From NCBI GenBank assembly GCA_015059015.1, contig SVBG01000008.1, positions 21,022 through 85,021 on the forward strand: 64,000 bases of DNA, in the 5' to 3' direction. Numbering within the stretch: position 1 is the first letter of the stretch; every line of letters begins with the position of its first letter. A program made the position numbers and the translations under genes. A model generated the notes under the pieces. It was not told the DNA's origin, did not search any database, and worked only from the letters and a program-made list of their open reading frames with translations. Below, piece after piece: positions 1-64,000 of this stretch. This DNA is from Erysipelotrichaceae bacterium. Its GTDB lineage: Bacteria; Bacillota_I; Bacilli_A; ML615J-28; CAG-313.

Positions 1-2
1 AC

Positions 3-257
3 GACTGTTATTATTGCTGGATTAGTGATGATAAGAAAGGAATTGGTAAACATCTTGGTGAAATTCTAGATGTACGAATAAAACAATCAAGAGCTGTAAT
101 AAAAGTAGATAGTGATTATTTTAGAAGTTCGAAATGGTGTCAATATGAAATTGAAAAATCAATTAATAATAAAAAACAAATTTATACATATAAAGTTGGT
201 GATGATATAAATAAGTTTGTAGAAGAAACTATAAAATATTTTAATAAGGTAAGGTAA
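3..257 (+). CDS. C-terminal part of a TIR-domain protein (runs off window start)
   Basis: Frame 3 is open from base 3 to TAA 255-257: DCYYCWISDDKKGIGKHLGEILDVRIKQSRAVIKVDSDYFRSSKWCQYEIEKS..., matching the TIR S-x-x-Y-x-x-S-x-W-C-x-x-E pattern. Not in the ORF track. Confidence 0.7.
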   Translation, partial: DCYYCWISDDKKGIGKHLGEILDVRIKQSRAVIKVDSDYFRSSKWCQYEIEKSINNKKQIYTYKVGDDINKFVEETIKYFNKVR

Positions 258-678
258 GTCAAAGTTTGATTTAAAATGACTTAAAATTTTATAAATTAAA
301 AATATTTTTAGATATAATGGATTATTTTTGAATAGTTGTTTCGAACGAAGAATATCTAGCAATTTTATACAGTTCTTGTAGCAATAAATATGCTTATTCA
401 AATTCTCTGTCTTTGTTTACACAATATTTAATAACTGTTTAAAATGTAGTAAAACCTTGTTTATTAGCGTATACAGGTTGATCAAAATACCAATCTTCTT
501 TAGTATATTTATTAGGAATTATATAAGGTAAAAGAAAAAGGAACTATTGTGTTTTTTTATAATATTTTAAAATGTGATAATAAATTTATTTAAAAATATT
601 AAACTTAAATATAATAGTTTTATTATTGTAATTCATTGATATAAATGATATAATTAATTGAGAAAAGTAAATGATATA

Positions 679-1236
679 ATGAAAAAAATAATTGTTGTAA
701 TTATAATGTTAATTTGCATCGTTACATTAGTTGGTTGTAAAAATTCTGATAATAGTTCAAATGCATGTAATGGAGGAAATTGTAATTCATCGATTTTTGG
801 AAACTCATATGAATGTAAACATTGTAAAGATACTGAAAAAATTATTTGTCAATCGTGCAATGGAAAAACGACATCCAAATGTTCATTATGTAATGGTATT
901 GGAAAATCTACATGTAGTGGTTGTTCTGGTGTAGGGAGATATGCTTGTAGATCTTGTAATGGAAAAGGTTCTTCAACAATAACAACATATATGTCATGTA
1001 CAATATGTTATGGTTCAGGAAGAACAGGAGGATTCATGTGCTATGGATGTGGAGGAACTGGGACAAAACCAACAACAACAATGATGACTTGTTCTATTTG
1101 TGTTGGTTCAGGGATAGCAAATTGCTATTTGTGTTATGGATTAGGATCGACAAATTGTTATTCATGTTCGGGCACTGGAAGAAATACTTGTAATGTTTGT
1201 AGTGGGGCTGGAAAACATAATTGCCCATATTGTTAG
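679..1236 (+). CDS. Cys-rich lipoprotein with DnaJ-type zinc-finger (CxxCxGxG) repeats
   Basis: Signal peptide MKKIIVVIIMLICIVTLVGC with lipobox; 12 CxxC motifs, most CxxCxGxG. Confidence 0.75.
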   Translation: MKKIIVVIIMLICIVTLVGCKNSDNSSNACNGGNCNSSIFGNSYECKHCKDTEKIICQSCNGKTTSKCSLCNGIGKSTCSGCSGVGRYACRSCNGKGSSTITTYMSCTICYGSGRTGGFMCYGCGGTGTKPTTTMMTCSICVGSGIANCYLCYGLGSTNCYSCSGTGRNTCNVCSGAGKHNCPYC

Positions 1237-1571
1237 AAAAAATGAGAGAATGATAATTAAAATAGTATTATAAATAGGTTACATAAAAATAATGGAATGA
1301 TATCTATTTTATAGAGTCTTTTCCTAACAAACATTATTCTTCAAAATTTATATAATTGATCATATAATATTAATTAATGTTTGAGATATAGTAAAATATT
1401 ATTTGTTAGTGTATATTTGTTAACAAAAAGATGATTGTCTTAATTTTTAAAAATTAAGTATGATAGAAGTTTATTTTGATAATTGATCTGTTTTATTATA
1501 TAATATTATAATTTTTTTTTGAAGTAGTGTATAATATATAATATACAACAATCAATTTTAAGGAGCATTAT

Positions 1572-2396
1572 ATGTACTATCGTCATAATTTAGATTATGT
1601 TTATCCAGAACGTAGTGATGAACATATGATTACAGTTAAACATAAAAGAGATACTAATTTCGATGAAAATCATCGTTATTATAATAAAACATTTGGATAT
1701 CGTTTTTTAAGAGGTGTATTAAAAGTAGGATTATATTTAGTTGGATTTCCACTTGTTACTATTGTACATGGGCTTAAAATTCATGGTAGACGTGAATTTA
1801 GGAAGAAAAAGAAATTATTTAAAAATGGTGCAATCACAATATGTAATCATGTTCTTATGTGGGATTATATTTGTATCTTAAAAGCAATAAGACCTAATCT
1901 TGAATATCATGCTGGATGGAAGACTAATTTTGAAGGACCAAATGGACCGTTTATTCGTTGGGTTGGCGGTATTCCTATTCCTACTGGAAATCTTCGTGCA
2001 ATGGGTAAATTTCAAAGTGCTATTGGTGATGTATTAAAAGATGGGAAATGGTTACACTTTTTCCCAGAAGGATCTATGTGGTTTTATTATCCAGATATTA
2101 GACCATTTAAAAAAGCAATCTTTAAATATGCTGTAAGATATGATAAACCTGTAATTCCATTATCTATTTCATTTAGACCAAGAACTGGTTTATGGAAATT
2201 ACTTGGTAAAAAACCACTTGCAGATTTACATATAGGAAGTCCAATATTTCCGGATAAGTCTTTATCAATGAGTGAAGCTATAGATAAACTTCATAAAGAA
2301 GCATATCATGCAGTACAAGTATTAAATGGGATTAATCCAGGTGATCCTACTTATAATGTAGATCAAAATATAGATAATTATAAGAAAACTATGTAA
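1572..2396 (+). CDS. PlsC-like lysophospholipid acyltransferase
   Basis: NHxxxxD (CNHVLMWD) and FPEG motifs; AAGGAG RBS. Confidence 0.8.
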   Translation: MYYRHNLDYVYPERSDEHMITVKHKRDTNFDENHRYYNKTFGYRFLRGVLKVGLYLVGFPLVTIVHGLKIHGRREFRKKKKLFKNGAITICNHVLMWDYICILKAIRPNLEYHAGWKTNFEGPNGPFIRWVGGIPIPTGNLRAMGKFQSAIGDVLKDGKWLHFFPEGSMWFYYPDIRPFKKAIFKYAVRYDKPVIPLSISFRPRTGLWKLLGKKPLADLHIGSPIFPDKSLSMSEAIDKLHKEAYHAVQVLNGINPGDPTYNVDQNIDNYKKTM

Positions 2397-2415
2397 TATG
2401 AGAATTTAAATAAAA

Positions 2416-2440
2416 ATAAAGGCATTGGCCTTTATTTTTA
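2416..2440 (+). terminator. Intrinsic terminator
   Basis: aataaaggc-attg-gcctttatt followed by a T-run. Confidence 0.7.
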
Positions 2441-2513
2441 TTATATAAAGTATTGAAATATGATATTATTTGTTATATAATAATATTAGGATGATGGATG
2501 TATGAGGTGAAAA

Positions 2514-3386
2514 ATGATACTTTTAATTATTATTTTAAATTTATCTTTATTAGTTTTTTTATTATTGAGAAATAAAAATAGTAGTATATTTAATCGTCAT
2601 ACAATATTAAGGTTTTTATTACTTATTCTTTTTGGTGGTATTGCTTGTGTTATATCTTTAATAATTGAATATTTTTCAACTTTTCTGTTGATAAGTTTTT
2701 TCTCTGATGGTTATAGTATTGTAAATAATAAAGTATATTGGGATAATTCATTTAATGAAATTTTATATAATTTTATATTTTGTTTTATCATTGTAGGTAT
2801 AATAGAGGAATTGACAAAAATTTTACCTGTATTTTTTTATAATAAAAGATGTCTATTTTATCATAATGATTTGAAGAAATTTGATTTTATTATTCCATTT
2901 TTAATAGTTGGAATGACTTTTTCTATTATAGAAGATGTAGAGTATATTATGAACGGTGATGAATGGACAGGATTTGCAAGATTAATAACTGAATTTTGTG
3001 GACATACACTATATGCGTTGTTAATTGGTGTAGGATATTATAAGTCTTCAGTAAAAGCTAAAGCTACTAGTCTTAGTTTTTCATTAAGAATGAAGAAGGT
3101 ACCTGATATAAAATTTATTTCAGGTATGAAGAGTAAAAATATATTTGCTGTTAGTTGTATTATTATTATTTTTATTCATGGATTATATGATTTTTTGGTT
3201 TATACGTTTATTGATTTAGCTTTTATATTTATAGCTTTAAGTTTAATTTATTTTATAGTATTTCTTATAATGTTAAGAAATACAAACTTTAAAGATGATT
3301 ATATAAAGAGATTTCTTAAAGATAATAAACATTTAACTAAAGAAGAAGTTGAATGTTTAATAGATGAACATGAAATTAAAATATAA
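2514..3386 (+). CDS. PrsW-family intramembrane glutamic protease
   Basis: Multi-TM; GIIEELTK, FSIIED, GH and HGLYD motifs. Confidence 0.8.
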   Translation: MILLIIILNLSLLVFLLLRNKNSSIFNRHTILRFLLLILFGGIACVISLIIEYFSTFLLISFFSDGYSIVNNKVYWDNSFNEILYNFIFCFIIVGIIEELTKILPVFFYNKRCLFYHNDLKKFDFIIPFLIVGMTFSIIEDVEYIMNGDEWTGFARLITEFCGHTLYALLIGVGYYKSSVKAKATSLSFSLRMKKVPDIKFISGMKSKNIFAVSCIIIIFIHGLYDFLVYTFIDLAFIFIALSLIYFIVFLIMLRNTNFKDDYIKRFLKDNKHLTKEEVECLIDEHEIKI

Positions 3387-3521
3387 TTATTATTATATTA
3401 ATTAAATATGGATATTATAAAGAAACTATTATTAGTTTCTTTTTCTTTTATATATAAAATCGTTGAGAATTTTTTATATATTTGGTATAATATATATGAA
3501 AATAATAATTAGGAGTTATAA

Positions 3522-4046
3522 ATGAAAAAGCTTAGATTTATTTTATATCTTTTATGTATACTTTGTTTTATGAGTTTAACTTCATGTAATAAAGTATCTA
3601 AATTAAATAATAATAATTATGGTAAAATTAAGTATTATGTTGCGGGGCTATATATTCAAGTTAATGAATATGATGAGTATAGTATAGATGATGCTAACCC
3701 TAAGATTTACTTTGATTTTTCTAATTCATCTAGATTTGGTGCATTATCTACTAAAGGCGGTAATTTAACTTCTGCTGTTAATATTACTGATATTGCAAAA
3801 GATAATAGAGTTGAAGATGATATTAATAAGTATTATATGATGGCAAATATTAAATTTGTTAATTCAGATGTTAAAAAAATTAGATTATATTTAATTTATA
3901 TTGATAATAATGGTGAATTTTCAGTTAATGAAGATGTAAGTGAAAAAGTGGATGTATCTAAATCTACTACATATGAGTTTATAACTGATTTTACTAATAA
4001 TAAAATTAAGTATCAAATTCAAATGAAATTAAATTTTAAGAAATAA
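3522..4046 (+). CDS. Hypothetical lipoprotein
   Basis: Lipobox LTSC; AGGAG RBS. Confidence 0.7.
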   Translation: MKKLRFILYLLCILCFMSLTSCNKVSKLNNNNYGKIKYYVAGLYIQVNEYDEYSIDDANPKIYFDFSNSSRFGALSTKGGNLTSAVNITDIAKDNRVEDDINKYYMMANIKFVNSDVKKIRLYLIYIDNNGEFSVNEDVSEKVDVSKSTTYEFITDFTNNKIKYQIQMKLNFKK

Positions 4047-4062
4047 GAAAAGAGGAAGAAAA

Positions 4063-5214
4063 ATGGAACAAATAAAAGGATTTAAAAATAGTTGGATTTT
4101 AACAGAAAAAGGACTTGTTAAAACTAATTTATTAATTGAAAATGGTAAAATTGCTAAAATTGGCGATTTTGAATGTGATGGTTTAGTAGAACTAGATAGT
4201 GATAGAATTGTTATTCCAGGGTTTATTGATCAACATATTCATGGTGCTGCTGGTAGTGATGCAATGGATGGAACTGTTGAAGATTTAAGTAAGATTGCAT
4301 GTGCACTTGCTAAAGAAGGTACAACTGCATTTTTAGCAACTACAATGACTCAAAGCCCTGAAAATATTGATAAAGCTTTAACCGCTGTTAAAGAGTATAT
4401 TGAATGTAGTCCTGAATCTGGTGCTGAAATTCTAGGAGTTCACTTAGAAGGACCATTTATTTCTAAAGACTTTATTGGTGCTCAACCTTTAGAATATGTA
4501 GCTGAACCAAATGTTGATGTATTTAAACATTATGAAGAAGTTAGCGGTAATAATATCAAGCTTGTTTCTATGGCTGTAGAAGTAGAAGGTGCAGAAAGTT
4601 TAGTTAGTTATTTAGCATCTAAAGGTATTGTTGCATCAATTGGACATTCAAATGCTAAATATGCTGATGTAGAAAAAGCAATTAAAGCTGGTGCATCAAA
4701 TGTAACTCATACATATAATGCACAAAAACCTATTCATCACCGTGAAGTTGGAACAGTTGGATCTGCAATGTTATTTGATAGCCTTGCTTGTGAAGCTATT
4801 TGTGATGGTATTCATTTATCAGGTCCTGCTATTAAGTTATTATGGAAAAATAAACCAGCTGATAAGTTTATTTTAATAACTGATGCAATGCGTGCAAAAC
4901 ATATGCCTGATGGAGTTTCAGAACTTGGTGGTCAAGTAGTAATTGTTAAAAATGGAGAAGCTAGACTTGAAAATGGTACACTTGCAGGAAGTGTACTTAG
5001 AATGAATAATGCTGTTAAGAATGTTATGAACTTTTTAGATACTGATCTTGAAACTACTGTAAAATATGCTTCTGTTAACCCTGCTAAAAACCTAGGTGTA
5101 TTTGATAAAATGGGTAGTATTGCGGAAGGTAAACTTGCTAATTTAGTAGTTGTTGATAAAGATGTAAATGTATATCAAACTATTAGATGTGGTAAGGTTG
5201 TATTTGAAAAATAA
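4063..5214 (+). CDS. nagA: N-acetylglucosamine-6-phosphate deacetylase
   Basis: PGFIDQHIHG, GVHLEGPF, GHS, THTYNA, ITDAM, LAGS motifs. Confidence 0.97.
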   Translation: MEQIKGFKNSWILTEKGLVKTNLLIENGKIAKIGDFECDGLVELDSDRIVIPGFIDQHIHGAAGSDAMDGTVEDLSKIACALAKEGTTAFLATTMTQSPENIDKALTAVKEYIECSPESGAEILGVHLEGPFISKDFIGAQPLEYVAEPNVDVFKHYEEVSGNNIKLVSMAVEVEGAESLVSYLASKGIVASIGHSNAKYADVEKAIKAGASNVTHTYNAQKPIHHREVGTVGSAMLFDSLACEAICDGIHLSGPAIKLLWKNKPADKFILITDAMRAKHMPDGVSELGGQVVIVKNGEARLENGTLAGSVLRMNNAVKNVMNFLDTDLETTVKYASVNPAKNLGVFDKMGSIAEGKLANLVVVDKDVNVYQTIRCGKVVFEK

Positions 5215-5218
5215 TTAA

Positions 5219-5290
5219 ATTTCATTTCATACTGCAGATTCATTGAAATATTTAAAATTTATAGGCTATGAGGAGTTTTGTGATGAGTGA
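5219..5290 (+). pseudogene. 3' remnant of a DUF3990-like gene
   Basis: Reads ISFHTADSLKYLKFIGYEEFCDE*, resembling the DUF3990 C-terminus (QISFHT..AL..L.FI); no 5' part; stop overlaps the next gene. Confidence 0.6.
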
Positions 5291-5516
5291 ACGTAGCTTT
5301 GAAATTTTATTGTATGATATAACTGCTAGAACTGTTTTATGCATTATGGAAGTGAATAATTGGACAAAAAATTATGCTTTTGAAAAATTTACACACTCAG
5401 TTGTGTATTCTTATTTAGAAAGAGAAGAAACAAAAGTATGGCATTATAGTTCTTTAATGTTAACTCAATTATTTAATGATGAATGTGAAGGAAAACTGGT
5501 TTTCCCTGAGGTGTAA
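5283..5516 (+). CDS. Small protein of the DUF3990-DUF3791 module
   Basis: 77 aa; A..F..S.VY..L....TK.W..S pattern; gene context. Confidence 0.65.
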   Translation: MSERSFEILLYDITARTVLCIMEVNNWTKNYAFEKFTHSVVYSYLEREETKVWHYSSLMLTQLFNDECEGKLVFPEV

Positions 5517-5517
5517 T

Positions 5518-5742
5518 ATGAATGATATTTTATATTTTAAAGTCTTTTGCTTTGAAGCATACAAAAGTGAAAAGAAAATGACTGGTAAAGAAACTATGAA
5601 CATATTTATAAAATATAATGTATTATATTATTTAGAAACTTGTTTTGATGTACTTCATACTATGGGAAGAAATGCACTTATTGAAGATATTGATATGTTT
5701 ATTGCTGCAAAAAATGTAAAATATGATGATATTTTTAAATAA
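5518..5742 (+). CDS. DUF3791 family protein
   Basis: F..FC.E.YK......GKE....F..Y.V..YL...FDVLHTMG....IEDI pattern. Confidence 0.75.
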   Translation: MNDILYFKVFCFEAYKSEKKMTGKETMNIFIKYNVLYYLETCFDVLHTMGRNALIEDIDMFIAAKNVKYDDIFK

Positions 5743-5758
5743 TAGTGAGTAAAGTCTT

Positions 5759-5790
5759 AAGTGACTCAGTTTAAATTTAGTCACTTTTTA
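5759..5790 (+). terminator. Intrinsic terminator
   Basis: aagtgact...agtcactt followed by a T-run. Confidence 0.55.
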
Positions 5791-5883
5791 CAAACTATAT
5801 TTTTATTTATTTAATTAATAAAAGTAGCTAAATTAAGTTTATATATGTTTAATATAATAATAATTAATTATTAAAAAAATAAT

Positions 5884-6165
5884 TTATGGTGAAAAAAATG
5901 TCAGACACTGTCTAACAAATTTTACACTATAAAATGAAGGATCAAAGAAGAAAGGTAAATGGGAAGTAGTAAAAAATAAATTATGGTGAAAAATATTCCA
6001 GACATTGTCTGGAATTTTTTTCACCATAATTTAAAAGTCAAAGAAAAGGGTAATTGAAATATATTATAATAATTTGAGGGGTTAAATACAATATGTGTTA
6101 TATTTTAAATTGAAATTAATAAAAAGAATTAAAGGTGAAAAAATGCCAGACAATGTCTAGCAAAT
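5884..6165. repeat. Three related palindromic elements, core AGACA-N-TGTCT
   Basis: Cores at 5903-5913, 6000-6010 and 6148-6158, each preceded by GGTGAAAAA; the second has 27-bp arms with one mismatch. Confidence 0.85.
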
Positions 6166-6381
6166 CTGAAAGTTTAAATATAAATTTTATAAGAATTTAT
6201 TTGTTTTAAAATGATAAATAATATTTATTATATTGATTTTTAATTGAATTATATAAAAAAGTATAAATTAAAAAAATTAAATATAATTATATTTTATTAA
6301 AGAACAAAAGAACAATTTAAAGAACTTTAAAAAATAATGATTTTAGTGTATAATGGTAGTGATGAAAGGAAAAGTGGCATC

Positions 6382-8613
6382 ATGGAATTTAAAGATCGAC
6401 TTAAGAGCTTAAGAAGTAAAAAAAATATTTCTCAACAACAGCTTGCAGATGAACTGCATATTTCTAGAAGTGTTATTGCGAAATGGGAAACAGGTATTGC
6501 ACTCCCAAATGATGAGTATTTATGTGAACTTGCTAAATATTTTGATATAAAAAAAGAAGAATTAATTGATAATTATAAAACAGAAACTGTTATTGTTAAT
6601 AAAAGTAAATCAATTAGCAATTTAAAGAAAATTATTATTTGTTTAAGTAGTGTGTTTGTTGTTATAATTGTTTGTATTGTTGCTTGTATTATTTTAGCTA
6701 ATAAAGATAAGACTTATAATTTAAGTGATGATATTAATAATATTGGTAAAAATTATGATATTATTATTCTTGATAATGATGATGACTATTTATTCTCTTT
6801 TGATAAAGATGTATTGAATGATATACACAAACGTATTATTGATGATTTATTTAGTATTAAATATCATGATAAAGCAAGTAAGTGTTTTGATAAGAATTAT
6901 TCTATTTGTTTAAGAGGAATAAATGAAATTATTATTAATGAATCATATATTAGTGTTAATAATACAATATATTATATTGATAATAGTAAAGACTCTAAAA
7001 TTATTAAAGAATTAATTGATTTATTAAATCTAAATAATCAATATGAATTTATATATGATAAAAGTGAAGATGCATATAGTATTAAATCAATTAATGATAA
7101 GAATGTTGAAGAAGTTGTAATACCTAGTGAATTAAATTGTAAACAAGTAAAGAAAATTTTACATTCAGCATTTAAAGGATTAAATAATGTTAAAAAGATA
7201 AAAGTACCTAGTTCGATTGAAATAATAGAAGATTATGCGTTTAGCGATTGTATAGTTTTAGAAGAGTTATATTTACCATCAAGTATAAGACGTATTGGAC
7301 TTGGAATCATTAGTAATTGTAATCGAATAAGAACTTTAGAGATACCATTTGTTGGTGAAGCATTATGGAATGATCAAGTTTTTTGTTTTGGATATTTATT
7401 TAGTACAGGTGGAGTATTATCAAATGAACTTGTACCTAAGAGTTTAAAAAGTGTTAGTATTTTAAATGAAGACAAAATTGAGGATAATCAGTTTAAAGGA
7501 TGTAAATATATTGAAACATTTACTATTGGTAGTAGAACTGCAGATATTGGGAGAAATGCTTTTGAAGGTTGTATAGGGTTAAAAACTTTAAAGATTTTAC
7601 CTAATTCAATTTTATCTTGCATTGATGAAAATGCCTTTTTAAATACAGATATTGATGATTTATATTATGCACCTGGAGTAGAGAGATGGTTAAATATAAC
7701 TTTTATGGGAGCATTTAGTAATCCTTTTGATTATGATATTGAAGACAAAGGTGTAGATGATTTTTTAAGGAATGATTATAATCGATTTTTAGCTTTAGAA
7801 GATGGAGAGTATTATGAAGTTAGAAATATTGTAATACCTGATAGAATTTATGAAATAAAAGATTATCAATTTATTGGTTTTACTGGCCTTGAAAGTATCG
7901 AATTTAAAAACACAATAACTTTTAGAAGAATCGGCGCAAAAGCTTTTGCGAATACTTCATTAAGTACTTTATATCTTCCTGAATCACTTACATTTATTGA
8001 ACCTTATGCATTCTATAATTGTAATAGATTATCGACAATTGATTTACCATATAATTTAAATATTATAGAATCTTATGCGTTTGCAGAATGTGGTGGTTTA
8101 GTAGATGTTGAATTTAATGAAAATATTGAAGCAATTTATCCATATGCATTTTCTGGATGTTATAATTTAAGAGAATTTATAGTTCCTGATTCTTGTATAT
8201 CAATTGGTGAAGGGGTATTAAAAGGATGTTCTTGCATTGAAAGACTTGTTATTCCATTTTTGGTAGGTAGAACTAATAATGTTAATGGTGATTACATAAA
8301 TGATAAATTTGCATCAGCAATTTTTGGAGGAACATCATCAAATTCAAATTCAACTATGATGCCTAAAAGTTTAAAAGAATTTATTTTAACAAATGAAACA
8401 GATATTCCTGATTATGCTTTTAAGAATTGTAGTTATTTAGAAAAAGTATTTATTCCACTAAGTGTTGAAAAGATGGGATATCATGTATTTGAAAAATGTC
8501 CTAATTTAATATTATATTATGAGGGGGATAGTTATCCTTCTGGTTGGAGTGATGAATGGGATTTATGGCATTGTGTATGTTTAAATTATAATAGATGGTG
8601 GGAAAGGTTTTAA
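6382..8613 (+). CDS. XRE HTH + transmembrane helix + BspA-type leucine-rich repeat protein
   Basis: LRSKKNISQQQLADELHISRSVIAKWETG; one TM segment; many I..YAF..C..L LRR units; ATG 6382 follows an AAAGGA RBS. Confidence 0.85.
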   Translation: MEFKDRLKSLRSKKNISQQQLADELHISRSVIAKWETGIALPNDEYLCELAKYFDIKKEELIDNYKTETVIVNKSKSISNLKKIIICLSSVFVVIIVCIVACIILANKDKTYNLSDDINNIGKNYDIIILDNDDDYLFSFDKDVLNDIHKRIIDDLFSIKYHDKASKCFDKNYSICLRGINEIIINESYISVNNTIYYIDNSKDSKIIKELIDLLNLNNQYEFIYDKSEDAYSIKSINDKNVEEVVIPSELNCKQVKKILHSAFKGLNNVKKIKVPSSIEIIEDYAFSDCIVLEELYLPSSIRRIGLGIISNCNRIRTLEIPFVGEALWNDQVFCFGYLFSTGGVLSNELVPKSLKSVSILNEDKIEDNQFKGCKYIETFTIGSRTADIGRNAFEGCIGLKTLKILPNSILSCIDENAFLNTDIDDLYYAPGVERWLNITFMGAFSNPFDYDIEDKGVDDFLRNDYNRFLALEDGEYYEVRNIVIPDRIYEIKDYQFIGFTGLESIEFKNTITFRRIGAKAFANTSLSTLYLPESLTFIEPYAFYNCNRLSTIDLPYNLNIIESYAFAECGGLVDVEFNENIEAIYPYAFSGCYNLREFIVPDSCISIGEGVLKGCSCIERLVIPFLVGRTNNVNGDYINDKFASAIFGGTSSNSNSTMMPKSLKEFILTNETDIPDYAFKNCSYLEKVFIPLSVEKMGYHVFEKCPNLILYYEGDSYPSGWSDEWDLWHCVCLNYNRWWERF

Positions 8614-8626
8614 AGAGGAGGAAAAA

Positions 8627-10054
8627 GTGAAAAAAGTATTTTTAATTATATTTTTATTAATGTTTTCTATATTAAGTGGGTGTATTCATATAGGTGATAA
8701 TAATGAACCAGACGATGATAAACAAGAAGAAACATATGAAGATGGAAAACTATTTTATGATGGACTTGCTGCTCTTAATAATAAATATATTAACAAAAAT
8801 TATGAAGTTGCAATTGATGATAATTTTTATTCTTGTCAGTCATTTTATAAAAATAAAGCAATTGTATTAAAAGATTATAATGAGTATTATATAATTGACA
8901 ATACTGGTAATTATTTAAAAGGTCCATATGATTATATTAGAGTATTTAAACAATTAGATTTATATGTATGTTCTTTAAATGGGAGTTGGACTGTACTAAA
9001 CATAGAATGTAAAGAGATTTGTGATTATGAATTTGAAAGTGTTTCATTTACAGATGTAAATGAATCAAAACTTGATTTGGAAGGTCTTTTATATGTTAAA
9101 TATGATGGTTTGTATGGTGCAATCAATAAATTTGGTAATTGGGTAATAGAACCTAAATACACTGATGTGTTTATATTTAGAGATGGTCTTGCTGATGTTG
9201 AAACTGTTGATGGAAGAGCACTTGTTATTGATAAAAAAGATAATATAATTATGGAACTTAAAAAAGAACATAATACTGATACAATTGTTTCTTTATCAAG
9301 TAATGTATTTATTAAAACAATTAATTATAATAGAACTTATGTAAATAGAATGGGAAATAAGATTCTTTTAGATAACTATAGTAATCCAAAGTATTATAGT
9401 GATAAGTTTATTCATGTATGGTGCAATAATACGAATGCATCAAATATCTTTATAGATTACGATGGTAAGCAAGTTATTGATAAGATTTTTGATAATGTAA
9501 GTGAAATTGATCAGTTCCTTATTTGTAGATTTGATTATGAACATTATATTTATGATTTTAATGGTAACCTAGTTATTAATAGACCATTTCATTCAATTAC
9601 AGTAAATAAAGATTATAAGTATATTGAATGTACAAATTATAAAGATTTTATTGATTATAAAGTTGTTGAGAATTTATTTTATGATTATGATGGAAATTTA
9701 ATATATGAAAATACTGATTTAAATCCACTAGTAAATAAACAGTTATTTAGATGTAGATATACAAATAAATGTTATTTAAAATGTGAATATTATGATAATG
9801 GGTATAAATATTATATTGAAGAAATAATAGATAAAAAAGTTGTAAGATTAAATGTAGATTCAACAACTATAGTATATAATGGTATATTTATTTATCAAGA
9901 TTACATATCAGATAAATATACAATTAAGGATATTAATAATAATGTCTTATATAATATTTCATCTGGTGGCAGTATAAGATTCTATAGTGATGGATATTTT
10001 ACTTTTAGAGAATCAATTATCTTTGATTTAAATGGCATTAAAGTTTTTGAATAA
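8627..10054 (+). CDS. WG-repeat-like lipoprotein
   Basis: Lipobox LSGC; YGAINKFGNWVIEPKY..F.DGLA repeat signature. Confidence 0.7.
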   Translation: MKKVFLIIFLLMFSILSGCIHIGDNNEPDDDKQEETYEDGKLFYDGLAALNNKYINKNYEVAIDDNFYSCQSFYKNKAIVLKDYNEYYIIDNTGNYLKGPYDYIRVFKQLDLYVCSLNGSWTVLNIECKEICDYEFESVSFTDVNESKLDLEGLLYVKYDGLYGAINKFGNWVIEPKYTDVFIFRDGLADVETVDGRALVIDKKDNIIMELKKEHNTDTIVSLSSNVFIKTINYNRTYVNRMGNKILLDNYSNPKYYSDKFIHVWCNNTNASNIFIDYDGKQVIDKIFDNVSEIDQFLICRFDYEHYIYDFNGNLVINRPFHSITVNKDYKYIECTNYKDFIDYKVVENLFYDYDGNLIYENTDLNPLVNKQLFRCRYTNKCYLKCEYYDNGYKYYIEEIIDKKVVRLNVDSTTIVYNGIFIYQDYISDKYTIKDINNNVLYNISSGGSIRFYSDGYFTFRESIIFDLNGIKVFE

Positions 10055-10092
10055 AAATTTATACTATTAAGAATTATTTATGGGAGAGAAAA

Positions 10093-10962
10093 ATGAAAAA
10101 ATTTATTTTATTAGTTTTAATGGTTGTTGGAGTATTGATTATGGCATCATGTGATAATAATAAATCATTTAAACCAAAAATTATTACAGAAGGTAATGTT
10201 GAGTATTTATATATGGGTTCATTACCTAATTCTTTAGTAGAAGATGCAAATTTAATATCTAAATTAGATAAAATTAATGAAGAAAATGAATTAGGATACA
10301 TAGAATATAATAAAGAACAATATAAGAAATTAGTAATTGAAACAAGAGAAAATGTACAAATAGATTTTTATACTACTTTATATGTTGGAGAAACTTATTA
10401 TTTTAAGGTAGAACCAATTAAATGGAAAGTTATAAGTAAAACAGACGATTCCTATTTTGTTTTAAGTGATGGATTAATTGGATATGGTTGGTACTATGAT
10501 CATGTTTGGGAAAATCAATTTAATATGCATTATAGAGATATTGAAGGGAAAAGAATAGCTCCTAATAATTATGAGTATTCTACAGTTCGTGCTTGGCTTA
10601 ATAGTTATGATGGAACTAGTTATGAAGTAGAAAATTATCAAGATAAGGGATTTTATAGTTTTGCGTTTACTGATGAGGAAAGAAAGTATATAAGTTTATC
10701 TAAAATTGATAATTTAGAAGATTACTTTTATTTATTAAGTAAAGAAGAAGTGTTAAATATTGGACTTGAAACACTTAAAGATGATTTAAAAGCAAGTGAT
10801 TACTTTTTAGCTTTAGGTGCAGCTGATGATAAGTTTTTCTTACGTACCGCAACTCATGAAGGTAACTATTGTGATACAGTATATTGGCATGCATCATATG
10901 TTGATTCTAGTAATATAGCATATTGTGAATATAAAGCTGTGATGAAAATAAAGTTAAAATAG
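10093..10962 (+). CDS. DUF6273-like lipoprotein
   Basis: Lipobox MASC; YYFKVEPIKWKV, NNYEYSTVRAWLN, AFTDEE, LLSKEE motifs. Confidence 0.65.
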   Translation: MKKFILLVLMVVGVLIMASCDNNKSFKPKIITEGNVEYLYMGSLPNSLVEDANLISKLDKINEENELGYIEYNKEQYKKLVIETRENVQIDFYTTLYVGETYYFKVEPIKWKVISKTDDSYFVLSDGLIGYGWYYDHVWENQFNMHYRDIEGKRIAPNNYEYSTVRAWLNSYDGTSYEVENYQDKGFYSFAFTDEERKYISLSKIDNLEDYFYLLSKEEVLNIGLETLKDDLKASDYFLALGAADDKFFLRTATHEGNYCDTVYWHASYVDSSNIAYCEYKAVMKIKLK

Positions 10963-10973
10963 AAAGAGAGTTG

Positions 10974-11774
10974 ATGATGATGAGAAGATATAGTTTAATA
11001 TTGATTATTACATTAGTATTATTAATTATTACAAGTTGTGATTTAAATAGTAATAAGAATTTAGTTCTTCCTAAAACAGTTGAAGAAGTAGAAGTTTTAA
11101 TAAAAGAGGTACCTAATTGTTATTATGAAATAGAAGAAATAGATAGTGATGAATACGGTGAAAATATTCCAGAAGGTGTTCAAATGTCATTAATTGGAAC
11201 AACTATAGATGATTTCTTTGTAGGAATAAGATTTCTTGATGAAGTATCACTTAATAATGGCTATGATAAAATAGTAGAAGAAATAGAAGAAGCTCTTTAT
11301 TATGAATTTGAACAAGAGAAAGGTTCAGTTAAGATATATACTAATGATTTATGGATATATGCTGGATCTAAAGATTTTGTTTCATATTTCGAAGGTGAAA
11401 GCGATACATTATTAACAAAAGTAGAATTAGAAGTCCCTCTTGATACAATTGAAAATCGTTTAAAGAGTAATGGTTATGATGTAACTATTAATGATGTAAG
11501 TGAACATGATGATGAATATATAGAATATGGTTGTCGTAAACTGATTATCGCAACTAATTCTTCATCTAAAGATATTATTACAGTTTATCAAATGGAATCT
11601 TATAAAAATTGTATAGATTATAGAAATGAACTTATGGATATTCTTGGGGATGAATATTTTGATGAAGTATGCAGTGATTTAGGCTGGGAGATAAGTACTG
11701 CTGGTTGTTGGACATATGCCAATTATGTTTATTTTGGAACAAGAAATGCTGCTAACATTCTAAAAGGTGAATAA
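10974..11774 (+). CDS. Acidic lipoprotein with two similar domains
   Basis: Lipobox ITSC; halves end in IYAGSKDF and VYFGTRNA. Confidence 0.65.
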   Translation: MMMRRYSLILIITLVLLIITSCDLNSNKNLVLPKTVEEVEVLIKEVPNCYYEIEEIDSDEYGENIPEGVQMSLIGTTIDDFFVGIRFLDEVSLNNGYDKIVEEIEEALYYEFEQEKGSVKIYTNDLWIYAGSKDFVSYFEGESDTLLTKVELEVPLDTIENRLKSNGYDVTINDVSEHDDEYIEYGCRKLIIATNSSSKDIITVYQMESYKNCIDYRNELMDILGDEYFDEVCSDLGWEISTAGCWTYANYVYFGTRNAANILKGE

Positions 11775-11883
11775 AATAATAACATTAAAGTTGCATAAAA
11801 AGGTTGTTTGTAATATAATAATTTAAAATATTTGTCACTTTTTTGTGAAAAAATTGTTTTATATATGAGGAGGATGTAATAAT

Positions 11884-13215
11884 ATGAAGAAAATATTTAT
11901 TATTTGTTTTATGTTTGTTTTAATGTTTATTACTGGATGTACTGAAGAAACTCCACTTGCACTTATGAAAATGCGTGAATTTGATAAAGCAAATTCTTCT
12001 GAATTTATTTTAAGTTTAGGTATGGGTAGCGGTGAAATAGAACTATTTAAGTATGGATATAAAGAAAATGAATTTATATATTTAGAAGTTTTACAAGATA
12101 TTAATATTTGTTATATTACTAATCTTGAAAATAATTATAAATATTATGATGGTTTTATGTGGGATGGAAAAGTTAAATTATCTGAAACAGAAGTTAAAGA
12201 AGTTAAATTTTTAGATTATATGACTGATTTAACATATTCAGAATATGATACAAGATCATTTATTGATGCTAATTTTGATTTAATTAACTTCTTGGAATTA
12301 TTTGATGTTAATCTTGATGATTATGCAGCAATAGATAAAGAATTATATTCTTCTGCAACATGTAAAGTTATAGTTGAAGAAGATAAAGTTCTTTCTATTA
12401 CTATTAAAGTAGAAGATGATTCAATTATTATTGATTCCATTAATTATAATGAAGATGTAACATTTACTCCTGATTTTGATAAAGAATATGAAGAAGTATC
12501 AACATATGAAGAATATCAATCAAAGTTAAGTGAAGATTTATTAAATATCTTTGGCGGTTCTAAACCAGTTGATACACCTAAAGGATTAAAAATTCTTAAA
12601 AGCTTTGAAAATGCAAACGCACTTGAATTTAATGTTAATTTTGGTTGGGAAAATTCAACAATGACACTTCTAAAATATGCGTATAAAGAAAATGAATTTG
12701 TATATTTAGAAATGTTAGAAATATTTAATTATACAACAATCTATGATTTAGCAAATGGTTATGAATACTACAATGGAACTACATGGTCAGGTAGAGTTAA
12801 AAATGAATATGATGATCAGTTAAATATTAATATATCTAATTATTTATATAATAACTTATATACTACAGAAGGAAATAATATTTGGATTGATGGAAATATT
12901 GATTTATTAAAATTACTAGAAGATATTGGATTTAATCCTACTGATTTTCCATCAGATATGAATGAATTATATCAAAAAGCGTATTGTCAAGTTTCAATAT
13001 ATAATGATTCAGTTACATCTATTGTTATAAAAATTGAAGATGATATAATTATTATTGATTCAATTAAATATAATAATAAATCTACTTTTAAACCTAATTA
13101 TGATAAGCTTTATGAAAATGTAGAAACTTATGAAGAATTTCAAAATAAAAAATCTGAAGATTTATCAGGCAGTTTTGATACAGATATTTTAATGAAAGAT
13201 GTAACAAATGATTAA
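11884..13215 (+). CDS. Lipoprotein with an internal ~200-aa duplication
   Basis: Lipobox ITGC; KYGYKENEFIYLE / KYAYKENEFVYLE and IKVEDDSIIIDSI / IKIEDDIIIIDSI. Confidence 0.75.
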   Translation: MKKIFIICFMFVLMFITGCTEETPLALMKMREFDKANSSEFILSLGMGSGEIELFKYGYKENEFIYLEVLQDINICYITNLENNYKYYDGFMWDGKVKLSETEVKEVKFLDYMTDLTYSEYDTRSFIDANFDLINFLELFDVNLDDYAAIDKELYSSATCKVIVEEDKVLSITIKVEDDSIIIDSINYNEDVTFTPDFDKEYEEVSTYEEYQSKLSEDLLNIFGGSKPVDTPKGLKILKSFENANALEFNVNFGWENSTMTLLKYAYKENEFVYLEMLEIFNYTTIYDLANGYEYYNGTTWSGRVKNEYDDQLNINISNYLYNNLYTTEGNNIWIDGNIDLLKLLEDIGFNPTDFPSDMNELYQKAYCQVSIYNDSVTSIVIKIEDDIIIIDSIKYNNKSTFKPNYDKLYENVETYEEFQNKKSEDLSGSFDTDILMKDVTND

Positions 13216-13234
13216 GGAATGAAAATGTTAAAAG

Positions 13235-13262
13235 ATCCTCCATTTACTAATGGAGGATTTTA
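13235..13262 (+). terminator. Intrinsic terminator
   Basis: atcctccatt...aatggaggat followed by Ts. Confidence 0.7.
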
Positions 13263-13472
13263 ATTTTTTGATTAATAATTTTGTCAGTCTTAAGTCAAAG
13301 AAATTTAGCATTGTGCATTTTTCAGTTTTATGAAATTACTTATAAATAAATATGCAATAATAAATTTATAAAAAAATAATTGCTATAAAAAAATAATAAT
13401 ATTTTTTCAAACTCTTTTAATTTTTATAATAATGTGGTATACTATAGATAACTAGAAATGGAGGATTAGTAA

Positions 13473-14153
13473 ATGAAAAAATTTTTAACTAGTAAATATT
13501 TTTTAGTAATTAGTATTGTTATTATTTTAGTTTTTAATGCTGTATTATTTTTAAGTGTTGCTACTTGGAAAGAAGAACTTTTTGAACTTGCTTCATTCTG
13601 GGCACTTTATGCAAGTGTTATGGTTATGTTTGTTGCATTATTGTTATTAGGTGTATTTACAAATAAGAATATTAAAGGACAAAATTTATTTTCAACACTT
13701 GTATTACCTGTTTCTTTATTAGGCATTTTACTTGGAATTATTTTATTTTTCTTTGTTGCAAAATTAAAACTTGCACTTGTATTAATTCCATATATTATTT
13801 TTGTTGGAATTATAGTTGTTGGATTTATTACTGGATTTGTTTATCAAAATCATTTAGATAATCTTGAAGTAAAAGTAACTAAAGTTATTGATATGAATGG
13901 ATTAATTGAGTTTTTAATTGATTTACAAAATAAATCAAGAGATGCTAATGTTAAAAATGTTTTAAGTAAATTAATTGAAAAAGCATCATTTCAAGTAAAA
14001 GATGAAGAAAATGTTGAACTAAAAAATATAGAAAAACGTATTTTTGAATATGTTTTATTTATTGAAAAAGATATTAATAATAATGCATTTAATAACTTTT
14101 TAATGAATGCAGAAAAGTTAGAAAAATTATTAGACAAACGAGGAAATTATTAA
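13473..14153 (+). CDS. Membrane protein, first gene of an ABC operon
   Basis: Four hydrophobic segments plus a helical C-terminal domain. Confidence 0.7.
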   Translation: MKKFLTSKYFLVISIVIILVFNAVLFLSVATWKEELFELASFWALYASVMVMFVALLLLGVFTNKNIKGQNLFSTLVLPVSLLGILLGIILFFFVAKLKLALVLIPYIIFVGIIVVGFITGFVYQNHLDNLEVKVTKVIDMNGLIEFLIDLQNKSRDANVKNVLSKLIEKASFQVKDEENVELKNIEKRIFEYVLFIEKDINNNAFNNFLMNAEKLEKLLDKRGNY

Positions 14154-14155
14154 TT

Positions 14156-14869
14156 ATGTTAAAGATTACTAATTACACTAAAAAATATGATGAAAGAAAG
14201 ATTGCAGTAAACAATCTTTCTTTAACTGTTGAAAAAGGAGATTTATTTGCTTTTATTGGACATAATGGTGCTGGTAAATCAACAACTATTAAATCAATAG
14301 CAGGAATTCTTCCTTTTGATGAAGGCGAAATATTAATTGATGGAGTATCAATCGTTAAAGATCCTGTTAAATGTAAAAAAATGATTGCATATATTCCTGA
14401 TAATCCAGACCTTTATGAATCACTTACAGGGATTGATTATTTAAATTTTATTAGTGATATTTATGATGTAAGTGTAGATAAAAGAAAAACTATTATAGAA
14501 AAATATGCAACACTTTTTGGTATTAAAGATGTTCTTAATAACTATATTGGCACATATTCACATGGTATGAGACAAAAACTTGCAATTGTAAGTGCTTTAG
14601 TACATGAACCTAAACTTTTAATACTTGATGAACCATTTGTAGGGCTAGATCCTCTCGCAGCATATTCTGTTAAAGAAATGATGCGTGAGTTTTGTGCAAA
14701 TGGTGGTGCCATTTTCTTTTCAACACATGTATTAGAAGTAGCAGAAAAGTTATGTAATAAGATTGCAATAATTAAAGAAGGAAAATTAATTGTAAGTGGT
14801 TCAATGGATGAAGTCACTAAAAATGCTAGTTTAGAAGATGTTTTCTTGGAGCTTGCAAATCATGAATAA
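14156..14869 (+). CDS. ABC-2-type transporter ATP-binding protein
   Basis: GHNGAGKST, YSHGMRQK, LILDEP, H-loop. Confidence 0.95.
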   Translation: MLKITNYTKKYDERKIAVNNLSLTVEKGDLFAFIGHNGAGKSTTIKSIAGILPFDEGEILIDGVSIVKDPVKCKKMIAYIPDNPDLYESLTGIDYLNFISDIYDVSVDKRKTIIEKYATLFGIKDVLNNYIGTYSHGMRQKLAIVSALVHEPKLLILDEPFVGLDPLAAYSVKEMMREFCANGGAIFFSTHVLEVAEKLCNKIAIIKEGKLIVSGSMDEVTKNASLEDVFLELANHE

Positions 14870-16439
14870 ACTACTTTTATTACTTAAAACATATGGTAAG
14901 ATTTATTTAGGATCTATCGCAAGAAGAGGTAATAAAAAAGAAACAATTTCAGGTGGAACTATTGTTTTAGTTATTGGTTTAGTATTTATGGTAATGTTTA
15001 CATCAATGTCAATAACTACGATAGAACAATTTTTAGAACTTGATCCACCAGAACCTATTTATGCATTATATGTTCTTACATCAACTGGAATAATCTTTAT
15101 GTTATTAATTGTTGTATTAAAAGGAACAAATTTTAAAAAATCAAATGACCATGATTTATTATTATCACTTCCTCTTAGTAAAACAACAATTGTTTTATCT
15201 AAAATATTAAAAGATTATTTATTTGATTTAATAGCTTTATTATTAATAATGATGCCTGGTTATGTGTGTTATTATTATTTAGTAGAAGAAGCAACATTTT
15301 TAGTTGTTATTAATGGTTTAATTGTTATTATTTTATTAACCTTTTTATCTAATGCTGTCGCAATTCTTATGAATTTTATAATTGCAAAATTTACTAGAAA
15401 ATTAAAAAATGCAGAAATAATTCAAACACTTGTATCAGTATTTATTACTTTAATATTTATTGTGTTTTATTTTATATTTAATGTATCACTTACAAATAGT
15501 CCTGATTTTGTAGATATATTTGTTAATCTTTATCCAATACAATTAGTTGTAGATGTTATAGCAAATACTGATATATTAAGTTATTTAATTTTATTTGCAA
15601 TATGTTTAGTTCCATTTGGTTTAGCAGTCCTATTAGAAGTGTATGATTTTAATCATCAAAACAAAAGTCATACAAATAACAATAAAGAATTAGTATTTAA
15701 AAATAAAAATGTATTTTTCAGTTTATTTAAGAATGAATCATCTAGATATTTTAGATCAACAATTTATGTGTTAAATACAATTATTGGATCATTCTTTATT
15801 TTACTTACTGCAGGTCTTTTAGTTGGCTTTGGTAAAGAAAGACTTGAAAGTATGATTATTACATTTATGCCTAATGCTGATACATTTATTGAAAATTTAA
15901 ATGTTATTATAGTACTTGCATTAATGTTGGTATCAGGAACTGTTATTACAACAAGTGCAAGTATTTCAATTGAAGGAAAACATTTATGGATATTAAAGGT
16001 TCATCCTGTGGATGAAAAGACAGTATTTGCATCTAAAATATTTTTAAATATGTTACTTGGTGGTATTCCATCTATTATTGCATCTATAATTGTGAGTTTT
16101 TCTATTGGTTTTAGTTATTTACCATTCTTATTAATTTTAACACTTACAAATTGTTTATATGCATCAATAATTGGTTTAATTTGTAATTTAAAACATTATA
16201 AACTTGATTGGAAAGATGAACAAGAGATTGTTAAACAAGGTATGGCAGTGCTTATTGCAATGGGGTTAGCTGTTGTACCAGGAGTAATTTTAGTGATTGC
16301 TTATTTTGCAGGACTAATGAATATTTTAAATCCATTAATTTATTTAAGTATAGCTTGTATTGTAATGATAATTATTGATGTATTACTAATAAAATATCTT
16401 TTAACTAAAGGTGTAAAGAGATTTAAAGAAATAAATTAA
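14862..16439 (+). CDS. ABC-2-type transporter permease
   Basis: Many TM helices; D.LLSLP and SISIEGK.LWILK..P motifs; overlaps the ATPase gene. Confidence 0.85.
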   Translation: MNKLLLLLKTYGKIYLGSIARRGNKKETISGGTIVLVIGLVFMVMFTSMSITTIEQFLELDPPEPIYALYVLTSTGIIFMLLIVVLKGTNFKKSNDHDLLLSLPLSKTTIVLSKILKDYLFDLIALLLIMMPGYVCYYYLVEEATFLVVINGLIVIILLTFLSNAVAILMNFIIAKFTRKLKNAEIIQTLVSVFITLIFIVFYFIFNVSLTNSPDFVDIFVNLYPIQLVVDVIANTDILSYLILFAICLVPFGLAVLLEVYDFNHQNKSHTNNNKELVFKNKNVFFSLFKNESSRYFRSTIYVLNTIIGSFFILLTAGLLVGFGKERLESMIITFMPNADTFIENLNVIIVLALMLVSGTVITTSASISIEGKHLWILKVHPVDEKTVFASKIFLNMLLGGIPSIIASIIVSFSIGFSYLPFLLILTLTNCLYASIIGLICNLKHYKLDWKDEQEIVKQGMAVLIAMGLAVVPGVILVIAYFAGLMNILNPLIYLSIACIVMIIIDVLLIKYLLTKGVKRFKEIN

Positions 16440-16463
16440 CCAGTTTTATTAACTGGTTAATTT
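16434..16463 (+). terminator. Hairpin terminator
   Basis: aattaaccagtt...aactggttaatt. Confidence 0.65.
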
Positions 16464-16496
16464 CTCATTATATATAAGTATTTATATTAATATGTA

Positions 16497-16613
16497 AAAA
16501 TGTGCAGTTAATTTAAAAAAACATACCAAAATGTGCAATTAATTAACAAAAAAACATACCAAAATGTGCAATTAATTAATAAAAAAACATACCAAAATGT
16601 GCAATTAATTAAT
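16497..16613. repeat. Tandem 31-33 bp direct repeats (3 full, 1 partial)
   Basis: aaaatgtgcaattaattaa(c/t)aaaaaaacatacc units start at 16497, 16528, 16561, 16594. Confidence 0.95.
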
Positions 16614-16621
16614 CGTTTTAG

Positions 16622-16650
16622 TTGTAAATCATTTTATAAAGGTATATAAT
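16622..16650 (+). promoter_or_regulatory. SigA-type promoter
   Basis: TTGTAA-17 bp-TATAAT. Confidence 0.7.
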
Positions 16651-16667
16651 ATATATGGTGATATAAA

Positions 16668-18023
16668 ATGGAAAGAAAGGCTTTAGAAAAACTTTTAAAA
16701 TGGTTGAATAATTCTAGAAGAAAACCATTAATTGTATGGGGAGCAAGACAAGTAGGAAAAACTTATTTAATTAAGAATATTTTTGCAGAAAGATATTTTA
16801 AAAATAATTACGTTTATATAGATTTTAGAATAGAGAAGAAAATTAAAGATTATTGTGATGTGGAAGTTGATCCTAAAAAAATTATTGAATTTATTTCAAT
16901 AACAAAAAATGTGAGGATTAATGAAGATACGTTAATAATATTTGATGAAATTCAAGAATGTTTAGGAGTTATAACTTCTTTAAAGTATTTTTGCCAGGAT
17001 TATCGAAAACAACCTGTTATAGCAACAGGTTCTATGGTTAGAATAAAAATAAATAGAACAACTCATAAACGTGGTGTTAATAAAAACGAAAAATTTTTAT
17101 TCCCTGTTGGTAAAATTAATCAATTCACGATGTATCCTATGTCATTTGAAGAATTCTTAATAAATTATAATATAAATTTATATAATAAAATTTGTGAAAA
17201 TTATAAAAATAAATGTCCATTAGAAAATGAATTTCATGATTTAGCAATGGAAGTTTTATATAAATATCTTTTAGTTGGAGGTATGCCTGAAGCAGTTGAT
17301 GCTTTTTTAGAAAACGAAAGTTATTATGATTCAAGAGAAGTTTTAAAAGAATTATATGATAATTATTTATCTGATATGCAACTATATCAAGCTAGTCCTG
17401 AATCTATAATTAGAACTAAAAGTATTTTCCGAAATATTTATGCTGAATTAAACAAAGAAAATAAAAATTTTAAAGCATCTTTAATTGAAAAAGGTACAAA
17501 GAATCGAGATATGAAAACTCCAATTGATTGGTTGACGACATCTTTACTTGTTCATAAATCATATCTTGTTAATGAAAGAGTAACGATTCCTTTAATTCAA
17601 GATGAAAATGCTAATTATAGGCTTTATTTAGGTGATATAGGAATGTTTTCATATCAAAGTGGTATAAATGCATCATCATTTTTAGATAAAGATGCTCATA
17701 ATACATTGGCAGGAGTTTTTTTTGAAAATTATGTTGCTTTAGAATTAGTTGCTCATGAATTTAAACTTTGTTATTGGAAAGGTAAAAATGATGCGGAGTT
17801 AGAATTTTTAATTGAAGTAAATGGTAACATATATCCAGTTGACGTTAAAAAAAGTAAAGGCACATTAAATTCTATAGAAAAATTCAGAAATCATAATCCA
17901 TTAAACTATGTTATTAAGATTTCTAAAAATAATTATGGGATAGATGAAACTAATAAAATTGTTACTATTCCTTTGTATGAAGTATTTTTATTATTGAATG
18001 AATTAAAATTGCAAATTAATTAA
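16668..18023 (+). CDS. AAA+ ATPase (AAA_14 + DUF4143 type)
   Basis: GARQVGKT, IFDEIQ, ATGS, FPVGK, GGMPE, C-terminal ELEF..PVDVK nuclease-like motif. Confidence 0.9.
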   Translation: MERKALEKLLKWLNNSRRKPLIVWGARQVGKTYLIKNIFAERYFKNNYVYIDFRIEKKIKDYCDVEVDPKKIIEFISITKNVRINEDTLIIFDEIQECLGVITSLKYFCQDYRKQPVIATGSMVRIKINRTTHKRGVNKNEKFLFPVGKINQFTMYPMSFEEFLINYNINLYNKICENYKNKCPLENEFHDLAMEVLYKYLLVGGMPEAVDAFLENESYYDSREVLKELYDNYLSDMQLYQASPESIIRTKSIFRNIYAELNKENKNFKASLIEKGTKNRDMKTPIDWLTTSLLVHKSYLVNERVTIPLIQDENANYRLYLGDIGMFSYQSGINASSFLDKDAHNTLAGVFFENYVALELVAHEFKLCYWKGKNDAELEFLIEVNGNIYPVDVKKSKGTLNSIEKFRNHNPLNYVIKISKNNYGIDETNKIVTIPLYEVFLLLNELKLQIN

Positions 18024-18067
18024 CTTAAAAAATTACACAAAATAACGTATATAGACAGGTGATTTAT

Positions 18068-20194
18068 ATGAAGACTTTAGTATTAACAGAAAAGCCAAGT
18101 GTAGCACGTGAGATAGCTAGAGTACTTGGGTGTACAACAAATAAAAATGGTGGAATTATTGGACCTAAATATATTGTTACATGGGCACTTGGTCATTTAG
18201 TGACACTTGCTATGCCTGAGGAGTTAAAACCTGAATGGAAAACATGGGATGAGTCAACCCTTCCGATGATTCCTAAGAAGTTTGAAACAAGAGTAATTGC
18301 TAGCACTAGTAAACAATTTAACTGTGTAAAGAGTTTTTTAAAGAGTGATGAAATAAGTGACTTAGTTATTGCAACAGATGCTGGTCGTGAAGGGGAACTT
18401 GTCGCAAGATGGATTATTGATAAAGTTGGTTTTAAGAAACCTATGAAAAGACTTTGGATATCGTCTATGACGGATAAAGCAATTAAAGAAGGGTTCAAAA
18501 CACTTGTTGATGCAAAAAATTATAATCGTTTATATGATGCTGCAGTGGCACGTGCTTGTGCTGACTGGTTAGTAGGGTTAAATGTTTCACGTGCTTTAAC
18601 TGTAAAATATAATGCATCACTTTCTGCTGGTCGTGTTCAAACACCTACACTTGGATTAATAGTTGATAGAGAAAAAGAAATTAAGAGTTTTGTTCCTAAA
18701 AAGTATTATCAAGTTCATTTAAAAGCATTTGAAAATGATTTTGTGCTTTATAAAAATGGTAATCCTTATTCTATTTATGATAAAGAAGAGGTTGTAAAAC
18801 TTGTTAATAAATTAAAGAGTGAAAAGTTTATTTGTAAAAATGTTGTATCTAATCTTAAACATGAAGCACCACCACTTTTGTATGATTTAACTACTCTTCA
18901 ACAAGATGCGAATAAGTTATATGCATTTACCGCAAAAGATACTTTAAACATTGTTCAAAAATTATATGAAAACTATAAATATTTAACATATCCTAGAACT
19001 GATTCTAAATATTTAACAACTGATATGTACCCTACCATTAAAGAACGTTTGATTAATGCATCATATGGTGAATATGCTAAGTATGCTAGGATGATAATTG
19101 ATAATGGTATTACTAATAGCAAAAGAATATTTAATAATCAACTTGTTAGTGATCATCATGCGATAATACCTACTGAAGAAAAGTGTATTATTGGGATGTT
19201 AGATAGTGATGAGGCACGTGTTTATAATTTAGTTCTTAAACGTTTCTTAGCAGTATTTATGAAAGATTATGAATATATTACATATTCTATTGTTATTGGA
19301 AACGATGAGTTTGAATTTAGAACAAGTGTTAGTGAAGTTAAAGATTTAGGGTGGAAAGTATTATATGATGCAAATGTTAGTAGTGTTCATAAAAATAATT
19401 TTACAAAAGGAGTTGAAATAAATGGAGAACTTTCTTTTGTAGAATCAATTACAAAACCAGCTGAAAGGTATACTGAAGCAACTTTACTTTATGCTATGGA
19501 ACATGCGGGAAAGTTTACAAATGATTTAAAAGAAAAAGAAGCATTAGCAGAATCATCAGGAATTGGTACTCCTGCAACTCGTGCAGAAATAATTGACCGT
19601 ATCTTTAGTGCGGGATATGTAAAACTAGTTGGAAGAAGTATTCATCCCACAGAAAAGGGGATCCAGTTAATAGATCTTGTACCTAGTGACTTAAGAAGTG
19701 TATCTTTAACCGCTAAACAAGAATTATCGCTTGATAAAATAAGTAAAGGAAAACTTAATTATCATAACTTTATAGATGAAATGGTTGTTTTTACAAAAGA
19801 ACTTACAAAGTGTGTTCTTTTATCTAATTCAAAATATCATCATGACAATGCAACAACTCATAAATGTCCACAATGTGGTAAGTTACTACTTGATGTTACT
19901 AATAATTTTGGTAAGAGTTTAGTATGTCGTGACAAAGAATGTGGGTATAAAAAACATGTTTATAAGATATCTAATCTTAGATGTCCTACTTGTCATAAAA
20001 AGCTTAAACAAATAGGAGATAAAGAAAATGGGTTCTTCCAATGTGAATGTGGTTTTAAAGAAAAATGTTCATCTTTCTTTAATCATTTACAGGAAAGTAA
20101 ACAAGGAATGAATAAAAAAGAAGTTCGAAAATTCTTGGATAAACAAGAAAAAGAAATTCCAAAGAATAATCCTTTCGCAGACTTCTTTAAATAG
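18068..20194 (+). CDS. topB: DNA topoisomerase III
   Basis: EKPSVA, ATDAGREGE, SAGRVQTPTL, TYPRTDS; C-terminal Zn ribbons. Confidence 0.93.
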   Translation: MKTLVLTEKPSVAREIARVLGCTTNKNGGIIGPKYIVTWALGHLVTLAMPEELKPEWKTWDESTLPMIPKKFETRVIASTSKQFNCVKSFLKSDEISDLVIATDAGREGELVARWIIDKVGFKKPMKRLWISSMTDKAIKEGFKTLVDAKNYNRLYDAAVARACADWLVGLNVSRALTVKYNASLSAGRVQTPTLGLIVDREKEIKSFVPKKYYQVHLKAFENDFVLYKNGNPYSIYDKEEVVKLVNKLKSEKFICKNVVSNLKHEAPPLLYDLTTLQQDANKLYAFTAKDTLNIVQKLYENYKYLTYPRTDSKYLTTDMYPTIKERLINASYGEYAKYARMIIDNGITNSKRIFNNQLVSDHHAIIPTEEKCIIGMLDSDEARVYNLVLKRFLAVFMKDYEYITYSIVIGNDEFEFRTSVSEVKDLGWKVLYDANVSSVHKNNFTKGVEINGELSFVESITKPAERYTEATLLYAMEHAGKFTNDLKEKEALAESSGIGTPATRAEIIDRIFSAGYVKLVGRSIHPTEKGIQLIDLVPSDLRSVSLTAKQELSLDKISKGKLNYHNFIDEMVVFTKELTKCVLLSNSKYHHDNATTHKCPQCGKLLLDVTNNFGKSLVCRDKECGYKKHVYKISNLRCPTCHKKLKQIGDKENGFFQCECGFKEKCSSFFNHLQESKQGMNKKEVRKFLDKQEKEIPKNNPFADFFK

Positions 20195-20278
20195 AAAAAA
20201 TTTTTCAAGAAATTGCTAAAAAAAAAGAGCAATTTCTTAATTTTTTTTAATTATATAAGTGAAAGGAAGGTAAACGGT

Positions 20279-20929
20279 ATGTTTAAAAAATGTTTTTTAT
20301 GTTTAATTACGCTATGTTCATTAACAACTGTATTAAAAGTACATGCAGCATCTAGTACTAAAAATACAGGGCATTCTGACATTATTGAACTTGGTTTTTA
20401 TGATTATCATTTAGGTTATAAATTACTAAGTGAAATGTCAAATGATGAAATTAATAGTGCGTATAAAAAAGTTAAGTCAAAAGCTTTTGGCTGGAGTGTA
20501 AAAGAGATTAATAATAATGTAGATGCATGGTATATTTCTAAAATTATTTTTAGTAAAAGTAATAGAAGTGAACAAGTATATACTTTTACTTATACAAATA
20601 AACATACATCAAAAAAAGAAGTAGAACTTAGCGCAAGTGGTTCTATTGCAACAAAAGTTTCAGGTAAAATTAAATCAATAACTTTATCAGGAAGTCTTAA
20701 TGGTGAAGGGGAAATTAAGAAAACTACAGAAGAATATTTTGAAGAAAAAGCTAATTTTTCGGTTGATTTAATGCCATATACTAAACTTACTTTAATGGTT
20801 AGAGGGGATTGTATTGTATCTAATGGTGTAGGTAAATATTATATGTTTGGGATTCCATTTTCTAAAGGAACTTGGGAGTATATTGATTTTGTAACAGAAT
20901 ATTATGAATTTTTTGAAGAAAAACTATAA
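20279..20929 (+). CDS. Secreted protein, possible aerolysin/ETX-MTX2-like fold
   Basis: Signal peptide ending VHA; Ser/Thr/Gly-rich alternating beta segment. Confidence 0.5.
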   Translation: MFKKCFLCLITLCSLTTVLKVHAASSTKNTGHSDIIELGFYDYHLGYKLLSEMSNDEINSAYKKVKSKAFGWSVKEINNNVDAWYISKIIFSKSNRSEQVYTFTYTNKHTSKKEVELSASGSIATKVSGKIKSITLSGSLNGEGEIKKTTEEYFEEKANFSVDLMPYTKLTLMVRGDCIVSNGVGKYYMFGIPFSKGTWEYIDFVTEYYEFFEEKL

Positions 20930-21821
20930 AATAATTATATTTATTGGTCTAATAATTTTATTTATTGTTGGAGGATGTCTAATTATGTTTAATAAGAAAT
21001 CTGAAGAATGTGAAATTATTACATTTAAGAATGATTATTATGTTGTAAATGCAAATAATAATAATTATATTAATGTACCTCTATATGTAAGTGTAAAAGA
21101 TTCTATTTTAATAGATAAAGCTGAAATAAGTAATATTTGTTTAGTTAATGATGTAGAATCAGAAATTATTCCACTTTCCATAGTAGAATTGGAGTTTTTA
21201 AATGAAGTAAATTATGATAATAAAACGTTTTTTCAATACGATTTAAAACTAGAGATAGATTTTATAATAAATAATTTAACAGTATTGGATGATGTATATT
21301 TGAAAATATCATACCATTCAATGGAAGCTGTTAAAATATTAATTGGTAATATTAGTATGTATAATTATAGTTTAAATGATCAAGTGTATTATACTAGTTT
21401 AAAAGGTATAACTAATAATTATGATGACACTGAAATGTTAGTAGGTGTTTTAGTTAAGTTAGAAACCGTTAATGATATAAATATTATTGGTATAGAATCT
21501 ATGAATAGTTCTGTTGAAATTGATTTAGAAAAATCTTATGTAGTAGAAGAAGAAGTAGCCTCAAATTTAAATGATTTAATTGATGAAAATTATAATGTAA
21601 TAGGTAGTGGAAATTGTAACAATGATATTGTTATTAAGTCTGGAGATTATTTGTTTCTATTACTAAAATACAAAGATTATACGCAAGTACCAATCCAAGG
21701 TTTTGTTATAAAATATTTATTTAATGATTCAATTAATGAAAAAGTGCTTACACCGTTTATGTTTTACAAGACAAATAATGTAAAAAGAGAAATGGTAAAA
21801 ATAGTTTATGAAATCAATTAA
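20904..21821 (+). CDS. Membrane-anchored hypothetical protein
   Basis: N-terminal TM; overlaps both neighbours. Confidence 0.7.
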   Translation: MNFLKKNYKIIIFIGLIILFIVGGCLIMFNKKSEECEIITFKNDYYVVNANNNNYINVPLYVSVKDSILIDKAEISNICLVNDVESEIIPLSIVELEFLNEVNYDNKTFFQYDLKLEIDFIINNLTVLDDVYLKISYHSMEAVKILIGNISMYNYSLNDQVYYTSLKGITNNYDDTEMLVGVLVKLETVNDINIIGIESMNSSVEIDLEKSYVVEEEVASNLNDLIDENYNVIGSGNCNNDIVIKSGDYLFLLLKYKDYTQVPIQGFVIKYLFNDSINEKVLTPFMFYKTNNVKREMVKIVYEIN

Positions 21822-22401
21822 GGTAGTTAATTTATGTAAATCATATGGGAAAAATATAGTTTTAAATGATGTAAATTTAGAATTAAACAGTGCTTTTGTA
21901 TATTTTTTGACTTCAGCAAATGGAAGTGGAAAGACAACGCTTTTTAAATGTTTATTAAGAGAAACCAACTTTAAAGGAGCAATAGAAGATAAAAATATTA
22001 TTTATTCTTATTTACCAGACAAAGTGAAAATACCATCATATGTAACAGTGTTAGAGTTTTTAATTATGTATTTAAGAATAGATTATAAAGACGTAGATAT
22101 TAACATAATTAATGAATATTTAAGTTTATTTGATATTTTAAAATATAAATATCGGTTTATGTATGAACTATCAAAGGGAACGAGGCAAAAAGTATTTATC
22201 ATAAAAACATTATTATCAAATGCTGATGTATATTTACTTGATGAACCATTAGCAGGTTTAGATTATAAAAGTAGAATAACCTTTATGATGAGGTTGAAAG
22301 ATCTTCAGGAAAAAGGAAATATTATTGTTATTGCAACTCATTATTATAATGATTATTCTTTTGATAATAAAAAAGTGATAGAAATTGATGCAAATAGTTA
22401 A
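21808..22401 (+). CDS. Short ABC ATP-binding protein
   Basis: SANGSGKTT, LSKGTRQK, YLLDEP, ATH. Confidence 0.85.
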   Translation: MKSIKVVNLCKSYGKNIVLNDVNLELNSAFVYFLTSANGSGKTTLFKCLLRETNFKGAIEDKNIIYSYLPDKVKIPSYVTVLEFLIMYLRIDYKDVDINIINEYLSLFDILKYKYRFMYELSKGTRQKVFIIKTLLSNADVYLLDEPLAGLDYKSRITFMMRLKDLQEKGNIIVIATHYYNDYSFDNKKVIEIDANS

Positions 22402-23086
22402 AATACATAGGAAATATTTAATTAACAAAGTTAATGTCTTGTTGTTCATATTTATTGTTTTTGTGGAGATTTTGATATGTTTTTTAAGTATAAAACACTT
22501 AAAGTTAGAATATAATTGGTTTGAAGGTAAAATTGCTTTTACCTCATATTTAGAAACTAATTTGATGTATTATAAGTTAGTTGTAATCAATTTGATATGT
22601 TTTATATGGGGAAATTCATTTACTAAAAATGCAAATAGTTACCATTTATTAGTAACTGGTTATCAAGGAATAAAACTTAAATATATTTTATCTAAGTTAT
22701 TAATGTTAATTATAATTACTATTTCTTTAATATTTATAAGTTTTTACTTAATGACTTTAATTGGTGTATTATGTTGTAATTTTGTAAGCATTAATAAAAT
22801 AATTTTTGAACTATTTATAAATGTGCTGTTAATTTGTATAATTTATGGTTTATTGTCGTCTGTTTTTACCATTTTAATTAATAATCAATATGCGTGTTTT
22901 TTATCTAGTGGAATTTTTGTTTTGTGTGAGTTAATTAGTGATAGTTTTAATGATATAAAGCTTTTCTATGTATTCTTTCCCGGACTTTCATTAAATTATG
23001 ATTTATGTTTTGGGATAATTCATTTATTATTTATTTCTATAATTTATGTTTTTTTGGTTGTTTTAGTTTATTTATATAAAAAATAA
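22388..23086 (+). CDS. ABC-2-type permease-like membrane protein
   Basis: About six TM helices; overlaps the ATPase gene. Confidence 0.7.
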   Translation: MQIVKIHRKYLINKVNVLLFIFIVFVEILICFLSIKHLKLEYNWFEGKIAFTSYLETNLMYYKLVVINLICFIWGNSFTKNANSYHLLVTGYQGIKLKYILSKLLMLIIITISLIFISFYLMTLIGVLCCNFVSINKIIFELFINVLLICIIYGLLSSVFTILINNQYACFLSSGIFVLCELISDSFNDIKLFYVFFPGLSLNYDLCFGIIHLLFISIIYVFLVVLVYLYKK

Positions 23087-23149
23087 GGGTATATTATTTG
23101 CGAGAAGTAGAAAATTATGGTATAATATCTACGAATTAAATAGTGTTTA

Positions 23150-23260
23150 TGAAAAGTAGAAGTCCCACTTCTCACCTGACCAAATATTTTGGTGGGTAAA
23201 AGAGTCATTATTCCTAATATATTGGAACAACTGAGGTGGGCATATTATGCTCACTTTTTA
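23150..23260 (+). ncRNA. L20 leader RNA
   Basis: AAGTAGAAGTCCCACTTCTCACCTGA...GAGGTGGG upstream of infC-rpmI-rplT, downstream of a TTGCGA-17-TATAAT promoter (23098-23126). Confidence 0.85.
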
Positions 23261-23308
23261 TTCTTTTCAAAATACAATTTATTTCAAAAATTTTTGGAGG
23301 TGGACAGT

Positions 23309-23848
23309 ATTAAGCCAACAGATAAAAAAGGTGAAAACCTAATCAATGAACAAATTGAAGCTAGTTATGTATTAGTTATTGATGAAAGCGGAAATCAACT
23401 TGGTAAATTACCAATTGAAGAGGCATTAAGTATTGCAGATGACAAGGGATTAGATCTTGTTTGTGTAGCACCTAATGCGGAAGTGCCTGTTTGTAAATTA
23501 ATGGATTATTCTAAATACCGTTATGAACAAAACAAGCGTGCTAAAGAAGCAAAGAAAAATCAAAAAATTATTAGCGTTAAAGAAGTAAGACTTAGTCCTA
23601 CTATTGATGTGGGCGACTATGAAACTAAAGCTCGCGCTGCGCGCAAATTTATTGAGGGTGGCGATAAAGTTAAGGTTAGTTGTCGTTTCCGTGGTCGTAT
23701 GATTGAGCAAGCTAATAATACAAAAGATTTATTCTTAAAATTTGCGGAAAAGCTATCTGATATTGCGCAAGTAGATCAACAACCAACACTTGATGGACGT
23801 AATATGTTCATGGTATTGAGTCCAAAAATGCAAAAAAAGAAAAAATAA
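23309..23848 (+). CDS. infC: Translation initiation factor IF-3, ATT start codon
   Basis: GGAGGTG RBS then ATT at 23309; INEQI, LDLV, PVCKLMDY, KEVRL motifs. Confidence 0.95.
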   Translation: MKPTDKKGENLINEQIEASYVLVIDESGNQLGKLPIEEALSIADDKGLDLVCVAPNAEVPVCKLMDYSKYRYEQNKRAKEAKKNQKIISVKEVRLSPTIDVGDYETKARAARKFIEGGDKVKVSCRFRGRMIEQANNTKDLFLKFAEKLSDIAQVDQQPTLDGRNMFMVLSPKMQKKKK

Positions 23849-23865
23849 TAAAGGAGAAAAGAATC

Positions 23866-24066
23866 ATGCCAAAAATGAAAACTCATGCAGGAACAAAGAA
23901 ACGTATTAAAGTTACTGGTTCTGGCAAATTCAAACGTAGTCGTGCAGGTAATCAACATCTTGCACCAGGAAAAACACAAAAACAAACAAGACAATTGAGA
24001 AAATTCTCTCTAGTTACTACTAGTGATGTTAAGAGAATTAGACAACAATTGGATCAAATTAAGTAA
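23866..24066 (+). CDS. rpmI: 50S ribosomal protein L35
   Basis: MPKMKTH..KKR.K.TGSGK. Confidence 0.97.
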   Translation: MPKMKTHAGTKKRIKVTGSGKFKRSRAGNQHLAPGKTQKQTRQLRKFSLVTTSDVKRIRQQLDQIK

Positions 24067-24082
24067 GGAGGACTAAGAGAAT

Positions 24083-24442
24083 ATGCCACGTACTAAAGGC
24101 GGAGTAGTCGCAAGAAGAAGACGTAATCGAGTTCTAAAAGCAGCTAAAGGTTTCTGGGGTTCAAAACATTGTTTATTTAAAGTTGCTAATCAACAAGTAA
24201 TGAAAGGTCGTCAATATGCATTTAGAGACCGTAAAAACAATAAACGTAACTTCCGTAAATTATGGATTGTTCGTATCAATGCTGCTGCACGTATGCAAGG
24301 ATTAACATATAGTGTATTAATGCACGGTTTAAAAGTTGCTAATATTGATATTAATAGAAAGATGTTAGCTGACTTAGCTGTAAACGATATTGCTATGTTT
24401 AATAGTCTTTGTGATGCTGCTAAAAAAGCTCTTGCAAAATAA
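24083..24442 (+). CDS. rplT: 50S ribosomal protein L20
   Basis: [26 protein letters not shown]. Confidence 0.98.
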
Positions 24443-24450
24443 TTAAAATA

Positions 24451-24488
24451 AAAATACTATTGAGAAAAATTCCCAATAGTATTTTTTT
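24451..24488. terminator. Bidirectional terminator
   Basis: aaaatactattg...caatagtatttt between convergent genes. Confidence 0.7.
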
Positions 24489-27280
24489 TATTTTTTCTTT
24501 TTAAGAACTACATATGTAAGTGCAATAGAGGACATTAAATTGATTACTAATAATGCATTTTTCTTGCCACATTTTTTCTTAGTAGCTGCTTGATTTTCTG
24601 CAATAACATCGCTATTCCATTTTGCAAACAATTTCATATCACCTTTTGCATCAATTGAAATCTCAGTAATAGGATTACCACTTAATTCTTTATTATCATA
24701 CCAACCTACAAATGTATCATTTTCACGTGTAGGTGTGGGAAGAGTCAATGATTCACCTTCTATATATGAAGTTACTGCTCCTTCACTTAATTTGCCACCT
24801 CTAGTATCATAAGTGATTTTAGATATTTTTGCCCACTTAGCATATAGATTTAAATCACCTTTAGTGTCTTTTGTAATAGATTCAATAGTGTCTCCAGTAA
24901 ATTCGGAATTTAGATACCATCCCTTGAATTCGTAATTGCTACGAGTTGGTATTGGAAGAGTAAATTCATCACCTTCAATGTATGAATTAATCTTTGATTC
25001 TAGAGTTCCTTCTGATGTATTATAATCAATAGAGAATTCTTGCGCCCATTTAGCATATAAATCAAGATTACCTTGAGTATTCTCTGTAATAGATTCAATC
25101 TTTTCGCTAGTAAACTCAGGATTTAAATACCAACCCATAAATTGATAACCATCACGAGTAGGTGAAGGTAGTGAGTAAGTGTATCCTTCAAAGTATGTTG
25201 AAGGTTCTTGATTTGTAAGTTCTCCACCTAATATATTATAGGAAATAGTGAATTTTTGTCTCCATTTAGCGTATAAAACAAGATCTCCTTTTGTAGTTCC
25301 TGTTACAGAGTCAATTGGTTCACCAGTATATTCAGGGTTATCATACCATCCTAAGAACATGTCTTCATTTCTATATGGAGTTTGTAATGAGAATGAATCT
25401 CCTTCTAAATATGAAGTCTGTGCAGAAGAATTTATTTCTCCACCAAGTGTATTATAAGTTATTGAATATTCTTTTGCCCATTTAGCGTAATATGTTTTAT
25501 CACCTGATACATCACTTTTAATTTTAGTAACAGCAGTTCCTTCAAATAACTCGTTTTCAAACCAACCTTCAAATACATGTCCATCTTTAATTGGAGTAGG
25601 AAGTTTAGTTACTTTTCCTGACATGTAAGTCACCCATTCTTCAGGTGACGTAAGTATTCCACCATCAAGTTCGAGATTTAAATTATATGGAACTAAATTT
25701 GTTATATCAAATTCTTGTTCAATTGTTGAACCATCATATTTAATAAGAGTTACTTTAATTTTATAGTTGCGATCATTAAAAATAGGTCCAATATTTTGTG
25801 AAAGTAATTTTTCTGATGCTATAAAAGTTGAATATTCAGTAGTATTATCATTAGCTGTACGTTCAATTTTTACTGTTTTTACGTTTCCGTAATAAACTTT
25901 TGTCCAGGAAATTGTAGCATCTTCATTTTCTTTATCATAGTTTAGTTTTAAACCTTTAAGTAGAGTAGAATCTTTTTGTGTAGTAACTGTTGCGCTACGT
26001 TTTGGTAATAGGTCAAAAGTTAAAAGTTCACCAGAATTGTATTTAGTTGCTTTTTCACCTGCTTCATTATAAACAGTTAAAGTTAATTTTGAATTTGTTA
26101 CAGAGATTGTGTTAATTTTATAATTTGTATTTTCATAATCATCAACATCATCTTTGTAGTCTTCTGATATACCATATTGTTTGTGTTGAGTTGCAGGACT
26201 AACATAATATGTTACACCTAAATCCGCATTTTTTTCATTATTATATAAGGTATCTTTACGTATATATAGGTGTTCATGTCCGCCAATAACTAAATCTACT
26301 TGGTATTCTTCGAATAATTTACCAAAATTATTCATCATCCATTTTGAATCAGATTGGTAACTTCCTCCTGTAATCGCATTTGCATGTGTACCAACAATAA
26401 TCCATTGTGAAGGATTAGTTTCAATAACATTTTTAACCCATTCTTTATGTTCAGTTACATTCTTTTTATCAATTACGTCTAACATAATAAATAAAATATT
26501 ACCATAATTAAAATAGTATGAAGAGTTTATTTTAGATTCTGGTCCATTTTGTGGATTGTTATGAAATTGATTGTAGTATAATGGGGATACATATGCACTA
26601 TCAAGCGAGTGATAATATTCATGGTTACCTGGAATTGATGCAACCATAATATCTTTATAAACTTGCATTCCTGAATAATATGATTCCCAATGAGCTTCAT
26701 ATCCACCACGGTCAACTTGGTCACCTGTTAAAACTAATAAATTTAAGTTTCTGACATTTGATCTTACATTATTAATCATCGTATTTGCTCTAGTTGGAGT
26801 ATAACTACCACCTGCAGCATGTATATCTGTTCCAAATAAGAAGTTAATATTTGTAGATGATGCAGATGCAGTTTTAAATTTATATACTGTAGAAATAGCT
26901 GTACCTGCGTATACACGATAGTAATACTGAGTATTTTCAGAAAGATTAGTTAAATTAACTTTGCAAACATATCTTTCTGCAAATCCAGTGTTATCATCTG
27001 TACCAACTTTATCAGAACTCCATAGAGTTGATGTTGCAGCTTGTGTAAGTGTTGTTTCTTGAGTGAAATTAGAAGTAGTACTATATTGAACATATGATTC
27101 TGCAGTAGAACTATGATAATTAATACCGATACTAGTTTCGTTCTCACCTACACAAGTAGTAATATAGGATATTGAATCAGTGTTAGCTGAAAGTTTTTGT
27201 GAATAAAAACCCATTGCTAAAATAAAAAGCGTTAGTCCGAATGAGACTATTAAAAATGATTTTATAATAATTTTTTTCAT
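24488..27280 (-). CDS. Surface purple-acid-phosphatase-like metallophosphoesterase with five InlB B-type repeats and C-terminal anchor
   Basis: DIH, GDQVD, GNHE, GHEH motifs; five P.R.G..F.GWY...LYAKW-type repeats; terminal TM plus KKKK. Confidence 0.88.
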   Translation of the reverse strand: MKKIIIKSFLIVSFGLTLFILAMGFYSQKLSANTDSISYITTCVGENETSIGINYHSSTAESYVQYSTTSNFTQETTLTQAATSTLWSSDKVGTDDNTGFAERYVCKVNLTNLSENTQYYYRVYAGTAISTVYKFKTASASSTNINFLFGTDIHAAGGSYTPTRANTMINNVRSNVRNLNLLVLTGDQVDRGGYEAHWESYYSGMQVYKDIMVASIPGNHEYYHSLDSAYVSPLYYNQFHNNPQNGPESKINSSYYFNYGNILFIMLDVIDKKNVTEHKEWVKNVIETNPSQWIIVGTHANAITGGSYQSDSKWMMNNFGKLFEEYQVDLVIGGHEHLYIRKDTLYNNEKNADLGVTYYVSPATQHKQYGISEDYKDDVDDYENTNYKINTISVTNSKLTLTVYNEAGEKATKYNSGELLTFDLLPKRSATVTTQKDSTLLKGLKLNYDKENEDATISWTKVYYGNVKTVKIERTANDNTTEYSTFIASEKLLSQNIGPIFNDRNYKIKVTLIKYDGSTIEQEFDITNLVPYNLNLELDGGILTSPEEWVTYMSGKVTKLPTPIKDGHVFEGWFENELFEGTAVTKIKSDVSGDKTYYAKWAKEYSITYNTLGGEINSSAQTSYLEGDSFSLQTPYRNEDMFLGWYDNPEYTGEPIDSVTGTTKGDLVLYAKWRQKFTISYNILGGELTNQEPSTYFEGYTYSLPSPTRDGYQFMGWYLNPEFTSEKIESITENTQGNLDLYAKWAQEFSIDYNTSEGTLESKINSYIEGDEFTLPIPTRSNYEFKGWYLNSEFTGDTIESITKDTKGDLNLYAKWAKISKITYDTRGGKLSEGAVTSYIEGESLTLPTPTRENDTFVGWYDNKELSGNPITEISIDAKGDMKLFAKWNSDVIAENQAATKKKCGKKNALLVINLMSSIALTYVVLKKKK

Positions 27281-27412
27281 TTAGTCCTCCTTGTTTCGTA
27301 TTTATTATAACATAACTTTAAAAAAATATCTTAAAATTAATATTCAATTAATCAAAAAACTTTATAATATGGTCATAATGTGTTATAATATATAACAAGA
27401 AAGAGGTTAACT

Positions 27413-28426
27413 ATGTATCAAAAATTTAAAAATTGTATTTTAAAACCACGCAATATTGCGGATTATATTAAAGAACCTAAAAAGCAAACTGTTTCATATA
27501 TGATTGTTTTATTAGTGATTTATATAATTCCGTTTGTTTTAATTTCTTTACTTTCTAATTCTAATGTTACAACTATTTCATCAAGTGTATCTGAAGATTT
27601 TATTAGTGCTGATGAAATTAATTATGTAATAGAAGATGGAAAATTAAAATCAACAACTGATAATGCTGTTCCTCAATATATAAAAACAGATTTAATTGTT
27701 GAAACTTATAAATTTAATGCATTATATGTTTTTGATTTAACTGGTGATAGTTTTGAATCTGTATTAGATGTTGAAAACGGTTTATACATTTTGTTTTTAT
27801 TAACTGAAAATGAATTTAAAATTTGTAGTGTTGAAATAACTAAAAATAATAATCAAGAAAATAATAATGGTTCTGGTGTTGTCGTTAGTTTTATGACTAG
27901 TGAAAATAATAGTAACATAACTAAATATATTAGTTTATCTTATGAAGAACTTGAAATAACAAATATAAATTTTGCAGGTAACAAAGATACTAATACTATT
28001 AATTTTAGAAATGATATCGCAACAGTTGTATCTGCAATTTATAATAATATTAAGATAAAATTATTACCTATAATTATCATTGTTATAATTATTCTTGCAG
28101 TAGGATCGTATTTCTTCTCAGTATTATTTATAACATTATTAACTAAAATATTATATCGTTATTTACAAGTTGATTTTGGAATTGTGTTTAAAACTGTTAT
28201 TTTATCTTCAACTCCATATGTTATATGTAGTTTATTAGGGTTACTTATTGGAATAAGTTTATTAGAAATCGTTGGTCAATTTATCATGATTGCTTATACT
28301 ACAAAAGCACTTATGACTTACAAAATTAAATATGATGGTGGCATACCACTACCAAGATATATGCAAAATATGATGAATGATAAAAAAGATGATGAGGAGA
28401 AAGGAAGTGGAGATGATGAGTTATAA
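27413..28426 (+). CDS. DUF1189-like membrane protein
   Basis: N-terminal TM, extracellular domain, C-terminal TMs with SSTPY motif. Confidence 0.6.
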
Positions 28427-30809
28427 TCATCAAGAAATAGAAAAAAAATGGCAAAAGTATTGGGAAGAAAATAATACATTTAAAACTGATGTTTGGGATT
28501 TTTCTAAACCTAAATTTTATGCGTTAGATATGTTCCCTTATCCATCTGGTGTAGGACTTCATGCAGGACATCCAGAAGGTTATACAGCAACTGATATTGT
28601 TTCAAGAATGAAGAGAATGCAAGGATTTAATGTTTTACATCCGATGGGATATGATTCATTTGGTTTACCTGCTGAACAATATGCTATTTCTACAGGTAAC
28701 CATCCTGATGGATTTACACAAAAAAATATTCAAACATTTTCTAAACAATTAAAAGAATTAGGATTTGATTATGACTGGAATAAAGTAATTGCTACATCTG
28801 ATGCGTCTTTTTATAAGTGGACACAATGGATTTTTAAGAATCTTTATTTAGATGGATATGCAAAATATGTTGATATGCCAGTTAACTGGTGTGAAGAACT
28901 AGGAACAGTACTTTCTAATGATGAAGTAATTGATGGTAAATCAGAACGTGGTGGATATCCTGTTATTAGAAAAAACATGAAACAATGGGTTATCGATCAA
29001 GCTGCATTTGGGGACTTATTATTAGAAGGATTAGATAGGATTGATTGGCCTGAATCTACTAAAGAAATGCAAAGAAACTGGATCGGTAGAAGTGAAGGTG
29101 CGTTAATTGATTTTAATGTTTCAGGTACAGATTATAAATTCACTGTCTTTACTACAAGAGCTGATACTTTATTTGGTGCAACATATTGCGTGCTTTCTCC
29201 GGAACATGAATTAATTAAGAATATTACAACATCTGAGCAAAAAGAATCTATTGATAAATATGTAGAAGAAGCTAGTAAAAAGTCCGAACTTGAAAGAACT
29301 TCTTTAAATAAAGATAAAACAGGATGCTTTACAGGTAGTTATGCAGTAAACCCTGCTAATGGTAAATTAATACCGATTTACATTTCTGATTATGTACTAT
29401 CAACTTATGGTACTGGTGCTATTATGGCTGTTCCTGCTCATGACACAAGAGACTATGAATTTGCTAAAAAATTTGGTATTGAAATAATTCCTGTATTAGA
29501 AGGTGGAAATATTTTAGAAGAAGCTTATACTGAAGATGGTATTCATATTAATTCAGGATTCTTAGATGGTCTTAATAAAGAAGATGCAATTAATAAAATG
29601 ATTGCTTATTTAGAAGAAAAGAATATTGGTAAAAAGAAAGTTAATTTTAAATTTAGAGAATGGATTTTTGCACGTCAAAGATATTGGGGTGAACCAGTTC
29701 CAGTAGTTCATTTAGAAGATGGTAAAATCTATGTGCTTGCAGATGAAGAGTTACCTTTAGTATTACCAGTACTAACTGATTATAAATCTAAAAATGGTAA
29801 AGCTCCACTTGAAAATGCAGAAGAATGGAAACAATATAATCATAATGGTGTTGTTGGTAAACGTGAAACTTCAACAATGCCAGGTTCAGCAGGTTCTAGT
29901 TGGTATTTTATGAGATATATTGATCCGAATAATGATGAAGTATTTGCTGATAAAAGACTTCTTGATCACTGGTTACCAGTTGACTTATATATCGGTGGAC
30001 CTGAACATACTGTAGGACACTTAATGTATTCAAGAATTTGGACAAAGTATTTATATCAAAAAGGTTATGTAAGCGTTGATGAACCATTTAAAAAGTTAGT
30101 TCATCAAGGAATGATTCTTGGCTCTAATGGAATTAAAATGGGTAAGAGATTCCCTGAATTTGTTGTAAATCCTAGTGATATTGTAAGAGATTTTGGTGCA
30201 GATACACTTAGACTTTATGAAATGTTTATGGGACCACTTGAACAATCAAAGCCATGGTCTAATCAAGGTGTTGAAGGTGCTTATAAATTTATTAATCGAG
30301 TGTATAGAATTATTGTAGAAGCTGGTATTATTTGTGATGAAGAAGTAAAAGAACTTGAAAAAGTATATCATCAAACAGTTAAGAAAGTTACGACTGACTA
30401 TGAAAACTTAGCATTTAATACTGCTATTTCACAAATGATGATCTTTATTAATGAAGTATATAAAGTTAATAAATTACCTAAGTCTTATGCAGAAGGATTT
30501 GTTAAGATGATTAGTTGTATTACACCACATTTAGGTGAAGAATTATGGAGTTTACTTGGTCATACAAATACAATTGCTTATGAACCTTGGCCTACATTTG
30601 ATGAAGCTAAATGTGTTGAAAATGTAATAACTATTGTTATTCAAGTAAATGGTAAAATTAGAGATAAAGTAGAAGTAGATGCTGCGATCTCTAAAGAAGA
30701 ACTAGAAAGATTAGCACTTTCAACTGATAAGATTAAAGAATTATTAAATGGTAATACTCCTAAGAAGGTAATTGTTGTTCCTAAAAAATTAGTAAGTATT
30801 GTATTATAA
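28413..30809 (+). CDS. leuS: Leucine--tRNA ligase
   Basis: [36 protein letters not shown]. Confidence 0.97.
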
Positions 30810-30822
30810 AAGTGATTTAATT

Positions 30823-30851
30823 AGGAAACACTTATTTTAGTGTTTCCTTTT
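30823..30851 (+). terminator. Intrinsic terminator
   Basis: aggaaacact...agtgtttcct followed by Ts. Confidence 0.75.
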
Positions 30852-30887
30852 AATATTGAGTTAATAATAAGATATTAAAATATTGTT

Positions 30888-31154
30888 ATGATGAATATGA
30901 TAAATAAAATAATGAAGTTTATTGGATTAGATAATACTACGAAGTGTAGTTTTAATTCATTTATAATTGGAAAAAAAAGTTATATATTACTCGAATTCAT
31001 TGATGATGAAAGTATTATATTTAGTAAAATAATTAATACATTAGTTAATAATAATATTTATTTTTATTGGTTTAGAAGTTATAATGAATTTGAAAATAAT
31101 ATGGATTATTTAGAATTTATTGATGATAGATATTTTTTTATCATTATTGGATAA
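30888..31154 (+). CDS. Hypothetical protein (doubtful)
   Basis: 88-aa ORF, no clear RBS or motif. Confidence 0.3.
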   Translation: MMNMINKIMKFIGLDNTTKCSFNSFIIGKKSYILLEFIDDESIIFSKIINTLVNNNIYFYWFRSYNEFENNMDYLEFIDDRYFFIIIG

Positions 31155-31246
31155 AAAAATTAAATAATTACTTTACAAGTTTTTTTTTATATGGTAAAAT
31201 ATATATGTAAGAATAATACTATTTTTCTTACAGAAGGAGGCTTTCT

Positions 31247-31792
31247 ATGAGAATTAATATTAGAACTAAAGGCTCTGTTAAAATGAGTGATAATGTAAAA
31301 GAGCACATCACTAAACAGGTCATGGAACTTGACAAACTATTTAATGAAAGCGAGCATATAAACGTTAATGTTTTATGTGCGGAAAAGGGTGGAAAAAATT
31401 CAACCGAAATCACAATTGTTTTGAAACAAGTGATCTTACGTTCTGAATGTAAAGGTGATACTTTATATGCTGCAATTAATCAAGCAGTGGATAAAATTGA
31501 ACAACAACTTATCCGTTATAAGAAAAAAGTTAATGCCTTTATTAAAAAACGTGAAGGTATTTCTGAATATTTCCAAGAAAAACTTGAAGAAAAAGATCAA
31601 CTTGAAGAAAAACAAGAAACTGTTCGTGTTAAGAAAGTTGACTTAACACTTATGAGTGTTGATGAAGCTATTACACAAATGGAATTATTAGATCATAAAT
31701 TCTATTTATTCAAGAATGAAGAAAATAATAATGTCGCGGTTGTTTATAAACGTGATAATGGAGGCTATGGTCTTTTAGAATCATTAGAATAA
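31247..31792 (+). CDS. hpf: Long-form ribosome hibernation promoting factor
   Basis: LYAAI..AVDKIEQQL..YK and MSVDEAI.QMELLDH.F..F...VVYKR..G.YGL. Confidence 0.93.
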   Translation: MRINIRTKGSVKMSDNVKEHITKQVMELDKLFNESEHINVNVLCAEKGGKNSTEITIVLKQVILRSECKGDTLYAAINQAVDKIEQQLIRYKKKVNAFIKKREGISEYFQEKLEEKDQLEEKQETVRVKKVDLTLMSVDEAITQMELLDHKFYLFKNEENNNVAVVYKRDNGGYGLLESLE

Positions 31793-31800
31793 AATTATTT

Positions 31801-31832
31801 GAACCAGTTCTTTAAAGAATTGGTTCTTTTTT
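31801..31832 (+). terminator. Intrinsic terminator
   Basis: gaaccagttct...agaattggttc followed by a T-run. Confidence 0.75.
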
Positions 31833-31908
31833 CTTTTAATTATATTGTAAAAAAATTTTGAATATGTTAAAATATATTTAAGAAAAAAATATTAATGAGG
31901 TGAAAATT

Positions 31909-32610
31909 ATGAAATTACCTAAAATTATAATATTTGATGTTGGTGGTACATTAATAAAAGGAACTTGGCAAGATAGTATTTTAGGATATACATATTTATA
32001 TGATGAAGTATTAGATGTAAAAGAATCACTTTATGATTATTTAGATTTTGTTAAGGGAATGTTTTATATAATTAAAAAACGTGATACTTGTGACTTAGAA
32101 TTTAATTTTAAATCTTTTTTTAATTATTTAAAAGATTTATATGGGCTAAAAACAAATAAATCTTTTGAAGAAATTGAATATACTTTTGCGAGAAAATTTT
32201 ATAGTCCAATGTTAAATGACAATGTGATTGAACTTCTTGAATATTTAAATAATAAAAAAATCTCGCTTTATGTACTTAGTAATAGTATGTATTCCACTAA
32301 TTGTGTTGAAAAAGAATTAGAAGAAGTTGGCATTAGAAAATATTTTTTACAAGTAATTTCATCTGGTGATCACTTAGTTAGAAAACCAAGTCCTGAACTA
32401 TTTAAACTATATTTAAAAAAGTTTGATATGATGGGGTATAAAGTAACTGACGTTTGTTATATTGGTAATGATGCATATTTTGATATTACGACTCCTGTAA
32501 AACTAGGAATGAAGGCAGTTCATATTAGTAATAAAGATGTTAAGCATGATGGATATTTAGAGATAAGTAATTATTTAAAATTAATAGAAGAGTTTGATAA
32601 AGATGAATAA
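31909..32610 (+). CDS. HAD-superfamily hydrolase
   Basis: FDVGGTL, LSN, RKP, YIGN...DI motifs. Confidence 0.85.
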   Translation: MKLPKIIIFDVGGTLIKGTWQDSILGYTYLYDEVLDVKESLYDYLDFVKGMFYIIKKRDTCDLEFNFKSFFNYLKDLYGLKTNKSFEEIEYTFARKFYSPMLNDNVIELLEYLNNKKISLYVLSNSMYSTNCVEKELEEVGIRKYFLQVISSGDHLVRKPSPELFKLYLKKFDMMGYKVTDVCYIGNDAYFDITTPVKLGMKAVHISNKDVKHDGYLEISNYLKLIEEFDKDE

Positions 32611-33229
32611 TGAATATTTAGAGTTTAAAACGTTATTAGAGAGCATTAAACAAAGTGGTAAAAAACCTACTTTATTACTTCATTCTTGTTGTGGACCATG
32701 TTCTAGTTATGTCCTTAACATGTTAAAAGAGTATTTTAAGATTACAATTTTTTATTATAATCCTAATATTTATCCACATGAAGAATTTATAAAAAGATAT
32801 AATGTTCAAGTTGATTTAATTAAAAAAATGAATCTTAACATTGATGTTATCATGATTGATGAAGATTATAGTGTGTATTTAGATGCAGTAAAGGGATTTA
32901 CTAACTTAAAAGAAGGTAGTATGAGATGCTACAAATGTTATGAATTTAGAATTAAAAAATTAAGTGAATATGCATCAATTAATGGATTCGAATATTATTC
33001 TACAGTTATGAGTGTTAGTCCATATAAGAATAGTAAATGGATTAATGAATTAGGAATTATTTATCAAGATAAAGCATTGTTTTTATATTCTAATTATAAA
33101 AAAGAAAATGGATATCAAGAATCTATTAAATTATCTAAACTATATGATTTATATAGACAAGACTGGTGTGGATGTGAATTTTCATTAAAAGAGCACGAAG
33201 AAAGAATAAATAATAAAATAAGCGAATAA
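32603..33229 (+). CDS. queH: Epoxyqueuosine reductase QueH
   Basis: LLLHSCCGPCS, YNPNI.P..E, RC..CY..R, YRQ..CGC.FS. Confidence 0.9.
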   Translation: MNNEYLEFKTLLESIKQSGKKPTLLLHSCCGPCSSYVLNMLKEYFKITIFYYNPNIYPHEEFIKRYNVQVDLIKKMNLNIDVIMIDEDYSVYLDAVKGFTNLKEGSMRCYKCYEFRIKKLSEYASINGFEYYSTVMSVSPYKNSKWINELGIIYQDKALFLYSNYKKENGYQESIKLSKLYDLYRQDWCGCEFSLKEHEERINNKISE

Positions 33230-33252
33230 AAATCGCTTATTTTTTAAATATA

Positions 33253-33321
33253 ACCGCAAATCTTTTTAATAAAATACCACAAATCCTTTTAATAAAGCAC
33301 CACAAAATACTTAAATAAAAT
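33253..33321. repeat. Three 23-bp degenerate tandem repeats
   Basis: acc(g/a)caaa...aataaa units start at 33253, 33276, 33299. Confidence 0.75.
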
Positions 33322-33405
33322 CAAAATGGTTTATTTAAACATTATTACTTGAAAAATAAGTTAATTTATGGTAAAATAAATAAAGATAAAAAATGAGGTG
33401 ACTTT

Positions 33406-36078
33406 ATGTTTAAAGGATTAAAAAAATTATTTGACCCATCATATAAAGAATTAACAAGATGTGAAAAGATTGCTGATAACGTTATTGCTCTTGCTGATAC
33501 TTATAAAGCAATGAGTGAAGAAGAACTTAAAAATCAGACTAATATTTTTAAAGAACGTCTTGCAAATGGTGCATCTTTAGATGATATTATGGTTGAAGCG
33601 TTTGCTACTGCAAGAGAAGCATCTACAAGAGTACTTGGGATGACTCCTTTTAGAGTGCAAATCATTGGTGCTGCTGCAATGCATTTTGGTAATATTGCAG
33701 AAATGAAAACAGGTGAAGGTAAAACACTTACTTCTGTTATGGTTGCATATTTAAATGCATTAACTGGTCGTGGTGTTCACATTGTTACAGTTAATGAATA
33801 CTTAGCAACACGTGATGCTACTGAAATGGGTGAAGTTCATAAATATTTAGGACTTACAGTAGGCTTAAACTTAAGAGAATATAGTAGTGAAGAAAAACGT
33901 GCTCAATATGCATGTGATATTACTTATTCTACAAATAATGAACTTGGATTTGACTATTTAAGAGACCATATGGTAGTTTATAAAGAAGATATGGTTCAAC
34001 GTCCTGAATTATTCTTTGCTATTGTCGATGAAGTTGACTCAATCTTAGTCGATGAAGCAAGAACACCATTAATTATTTCTGGTGGTGCTAAACAAGGATA
34101 TAATTTATATGAACAAGCTAATACATTCTGTAAAAGACTGACTGAAGATGTTGATTTTGAAATTGATGAAAAGTCAAAACATGCATCTCTTACTCCTGAA
34201 GGGATTGTTAAAGCTGAAGAATATTTCCATTTAGATAACTTATATGATATTAGTAATGTAGAATTATTACATCGTATTAATAATGCATTAAGAGCTAATT
34301 TCATTATGAAAAATCAAGTAGACTATGTTGTTCAAGATGGTCAAATTATAATTGTTGACCCATTTACTGGTCGTTTAATGCATGGTCGTCAATGGAGTGA
34401 AGGTCTTCATCAAGCTATTGAAGCAAAAGAAGGCGTTGAAATTAAGAAAGAAACTAGAACTCTTGCTACTATTACATTCCAAAATTATTTTAGAATGTAT
34501 GCTAAACTTGCTGGTATGACAGGTACTGCTAAAACTGAAGAAGAAGAATTTAGAGATATTTATAATATGTTAGTTGTAGAAATTCCTACAAATGTTCCTG
34601 TTATTAGAGTTGATGATCCTGATTTAATTTATTTTTCTGAAAAGGCTAAATATGAAGCAATTTCTGAAGAAATTAAACGTCGTCATGAACTTGGTCAACC
34701 AATTCTAGTTGGTACTATTTCAATTGAAACATCTGAATTGTTATCTTCTATTTTAAAGAGAAAAGGTATTCCTCATAATGTTTTAAATGCTAAACAACAT
34801 GCTAGAGAAGCAGATATTATTTCTCACGCAGGTGAAAAAGGTGCTGTTACTATCGCAACAAATATGGCAGGGCGTGGTACGGATATTAAACTTGGTGAAG
34901 GTGTTCGTGAACTTGGTGGTCTTGCAGTGCTTGGTACAGAACGTCATGAATCACGTCGTATTGATAATCAGTTAAGAGGTCGTTCTGGTCGTCAAGGTGA
35001 CCCAGGATATAGTAGATTCTATTTATCAACAAAAGATGAATTATTAATTCGTTTTGGTGGAGATAGACTTGAAAGAATGTTATTAATGATCACTGATAAA
35101 GATGCATCTGGTGAAATGGCTCCAATTGAATATAAACCATTCTCTGGTGTAGTTGAAAGTGCTCAAAAGAAAATTGAAGGCCAAAACTATGATAGACGTA
35201 AGAGTGTTGTTGAATATGATGAAGTTTTAAGAAAACAACGTGAAGTTATTTATGGTCAAAGAAAAGATATTTTATTCTTAGATGATATTGAACCAACAAT
35301 TTATAAAATGATTGAAAATGTTGCTTATCGTGAAGTTGCAAAATATGCAGACTTAAACGATCCATCAAAAATTGATGCAATTCGTTTTATGAAAGAGTTT
35401 GTTATTAGATATTTTGATCAAGGTTATATTATGGTTCCATGTCCAAAATGTCAAAAAGTTCAACGAGTTCATGATGGTATTCCATCTCGTTGTACAAATC
35501 CTGAGTGTCGTTTAGAATTTACAGTAACAAGACGTAGAGATACTGATGCACAAAAAGCAATTAAAAATACTATTTCAATTGAAGAAATTGAAGGAAAGAC
35601 TTTAGTAGAGGTTCAAGAGTACATTTATAATGTATTAAAAACAAATCTTGATTCTAAAAAAGCTGATGCAGATCCTAATAATTACAAAGAATTCTTAAAA
35701 CGTAATTTATTAAGTGTTGTAGATAAACATTGGATGGATCATATTGATCAAATGAGTACACTTCGTCAAAGCGTTTCTCTTCAATCATATGGTCAAGTAA
35801 ATCCACTTCGTGAATATCAAGAAATTGGTTTTGAAATGTTTAGTAAGATGATTGAATCAATTGAATCTGAAACTGTTGCACTTATTAACTGTAGATTTAT
35901 TCCTGTTACAATGGGTGAACGTGAAAGAGTTGCTAAAATTGTAGGTACATCTGGTGGATCTAGTGATGATGATGGTAAGAGAAAGCCAGTTGTTAATAAA
36001 ACTAAAAAAATAGGTCCTAATGAACCTTGTCCATGTGGTTCAGGTCGTAAATATAAGCATTGTTGTGGACGTAAATAA
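33406..36078 (+). CDS. secA: Protein translocase ATPase SecA
   Basis: MKTGEGKT, DEVDS, ATNMAGRGTDI, QLRGRSGRQGDPG, C-terminal CPCGSG.KYK.CC. Confidence 0.98.
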   Translation: MFKGLKKLFDPSYKELTRCEKIADNVIALADTYKAMSEEELKNQTNIFKERLANGASLDDIMVEAFATAREASTRVLGMTPFRVQIIGAAAMHFGNIAEMKTGEGKTLTSVMVAYLNALTGRGVHIVTVNEYLATRDATEMGEVHKYLGLTVGLNLREYSSEEKRAQYACDITYSTNNELGFDYLRDHMVVYKEDMVQRPELFFAIVDEVDSILVDEARTPLIISGGAKQGYNLYEQANTFCKRLTEDVDFEIDEKSKHASLTPEGIVKAEEYFHLDNLYDISNVELLHRINNALRANFIMKNQVDYVVQDGQIIIVDPFTGRLMHGRQWSEGLHQAIEAKEGVEIKKETRTLATITFQNYFRMYAKLAGMTGTAKTEEEEFRDIYNMLVVEIPTNVPVIRVDDPDLIYFSEKAKYEAISEEIKRRHELGQPILVGTISIETSELLSSILKRKGIPHNVLNAKQHAREADIISHAGEKGAVTIATNMAGRGTDIKLGEGVRELGGLAVLGTERHESRRIDNQLRGRSGRQGDPGYSRFYLSTKDELLIRFGGDRLERMLLMITDKDASGEMAPIEYKPFSGVVESAQKKIEGQNYDRRKSVVEYDEVLRKQREVIYGQRKDILFLDDIEPTIYKMIENVAYREVAKYADLNDPSKIDAIRFMKEFVIRYFDQGYIMVPCPKCQKVQRVHDGIPSRCTNPECRLEFTVTRRRDTDAQKAIKNTISIEEIEGKTLVEVQEYIYNVLKTNLDSKKADADPNNYKEFLKRNLLSVVDKHWMDHIDQMSTLRQSVSLQSYGQVNPLREYQEIGFEMFSKMIESIESETVALINCRFIPVTMGERERVAKIVGTSGGSSDDDGKRKPVVNKTKKIGPNEPCPCGSGRKYKHCCGRK

Positions 36079-36086
36079 TAAAAATA

Positions 36087-36116
36087 AAACAAGCTTAAGG
36101 AAACTTAAGCTTGTTT
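36087..36116 (+). terminator. Hairpin between secA and prfB
   Basis: aaacaagcttaag-gaaa-cttaagcttgttt. Confidence 0.7.
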
Positions 36117-36146
36117 AAATTATACTTTAATAAAAGAGGTTTTGAT

Positions 36147-37250
36147 ATGGAAAAATTTGAAATTGTTAAAGCAAAAGATGATTTTACTAAAAGACTAAAC
36201 GCGATAAAAAAAGTAATTGACTATGATAATTTAAAGTTAAAAATTAAAGAATTAGAAGGTAAAATGCTTGCTGATGATTTCTGAAGTGATCAAGCGAATG
36301 CTTCTAAAATTATTAATGAGTGTAATGAATTAAAAGAGAATTTAAATACTTATGAAAAATTAGTTAATAATTTAGAAGAAATAGCTTTAGTTTTAGATTT
36401 TGATGATGAAGAATTATATTTATTAGTTGAAGAAAATATTAATAATTTAGAAAAAGCTTTAAAAACTTTTGAAAATGAGCTATTATTAGATGGTGAATTT
36501 GATAAGAAAAATGCTATTATTGAACTTCATCCTGGTGCTGGAGGGACAGAGAGTCAGGACTGGGCTTTGATGCTGTATCGCATGTATAAACGATATGCTG
36601 AACGTCATAATTTTAAGTTTGAATTAATTGATTATCAAGAAGGTAATGAAGCAGGTATTAAGAGTGTTACTTTTAGTATGAATGGTCGTCATGCGTATGG
36701 AATGTTAAAAGGTGAAGGTGGAGTACATAGATTGGTTAGGATTTCTCCATTTGATTCTGCGTCACGTCGACATACATCGTTTGTTTCTTGTACTGTTATT
36801 CCAGATATTGATGAAGATATTGAAATTGACATTAAAGATGAAGATTTAAGAATTGATACTTATCGTGCAAGTGGTGCTGGTGGACAACACATTAATAAAA
36901 CTGATTCCGCAGTTCGTATTACACATTTACCTACTGGTATTGTTGTTTGTTCTCAAAGTCAAAGAAGTCAAATTCAAAACCGTGAAAAGGCTATGCAAGT
37001 ATTAAAATCTAGACTTTATCAAAAAGAACATGAAACGCTTGAACAAAAGAAAAAAGAAGCTGCTGGTGAAATGATGGAAAATGGTTGGGGTAGTCAAATT
37101 AGAAGCTATATTTTACATCCGTACTCATTAGTAAAAGATCATAGAACAAATGTTGAAAGTAATCAACCACAAGTAGTATTAGATGGTGATTTAGATGAGT
37201 TTTTAATTACTTATTTACAATGGCTAAAAAAAGGTGATGAAAATGTTTAA
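36147..37250 (+). CDS. prfB: Peptide chain release factor 2 (367 codons) with an in-frame TGA at codon 46
   Basis: AAGAGGT RBS, ATG 36147; one reading frame throughout; HPGAGGTESQDW, RISPF, GGQ, WGSQIRSY motifs; only interruption is TGA 36282-36284. The ORF track shows only the part from 36567. Confidence 0.93.
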
Positions 37251-38166
37251 GAAGATGAATAAAAAACTTAAAAATTTCATTTTTATAAATATTGGAGTAA
37301 TGGGACTTGCACTATCATTTAGTTTCTTTTTATCACCATTTGGTCTTGTTACCGGTGGTATAGGTGGTATTGCAATAAACGTAATTAATATTTTAGAAAA
37401 ATTTAATATTGAAATTAATTCATCTTATCATACAATAATAGAATCAGTTATTATGATGGTAATTAATATTGTATTACTTATACTAGCTTTATTATTAATA
37501 GGAAAAGAATTTTTCTTTAAAACACTTTATTGTTCTATTGCATATCCTATTTATACATTTTTGTTTGGTGAACTTGCAACGCTTGTTAAGTTTACTGAAT
37601 TATTACCCATTAATTCATCTGATATAGGTGGAATGCTAATAATAGTCTTATTTTCAGCACTTCTTAGTGGTGTAAGTATTGGTATTGCAATTAAATATGG
37701 TGCTTCAACTGGTGGTATTGATATAATTGAGAAAATTATGTTAAAGTATTTCAATATTCCATATTCTGTAACTTTATTTGTATGCGATGGAATTACTATT
37801 GTTGCTGCAAGTATACTATCAACTAATTTATTACCTATATGTTATGGTGCTATTTACATGTGGCTAATGGGTAAATTAATTGATTCTGTGGTATTTGGAG
37901 GATTTAGAAGTTATAGTGTATCTATTATCACATCTAAACCAGATATAATTAAAACTTTTATTTTAGAAAATGTAAATCGTGGTTTAACTATAGTTGAAGC
38001 AGAAGGTGGTTATACTGGTAAAGATTTAAAAATGATTATTTGTGTTATGACAAGTAGTGAAGTAAGTTTAGTTAGAGGTAATATTAAAAATCTTGATGAT
38101 AATGCTTTTATGTATATATCACAAACTTCAGAAGTAAGTGGGATCGGTTTTACTAAAGAAAGGTAG
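37243..38166 (+). CDS. YitT-family membrane protein
   Basis: TGGIGGIA, GASTGGIDI, RG.T....GGYT motifs. Confidence 0.88.
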   Translation: MFKKMNKKLKNFIFINIGVMGLALSFSFFLSPFGLVTGGIGGIAINVINILEKFNIEINSSYHTIIESVIMMVINIVLLILALLLIGKEFFFKTLYCSIAYPIYTFLFGELATLVKFTELLPINSSDIGGMLIIVLFSALLSGVSIGIAIKYGASTGGIDIIEKIMLKYFNIPYSVTLFVCDGITIVAASILSTNLLPICYGAIYMWLMGKLIDSVVFGGFRSYSVSIITSKPDIIKTFILENVNRGLTIVEAEGGYTGKDLKMIICVMTSSEVSLVRGNIKNLDDNAFMYISQTSEVSGIGFTKER

Positions 38167-38171
38167 ATATA

Positions 38172-38948
38172 GTGGAAAAAAGTGAAAAATTAGTTTGGAT
38201 AAAAAAGGTTGTTGCAAAGGGTAAAAAGTATTTAGTATATATTAATGATGAAGAAGAAGCTATTACTTTTACTGAAGATCAACTTGTTAATAATCGTATA
38301 ATAAAAGGGATATCTTTTTATGAAAAAGATTGGAAAAAGATTATTAAGTCGTTAGATGAAGGATTGTTATTAGATAAAGCACTAAAGTATATTGATTATA
38401 AACCAAGAACTGAAAAAGAAGTAATTGATTATTTAGAAGAACATAACGCAACACCAACAAATATTAAAAATATTATAAAAAAATTAAAAGAGATTAATTT
38501 TATTGATGATGATAGATATGCTCGTATATTTATTGAAGAAGAAATTCGTCACGAGAAAGGTCCTAATGCGATCAAACATGTGTTATTAACTAAAGGCATT
38601 GATGAAGATATAATTATTAAATATTTAAGTGAATATAGTGATGAACTATTATTTGATAATGCTCTTGATATGGGAAGAAAAACACTTAAAACAGTTGTTG
38701 GATTACCTGTTAGTAAACAAAAAGAATCTGTATATACAAGGCTTTATAGAATGGGATATGATTATAGTATCATAAATCAAGTCTTAAGTATGTTAGAATA
38801 TTCAAGTCTTGACTTTAAAAAGTTAGAAAAAGATTATTTAAAACTTAAAGAAAAAGAAATTGATAGTAATAAAATTATTCAAAAATTGCTTGCTAAAGGA
38901 TATAATTATAGTGATATTAAAAAGGTAATTAGTGATTTAGAATCATAA
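38172..38948 (+). CDS. recX: RecX-family regulator
   Basis: RTEKEV, IDDDRYA, KGP..IK..L..KGI, L.R.GY. Confidence 0.85.
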   Translation: MEKSEKLVWIKKVVAKGKKYLVYINDEEEAITFTEDQLVNNRIIKGISFYEKDWKKIIKSLDEGLLLDKALKYIDYKPRTEKEVIDYLEEHNATPTNIKNIIKKLKEINFIDDDRYARIFIEEEIRHEKGPNAIKHVLLTKGIDEDIIIKYLSEYSDELLFDNALDMGRKTLKTVVGLPVSKQKESVYTRLYRMGYDYSIINQVLSMLEYSSLDFKKLEKDYLKLKEKEIDSNKIIQKLLAKGYNYSDIKKVISDLES

Positions 38949-38988
38949 ATTACCTTTTTTTCTCATATTCTTTTGTGGGAGTGATAAA

Positions 38989-39114
38989 TTGAAACCAAAA
39001 AGGAAACCACAAGGTTTAAGAGACAGTTCTTTAATAGTTAATGAAAGGAATATTGAACAAAATATTAAAAATGAAATTGCAAAAGAAATAAAACCAACGA
39101 AACCAAAAAAATAA
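38989..39114 (+). CDS. Small basic 41-aa protein (not in ORF track)
   Basis: GGGAGTG RBS, TTG start, MKPKRKPQGLRDSSLIVNERNIEQNIKNEIAKEIKPTKPKK*. Confidence 0.5.
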   Translation: MKPKRKPQGLRDSSLIVNERNIEQNIKNEIAKEIKPTKPKK

Positions 39115-39157
39115 ACCATATGTTGGTATTTTTTAATGTATTAGTGTATAATAATAA

Positions 39158-39270
39158 TGTATCTTCAAGGCAGGGTGAAATTCCCGACCGGTGGTGATAG
39201 TCCACAAGCTTAAATAGCATGATTTGGTGAAATTCCAAAACCGATGGTAAAGTCTAGATGAAAGAAGTAA
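39158..39270 (+). ncRNA. FMN riboswitch (RFN element)
   Basis: TCTTC..GGCAGGGTGAAATTCCCGACCGGTGGT..AGTCCAC..GATTTGGTGAAATTCCAAAACCGATGGTAAAGTCTAGATGAAAGAAG. Confidence 0.95.
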
Positions 39271-39293
39271 AAGTATTTGCTTTTAGATTTTTT

Positions 39294-39322
39294 AGTCGCC
39301 TAAAGATATAGGTGACTTTTTT
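39294..39322 (+). terminator. Riboswitch expression-platform terminator
   Basis: agtcgccta-loop-taggtgact plus T-run, just before the RBS. Confidence 0.85.
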
Positions 39323-39336
39323 ATATTGGAGGACGT

Positions 39337-41055
39337 ATGAAAAATAAAAAATTAATTGATTATATTTCAAAAGTTGCAATCTTTTCTGCACTTAGCTTTA
39401 TTTTGTATTTATTTCCAAAGTTTCCACTTCCTTTTTTTCCATCCTTTTTAGAAATTCAATTTTCTAATCTTCCAGCAATCTTAGGTGGATTTGTACTTGG
39501 ACCTCTTGGTGGATGTTTAATTGTAGTAGTTAGATTTGTCTTAAAATTAGTGTTTGGCTTGTCTTCTACAGCAGGAGTTGGTGAAACTGCAGATTTATTA
39601 CTTGGTATTTGTGTTGTATTATCTTCTAGTTTGATATATAAATATAATAAAAATAAACGTGGTGGAATCCTTGCGTTAATATGTTCTGTTATAGTTTGGG
39701 TAATATCTAGTGTATTTGTTAATTACTATATTAATGTCCCTTTCTTTGTAAAAGCTTATTGTGGTGGAGATATTAATGGGCTTGTTGTGATATGTAAACC
39801 AGTAATTAAAGGAATTAATAGTGAAAACTTTTTAGAGTATTATACAAAATTTGCAGTAATTCCATTTAATTTACTTTTATCTGTTATTGTAGGAATTATT
39901 ACTTTCTTTGTGTATAAAAGAATTTCAAATATCTTTAAAAAAGATTTCTTTGCAGCTGGCAAAAAACGTATTCTAGTTATTTGTGATTCATTTAAAGGAA
40001 CACTTTCTTCAAAAGAAGTTGGAGAAATCGTAGTAAATAATGTTAATAAAAATAAGTATATTGCAGAATACTTACCAATTAGTGATGGTGGTGAAGGATT
40101 CTTAGATGCATTATTAATGTGGAATAAAAATTTAAAAGAATATTATGTTATGAGTTGTGATGCATTTAGAAGAGTTAATTCATCTAAATATCTATTTGAT
40201 AAAGAAACTAAAACATTATATTTTGAACTTGCAGAATGTGTAGGTATTAAAGATTTATCTAAAGAAGAACTAAATCCATATCTTGCATCTACTTATGGGC
40301 TAGGTATTGCAATTAAAGAAGCGATTATTAAACATCATCCTTCTAAGATTATTGTAGGTATTGGTGGATCTGCATCTAATGATGGTGGTGTAGGTATGCT
40401 TGAAGCAATGGGGGTTAAGTTCTGTGATAAAGAAGGTAATGTAATATACGGAATGTGTAATGGCAAGTTAAAAGATATTTACGCAATCGGAACTGAATCT
40501 TTTAATAAACTTATAGGTAATATTGAATTTGAAGTTTTAACAGACGTATCTAATCCATTACTTGGTGAAAAAGGTGCAACATATGTCTTCTCACCACAAA
40601 AAGGTGCTAAAAAAGAAGATTTACCTATTTTAGAAGCTAATATGTGTAAATATAATGAGATTGTTAAAAATCACTTCAATAATGATTTCAATATTGTACC
40701 TGGTACAGGTGCTGCAGGTGGAGTTGGATTTGCTTTTGTAGCATTTATGAACGCAAAACTTTCTCTTGGTATTGACGTTTTATTAAAGAGTTATCATTTC
40801 GATGAACTGGTAGAAAAATATGATATTGTTCTTACTGGTGAAGGAAGACTTGATGAACAAAGTTTAAATGGAAAAGTTATTTCTGGTATTATGAGTTATA
40901 ACCCTAAACAATTAGAATTTGTTGTAGGATCTTGTGCAATAGAAGATGTTGTATATACTGTTCATGCGATAGTACCTACTGTTGCAACACTTGATGATGC
41001 TATTAATAAACCTAAAGAAAGTTTAACTAAATTAATAAAAAAAGATTTTAATTAA
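39337..41055 (+). CDS. Fusion: ECF riboflavin S-component (RibU-like) + glycerate kinase
   Basis: First ~205 aa: FP.FL...FS.LPA..GGF.LGP, GVGE.A, PFNL; then DSFKGTLS, SDGGEG, IGGSASNDGG.G, GAAGG, TGEGRLD.QS..GK. Confidence 0.88.
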   Translation: MKNKKLIDYISKVAIFSALSFILYLFPKFPLPFFPSFLEIQFSNLPAILGGFVLGPLGGCLIVVVRFVLKLVFGLSSTAGVGETADLLLGICVVLSSSLIYKYNKNKRGGILALICSVIVWVISSVFVNYYINVPFFVKAYCGGDINGLVVICKPVIKGINSENFLEYYTKFAVIPFNLLLSVIVGIITFFVYKRISNIFKKDFFAAGKKRILVICDSFKGTLSSKEVGEIVVNNVNKNKYIAEYLPISDGGEGFLDALLMWNKNLKEYYVMSCDAFRRVNSSKYLFDKETKTLYFELAECVGIKDLSKEELNPYLASTYGLGIAIKEAIIKHHPSKIIVGIGGSASNDGGVGMLEAMGVKFCDKEGNVIYGMCNGKLKDIYAIGTESFNKLIGNIEFEVLTDVSNPLLGEKGATYVFSPQKGAKKEDLPILEANMCKYNEIVKNHFNNDFNIVPGTGAAGGVGFAFVAFMNAKLSLGIDVLLKSYHFDELVEKYDIVLTGEGRLDEQSLNGKVISGIMSYNPKQLEFVVGSCAIEDVVYTVHAIVPTVATLDDAINKPKESLTKLIKKDFN

Positions 41056-42137
41056 ATTAATGTATTTAAATTGTACTATTATATTAGTACCCTAACTATT
41101 TTACTTTTAACACGAATATTAAGTTTTTACTTTTAGATAATTATCAAAGGAGGAAAGTTGTTAAATTGAAAAAAATTTTAATAATTTTAATGGTTTCTTG
41201 TTCATTATTAATGTTAGAAGGTTGTTTATTATATGGAGAACGAGGGGAAATTACAGTTGGAGATTTAGTGTATAAACATATAAAAACAAATTCTGATGAA
41301 TATTATTGTGTTGTTGGTTTAAGTGAAGAAGGAAAACAAAAAAGTGTTATTACTATTCCGAATATTGTTAATGAATTAAAAGTTAAAAAAATTGGTTTTC
41401 TTCGTTCTAAAACTCCTGTAGGATGCATTTCTAGCAATAATTTAGAAATAATTTATATAGAGAAATATTTAGAATTTGCACACACATATTTTTTTAAAGA
41501 TTGCCCTAAACTTAAAAAAATTATATGTTTAGAATTTGAAGATAAAGTAAATGAATGTTATGATTATAATCCTCAGTATATAATAAATAATCATAACAAA
41601 AATAATGAAGAGAGAAAACGATTGCCAGTATATGTTTTTCCATCAAAAGATTATATAGAGGATGAACAAAATATTCTTTATAGCTATGCAAATATTATAT
41701 ATTATATTGATATAGAAACTGTTTACTATATTGATTTTACTGATAATGGTAAAATTGAAAACTTTCCTAAAAATCCAATTCGAGAAGGTTATAAATTTAT
41801 AGGATGGTATAAAGAAATCGAGTGTGTTAATAAATGGAATAATGAAATCGATAATTTAAATGAAATTACTTATTCTAATGATAAGAAAACTTTAAAATTT
41901 TATATAAATAAATTGTATGCAAAATGGGAAAATATTTAAGAGTTAAAAAGAAAATCTAATCTTTGGTTTTATGAGTTATAACCCTAAACAATTAGAATTT
42001 GTTGTAGGATCTTGTGCATTAGAAGATGTTGCATATACAGTTCATGCAATAGTACCTACTGTTGCAACACTTGATGATGCTATTAACAAACCTAAAGAAA
42101 GTTTAACTAAATTAATAAAAAAAGATTTTAATTAAAT
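40889..42137 (+). repeat. 169-bp direct repeat pair (40889-41057 and 41969-42137)
   Basis: Offset 1080 bp, 5 mismatches; duplicates the 3' end of the fusion gene. Confidence 0.97.
41166..41939 (+). CDS. Lipoprotein with a C-terminal InlB B-type repeat
   Basis: Lipobox LEGC; PIREGYKFIGWY...LYAKW. Confidence 0.75.
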   Translation: MKKILIILMVSCSLLMLEGCLLYGERGEITVGDLVYKHIKTNSDEYYCVVGLSEEGKQKSVITIPNIVNELKVKKIGFLRSKTPVGCISSNNLEIIYIEKYLEFAHTYFFKDCPKLKKIICLEFEDKVNECYDYNPQYIINNHNKNNEERKRLPVYVFPSKDYIEDEQNILYSYANIIYYIDIETVYYIDFTDNGKIENFPKNPIREGYKFIGWYKEIECVNKWNNEIDNLNEITYSNDKKTLKFYINKLYAKWENI

Positions 42138-42161
42138 ATTATAATATGTTTTCTAAAACAT

Positions 42162-42201
42162 AAAAAGAACAGTTCATAGGAATATGAGCTGTTCTTTAAA
42201 A
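42162..42201. terminator. Bidirectional terminator
   Basis: aaaaagaacagttcata-ggaa-tatgagctgttcttt. Confidence 0.8.
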
Positions 42202-42264
42202 ATTAGCATTTTATTTTAAAAGTTTAGATATGTAAACTTTTATGACATTTAATATTTTAACTGA

Positions 42265-42293
42265 ATTTTAGCATAAATTTAAGATATTTTCAA
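42265..42293 (-). promoter_or_regulatory. Minus-strand SigA-type promoter between inverted repeats
   Basis: TTGAAA-17 bp-TAAAAT with TG extension; flanked by 19-bp IRs at 42232-42250 and 42322-42340. Confidence 0.6.
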
Positions 42294-42401
42294 CATTTTA
42301 ATCTTAAAAGTGGTATTTATAAAAAGTCATAAAGGTTTACTTTTATAACCTTTTTTATTTAAAAATTTTTTTTAAAAGAAGCAGAAAGTGAGGTTGTTTA
42401 T

Positions 42402-43961
42402 ATGAAAAAAATAATTAAATATAATCTAATATTATTATTATTAATGTTTATTTTAGGCTTAGTTTCATGTGATAAAGAGTATACGATAACTTGTTTAAAT
42501 GAAGATGGAAGTGTTTATACAACAGTTGTTGTACAACATAAACAAGGGTTCACTAAGCCTGTTGATCCTATTAAAGAAGGGTATACGTTTATAGGATGGT
42601 TTAATGGTGAGGAAAAATGGAACTATGTTAATTATGAAGTTTGTGCAGATATGACAGTCGTTGCTAAATTTGAAATTAATAAATATACTATTACTTTTGA
42701 AACTGGTGGAGGTAGTATTGTTTCATCTATTACAAAAGAATATAATAGTTTGATTGATAGTCCATCTAATCCTGTTCGTGAAGGGTATGAATTTGTTGGT
42801 TGGGATAAAGAAATTCCTTCAACTATGCCTGCACAAGATTTAACAATTACTGCAATATGGAAAAAAGATAACATTAAAATAGTTGCAATAAGTCCTTTAA
42901 GTAGTTATCTTAGTATGTATGGTCAAGCTGTTAAAAATGGTATAGAACTTGCTGTTGAAGAAATTAATGCAAATGGTGGAGTCAATATTAATGGTGAAAT
43001 GGTTAAATTAGAAATCAGTCAATATATTGATGATAAAGGTGATTTAGTTACTGCTTCAAATATGTTAGCAAATATGATTTCACAAAATGAAACTATTGAT
43101 TTTGTTATTGGTCCAGTGACAAGTAGTACTACTGAATTATTTATTACTAATACTTCTAAGTATGGTATTCCTACTATTACTCCTACTGGAACTGCTGATA
43201 AACTTACAGTTGGTGATAATTGTGATGAAATAGACGTCCGATACAATCTATTCCGTGCTTGTTTTAATGACTCATATCAAGGTGAATATATGGCTAAATA
43301 TGCTTCAAAAGCAGGTAATAAGAAAGCTTATGTGCTATATAATAATGATGATGATTACTCTAAAGGTTTAAAAGATGCATTTGTTGAAACTGCACAATCT
43401 CTTAATATAGAAGTTGTTACAGGTGCTTATGATAATAATGATCGTGATTTTAATGCTTTTTGGGCTCCAATTATTGAAGGTGGTTATGACTGTGTTTATG
43501 TTCCTGATTATTATGAGAATGCTTATAATATTTTAAAGACTGGTTATGCAAAAGGTTATACTAGTGTATGTTATGGTGGTGATGGTTGGGATGGACTTAT
43601 CACACAAATTGGACCAAATGATGATAGTTCATTCTTAGAAAATTGTTTTTATACAAGTCACTATTTTTCAGGATCTCAAAATTCTACAGTCAAAGCGTTT
43701 GTAGAAAAATATAAAGCTAAATATGGTGACAATCCTGCAACATTTGCAACACTTGGTTATGATGCTGTTTATATTGCAAAACAAGCTATTGAATCTGCAG
43801 GTTCTGTAGAATATGATAAAGTGATAGAATCTTTAAATACTTGTACATTTTCTGGATTAGTTACTTCAAGTAGTCCATTTACTTATAGTAATGGTAATCC
43901 ACAAAAAGAAGCTTTTATCGTTACCTTTAAAGATGGTAAAGAAGTAGAAGCTGTTAATTAA
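42402..43961 (+). CDS. Lipoprotein: two InlB B-type repeats + LivJ-like ABC substrate-binding domain
   Basis: Lipobox LVSC; GIELAVEEINANGG, IGPVTS, FRACFNDSYQG, GGDGWD, FATLGYDAV. Confidence 0.88.
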   Translation: MKKIIKYNLILLLLMFILGLVSCDKEYTITCLNEDGSVYTTVVVQHKQGFTKPVDPIKEGYTFIGWFNGEEKWNYVNYEVCADMTVVAKFEINKYTITFETGGGSIVSSITKEYNSLIDSPSNPVREGYEFVGWDKEIPSTMPAQDLTITAIWKKDNIKIVAISPLSSYLSMYGQAVKNGIELAVEEINANGGVNINGEMVKLEISQYIDDKGDLVTASNMLANMISQNETIDFVIGPVTSSTTELFITNTSKYGIPTITPTGTADKLTVGDNCDEIDVRYNLFRACFNDSYQGEYMAKYASKAGNKKAYVLYNNDDDYSKGLKDAFVETAQSLNIEVVTGAYDNNDRDFNAFWAPIIEGGYDCVYVPDYYENAYNILKTGYAKGYTSVCYGGDGWDGLITQIGPNDDSSFLENCFYTSHYFSGSQNSTVKAFVEKYKAKYGDNPATFATLGYDAVYIAKQAIESAGSVEYDKVIESLNTCTFSGLVTSSSPFTYSNGNPQKEAFIVTFKDGKEVEAVN

Positions 43962-43973
43962 ATTAATAATAAA

Positions 43974-44009
43974 TACCTTAACTGTTAAAAAGTTAAGGCA
44001 TTTTATTTT
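43974..44009 (+). terminator. Intrinsic terminator
   Basis: ccttaact...agttaagg followed by a T-rich tail. Confidence 0.6.
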
Positions 44010-44103
44010 CTTTAAAAAAATTAAGATAAATGATTGATTTTTTTTAAGATTTGTGGTAAGATAAATAAGAGTAAAAAAATATAGAAGAAGGGAGAATCGA
44101 AAA

Positions 44104-46023
44104 ATGAAAAATAAAAATAATCGTAAAAAAGAATATTATATTCACCAAATTGTGAGGGATAACCAAACCGAACAAATTGAGTCTAATGGTAAACCAACAG
44201 TTGTAACTAATGTTAAGAATGTTCCTTCATATGCAGAAAATGTTGGATATCATTTAGACCCAAAAAGATATGATTCTCTTAGAACACATAAACCTAAAAA
44301 GGAAATTATAGAGGAAGTAATTGAAGAGGTAGTTGAACCAGTAGTTGTTAATAATCCAGAAGATGATTATTATTCTGCAATGGCTGATGAATATATTGAA
44401 TATGGTGATGATGAAACTATTATTAATGATGTAATTGGTGAAGATGAAATTGAAGAACCAGTTATTGAAGAAGTTGTTGTTGAAACAAAAGAACCTGTTG
44501 CACCTAAAGAAGTTGTTAAGCCTAGTACCCCTAGTCAACCTGTTCAAAAATCAAAAGTAGTTAGAAAGAAGAAATATATTGCTCCTAGTTTAGACTTATT
44601 AAATCGTGGTACTGAAACTTCTGATAAAGATGTAAAATTAGCAGAAGAACAAAAAGCTAAGATTAATGAAATTTTAGAAAAATATGGTATTAAAGCACAT
44701 GTTGCTAAATACATTTTTGGTCCTACTGTTATCATGTATTTAATTGAACTTGAAAGTCTTAGTGAAGATGTAAAATCAATTCGTAAAATTGAAGATAATC
44801 TTGCGATGTATCTTGCATGTAGTAATATTCGTATTTTAACACCAATTCCAAATATGAAATATGCTGGTATTGAAATACCAAAACCAAAGGATAGTCGTTC
44901 TATTGTGTATTTAAGAGATTTAATTTCAACAAAAGAATTTATTAATAGTAAATATGCATTACCTGTTGCGGTTGGTATGAATAGTTTTGGTGAAAAGATT
45001 TATGCAGATATTGGTGATATGCCACACGGACTATGTGCTGGGGAAACAAAATCTGGTAAGAGTGTATGTTTAAATACAATTATTCTTAGTTTAATTTATC
45101 ATTATTCAGCTGATGATGTTAGAATTATGTTATTAGACCCTAAGACAGTGGAATTTAGTAAATATTCTGATATTCCACATCTTGCGATGCCTGTAATTAT
45201 TGAAAAAGAATATTTTGAACCTGCTGTTATTTGGTTAACAGATGAAATGGAAAGGCGTTATAAGAAACTTAATAAATATGGTGCAGTTGAACTTGCTGAA
45301 TTAAATGAAGAATTAGTTTCTCAAGGGTTACCTAAAGAACCATATATTGTTATGATTATGGATGAGTTTAATGACTGGTTTATGGATGCATCTAGTATAG
45401 TTGATGATTGCATTACTAAACTGATGCAAAAAGCTCGTGCTGCTGGTATTCATATTATTCTTGCTACACAACGACCTAGTGCAGATGTTATTAAAGGTGC
45501 TATTAAAGCAAATATTCCTACTCGTCTTGCCTTTAAAGTATCAAGTTTTGCTGACTCAAGTGTAATTTTGGGCCAATCTGCTGCTGAAAAACTTGAAGGT
45601 AAAGGGGATATGATCTTAAGATATCCTGGAAAAGGTGATATTAGATTACAAGGTGCACTTGTTACAAATAAAGAAATTAAGAATGTTGTTGAATATTTAA
45701 GAGAAAATTATGAAGTAGATTATATTGTAACGCTTGAGGAGTTACAACAATCAAGTGCGTCTCGTGGTCCTGGTAATGGAAGTTCTGATCCTAGTTTAGG
45801 AAGAAATGATGAATTATTTGTTGAAGTATGCTACTTTGTTGTTAGAAATCAAAATGCTTCAGTTAATCAACTTCAAAAAATATTCTCAACAAGTTTTAAT
45901 CGTATGGATAATATGTTTAGAGATATGCAAGCTCTTGGTATTGTATCAGGTACACAACAAGGAACTAAACGTAAAGTTTTAGTTACTGAACTAGAACTTG
46001 AAGAAATTTTAAATAATTTATAA
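44104..46023 (+). CDS. ftsK: FtsK/SpoIIIE-family DNA translocase without N-terminal membrane domain
   Basis: MPH..AG.T.SGKS, DPK.VE, ARAAGIH..LATQRPS, AEKL.GKGDM, gamma-like C-terminus. Confidence 0.88.
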   Translation: MKNKNNRKKEYYIHQIVRDNQTEQIESNGKPTVVTNVKNVPSYAENVGYHLDPKRYDSLRTHKPKKEIIEEVIEEVVEPVVVNNPEDDYYSAMADEYIEYGDDETIINDVIGEDEIEEPVIEEVVVETKEPVAPKEVVKPSTPSQPVQKSKVVRKKKYIAPSLDLLNRGTETSDKDVKLAEEQKAKINEILEKYGIKAHVAKYIFGPTVIMYLIELESLSEDVKSIRKIEDNLAMYLACSNIRILTPIPNMKYAGIEIPKPKDSRSIVYLRDLISTKEFINSKYALPVAVGMNSFGEKIYADIGDMPHGLCAGETKSGKSVCLNTIILSLIYHYSADDVRIMLLDPKTVEFSKYSDIPHLAMPVIIEKEYFEPAVIWLTDEMERRYKKLNKYGAVELAELNEELVSQGLPKEPYIVMIMDEFNDWFMDASSIVDDCITKLMQKARAAGIHIILATQRPSADVIKGAIKANIPTRLAFKVSSFADSSVILGQSAAEKLEGKGDMILRYPGKGDIRLQGALVTNKEIKNVVEYLRENYEVDYIVTLEELQQSSASRGPGNGSSDPSLGRNDELFVEVCYFVVRNQNASVNQLQKIFSTSFNRMDNMFRDMQALGIVSGTQQGTKRKVLVTELELEEILNNL

Positions 46024-46042
46024 TAGATATAAAGGAGTTATT

Positions 46043-46933
46043 ATGAGTAATAAGAGCTATTTAGAAAGATATAATGAAGAACATAGTAGTGTTATTGCTA
46101 GTTTAAATGTTAATAAACGTATTTGTGTTAGGCTATTAGGTTTTTTAATTAGTTCAATTGTATATTTTATTATTTTTCAAATTAGTAAATATACGGGATT
46201 ACATGATATTCAAACTCAGTTTTTAAATACTTTTGTTAATTACATAATGACTTGTGCTTATGTATTGTCGTTTTTCTTTTTAGTGTTTTATATTCTATAT
46301 ATTAGTGTTAAAAGTTTTAAAGAAGCTTTTGATAAAGTTAGATATAAAATAAAAAGAACTTTATTTATTATTTTGGATTGGCTAGTAATTTTACCTATTT
46401 GTGCTACTGTTGCAAGTTTTTGTTTTGCGTTTTTGTTTACATTTGCACAAGTAGAGGGTGATAGTATGTATCCAACTATTTATAATGAATCTACTGTTTT
46501 TGTTTCTTATTTAGAACCGGTTGAACAATTTGATATAGTTGTTGCGTATATTACTCCTGAAGATAACGTGGTAAGTAGTACTGATTATTATATTAAAAGA
46601 GTAATTGGGATGCCTGGTGATAGTGTTACTTGGTTGAAAGGTGTGCTTACAATTAATGGCAAAGTTGTTGATGAAACTTATTTTGATGATGTTACGAAAT
46701 TAAAGTTTAAACAAGACTGGAAACCTTTATACGAATTTGGTGGTATGTTTACATATAAAGAAGATGGAATTAAAAAAACGACATATGTTATACCTGATGG
46801 CTATTATTTTGTAATGGGTGATAATAGAATAAATAGTAATGATTCACGTCATATAGGATTGATTCCTGCAAATAATATTGAAGGGGTTGTGAAATTTGAA
46901 ATTACTTCATCTGGAATAGAGAGGGCAGATTAA
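46043..46933 (+). CDS. lepB: Signal peptidase I
   Basis: GDSMYPT, IKRVIGMPGD, GDNR.NS.DSR. Confidence 0.92.
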   Translation: MSNKSYLERYNEEHSSVIASLNVNKRICVRLLGFLISSIVYFIIFQISKYTGLHDIQTQFLNTFVNYIMTCAYVLSFFFLVFYILYISVKSFKEAFDKVRYKIKRTLFIILDWLVILPICATVASFCFAFLFTFAQVEGDSMYPTIYNESTVFVSYLEPVEQFDIVVAYITPEDNVVSSTDYYIKRVIGMPGDSVTWLKGVLTINGKVVDETYFDDVTKLKFKQDWKPLYEFGGMFTYKEDGIKKTTYVIPDGYYFVMGDNRINSNDSRHIGLIPANNIEGVVKFEITSSGIERAD

Positions 46934-47769
46934 TGGTTCAGTGGTATCCCGGTCATATGGCTAAAGCTTTAAGAGAAATGGAAGAAAAGGTAAAACTTGT
47001 AGATTTAGTAATGGTTTTACTTGATGCAAGAATTCCTTATTCATCGCTTAATCCTAAACTTAAAGCTATGTTTAATAATAAAAAGATATTGTATATTTTT
47101 ACTAAAGTAGATAAAGCTGATAAATTATTAACTGATAAATGGATTAATTATTATTCTGTTAACGGTAATAAAGCAATTGCAGTTGACGCAAGAGATAAAA
47201 AGACAGTTAAAATTGTAGAACGTGAAGCACTAGAATTATTAAAAGAAAAACGTGCTAAAGATGCTGCTAAGGGTTTAAAACCTCGTCCAATTAGAACGAT
47301 GATTGTAGGTATTCCAAATGTTGGTAAAAGTACTTTAATTAATACTTTATGTGGTAAAAAAGTAGCTGTTGTTGGAGATAAACCTGGTGTTACAAAAAGT
47401 CAACAATGGACAAGAATTAATCAAACATTAGAACTACTTGATACTCCTGGTGTTTTATGGCCTAAGTTTGATGATGAAAAAGTTGGTTTTAATCTTGCCA
47501 TTACAGGCGCAATTAAGGCTGATATTCTTCGTAATGATGATATTTGCATATATTTTCTGGGGCTTCTAAAAACTTATTATCCTTATGCTATCAAAAATAG
47601 ATATAATGTAGAAATTATGGAAGATCTAAATGAAACGTTATTAAAAATTGGTGAATCACTGCATTTCTATTTAGGAAATAAAGATGTTGATATTGATAAA
47701 ACTGCTTTATATGTTTTACAAGAATATAGAAGTGATTACTTAGGAAAGATGACTCTAGATAGGATATAA
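46933..47769 (+). CDS. rbgA: Ribosome biogenesis GTPase RbgA/YlqF
   Basis: QWYPGHM, DARIP.SS, GIPNVGKS, DTPG. Confidence 0.95.
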   Translation: MVQWYPGHMAKALREMEEKVKLVDLVMVLLDARIPYSSLNPKLKAMFNNKKILYIFTKVDKADKLLTDKWINYYSVNGNKAIAVDARDKKTVKIVEREALELLKEKRAKDAAKGLKPRPIRTMIVGIPNVGKSTLINTLCGKKVAVVGDKPGVTKSQQWTRINQTLELLDTPGVLWPKFDDEKVGFNLAITGAIKADILRNDDICIYFLGLLKTYYPYAIKNRYNVEIMEDLNETLLKIGESLHFYLGNKDVDIDKTALYVLQEYRSDYLGKMTLDRI

Positions 47770-47770
47770 T

Positions 47771-48415
47771 ATGAAACATTATGATAATCATGAAATAGAA
47801 AACAGACTGTATGTTGAAGGATATAGTTTAATTGCAGGAACTGATGAAGTAGGTCGTGGTCCACTTGCGGGACCAGTTGTTGCAGCATGTGTAATTATGC
47901 CTAAAGATTGTTATATTGAAGGAGTAACTGATTCCAAAAAGATTAGTGAAAAAAATCGTAAAATATTAGAAGGTGTTATTAAAGAAAAAGCAATTAGTTA
48001 TCAAGTAGTGTTTATTGAACCTAAAAAAATTGATGAAATAAATATTTATGAAGCAAGTCGTCTTGCGATGACTACTGCAATTAATACTTTAGATGTTAAA
48101 CCTGATTATGTTTTAGCTGATGCAATGCCACTTTTTATTGATATAAAATTGGAAAGTATTATTAAAGGTGATGAAAAATCATTCACAATTGGATGTGCTA
48201 GTATTCTTGCAAAAGTTGCTAGAGATGAATACATGATAGAACTTGATAAGTTATATCCTGAATATGGTTTCGCAAAACATAAAGGTTATCCTACTAAACA
48301 ACATTTAGAAGCAATTAAACAATATGGTATACTAAATTTACATCATCGTAAGAGTTATGGTCCAGTTCAAGAAGAAGCTTTAAAAGGAAATTTTTATAAA
48401 AAAGAAATAAAATAA
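47771..48415 (+). CDS. rnhB: Ribonuclease HII
   Basis: DEVGRGPLAGPV, DSKK, KGD, AKVARD, HKGYPT. Confidence 0.96.
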   Translation: MKHYDNHEIENRLYVEGYSLIAGTDEVGRGPLAGPVVAACVIMPKDCYIEGVTDSKKISEKNRKILEGVIKEKAISYQVVFIEPKKIDEINIYEASRLAMTTAINTLDVKPDYVLADAMPLFIDIKLESIIKGDEKSFTIGCASILAKVARDEYMIELDKLYPEYGFAKHKGYPTKQHLEAIKQYGILNLHHRKSYGPVQEEALKGNFYKKEIK

Positions 48416-48439
48416 GCACTTAAAGAAGTGCTTATTTTT
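48411..48439. terminator. Bidirectional terminator overlapping both stop codons
   Basis: aataagcactt-aaag-aagtgcttatt. Confidence 0.75.
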
Positions 48440-49508
48440 GGTATTTAGATAATAAATCTAAAATTTCTTTAAAAGTATTTGTTTCTTTAATAAAATCATA
48501 TTCTGATTTTTTTAGTTCAGATGAAATAATATTAAATAATAGGTAGTTATTAATAGGCCAAGTATTAGGATCATCTTTAAGGCGATTAACTAAAAAACTT
48601 GTATTTAAAATTAACTTATTTTCTTTTTTTAGATTACTACAAATTGTTGCGTGATTTATTGCTTGGTTAATATAGTAAATGGTAAGCGTGTTATCTTTAA
48701 TTCGTGCTTTATCTAATGCACAAATTAAGTAGATATTCATTAGATTATAATGGTATAAGCCAAAGTCGTTATCGTCATAGATTAATTCTAGTAGATTTTT
48801 ATATTTTAAAAGAATCTCATCCCAGTGGCCTGTTTCTTTATAAGTAACTGATTGATAGATAAGATGTTCAAACATTGAAATAATGTTATATATGTTTTCT
48901 TGTTGTGCAATTATTTTAGGTTCTCCTGTTAAGGTGTGTTCTTTAAGTAAATCTTTAGAAAAACTAATATCTGGTAGTTTATTTAAAATGCTTTTTCCTT
49001 TTTCATATTCTTTCATTGATTCATATACTAAAATTAAACTTTGCATTGCGGAATATCGATAATCATCTATAAAACATTTTTCAATGATATTATTTGCTAG
49101 ATAAATAATTTTGTTTTGATAGTAGTTTTTTTCTTTAGTATCAAATAATTTTATATAGTATATGTGTAATAATTCATTTTTTAGTTTAAATGCATATGGA
49201 TATTGTTTAATTGTTTCTTCTAGAAGTGTTTCACATTCATCTAATTTATTATTTATACTTAAATTGTAGTATTCATCATATATTTTATTAATAGTTTCTT
49301 CATTTTTTAGAATATTTACATCTAATAAGTAGTCAACTGTTACATCAAAAATGTTAGCTAAAATGGGAAGAGTAGATATATCAGGTGAGGTGATATTGTT
49401 TTCCCATCTTGAAATTGCTTGATAAGATACACCAAGTATTTCTGCTAGGTTTTCTTGTGTTAAATTATTTTGTTTTCTAAGTGTTTTTATTTTGTTTCCT
49501 AGATTCAT
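48432..49508 (-). CDS. XRE-family regulator with helical (TPR-like) C-terminal region
   Basis: LRKQNNLTQENLAE.LGVSYQAISRWE...PD; AAGGAGG RBS. Confidence 0.85.
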   Translation of the reverse strand: MNLGNKIKTLRKQNNLTQENLAEILGVSYQAISRWENNITSPDISTLPILANIFDVTVDYLLDVNILKNEETINKIYDEYYNLSINNKLDECETLLEETIKQYPYAFKLKNELLHIYYIKLFDTKEKNYYQNKIIYLANNIIEKCFIDDYRYSAMQSLILVYESMKEYEKGKSILNKLPDISFSKDLLKEHTLTGEPKIIAQQENIYNIISMFEHLIYQSVTYKETGHWDEILLKYKNLLELIYDDNDFGLYHYNLMNIYLICALDKARIKDNTLTIYYINQAINHATICSNLKKENKLILNTSFLVNRLKDDPNTWPINNYLLFNIISSELKKSEYDFIKETNTFKEILDLLSKYQK

Positions 49509-49766
49509 ATATTCCTCCTTGTTATTTTTACAACAACAATATACTATAATTATTTATATTTTACCACAAACTATTTGATTAGTTCAACTAAACAAAACTG
49601 AGAAAAATAGTTATTATGTTGTTCTCATAAATAAAATTTTAGGAAAAAGTTGAATAAATAAAGTATTTCTCTTCCTTATTATATATAAAAAATTATTTAT
49701 TTTATTTGACAAGTAAAAAAAATATTTGTATAATCTTTAAGCGAGATTAAGATAGGAAGGTATATT

Positions 49767-51896
49767 ATGAATTTAGTAATAGTGGAATCACCAGCTAAGT
49801 GTAAGACAATTGGAAACTATTTAGGTAGTGATTATGTTGTTGAATCTAGTATTGGTCATATTCGAGATTTAAGTATAAAAGGTAAGGGTGGATTTGGTGT
49901 AGATATTAATAATAATTTTGCACCTGAATATGTAGTATTAAAAGATAAGGTTGATATTGTTGATAAGTTAAAAGATTTAGCAAGTAAAGCTGATCATATT
50001 TATCTTGCAACTGACCCCGATAGAGAAGGAGAAGCTATTAGTTGGCACTTAAGTGAAGTTTTAGAACAGCCTAAGAAACGTGTGTCACGTATTGTATTTA
50101 ATGAAATTACTAAGAGTGCGATTTTAAAAGCTATTGCGAATGACCGTGATATTGATATGAATCTTGTTCATTCTCAAGAAACACGTCGTATTTTAGATAG
50201 AATTATTGGTTTTAGATTGTCAAGTTTACTTCAACAAAAGATTGGTTCTAAGAGTGCTGGGCGTGTTCAAAGTGTTGCGTTAAAATTAGTAGTTGATCGT
50301 GAAAAAGAAATTGAAGCGTTTAATAGTGAGGAGTATTGGGATATTACTGCTTATTTATTAAAAGAAACTGCTAGTAATTCTTATCATCTTAAAGCTAAGT
50401 TAATTGGTTATCAAGGTGATAAGATTGAAGTTGCTAATGCTGAAGATGCTAAAAGAATTGTTGATTCTTTAGATGATAATTTTATTGTTAAAGATATTCA
50501 AAAGAAACGTCGTAATCGTTCGTCTAAACCTCCGTTCATTACATCAACTCTTCAACAAGATGCTGGTGTTAAGTTTAATTATAATGCAAAAAGAGTAATG
50601 GGTATTGCTCAAAAGTTATATGAAGGTATTGAACTTGCTGATGAACGTGTTGGTTTAATTACTTATATGAGAACTGACTCAATTCGTTTAAGTGATGAAT
50701 TTGTTGATTCTGCTAAAGAGTTTATTACTGAAAAATATGGTAAAGAATATTATAAAGGTGTTAAAAAATCTAGTACTAAAGCTAAGAATATTCAAGATGC
50801 ACATGAAGCTATTCGTCCTACTAGTATTAGAAGAACTCCTGAAAGTGTTAAAAAATATTTATCTCTTGAAGAATTTAAGATTTATTCGTTAATTTATAAT
50901 CGTGCACTTGCATCTTTAATGAGTGATGCTGTGTTAGAAGATACTAAAGTTGAAGTTGTAAATAATGATTATATTTTTGGCTTAAATGGTGAAATTACTA
51001 CTTATGATGGTTTCTTACGTGTTTATGAAGAAATGAGTATTGAAGCTAGTGATCCAGAAGCATTAGATGTTTTGCCAGATATGACTGTCGGAGAGATTTT
51101 AATTCGTGAGAATGTTGAAACTGAACAAAAGTTTACACTTCCTCCATATCGTTATTCTGAAGCAAGACTTATTAGAAAAATGGAAGAACTTGGAATTGGT
51201 CGTCCTTCTACTTATGCACTTACTATGGAAACTCTTCGTGCAAGAGCTTATGTTACAATGGAAAAGAAAGCTTTTGTTCCAACTAGTCAAGGTGTTTTAA
51301 CATCTGAACAATTAGAATTATTTTTTAGTTCAATTATTAATGTTAAATATACAGCTAAGATGGAAAGTGCTCTTGATGAAATTGCTGAAGGTAAACTTGT
51401 TTGGTATAAAGAAATTGGTGATTTCTATAATATGTTTGCACCTCTTATTGAAATCGCAAGAGATAATATGGTTAAGATTTATCCTAAAAAAACTGATGAG
51501 TTTTGTCCTGAGTGTGGATGCCCATTAGTGATTAGACGCGGTCCTTTCGGTGAATTTACGGCTTGTTCTGATTATCCTAGTTGTAAATATATTAAAAAGA
51601 CACCTAAACCTGAACCTGTCAAAACCGGAGTTATTTGTCCTGTTTGTGGTGAAGGTGAAATTGTAGAAAGAACAAGTGGTAGGGGTAGAAGTAAAGGTGC
51701 ATTATTCTATGCATGTGATCGCTATCCTAAGTGTCGTACAACATATTCTGGTATTCCAAATGGTGAAAAGTGTGAAGTATGTGGTGGTGTAATGATTACA
51801 ACTAGTGATGGCATAAGATGTGGCAATGAAAAGTGTAAGACTGTTATCGCACTTAAAAAAGCATTATTCGAAAAGAAAAATAATGATGAAAAGTAA
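49767..51896 (+). CDS. topA: DNA topoisomerase I
   Basis: IVESPAK, ATDPDREGE, SAGRVQS, ITYMRTDS, GIGRPSTY, Zn ribbons. Confidence 0.97.
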   Translation: MNLVIVESPAKCKTIGNYLGSDYVVESSIGHIRDLSIKGKGGFGVDINNNFAPEYVVLKDKVDIVDKLKDLASKADHIYLATDPDREGEAISWHLSEVLEQPKKRVSRIVFNEITKSAILKAIANDRDIDMNLVHSQETRRILDRIIGFRLSSLLQQKIGSKSAGRVQSVALKLVVDREKEIEAFNSEEYWDITAYLLKETASNSYHLKAKLIGYQGDKIEVANAEDAKRIVDSLDDNFIVKDIQKKRRNRSSKPPFITSTLQQDAGVKFNYNAKRVMGIAQKLYEGIELADERVGLITYMRTDSIRLSDEFVDSAKEFITEKYGKEYYKGVKKSSTKAKNIQDAHEAIRPTSIRRTPESVKKYLSLEEFKIYSLIYNRALASLMSDAVLEDTKVEVVNNDYIFGLNGEITTYDGFLRVYEEMSIEASDPEALDVLPDMTVGEILIRENVETEQKFTLPPYRYSEARLIRKMEELGIGRPSTYALTMETLRARAYVTMEKKAFVPTSQGVLTSEQLELFFSSIINVKYTAKMESALDEIAEGKLVWYKEIGDFYNMFAPLIEIARDNMVKIYPKKTDEFCPECGCPLVIRRGPFGEFTACSDYPSCKYIKKTPKPEPVKTGVICPVCGEGEIVERTSGRGRSKGALFYACDRYPKCRTTYSGIPNGEKCEVCGGVMITTSDGIRCGNEKCKTVIALKKALFEKKNNDEK

Positions 51897-51967
51897 AAAA
51901 ATGTAGAAAAAATAAAAAAACAAGTGTTTTTTCTTGCAATATGTATTTTATTGTGGTATATTGTTAG

Positions 51968-52066
51968 TGCAAATCACGAGAGTGATTTGTAACATATCCC
52001 CTATATTTTATGTGTGCGCACACATACCCTTCCTGACTAGTGGTCCCCCCCACTAGTCATTTTTTT
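51968..52066 (+). ncRNA. Candidate standalone small RNA (~98 nt)
   Basis: Own promoter TTGCAA-17-TATATT with TG (51934-51962), two hairpins, C-rich linkers, strong terminator 52034-52066. Confidence 0.65.
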
Positions 52067-52146
52067 ATGTTTTTATTCTCTTGAAAAAAAACATAAATTG
52101 TTGTATAATATATACTAAGTAAAAATATATAAATAAGAGGTTTAAT

Positions 52147-53121
52147 ATGGCTTTTGGATGGTTATTTGGAAGAAATAAAAAGAAAGATGAAAAAGCAAAA
52201 AAATATCAGTTAGGGATGAAAAAAACTAGAACTGGTTTTTTAGGCAAATTAAAAGCAGTATTATCGGGATATAGTCAAATTACTGAAGATTTATTTGATG
52301 ATTTAACTGATGTGTTTATTATGGCAGATATTGGTGTTGAAACAACACTTAATTTTATTGATGCATTAAGAGATGATCCACGTGTTGAAGAATGTGAAAG
52401 TGCAGAAGAATTACAACCTATTATTGTAGATAAAATGTTTGATCTATATTTAAAAGGGGAAATTGTTAATAATAACTTGAATATTCAAAAAGATGGGTTA
52501 AGTGTTTTTTTATTTGTAGGTGTAAATGGTGTTGGTAAAACAACTACAATTGCTAAAATTGCACATCGTTTAAAAAATGAAGGTAAAAAAGTTTTACTTG
52601 CTGCAGGTGATACATTTAGAGCTGGTGCAGTTGATCAATTAGAAGAATGGGCAAAACGTGTCAATGTTGATATTGTAATTAAAAAAGGAGCAACTGACCC
52701 TTCAAGTGTAATTTTTGATGCTGTAAAAAGAGCTAAAGAAGGTAATTATGATGTTCTTTTATGTGATACAGCAGGACGACTTCAAAATAAAGCTGGTCTC
52801 ATGGCTGAACTTGCAAAGATGAATAAAGTAATTGAACGTGAAATACCAGGTGCACCTCATGAAACATTACTTGTAATTGATGCAACAACTGGACAAAACG
52901 GTTTAAGTCAAGCTGAAGCATTTAATGAAGTAACAAATGTTACTGGTGTTATTTTAACTAAACTTGATGGAACATCTAAGGGTGGAATTGTTCTTGCTAT
53001 AAGAGATAAATATAATCTACCAATTAAGATGGTTGGTCTTGGTGAAAAGTTAGATGATTTAGAATATTTTGATTTAGAAGACTATATTATGGGTCTATTT
53101 GATGAGGAAGAAGATGAGTGA
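52147..53121 (+). CDS. ftsY: SRP receptor FtsY
   Basis: GVNGVGKTT, DTFRAGA, DTAGR, TKLDG. Confidence 0.97.
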   Translation: MAFGWLFGRNKKKDEKAKKYQLGMKKTRTGFLGKLKAVLSGYSQITEDLFDDLTDVFIMADIGVETTLNFIDALRDDPRVEECESAEELQPIIVDKMFDLYLKGEIVNNNLNIQKDGLSVFLFVGVNGVGKTTTIAKIAHRLKNEGKKVLLAAGDTFRAGAVDQLEEWAKRVNVDIVIKKGATDPSSVIFDAVKRAKEGNYDVLLCDTAGRLQNKAGLMAELAKMNKVIEREIPGAPHETLLVIDATTGQNGLSQAEAFNEVTNVTGVILTKLDGTSKGGIVLAIRDKYNLPIKMVGLGEKLDDLEYFDLEDYIMGLFDEEEDE

Positions 53122-53437
53122 GAATATTGATAAGAAAGCTTATTATGCGATTTTATTTGAATATTATAAAGAATTATTAACGGATAAACAAGTTGAAACA
53201 TTTATTTGTTATTATAATGAAGATTATAGTTTAGCTGAAATTGCGGAAGAGTTTAGTGTTAGTCGTAATGCTGTATGGGATACTCTTAAGAAAGTAGTAA
53301 GCTTATTAGAATATTATGAAGATAAGTTAAAACTTTATAGTAAAGATCAATTATTAAAAAATTACTTAGATGATTTAAAAAAACATGTCGATGCTGAAGG
53401 TAAAATTATAATTAAAAGCATTGAGGAAATGGAGTAG
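53114..53437 (+). CDS. ylxM: YlxM-family protein
   Basis: Y..LLT.KQ...Y..D.SL.EIAE...VSR.AV.D...L..YE.KL; lies between ftsY and ffh. Confidence 0.9.
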   Translation: MSENIDKKAYYAILFEYYKELLTDKQVETFICYYNEDYSLAEIAEEFSVSRNAVWDTLKKVVSLLEYYEDKLKLYSKDQLLKNYLDDLKKHVDAEGKIIIKSIEEME

Positions 53438-53440
53438 AGG

Positions 53441-54844
53441 ATGCCTTTAGAAACTTTATCTGATAAGTTACAGATGAGTTTAAGACGTCTTACAGGACGT
53501 GGTAAACTTAATGAAAAAGATATAGATGATGCAATGAGGGAGATTAGAGTAGCTTTACTTGAAGCTGACGTTAATTACCGTATTGTTAAAAAGTTTATTT
53601 CAGAAATTAAGGAAGAAGCACTTGGTGAAAGAGTTATGAAATCTCTTACTCCAGGGGATCAAGTTGTTAAAATTGTTTATGAACATTTAGTGGATTTAAT
53701 GGGAGAAGAAGCAGTTCCAATTAACTTAAAACCTGGTGGTTTAAGTGTTGTGTTAATGTGTGGTTTACAAGGTTCTGGTAAAACTACTCATGCTGCTAAA
53801 ATTGCTAATTATTTAAGAAAAAATAATAATTTAAGACCATTATTAATTGCAGCCGATGTATATCGTCCTGCTGCGATTAATCAACTTGTTCAACTTGGTA
53901 AACAACTTGATATTGAAGTGTTTGAACTTGGGACAATTGTCAAACCACAAGAAATTGTTAGAAAAGGGATTGCTTATGCAAAAGATACTAGTAAAAATCT
54001 AGTTATTATTGATACTGCTGGTCGTCTTCAAATTGATGAAATTTTAATGCAAGAACTTGTTGATATTAAAGATATTGCAAAACCAGATGAAATTTTATTA
54101 ACAATTGATGCGATGACAGGTCAAGATGCTGTTAATGTTGCTAGTAGTTTCCATGAAAAACTTGGTGTTACTGGTTGTTTGTTAACTAAACTTGATTCAG
54201 ATACTCGTGGGGGTGCGGCACTTTCAATTCGTTATATGACACAAATTCCAATTAAATTTATTGGTGTTGGTGAAAAATTAGATCAATTAGAAGTATTCCA
54301 TCCAGATCGTATGGCTAAACGTATTCTTGGTATGGGGGATGTAATTGGTTTAATTGAAAAAGCTACTGCTAATATTGATGAAGACGATGCTATGAAAATG
54401 GCTGAACGTTTACAAAAAGGAATTTTTACATATAATGATTTCTTAGATCAAATTAAGATGATTAAAAAAATGGGATCATTAAAAGGTATTCTCGGAATGA
54501 TTCCAGGACTTGGATCTAAGTTAAAAGGTATAGATATTGATGATAAACAGTTTATGTATATTGAAGTTGCAATTGGTTCAATGACTAAAGAGGAAAGAAA
54601 AAATCCTGACCTTATTGCAACAAGCTATTCTAGAAAAATGCGTATTGCAAAAGGTTCTGGACGTCCTTATCAAGAAATTAATAACTTGACTAAACGTTTT
54701 GCGGAAATGAAAAAACAAATGCTTGCATTTGCTGGAATGAGTGAAGAAGATATGGAACGTGCTGCACGTAGAGGTGGTGTTCCAATGAAAGCTCCTAAAG
54801 CTAAAAAAGGAAAGGGAAAAAATAAAGGAGGTTTCCGTTTCTAG
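53441..54844 (+). CDS. ffh: Signal recognition particle protein
   Basis: GLQGSGKTT, DTAGR, TKLD, FHPDRMA.RILGMGD. Confidence 0.97.
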   Translation: MPLETLSDKLQMSLRRLTGRGKLNEKDIDDAMREIRVALLEADVNYRIVKKFISEIKEEALGERVMKSLTPGDQVVKIVYEHLVDLMGEEAVPINLKPGGLSVVLMCGLQGSGKTTHAAKIANYLRKNNNLRPLLIAADVYRPAAINQLVQLGKQLDIEVFELGTIVKPQEIVRKGIAYAKDTSKNLVIIDTAGRLQIDEILMQELVDIKDIAKPDEILLTIDAMTGQDAVNVASSFHEKLGVTGCLLTKLDSDTRGGAALSIRYMTQIPIKFIGVGEKLDQLEVFHPDRMAKRILGMGDVIGLIEKATANIDEDDAMKMAERLQKGIFTYNDFLDQIKMIKKMGSLKGILGMIPGLGSKLKGIDIDDKQFMYIEVAIGSMTKEERKNPDLIATSYSRKMRIAKGSGRPYQEINNLTKRFAEMKKQMLAFAGMSEEDMERAARRGGVPMKAPKAKKGKGKNKGGFRF

Positions 54845-54862
54845 GAAACCTCTTATTTTTTT
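54828..54862 (+). terminator. Terminator at the end of ffh
   Basis: gaggtttcc...ggaaacctc plus T-rich tail. Confidence 0.7.
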
Positions 54863-54890
54863 AAAATAAAGTTTTTGAAAATACAGCTTT

Positions 54891-55454
54891 TTATGAACGT
54901 AACATTTTAAGAGCCATTTTTACTGCATCTGATAGTGTAGTATCATGTTCTAATTTAAGGCGTTTTAAGATATTTTTAATTTCAGTTGCGTTATATCCAA
55001 GTGATTTAAGTGCAAGACCTACTTGCTCAATTCTTTCATCTTGAACAGTTGATTCTTCTTCAAAATTAAGTTTCCCTTTTAAATCTAGAATGATTTGTTG
55101 ACTTAGTTTTTGACCTATTCCAGGGAATTTAATGAAAAATTTATGGTCAGCATTTTTAGTAGCAGTAAAAATATCTTGTGGTGATGCGCTTGCTAGAATG
55201 GCTAATGCACCTTTTGGTCCTAGCCCTTTAACACTGATTAGTTTTTCAAATGTTTCTTTTTCCAAACTAGTTGCAAAACCATAAAGTTCAATTGCATCTT
55301 CACGAACATGGTGATAGATGTATATTATAGTATTTGAATTTATAGTAAACGAATAAGGGTTTGGCACTTTCACGAAATAACCAATACCATAGGCTTCTAT
55401 TGTTATATTAGTTGCTTTAATTTCTGTGATTTCCCCTTTAATGTAACTATACAT
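54891..55454 (-). CDS. ruvA: Holliday junction branch migration protein RuvA
   Basis: MY.YIKG, VRED...LYGF, L.SV.G.GPK.AL, PGIG.K, L.SLGY. Confidence 0.93.
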   Translation of the reverse strand: MYSYIKGEITEIKATNITIEAYGIGYFVKVPNPYSFTINSNTIIYIYHHVREDAIELYGFATSLEKETFEKLISVKGLGPKGALAILASASPQDIFTATKNADHKFFIKFPGIGQKLSQQIILDLKGKLNFEEESTVQDERIEQVGLALKSLGYNATEIKNILKRLKLEHDTTLSDAVKMALKMLRS

Positions 55455-55542
55455 ATTGTGCCTCCTAAATAATTTATTAATATGATTATATCATAATTTA
55501 TTTGATTATTCAACTAAAAAAAGTAAAAGAAAGGAGTCTTTC

Positions 55543-56541
55543 ATGAGTAATATTGTAGATAAAAAAATGATTGAAGGTGATGAAATTGAATCATCACTTA
55601 GACCACTTAAACTTGTTGAATATGTTGGTCAATCTGAAATAAAAGAAATGTTAAAGATTTATATTACTACTGCTAGATTGCGTGAAGAGCCACTTGATCA
55701 TGTTTTGTTATTTGGTCCTCCAGGACTTGGTAAAACTACACTTGCACATATTATTGCAAATGAAATGGGAAGTGGTATTAAGGTTACAACTGGACCGGCA
55801 TTAACTCGTCCTGGGGATCTTGCAGCAATATTAAATGAACTTGAACCTGGTGATATATTATTTATTGATGAAATTCATAGACTTCCTAAAGTTATGGAAG
55901 AAATGTTATATTCCGCAATGGAAGACTTTGTTATTGATATAGTAATGGGAAAAGATTCAGGAGCATCAACTCTTCGTATGAACTTGCCACCTTTTACTTT
56001 AGTTGGTGCAACAACACGTTTTGGTGATTTAACTGCTCCGATGCGTGATCGTTTTGGTATTATTCATGCTCTTCATTATTATGATTCTAGTGAACTATCT
56101 ACTATTATTAAAAGAACATCTAGAATTTTAGATTATCCTATTAATGATGATGCAACATTAGAACTTGCTAAAAGAAGTAGAGGAACTCCTCGTATTGCTA
56201 ATAGATTATTTAGAAGAATTCGTGATTTTGCCCAATATGAAAATAAAGATATTATCGATAAAAGTGTTACTACTTATGCCCTTGATAAGTTAAATATTGA
56301 TTCAGCTGGTCTTGATATTACTGACAGAAAGTATTTGGAGGGCTTAATTAATCGATTTAAGGGTGGACCAGTTGGATTAGAAGCTCTTGCTGCATCTATT
56401 TCTGAAGAAACTGTTACTCTTGAAGATGTGAATGAACCATATCTATTACAAGAAGGTTTTATTATAAGAACTCATAGAGGTCGTGTTGCAACTGATAAAG
56501 CATACCAACATTTAGGTATTAACCGAGGAGGTTTATTTTGA
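55543..56541 (+). CDS. ruvB: Holliday junction helicase RuvB
   Basis: [33 protein letters not shown]. Confidence 0.97.
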
Positions 56542-57563
56542 AAGTAGAAGATTTTAATTATGATTTACCAGAGGAGTTAATTGCTCAAACTCCACTTAAA
56601 GATAGAACGTCTTCAAGACTTTTAGTATTAGATAGAAAAACTGGTGATATTAGTCATGTTAAGTTTGCAAATATCATTGATTATTTAGATGAAACTGATG
56701 TTTTAGTGTTAAATGATACTAAAGTGTTACCTTCTAGGATTTATGGAAATAAAGTTGATACTAATGCTTATATTGAGTTATTATTATTAAAAGAAAAAAG
56801 TGAAAATATATGGGAAGCTCTTGTTAGACCTGCAAGAAGAGTTCATGTTGGAACGATGGTTAGTTTTAATAATGGAGAGTTAAAAGCAGAATGTATAAGC
56901 GAAGGCGTTGATGGAATGCGTGAATTTAAAATGATTTATGATGGGATTTTTTTGGAAATTCTTGAAAATATTGGAACAATGCCACTTCCACCTTATATTC
57001 ACGAAAAGTTAGAAGATGGAAATCGTTATCAAACGGTTTATGCAAAAGAATATGGTAGTGCTGCTGCACCTACTGCTGGGCTTCATTTTACGAAAGAATT
57101 ATTGCAAAAGATTAAAGATAAAGGCATACAAATAGAATATGTAACTTTAAATGTTGGACTTGGTACATTCAGACCTGTATCGGTTGATAAAATTGAAGAT
57201 CATCATATGCATACAGAAAAATATCGTATGACTAAAGATGTTGCTGATAGATTAAATGAAGCTAAAAAACTTGGTAAACGTATTATTTCAGTTGGAACTA
57301 CAAGTACTAGAACGTTAGAAAGTATTTATTCAAAATATGGTGAATTTAGAGAATGCTATGAAGATACAAATATCTTTATTTATCCAGGATATGAGTGGAA
57401 AGCTGTTAATGCGTTAATTACTAATTTTCACTTACCTAAATCTACTTTAATAATGTTAGTGTCAAGTTTAGCAGGAATTGATAATATTATGCATGCTTAT
57501 AATGTTGCTGTAGAGGAAAAATATCGTTTCTTTAGCTTTGGTGATGCAATGTTTATTAAATAG
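56538..57563 (+). CDS. queA: S-adenosylmethionine:tRNA ribosyltransferase-isomerase
   Basis: [40 protein letters not shown]. Confidence 0.97.
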
Positions 57564-57653
57564 CTTATACGAATTATTTGCAAATATTTTAAAAATTTGT
57601 TATAATAAGAATATGAATTATTTGATTTTTAAAATCATTAAGGAGAAATAAAA

Positions 57654-58619
57654 ATGAGATTATATAATGATGTAGAAGAAACTAGTAAAGTAATAGTTGT
57701 AGAAGATTATTCAACTTTTAAAGGTTTATTAAAATGTAAATATTTGTACTATTTATTAATAGCTTATACAGCATATGCTGTTATTAATGCTGCTTTATCA
57801 TTTATTGAAGGTAGTTATTTAATGGCAATTATTAATATTTTAGTCCATGGTTCTATTTGTGCAAGCTTATGGGTATTTAGAAAAGCAAATGCTGAAAATA
57901 ATGATGAAAAACTAAATTTAAAAGGTTCTAAATTATATTTAATCGCACATGCTATTAAATATTTAATCGTATTTATTTTCTTAGTGTTAGGGTTAATTTT
58001 TATAATTTTCTCATGGACTGAGGCTGGTAATGTTGCAAAACAAGAATTAGTTAAAGCACAATCTCAAACTTCATCTGAGGCCATTGCTCTTGCTAAAGCT
58101 GCTAGAGCAAAAGTGTTCTGGAGTTATTTAGGATATGTAGTTCTTTATATTGCATTTACTGTGTTTACATTAGTTTATTATAAAGCGGTTATGGCACCTG
58201 TTGATGCATTTGCAAAATATAATGAAAAAGGAACTCATTTTTGGAATGAACTTAAATTTTTAGCTATTATTTTATTTGTTACTGCATTCTTAAACGTTGT
58301 TCTTGGTTTATTTGGTGCACTTGGCATACTTGATAAACTATGTGAAATGATGATTAATAATGGTGTTAATACTGTTTCAATGGCTACTGGCGGTTTAGGA
58401 TGGTTTGCGTTTATTTCAAGAGTATTATTTGCAGCTATTTGTGTATGTTTAGGTTTATTACTATTAAAAGGATATAAGGTTTTAGAAACTACTGAAACTT
58501 CTCATGAGGAAGTTGTTGAATTAGAAGAAGAAACAACTGCACCTAATGAAGTAGATGATGAACAAAGTCCTGAACAACCTGAAGACGTTGTTGATGAAGT
58601 TGTAGAACAAGTTCAATAA
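57654..58619 (+). CDS. Membrane protein with acidic tail
   Basis: About six TM segments; AAGGAG RBS; terminator at 58628-58657. Confidence 0.75.
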   Translation: MRLYNDVEETSKVIVVEDYSTFKGLLKCKYLYYLLIAYTAYAVINAALSFIEGSYLMAIINILVHGSICASLWVFRKANAENNDEKLNLKGSKLYLIAHAIKYLIVFIFLVLGLIFIIFSWTEAGNVAKQELVKAQSQTSSEAIALAKAARAKVFWSYLGYVVLYIAFTVFTLVYYKAVMAPVDAFAKYNEKGTHFWNELKFLAIILFVTAFLNVVLGLFGALGILDKLCEMMINNGVNTVSMATGGLGWFAFISRVLFAAICVCLGLLLLKGYKVLETTETSHEEVVELEEETTAPNEVDDEQSPEQPEDVVDEVVEQVQ

Positions 58620-58786
58620 AAAATTAAGAGTTTATACTTTTGTATAAACTTTTTTTTGTTTATTTATAGGAAAAAATCAAAAAGTAAAAAAAGAAATTTA
58701 TATGTGTTTATAATTTTTCTTTTTGAAAACTTTGCAATAATTTTAATTATATGGTATAATAAATAATGGAATGGAGGGTAAAATTT

Positions 58787-60619
58787 ATGAATGATTTGGC
58801 TCTATATTACTTTCATCAGGGGACTACTATAAAAGCTTATGAATTACTTGGAGCTCACTACACTAAAAAAGAAACAAGATTTTGTGTTTGGGCGCCTAAT
58901 GCTGTAAGCGTTAGTGTAGTTGGGGAGTTTAATGACTGGGATGTTAACAAAAACCAAATGTGTAAAATTACAAATGAAGGTTTATACGAAACTACAATTA
59001 AAAATGTTAAAGAGTTTGATTGTTATCAATATGCCATAAAAACAAAAAAGGGGAATATAATTTATAAGAGTGATCCGTATGCTTATCATAGTGAACTTAG
59101 ACCTTATAAAGCATCTAAAGTTTATGATTTAGGTGGATATAAGTTTAATGATGAAGAGTGGATGAAAAATAGACATGTTAATCAAGGTTATAACAAACCA
59201 CTTAATATTTATGAAGTACATCTTGGTTCTTGGAAAAGATATAAAGATGGAAATGTATTTAATTATGCAAGTATAGCAGAAGAACTTGCGTTATATGCAA
59301 AAGAAATGGGATATACTCATGTAGAAGTTATGCCTATTTCTGAATTTCCCTATGATCCATCGTGGGGTTATCAAGTTACTGGATATTATTCTGTTACTGC
59401 TAGATATGGAACACCAAAAGACTTTATGAAGTTTGTTGATATTATGCATCAACATGGAGTTGGTGTAATACTTGACTGGGTACCAGGACATTTTACAAAG
59501 GATAGCCATGGTTTAATTGAATTTGATGGAGAGTGTTTATATGAACCATCAAATCCGTTTAAAAAAGAAAATCCTTCTTGGGGAACAAGACATTTTGATT
59601 ATGGAAGATGTGAAATTCAAAGTTTTTTAGTTTCTAATGCTGTTTATTGGTGCGATAAATATCATATTGATGGCCTTAGAACTGATGCGGTGTCATCAAT
59701 GTTATATTTAGATTACTGTCGTAAGGATGGTGAGTGGGAGAAAAATAGTTTTGGTACTAATATTAATTTAGAAGCTGTTGCATTTATTAAGAAGTTTAAT
59801 GATTCTTTAAAGAAGTTTGATTCTTCTATTTTATCAATTGCGGAAGAATCAACGGCATTTCCTAAAATTACAGTACCAACACAGTATGATGGACTTGGAT
59901 TTGATTATAAATGGAATATGGGTTGGATGAATGATACATTAAGATACTTAAAATTAGATCCATATTTTAGAGGAGACAATAGTAATTTAATCACATTCCA
60001 ACTGACTTATATTTTTAGTGAACGTTATATTTTAGCTTTATCACATGACGAAGTAGTTCATCTGAAAAAAGCTATGATCGATAAAGTTCCAGGGCAATAT
60101 GATCAAAAGTTTGCAGGGTTAAAAGCTTATTTTACTTATATGATGACTCATCCTGGTAAAAAACTAAATTTTATGGGTAATGAAATAGGTCAATTTAGAG
60201 AATGGGATGAAAATAGAGAATTAGATTGGAGCGTTCTACAATATGAACGTCACCAAACTTTACAAAATTATATTAAGGTTTTACAACAACTATATCTAAA
60301 TCATTCATCTTTATATGATGATACGAGATATTGGGATGGGTTTGAATGGGTAGTTGTTAATGATAATGAACACAGTGTATTTGCGTACAAGAGAAAATCA
60401 CAGGATGAAACACTTTTAGTTATCTTAAACTTTGCATATAATGAATGGATTAATTATACATTTGATGTTGAAAATGGTGATTATGAAGTTATATTATGCA
60501 GTGAGGATCTTAAGTATTCTGGTTCTAAAAATTTAGAAGGGAAGACTTATCATTCGGATGGTAAACTTACAATAGATTTACCATATAATTCGGGAATTAT
60601 TTTAAGAAAGGGAAGATAA
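58787..60619 (+). CDS. glgB: 1,4-alpha-glucan branching enzyme
   Basis: [37 protein letters not shown]. Confidence 0.97.
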
Positions 60620-60620
60620 T

Positions 60621-61811
60621 ATGTATAATCATAAAAAATGTGTTGCTATGCTACTTGCTGGTGGTCAAGGAAGTAGATTAAAAGCACTTACTACAAAGGT
60701 TGCAAAACCAGCTGTGTCTTTTGGCGCAAAATATCGTATCATTGACTTTACTTTATCAAACTGTGTTAATTCAGGCATTGATACTGTAGGTGTACTTACT
60801 CAATATCAACCACTTATTCTAAATGAATATATTGGTAATGGTCAACCATGGGATTTAGACCGTACTTTTGGTGGTGTTCATGTACTACCTCCATATCAAG
60901 CTAAAAACTCTATGGAATGGTATAAAGGTACTGCTAATGCAATTTACCAAAATATTAATTTTATTGAAAACTATCATCCAGATCACGTTTTAATTTTATC
61001 TGGTGACCATATTTATAAAATGGATTATCAAAAAATGTTAGAAGATCATATTAAAAATGATGCTGACTGTACAATTGCTGTTTTAGAAGTATCGCTTGAA
61101 GAAGCAAGTCGTTTTGGTATTATGAATACTGATGAGAACAATCGTATCGTTGAATTTGAAGAAAAACCTGCTAAACCAAAGAGTACAAAAGCATCAATGG
61201 GTATTTATATTTTTAAACGTGAAAAATTATTTAGTTATTTAAGAAGTGATGCGTTAGATCCTGCGTCTAGCAATGACTTTGGTAAAAACATTATTCCTAA
61301 TATGCTTAATGCTGGTGAAAAGATGATGGCATATCCTTTTAAAGGTTATTGGAAAGACGTTGGTACTATTTCATCTTTATGGGAAGCTAACCAAGATTTA
61401 TTAGGTGAAGCACCTGAATTTGATATTTACGATTCACAATGGAAGATTTATTCAAGAAATATGGGGATTGAACCTCAATTTATTGCAGATGGTGCAGTAG
61501 TTTCTAATAGTTTAATTACAAGTGGTGCTAAGATTTATGGTACGGTTATTAATAGTGTTATTGGCGCTAGTGTTGTAGTTGAAAAGGGTGCTGTTGTTAA
61601 AGATAGTGTTATTTTTGCTGATAGTGTTATTTCTTCAGGTGCAACTGTTAATTATAGCATTTTAGATGAAGAAGTTGTAATTGGTGAAGAATGTGTTGTT
61701 GGTAGTCCTAAAGGTGATGGTGTTGAAATTGCTGTTGTTGGACGTGGTTGTGTTGTTACAAGTAAGAGTGTTGTAACTGCAGGTGCAAACATTGAAAAGG
61801 AGGATAAATAA
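60621..61811 (+). CDS. glgC: Glucose-1-phosphate adenylyltransferase
   Basis: [32 protein letters not shown]. Confidence 0.97.
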
Positions 61812-61813
61812 TT

Positions 61814-62929
61814 ATGAGTGCTGTAGGTATTATTTTCTCAAATATTCATAATGAAACAATTGATGAATTAACTAGAAAAAGAACTAGTGCGTCTATTCCA
61901 TTTGGTGGACGTTATCGTTTAATTGACTTCGCTTTATCTAACTTTGTTAATGCAGATGTTACAAGTGTGGGTGTTTTAACACAAAAGAACTATCAATCTT
62001 TAATGGACCATTTAGGTTCAGGTAAAGATTGGGACTTATCACGTAAAAATGGTGGTTTAATAATTTTTCCTCCATATAGTTCTCATAGAAGTGATTTCTT
62101 ATATGAAAATAGATTTGAAGCTTTAATGAGTGTTAATGGTTATATTGAAAGACGCCATGAAGATTATGTTATTTTAACTGACTGTGATAATGTTAATGTA
62201 ATTGATTATCAAGATGTTTTAAAACAACATGAAAATAGTGGTGCTGATATTACAATTGTTTATCGTAACCAAGAAGTTACAAGTGATTTATCTGATCATA
62301 TGACTATTGAATGTAATGATGAAGGTCGTGTTGTAAAAGCTACATTAAGAGCTAAAGTTGGTGAAGTGGCTAACGTTGCTGTGAATGTATGGGTGATTAA
62401 TAGAAGACTTTTACACGGATTACTTGTTGATGCTGCTACAACTGGTGCAAAGAGTTTCCATCGTGATGTTTTATTTGCAAATGTTAGATCACTTAAGATT
62501 TATGGTTATAATTACCAAGGTATTTATATGCATATGAACTCTATGGAAAACTATTATAAAGGTAATATGTTATTACTTACTGATAGTGTTCGTAATGAAT
62601 TATTTGGTAATCCTGATAAACGTATTTATACTAAAGTTCGTGACTCTGCTCCAACTCGTTATGGTGATACTGCAATTGTACAAAATAGTTTTATTGCAGA
62701 TGGTTGTGAAATTGAAGGAACAGTTATTAATTCAGTATTATTCCGTGGTGTTAAAGTTGCGAAAGGAACTGTTGTTAAAAACTCTATTCTAATGCAAGAT
62801 ACATCTGTTGGTGCAAATTGTAATATTGACCATGTAATTACTGATAAAAATGTTTCAATTCGTGACCGTAACAATTTAATGGGTTGTGAAAAAGTACCTT
62901 ATTATTTAGGTAAATACGCAACTGTTTAA
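61814..62929 (+). CDS. glgD: Glucose-1-phosphate adenylyltransferase subunit GlgD
   Basis: PFGGRYRLIDF.LSN, SL.DHLGSGK.WDL; follows glgC. Confidence 0.95.
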   Translation: MSAVGIIFSNIHNETIDELTRKRTSASIPFGGRYRLIDFALSNFVNADVTSVGVLTQKNYQSLMDHLGSGKDWDLSRKNGGLIIFPPYSSHRSDFLYENRFEALMSVNGYIERRHEDYVILTDCDNVNVIDYQDVLKQHENSGADITIVYRNQEVTSDLSDHMTIECNDEGRVVKATLRAKVGEVANVAVNVWVINRRLLHGLLVDAATTGAKSFHRDVLFANVRSLKIYGYNYQGIYMHMNSMENYYKGNMLLLTDSVRNELFGNPDKRIYTKVRDSAPTRYGDTAIVQNSFIADGCEIEGTVINSVLFRGVKVAKGTVVKNSILMQDTSVGANCNIDHVITDKNVSIRDRNNLMGCEKVPYYLGKYATV

Positions 62930-62971
62930 AATAATAGTTATTGGTTATAATATATTTAGTGGAGGAATCTT

Positions 62972-64000
62972 ATGATTGAAAATAAAAAAATTGCTTTTGT
63001 TGCTTCTGAATGTCAACCATTCTTTACTTCAGGTGGCCTAGGAGATGTTATCGGTAGTCTTCCTAAGAAAATTGCAAAACTTGATAAAGGAATTTGGGAA
63101 GTAACTGTATTTTTACCACTTTATAGTAATATTTCTAAAGCTTATGCAAATAAACTTGTATACTATGGGCAAATGTATGTAAGTCTTTCTTGGCGTAAAC
63201 AATATTGTGGTATTTATAAATACGAAGAAGCAGGAGTAACTTATTATTTCATTGATAATGAATATTACTTTAAACGTGAAAAATTCTATGGATACTTTGA
63301 TGATGCAGAAAGATTTGCGTTTTTTAGTAAAGCAGTTATTGATGTAATGTTACATATTAATGAAGTTCCTGATATTATTCATTGTCATGACTGGCAAACA
63401 GGACTACTTCCAGTGTATTTAAGAACATTATATTATCATCATGAGGCATTTAAAAATGTAAAACGTATTTTTACAATTCATAATATTGAATATCAAGGCA
63501 AATATTCAAATGATTCAGACATTATTGAAGATGTATTTGGCATTAATTCAAATGATGCTTATTTACTAGAATATAATGGATGTCTAAATATTATGAAAGG
63601 TGCAATTGAATGTTCTAATATCGTTTCTACAGTTAGTCCAAGTTATGCAGAAGAAATTAAAACACCTGAATATGCACATGGACTAGAAGGCGAAATTATT
63701 CGTGCTGCAGAAGAAGGTAAACTTTGTGGTATCTTAAATGGTATTGATACTACTTTCTATAATCCTAAACGTGATAAAGCTTTATTTAAAACTTTTGATA
63801 AAACTAATCTTGATGGTAAAAAAGAAAATAAAGTTGAACTTCAAAAAATGTTAGGTTTACCTGTTGTTAATGTACCTATTGTTGGTATGGTTTCAAGACT
63901 TGTAGCTCATAAAGGGTTAGATATCTTAAAAAATGCATTTAATGATTTAATGCAATTAGATGTTCAACTTGTTGTAATTGGTACAGGTGATGCATACTAT
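62972..64000 (+). CDS. glgA: Glycogen synthase (runs off window end)
   Basis: ASEC.PF..SGGLGDV..SLP, HCHDWQ, FTIHN..YQG, TVSPSYA.EI, GILNGID, SRL..HKG. Confidence 0.95.
   Translation, partial: MIENKKIAFVASECQPFFTSGGLGDVIGSLPKKIAKLDKGIWEVTVFLPLYSNISKAYANKLVYYGQMYVSLSWRKQYCGIYKYEEAGVTYYFIDNEYYFKREKFYGYFDDAERFAFFSKAVIDVMLHINEVPDIIHCHDWQTGLLPVYLRTLYYHHEAFKNVKRIFTIHNIEYQGKYSNDSDIIEDVFGINSNDAYLLEYNGCLNIMKGAIECSNIVSTVSPSYAEEIKTPEYAHGLEGEIIRAAEEGKLCGILNGIDTTFYNPKRDKALFKTFDKTNLDGKKENKVELQKMLGLPVVNVPIVGMVSRLVAHKGLDILKNAFNDLMQLDVQLVVIGTGDAYY

Follow-up and report, generated by a model that had tools for sequence, protein, structure and literature searches.

An in-frame UGA at codon 46 of prfB in a clade of gut Bacilli points to RF2 autoregulation by stop-codon readthrough

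Release factor 2 (RF2), the product of prfB, alone terminates translation at UGA, and the control of its own synthesis through a +1 frameshift is a textbook case of recoding. In the window studied here, the whole stretch of 64,000 nucleotides that was analysed from the genome designated G000, prfB carries a TGA inside its reading frame at a position where tryptophan is expected, and the usual frameshift site is missing. The question raised by this locus is how a gene interrupted by the very codon that its product recognizes can yield RF2, and whether the TGA is an error, a lesion, a step towards another genetic code or a regulatory element. In this study, we compared the gene with those of its relatives, estimated the selection acting on both sides of the TGA, surveyed the use of UGA in these genomes and searched for the tRNA that might decode it. 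The gene in this clade is probably expressed by programmed UGA46-to-Trp readthrough, with RF2 synthesis inverse to RF2 activity.

The prfB gene (36147–37250) opens with an ATG at 36147–36149 and comprises 45 sense codons, a TGA, 321 sense codons and a TAA, 368 codons in all with a single internal stop; the protein around the TGA reads LADDF*SDQANASK. The features of the locus are the following.

33406–36078, plus strand: secA, the upstream neighbour of prfB, given as context (NF009538 SecA, 1048.8 bits, cut-off 814)
36087–36116, no strand assigned: 13-pair hairpin between secA and prfB, its minus strand scored as terminator-like
36134–36139, plus strand: Shine–Dalgarno-like AAGAGG, 7 nt before the prfB ATG, read from the sequence
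36147–36281, plus strand: prfB codons 1–45, the N-terminal part of RF2, the protein being conserved across the clade
36282–36284, plus strand: in-frame TGA, codon 46, putative readthrough site, most likely decoded as Trp; the TGA is conserved in the clade
36285–36293, plus strand: 3′ context AGT GAT CAA (clade consensus A(G/C)(T/A) (G/A)AT CAA)
36285–37247, plus strand: prfB codons 47–367, including SPF (36744–36752) and GGQ (36879–36887)
37248–37250, plus strand: prfB stop TAA, read from the sequence

On its plus strand the hairpin between secA and prfB has only a short T run downstream, and it is also found in the upstream flanks of the two closest species. The initial annotation of the window had described a ribosome-binding site and ATG, an in-frame TGA and continuation in the same frame through intact SPF and GGQ motifs to the TAA, and every element of this description was recovered from the sequence. 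SPF corresponds to residues 200–202 and GGQ to residues 245–247; we take them to be the stop-codon recognition tripeptide and the catalytic motif of RF2, respectively. The same annotation correctly saw ATT GAC at codons 24–25: codons 23–26 read GTA ATT GAC TAT and hold neither a CTT-TGA-C shift site nor an internal Shine–Dalgarno sequence. Upstream of the TGA, which is preceded by GAT GAT TTC (with Phe as codon 45) and followed by an A, there is no purine-rich Shine–Dalgarno sequence either. When the TGA is read through, as all of the following model and domain matches presuppose, the resulting protein (P0001) matches the TIGR00020 prfB model over residues 12–357 with 497.2 bits (cut-off 370), falls below the cut-offs of the RF1 models and contains the Pfam domains PCRF (31–214) and RF-1 (223–333), so that codon 46 lies inside the PCRF domain. 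Of the gene's four Trp positions, TGA occupies the first alone, and the tryptic peptide predicted to span codon 46 in G000 is MLADDFWSDQANASK. G000 contains no second RF2 gene; the sole other match is the RF1 paralogue, with 35% identity.

All eight full-length prfB genes of the clade have the TGA at codon 46, as does the incomplete gene of G009, which makes 9/9 species, among which RF2 identity falls as low as 64%. On the RF2 tree the TGA genes lie on one side of a single branch (SH-aLRT 97), consistent with one change, and G004, which has TGG at codon 46, is the sister of the TGA clade. The prfB TGA is therefore of single origin and the clade is monophyletic. Outside the clade, 22 relatives were compared at codon 46: 18 have TGG and four have TAT. 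Phe45, Trp46 and Asp48 are each retained in at least 75% of these 22, which bears out the F-W-x-D motif that the initial annotation had named for the N-terminal domain of RF2. Trp is the ancestral residue at codon 46 (18/22 relatives, including G004). In the order as a whole (98 prfB matches, 106 genomes), TGA was found only in the eight clade genes; 86 of the other 90 matches have no stop at all and four have a single TAA or TAG, which in L028, the one of the four that was examined, is the gene's own end. None of the 98 matches, all full-length and in frame, shows a prfB split by a +1 frameshift. As the frameshift is missing from all 98, its loss occurred long before the TGA arose; the earlier claim that prfB has lost the frameshift thus stands as to the absence, but the loss and the TGA belong to different times. 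A class-wide search of 401 genomes (399 scored, 373 with a prfB match) gave a TGA in G000 only, among the 150 matches listed, there being 264 further matches. In a pattern scan of metagenomes for TGA and TGG alleles at least 118 stretches matched and 80 loci were taken, of which three proved to be RF2 genes, all with TGG, 45–50% identical to P0001 and none from the TGA clade.

The TGA itself is genuine. The site is unchanged in contigs of four public runs from four studies (X7, X8, X9 and X11), and these four independent runs, together with the TGA of eight other species, establish that the A at 36284 is real; two public RNA runs contain 0.05–0.07 of the sampled words. None of the eight full-length clade genes bears a second lesion. 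There is also no usable in-frame start after the TGA: in G000 the first in-frame ATG, GTG or TTG lies at 36567, 94 codons downstream, and in five other clade species it lies 27–96 codons past the TGA at positions that are not conserved.

Both parts of the gene are maintained. Pairwise Nei–Gojobori dN/dS downstream of the TGA is 0.05–0.34 in 28/28 clade pairs, and the three closest pairs give 0.10, 0.12 and 0.10 upstream of it, well below 1. Distant clade pairs reach upstream values of 0.3–1.16, which weigh little either way because dS is saturated and the segment has 45 codons. Dividing the upstream by the downstream identity gives 0.60–0.96 within the clade, compared with 0.65–0.86 outside it, and the N-terminal 45 residues of RF2 are relatively as conserved as in relatives without the TGA. 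prfB is under purifying selection both before and after the TGA.

UGA has not ceased to be a stop codon in these organisms. In G000 TGA terminates 68/1226 frames of at least 200 codons, the median in-frame extension beyond it being two codons. In samples of frames of at least 150 codons it ends 6/56, 8/53, 3/20, 6/48 and 8/62 in five other clade genomes, and 10/59, 6/65, 10/51, 4/38 and 5/62 in five genomes with TGG at codon 46 (G004 and four family members of other genera). TGA thus still functions as a stop in the clade, ending 5–15% of long frames, and no depletion of TGA stops is seen there (10.7–15% in the samples versus 8–20% in the TGG genomes). Retained TGA stops and an RF2 that is present and under selection set these genomes apart from those using the UGA=Trp code (table 4). 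The initial annotation had noted the prfB TGA as the only internal one among the genes called; this is true of the window, but the 2.0 Mb genome of G000 has two credible genes with an in-frame TGA, prfB included, the second lying on another contig. The TGA of this second gene is conserved and is found also in a sister family whose prfB has TGG or TAT, which indicates that the leakiness of UGA did not begin with the change in prfB.

Two other patterns of stop-codon use were considered as signs of recoding and set aside. A backup stop within three codons follows 35/68 TGA, 272/931 TAA and 53/227 TAG stops of the long frames of G000. As a sign of leaky UGA this was rejected, since the pattern is inconsistent among genomes (small samples after TGA: 2/6, 2/8, 2/3, 1/6 and 4/8 in the clade; 5/10, 0/6, 1/10, 1/4 and 1/5 outside it) and many TGA codons overlap the next ATG. 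Frames of G000 that run on in frame for at least 100 codons are found after 42/227 TAG versus 54/931 TAA stops; an in-frame start within ten codons in 41/42 of the TAG cases and GGAG or GAGG beside the TAG in 23 identify them as adjacent genes sharing a frame, not as recoding.

Which tRNA could read the UGA? The decoder sought in the initial annotation, a tRNA-Trp with the anticodon UCA or a D-arm variant, was found in the second form only. ARAGORN detected a single tRNA-Trp(CCA) in G000 and neither a UCA tRNA nor tRNA-Sec, in an incomplete assembly with 29 tRNA genes. A search of 11 genomes of the genus for a Trp-like UCA anticodon arm gave one match, which is not a tRNA. SelA was not found in G000 by a search whose positive controls were recovered in 2/14 control genomes; with no tRNA-Sec, no SelA found and no conserved hairpin after the UGA, the locus lacks the signs of selenocysteine recoding. 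tRNA-Trp(CCA) is described as a near-cognate for UGA (PMC10540940, PMC7918605, PMC13092985), and A9C, G24A and unpinning of the 27:43 pair (C27A, G43U) are reported to promote its reading of UGA (PMC13092985). The clade tRNA-Trp has C9 and U11:A24 in 9/9 genomes, and 27:43 is unpaired (C:U or U:C) in seven of the nine, G001 and G002 having a G:U pair. The same combination of C9, A24 and C:U occurs in 8/13 family genomes outside the clade. Because these features extend beyond the clade and differ in G001 and G002, they do not track the prfB TGA; they are older than it, and the suppressor-like tRNA-Trp is at most a permissive background.

The base after codon 46 is A in 8/8 full-length clade genes compared with 10/22 relatives, and residue 47 is Ser or Thr in 9/9 clade genes compared with 0/22 relatives. 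An A after UGA is reported to favour readthrough by tRNA-Trp (Engelberg-Kulka 1981, Kopelowitz 1992, cited in PMC10540940). A(C/G) follows 7/106 ordinary TGA stops and 94/1355 TAA and TAG stops (Fisher p = 1.0), and three TGA-AC frames resemble non-coding antisense frames; as ordinary TGA stops do not avoid A(C/G), the context alone cannot explain a selective readthrough. RNA structure was also considered as a stimulator and rejected. RNAalifold gave 0 consensus pairs for the eight clade sequences from −36 to +102, and the better-than-shuffled folding of the G000 sequence alone (z = −2.39, equalled by 2/200 shuffles) is not common to the other clade species.

These comparisons support the reading proposed from the sequence at the outset, RF2 autoregulation by UGA readthrough. 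Translation would initiate at the ATG at 36147 and, 45 codons on, would bring UGA, with an A following it, into the A site while Phe-tRNA occupies the P site. RF2 acting at UGA46 would release a peptide of 45 residues; if the near-cognate tRNA-Trp(CCA) prevailed in the competition, Trp would be inserted and full-length RF2 made. The greater the RF2 activity, the smaller the fraction of ribosomes expected to read through, which would constitute a negative feedback. The lineage, whose prfB lacks a frameshift site, would thereby have rebuilt the logic of the +1 frameshift through a recoding event of another type. The insertion of Trp, the efficiency of readthrough and the feedback as a selected property are what we infer here; the feedback follows from RF2 being the only terminator at UGA and from the genetics of Bacillus subtilis. 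In that species UGA readthrough is given as 6% and is raised to 19–54% in prfB mutants (Karow 1998, cited in PMC7918605).

Several other explanations have to be weighed against this one. Read with translation table 11, prfB is formally disrupted and would be taken as broken by automatic annotation, and it could accordingly be an inactivated pseudogene, or its TGA a sequencing or assembly error, with RF2 incomplete. Both forms of this explanation had been named in the initial annotation, as a base-call error and as the decay of a nearly dispensable RF2, and both are now scarcely credible: the identical TGA is present in nine species and in contigs of four independent runs, the eight full-length genes show no second lesion and a dN/dS of 0.05–0.34, and the stops at TGA that these genomes still use require RF2, for which G000 has no second gene. 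It is also very improbable that UGA46 is read by a decoder other than tRNA-Trp, such as a selenocysteine system, a Cys or Arg near-cognate or a suppressor tRNA that escaped detection. With 29 genes the tRNA set is incomplete, and Tyr at codon 46 in 4/22 relatives indicates that Trp is not strictly required; however, tRNA-Sec is absent from this set, SelA was not found, no conserved hairpin follows the UGA as a possible SECIS, the ancestral residue is Trp in 18/22 relatives including the sister G004, and the near-cognate named for UGA in the literature is tRNA-Trp(CCA).

Two further explanations accept the readthrough but deny it a regulatory purpose, and we regard each as unlikely. In one of them the prfB TGA is a stage in the change of UGA from stop to Trp, a cause or symptom of decaying termination, in which a TGG-to-TGA change in prfB would have lowered RF2, made UGA ambiguous and set the lineage drifting towards code 4. 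The hosts are low-GC (26–29%) gut Bacilli whose database relatives include Acholeplasmataceae and Tenericutes records, their tRNA-Trp has UGA-reading features, an in-frame TGA is conserved in a second gene as well, an in-frame UGA in prfB is described as the trigger of such a change in PSAC, the leech symbiont 'Ca. Providencia siddallii' (PMC10540940), and RF2 may be decaying in those Mycoplasmatota that retain it, according to a preprint by Prince, Lin and Feaga. Against this stand the two credible in-frame TGA genes of G000, compared with the 125/610 given for PSAC, the undepleted TGA stops of the clade, the second TGA in a sister family with TGG or TAT in prfB and the tRNA(UCA) that was not found. 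Moreover, the TGA has been kept down to 64% RF2 identity in genes otherwise undamaged and under strong purifying selection, and such long retention argues for a stable state and not for transit. This explanation is in part compatible with autoregulation, since a stable, self-limiting ambiguity of UGA would satisfy both. In the other, which we likewise doubt, the TGA is a constitutive damper of RF2 output whose responsiveness to RF2 has no selective value. The small number of RF2-specific stops (68/1226 long frames in G000), the link drawn in the same preprint between low TGA usage and a low need for RF2, and the extra stimulatory element that was sought and not found all agree with a damper. 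But output could be lowered by a weaker ribosome-binding site or promoter without wasting 45-codon peptides, and the TGA at the first of four Trp codons, for which the chance expectation is 1 in 4, suits a cheap early checkpoint. Furthermore, every UGA in prfB is necessarily sensitive to RF2 (compare the B. subtilis prfB mutants; PMC7918605), so that a feedback would be present whether or not it was selected. Autoregulation by readthrough is the reading that we retain.

Among known systems, the +1 frameshift of Escherichia coli and most bacteria follows a similar logic, as an early RF2-specific UGA sets RF2 against a recoding event and produces feedback; the abortive peptide would have 45 residues in the clade and is put at about 25 in E. 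coli (PMC5009743; Prince, Lin and Feaga preprint). Unlike frameshifting genes, the clade genes continue in the same frame (8/8 full-length genes), lack CUU-UGA-C and the internal Shine–Dalgarno sequence and have A instead of C after the UGA. Their UGA also replaces a sense codon, Trp46, and the putative competitor of RF2 is decoding by a near-cognate tRNA. A design in which a near-cognate tRNA reads an early in-frame UGA at times of RF2 shortage had been proposed decades ago, before release-factor genes were sequenced, and the review that recounts this states that no sequenced bacterial RF2 gene has such a UGA (Atkins et al., 2016; PMC5009743). The clade prfB, in which the frame is kept, corresponds to the design described there as absent.

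Another parallel is PSAC, which likewise has a TGG-to-TGA change within prfB, retains tRNA-Trp(CCA), has A after the UGA and is proposed to make some RF2 by readthrough (PMC10540940). PSAC differs in being one lineage with an in-frame UGA in 125/610 genes, its prfB being labelled a pseudogene and interpreted as having triggered a code change (PMC10540940), whereas in the clade the TGA is fixed in nine species, about two genes are of this kind and TGA stops are kept. Apart from Providencia, no natural bacterial prfB using in-frame UGA readthrough was found in a literature search of openly available article texts. UGA-reading variants of tRNA-Trp(CCA) comprise the Hirsh G24A, A9C and the 4-bp stem of Blastocrithidia and some bacteria (PMC13092985), to which the C9, A24 and unpaired 27:43 (7/9) of the clade may be compared. 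The 'Blastocrithidia-like' class of that paper excludes A9C and G24A tRNAs and hence the tRNA of the clade. Genomes with only such a tRNA-Trp are said there still to use UGA stops; the main account does not mention prfB, and in the present data the tRNA features reach beyond the prfB TGA. The lineage may already figure among the genomes or orders with a 4-bp-stem tRNA-Trp in its supplementary tables (PMC13092985). More distantly, plant eRF1 is described as a termination factor that, like RF2 in the proposed loop, controls itself by how efficiently translation of its own mRNA terminates, but it is eukaryotic and acts through the gene's own stop and nonsense-mediated decay, not at an internal sense position (PMC5397192). 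A release factor gene of giant viruses is reported to use both readthrough and frameshifting for its expression (PMC5009743); that case is viral, has a eukaryotic host and combines readthrough with a frameshift.

A wider reading, which we offer tentatively and consider possible but less likely than not to hold in full, joins these observations. UGA would have a stable, context-dependent double meaning across an order of gut Bacilli, in which some UGAs, typically those before A(C/G), are read as Trp by a tRNA-Trp(CCA) whose 27:43 pair is weak or missing and which, in one family, bears C9 and A24 as well. One use would be to produce secreted, glycosidase-bearing surface proteins in two forms; prfB would have captured the readthrough in one genus, and there the RF2 loop would set the balance between stop and sense. 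If true, RF2 autoregulation by readthrough, as envisaged before release-factor genes were sequenced, would have its first natural example in the clade, which would also be a regulated intermediate, still living, on the way from UGA as stop to UGA as Trp. Annotation pipelines will label prfB genes of this kind as pseudogenes, and an apparent lack of RF2 may be recorded for the genomes, by which the inference of genetic codes would be misled. In the hosts, a small group of uncultured gut bacteria, full-length RF2 would be made only if termination at UGA fails. As far as genome comparison can tell, the clade shows that a simpler RF2 design probably exists, one that originated a single time, from a prfB already free of the frameshift, and that persisted as the lineages diverged deeply. 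It raises the questions of whether RF2 feedback is itself under selection, as it appears to have been rebuilt after its loss, of how a UGA-reading tRNA-Trp is tolerated alongside UGA stops and of what a stable UGA=Trp intermediate looks like in relatives of the Mollicutes.

The prfB gene of the Erysipelotrichaceae genome G000 (2.01 Mb in 14 contigs, G+C content 26–29%) carries an in-frame TGA at its 46th codon. The window corresponds to G000:C12:21022-85021. The features of the locus, in window coordinates, are as follows.

33406–36078: secA (SecA model, 1048.8 bits)
36087–36116: perfect hairpin of 13 pairs between secA and prfB, 30 nt upstream of the prfB start
36134–36139: AAGAGG upstream of prfB
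36147: ATG of prfB, the first of 45 sense codons before the TGA
36282–36284: in-frame TGA, codon 46 of prfB
37248–37250: TAA of prfB, reached after 321 sense codons past the TGA

The product read through the TGA is RF2: it matches TIGR00020 prfB over residues 12–357 (497 bits; cut-off 370), contains the Pfam domains PCRF (residues 31–214) and RF-1 (residues 223–333) and has both the SPF and GGQ motifs. Because PCRF spans residues 31–214, the TGA falls inside the first domain of RF2. The canonical frameshift site is absent from this gene, where codons 23–26 read GTA ATT GAC TAT and the frame is unchanged throughout, and is likewise missing across the order (98 prfB matches in 106 genomes). The earliest ATG, GTG or TTG in frame past the TGA lies at 36567, 94 codons downstream and beyond the GGTESQDW region, so that a product initiated there would miss much of RF2. 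No second RF2 gene was found in G000, the sole other match being the RF1 paralogue at 35% identity. The intergenic hairpin has a terminator-like score on the minus strand and is found in the two closest species too. An open reading frame of 310 residues (37234–38166, plus strand) shares its first 17 nt with the 3′ end of prfB; its N-terminal residues look hydrophobic and it has no NCBIfam match.

The initial annotation had proposed that this UGA provides RF2 autoregulation by readthrough in place of the +1 frameshift, with a base-call error as one alternative. The TGA is real, as the contigs of four public runs from four different studies list no difference at 36282–36284. It also recurs in related genes. 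A search of 40 relatives returned prfB with one TGA in seven further species of the same genus (98% to 64% identity), and in an eighth, G009, a prfB fragment at a contig end has TGA at codon 46. On extraction, all eight full-length genes were found to carry it at this codon, which is TGG in 18 and TAT in four of the 22 relatives examined. Among the 11 species covered for the genus, one (G004) has TGG, and RF2 was not found in another (G005, 71% complete). Across the order, prfB matches occur in 98 of 106 genomes, with TGA in only these eight; a class-wide sample of 401 genomes added none in the 150 matches listed, with 264 more outside that list. In a maximum-likelihood tree of RF2 (30 rows, none dropped; column 46 left out; quick search without bootstraps), the TGA genes cluster together as a single group (SH-aLRT 97), implying one change, with G004 as sister. 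All genomes are metagenome-assembled, and the species of this clade are non-independent observations.

Selection on both sides of the TGA was assessed by pairwise Nei–Gojobori estimates, which saturate at depth. The expectation of dN/dS below 1 on either side held downstream, where each of the 28 clade pairs gave a value within 0.05–0.34. Over the 45 codons before the TGA it held in close pairs (0.10, 0.12 and 0.10 in the three closest; 0.27 and 0.29 for G010–G007 and G001–G002) and not throughout the distant ones, where values of 0.3–1.16 come from few codons and saturated dS. Relative conservation is the fairer test: N-terminal identity divided by downstream identity gives 0.60, 0.75 and 0.96 in three divergence bins of clade pairs, and 0.65, 0.65, 0.70 and 0.86 outside the clade. 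By this sequence measure the first 45 residues are constrained as in ordinary RF2, as would be expected only if they form part of the protein.

ARAGORN predicted 29 tRNAs in G000, including a single tRNA-Trp(CCA) and neither a UCA nor a Sec tRNA, the assemblies being incomplete for tRNAs. A search of the genus (11 genomes) for a Trp-like UCA anticodon arm gave one match, not a tRNA; the tRNA-Trp(UCA) that the initial annotation suggested looking for was thus not found in these tRNA-incomplete assemblies, nor did a search find SelA. D-arm variants, suggested alongside it, are present. The sole tRNA-Trp(CCA) of G000 (G000:C7:207427-207500, equivalent to L037:1501-1574, outside the window) has C9, U11:A24 and C27 opposite U43, unpaired, which leaves a 4-bp anticodon stem. 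C9 and A24 occur in all nine clade genomes having the gene; 27:43 is unpaired in seven (six C:U, one U:C) and G:U in two. A9C and G24A ease UGA readthrough by tRNA-Trp, an unpinned 27:43 (C27A, G43U) also promotes it experimentally in E. coli, and genomes with such tRNAs alone still use UGA stops, according to PMC13092985. The full combination of C9, A24 and unpaired 27:43 is found in 8/13 family genomes outside the clade, and the sister family has mostly A9 with G:U. Judged from this distribution, the tRNA features arose before the TGA in prfB, and they are therefore treated as a permissive background and not as the trigger. The base 3′ of the prfB TGA is A in 8/8 clade genes versus 10/22 relatives, and codon 47 encodes Ser or Thr (AGT, ACT, ACA) throughout the clade and in none of the 22 relatives. 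An A following UGA favours readthrough by tRNA-Trp, per work cited in PMC10540940. No conserved RNA structure was found at the prfB TGA site. ARAGORN also predicts a tmRNA at G000:C7:27642-28002, outside the window, with the tag peptide GNTNYSFAC. Tag peptides of tmRNA usually end in Ala-Ala, an ending that this one lacks.

We propose that the codon-46 UGA would be contested by RF2 and tRNA-Trp, termination yielding a 45-residue peptide and decoding yielding RF2. Since RF2 alone terminates at UGA, higher RF2 activity would have to lower RF2 output. Mutations in prfB increase UGA readthrough from 6% to 19–54% in B. subtilis (Karow 1998, as cited in PMC7918605). A single substitution, TGG to TGA, would have restored the control principle of the frameshift site. 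It is very probable that this UGA undergoes some functional recoding, and readthrough with RF2 feedback is the likely working mechanism; the doubt that remains is whether the TGA is retained for feedback or instead for simple damping or as part of a code change that has stalled. Regarding the code, the clade has not shed TGA stops and still uses table 11. G000 has 1226 stop-to-stop frames that are 200 codons or longer, of which 931 end in TAA, 227 in TAG and 68 in TGA; the TGA-ended frames have a median run-on of two codons, reaching at least 50 codons in only one. TGA ends 6/56, 8/53, 3/20, 6/48 and 8/62 long frames in five other clade species (32–80 kb samples), compared with 10/59, 6/65, 10/51, 4/38 and 5/62 in five TGG-46 genomes (the sister species G004 and four family members of other genera). 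A further in-frame stop follows within three codons in 35/68 TGA-ended frames of G000 versus 272/931 for TAA and 53/227 for TAG; small samples from relatives did not show this excess again, and it may reflect genes that overlap at ATGA. Separately, run-on of at least 100 codons is seen in 42/227 TAG-ended versus 54/931 TAA-ended frames. Recoding was rejected here in favour of closely spaced genes in one frame, with an SD that overlaps the stop codon: 41 of the 42 have a start codon no more than 10 codons on, and GGAG or GAGG is present at the TAG in 23.

Readthrough at prfB may have company. A G000-wide scan for in-frame TGA (an open frame with a start upstream, 80 or more open codons downstream, no start nearby) gave 22 candidates. 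Beyond prfB, four were inspected (three with more than 190 open codons downstream and one shorter), and one is a real-looking gene, on contig C8.

G000:C8:41141-45046 (L082:1141-5046), minus strand, outside the window: gene for a surface protein of 1302 residues

The protein has a signal-peptide-like N-terminus and Listeria-Bacteroides repeats. Its TGA, at codon 867, directly precedes an atrophied Ig domain (aBig_2) and a GH18 glycosidase domain, with no in-frame start within 49 codons past it. The junction TGA-T-x-x-D-R-(I/L/V), flanked on each side by a long open frame, recurs in two clade genomes (G001, G002) and three of the sister family (G029, G039, G090), and was flagged by search only in G069 and G093; its context is invariably TGA ACN. 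The linker of TGA-free homologues carries Tyr, Phe, Trp or other amino acids (Y-T-D-E-E-R-V in G092, for example). The arrangement looks like programmed UGA readthrough that yields two forms, a short one and a long one bearing the glycosidase. Since the junction also occurs in the sister family, it suggests that usable UGA leakiness in the order predates its capture by prfB.

An in-frame UGA design for RF2 was considered before release factor genes were sequenced (Atkins et al., 2016; PMC5009743). That review reports an early same-frame UGA in none of many sequenced bacterial RF2 genes, exactly the arrangement that prfB has here. A large prfB survey (the preprint of Prince, Lin and Feaga) describes the frameshift as lacking in all prfB-bearing Mycoplasmatota and suggests that these need no autoregulation; the word 'readthrough' does not occur in it. 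A full-text literature search, mostly outside subscription journals and without supplements, returned nothing closer than the leech symbiont 'Ca. Providencia siddallii' PSAC, which likewise has an in-frame UGA in prfB but, unlike the clade, has in-frame UGA in 125/610 genes; the authors regard that prfB as resembling a pseudogene and as the trigger of a change in the code (PMC10540940). The gene, the logic and the type of recoding are each known; it is their combination that had been stated not to exist.
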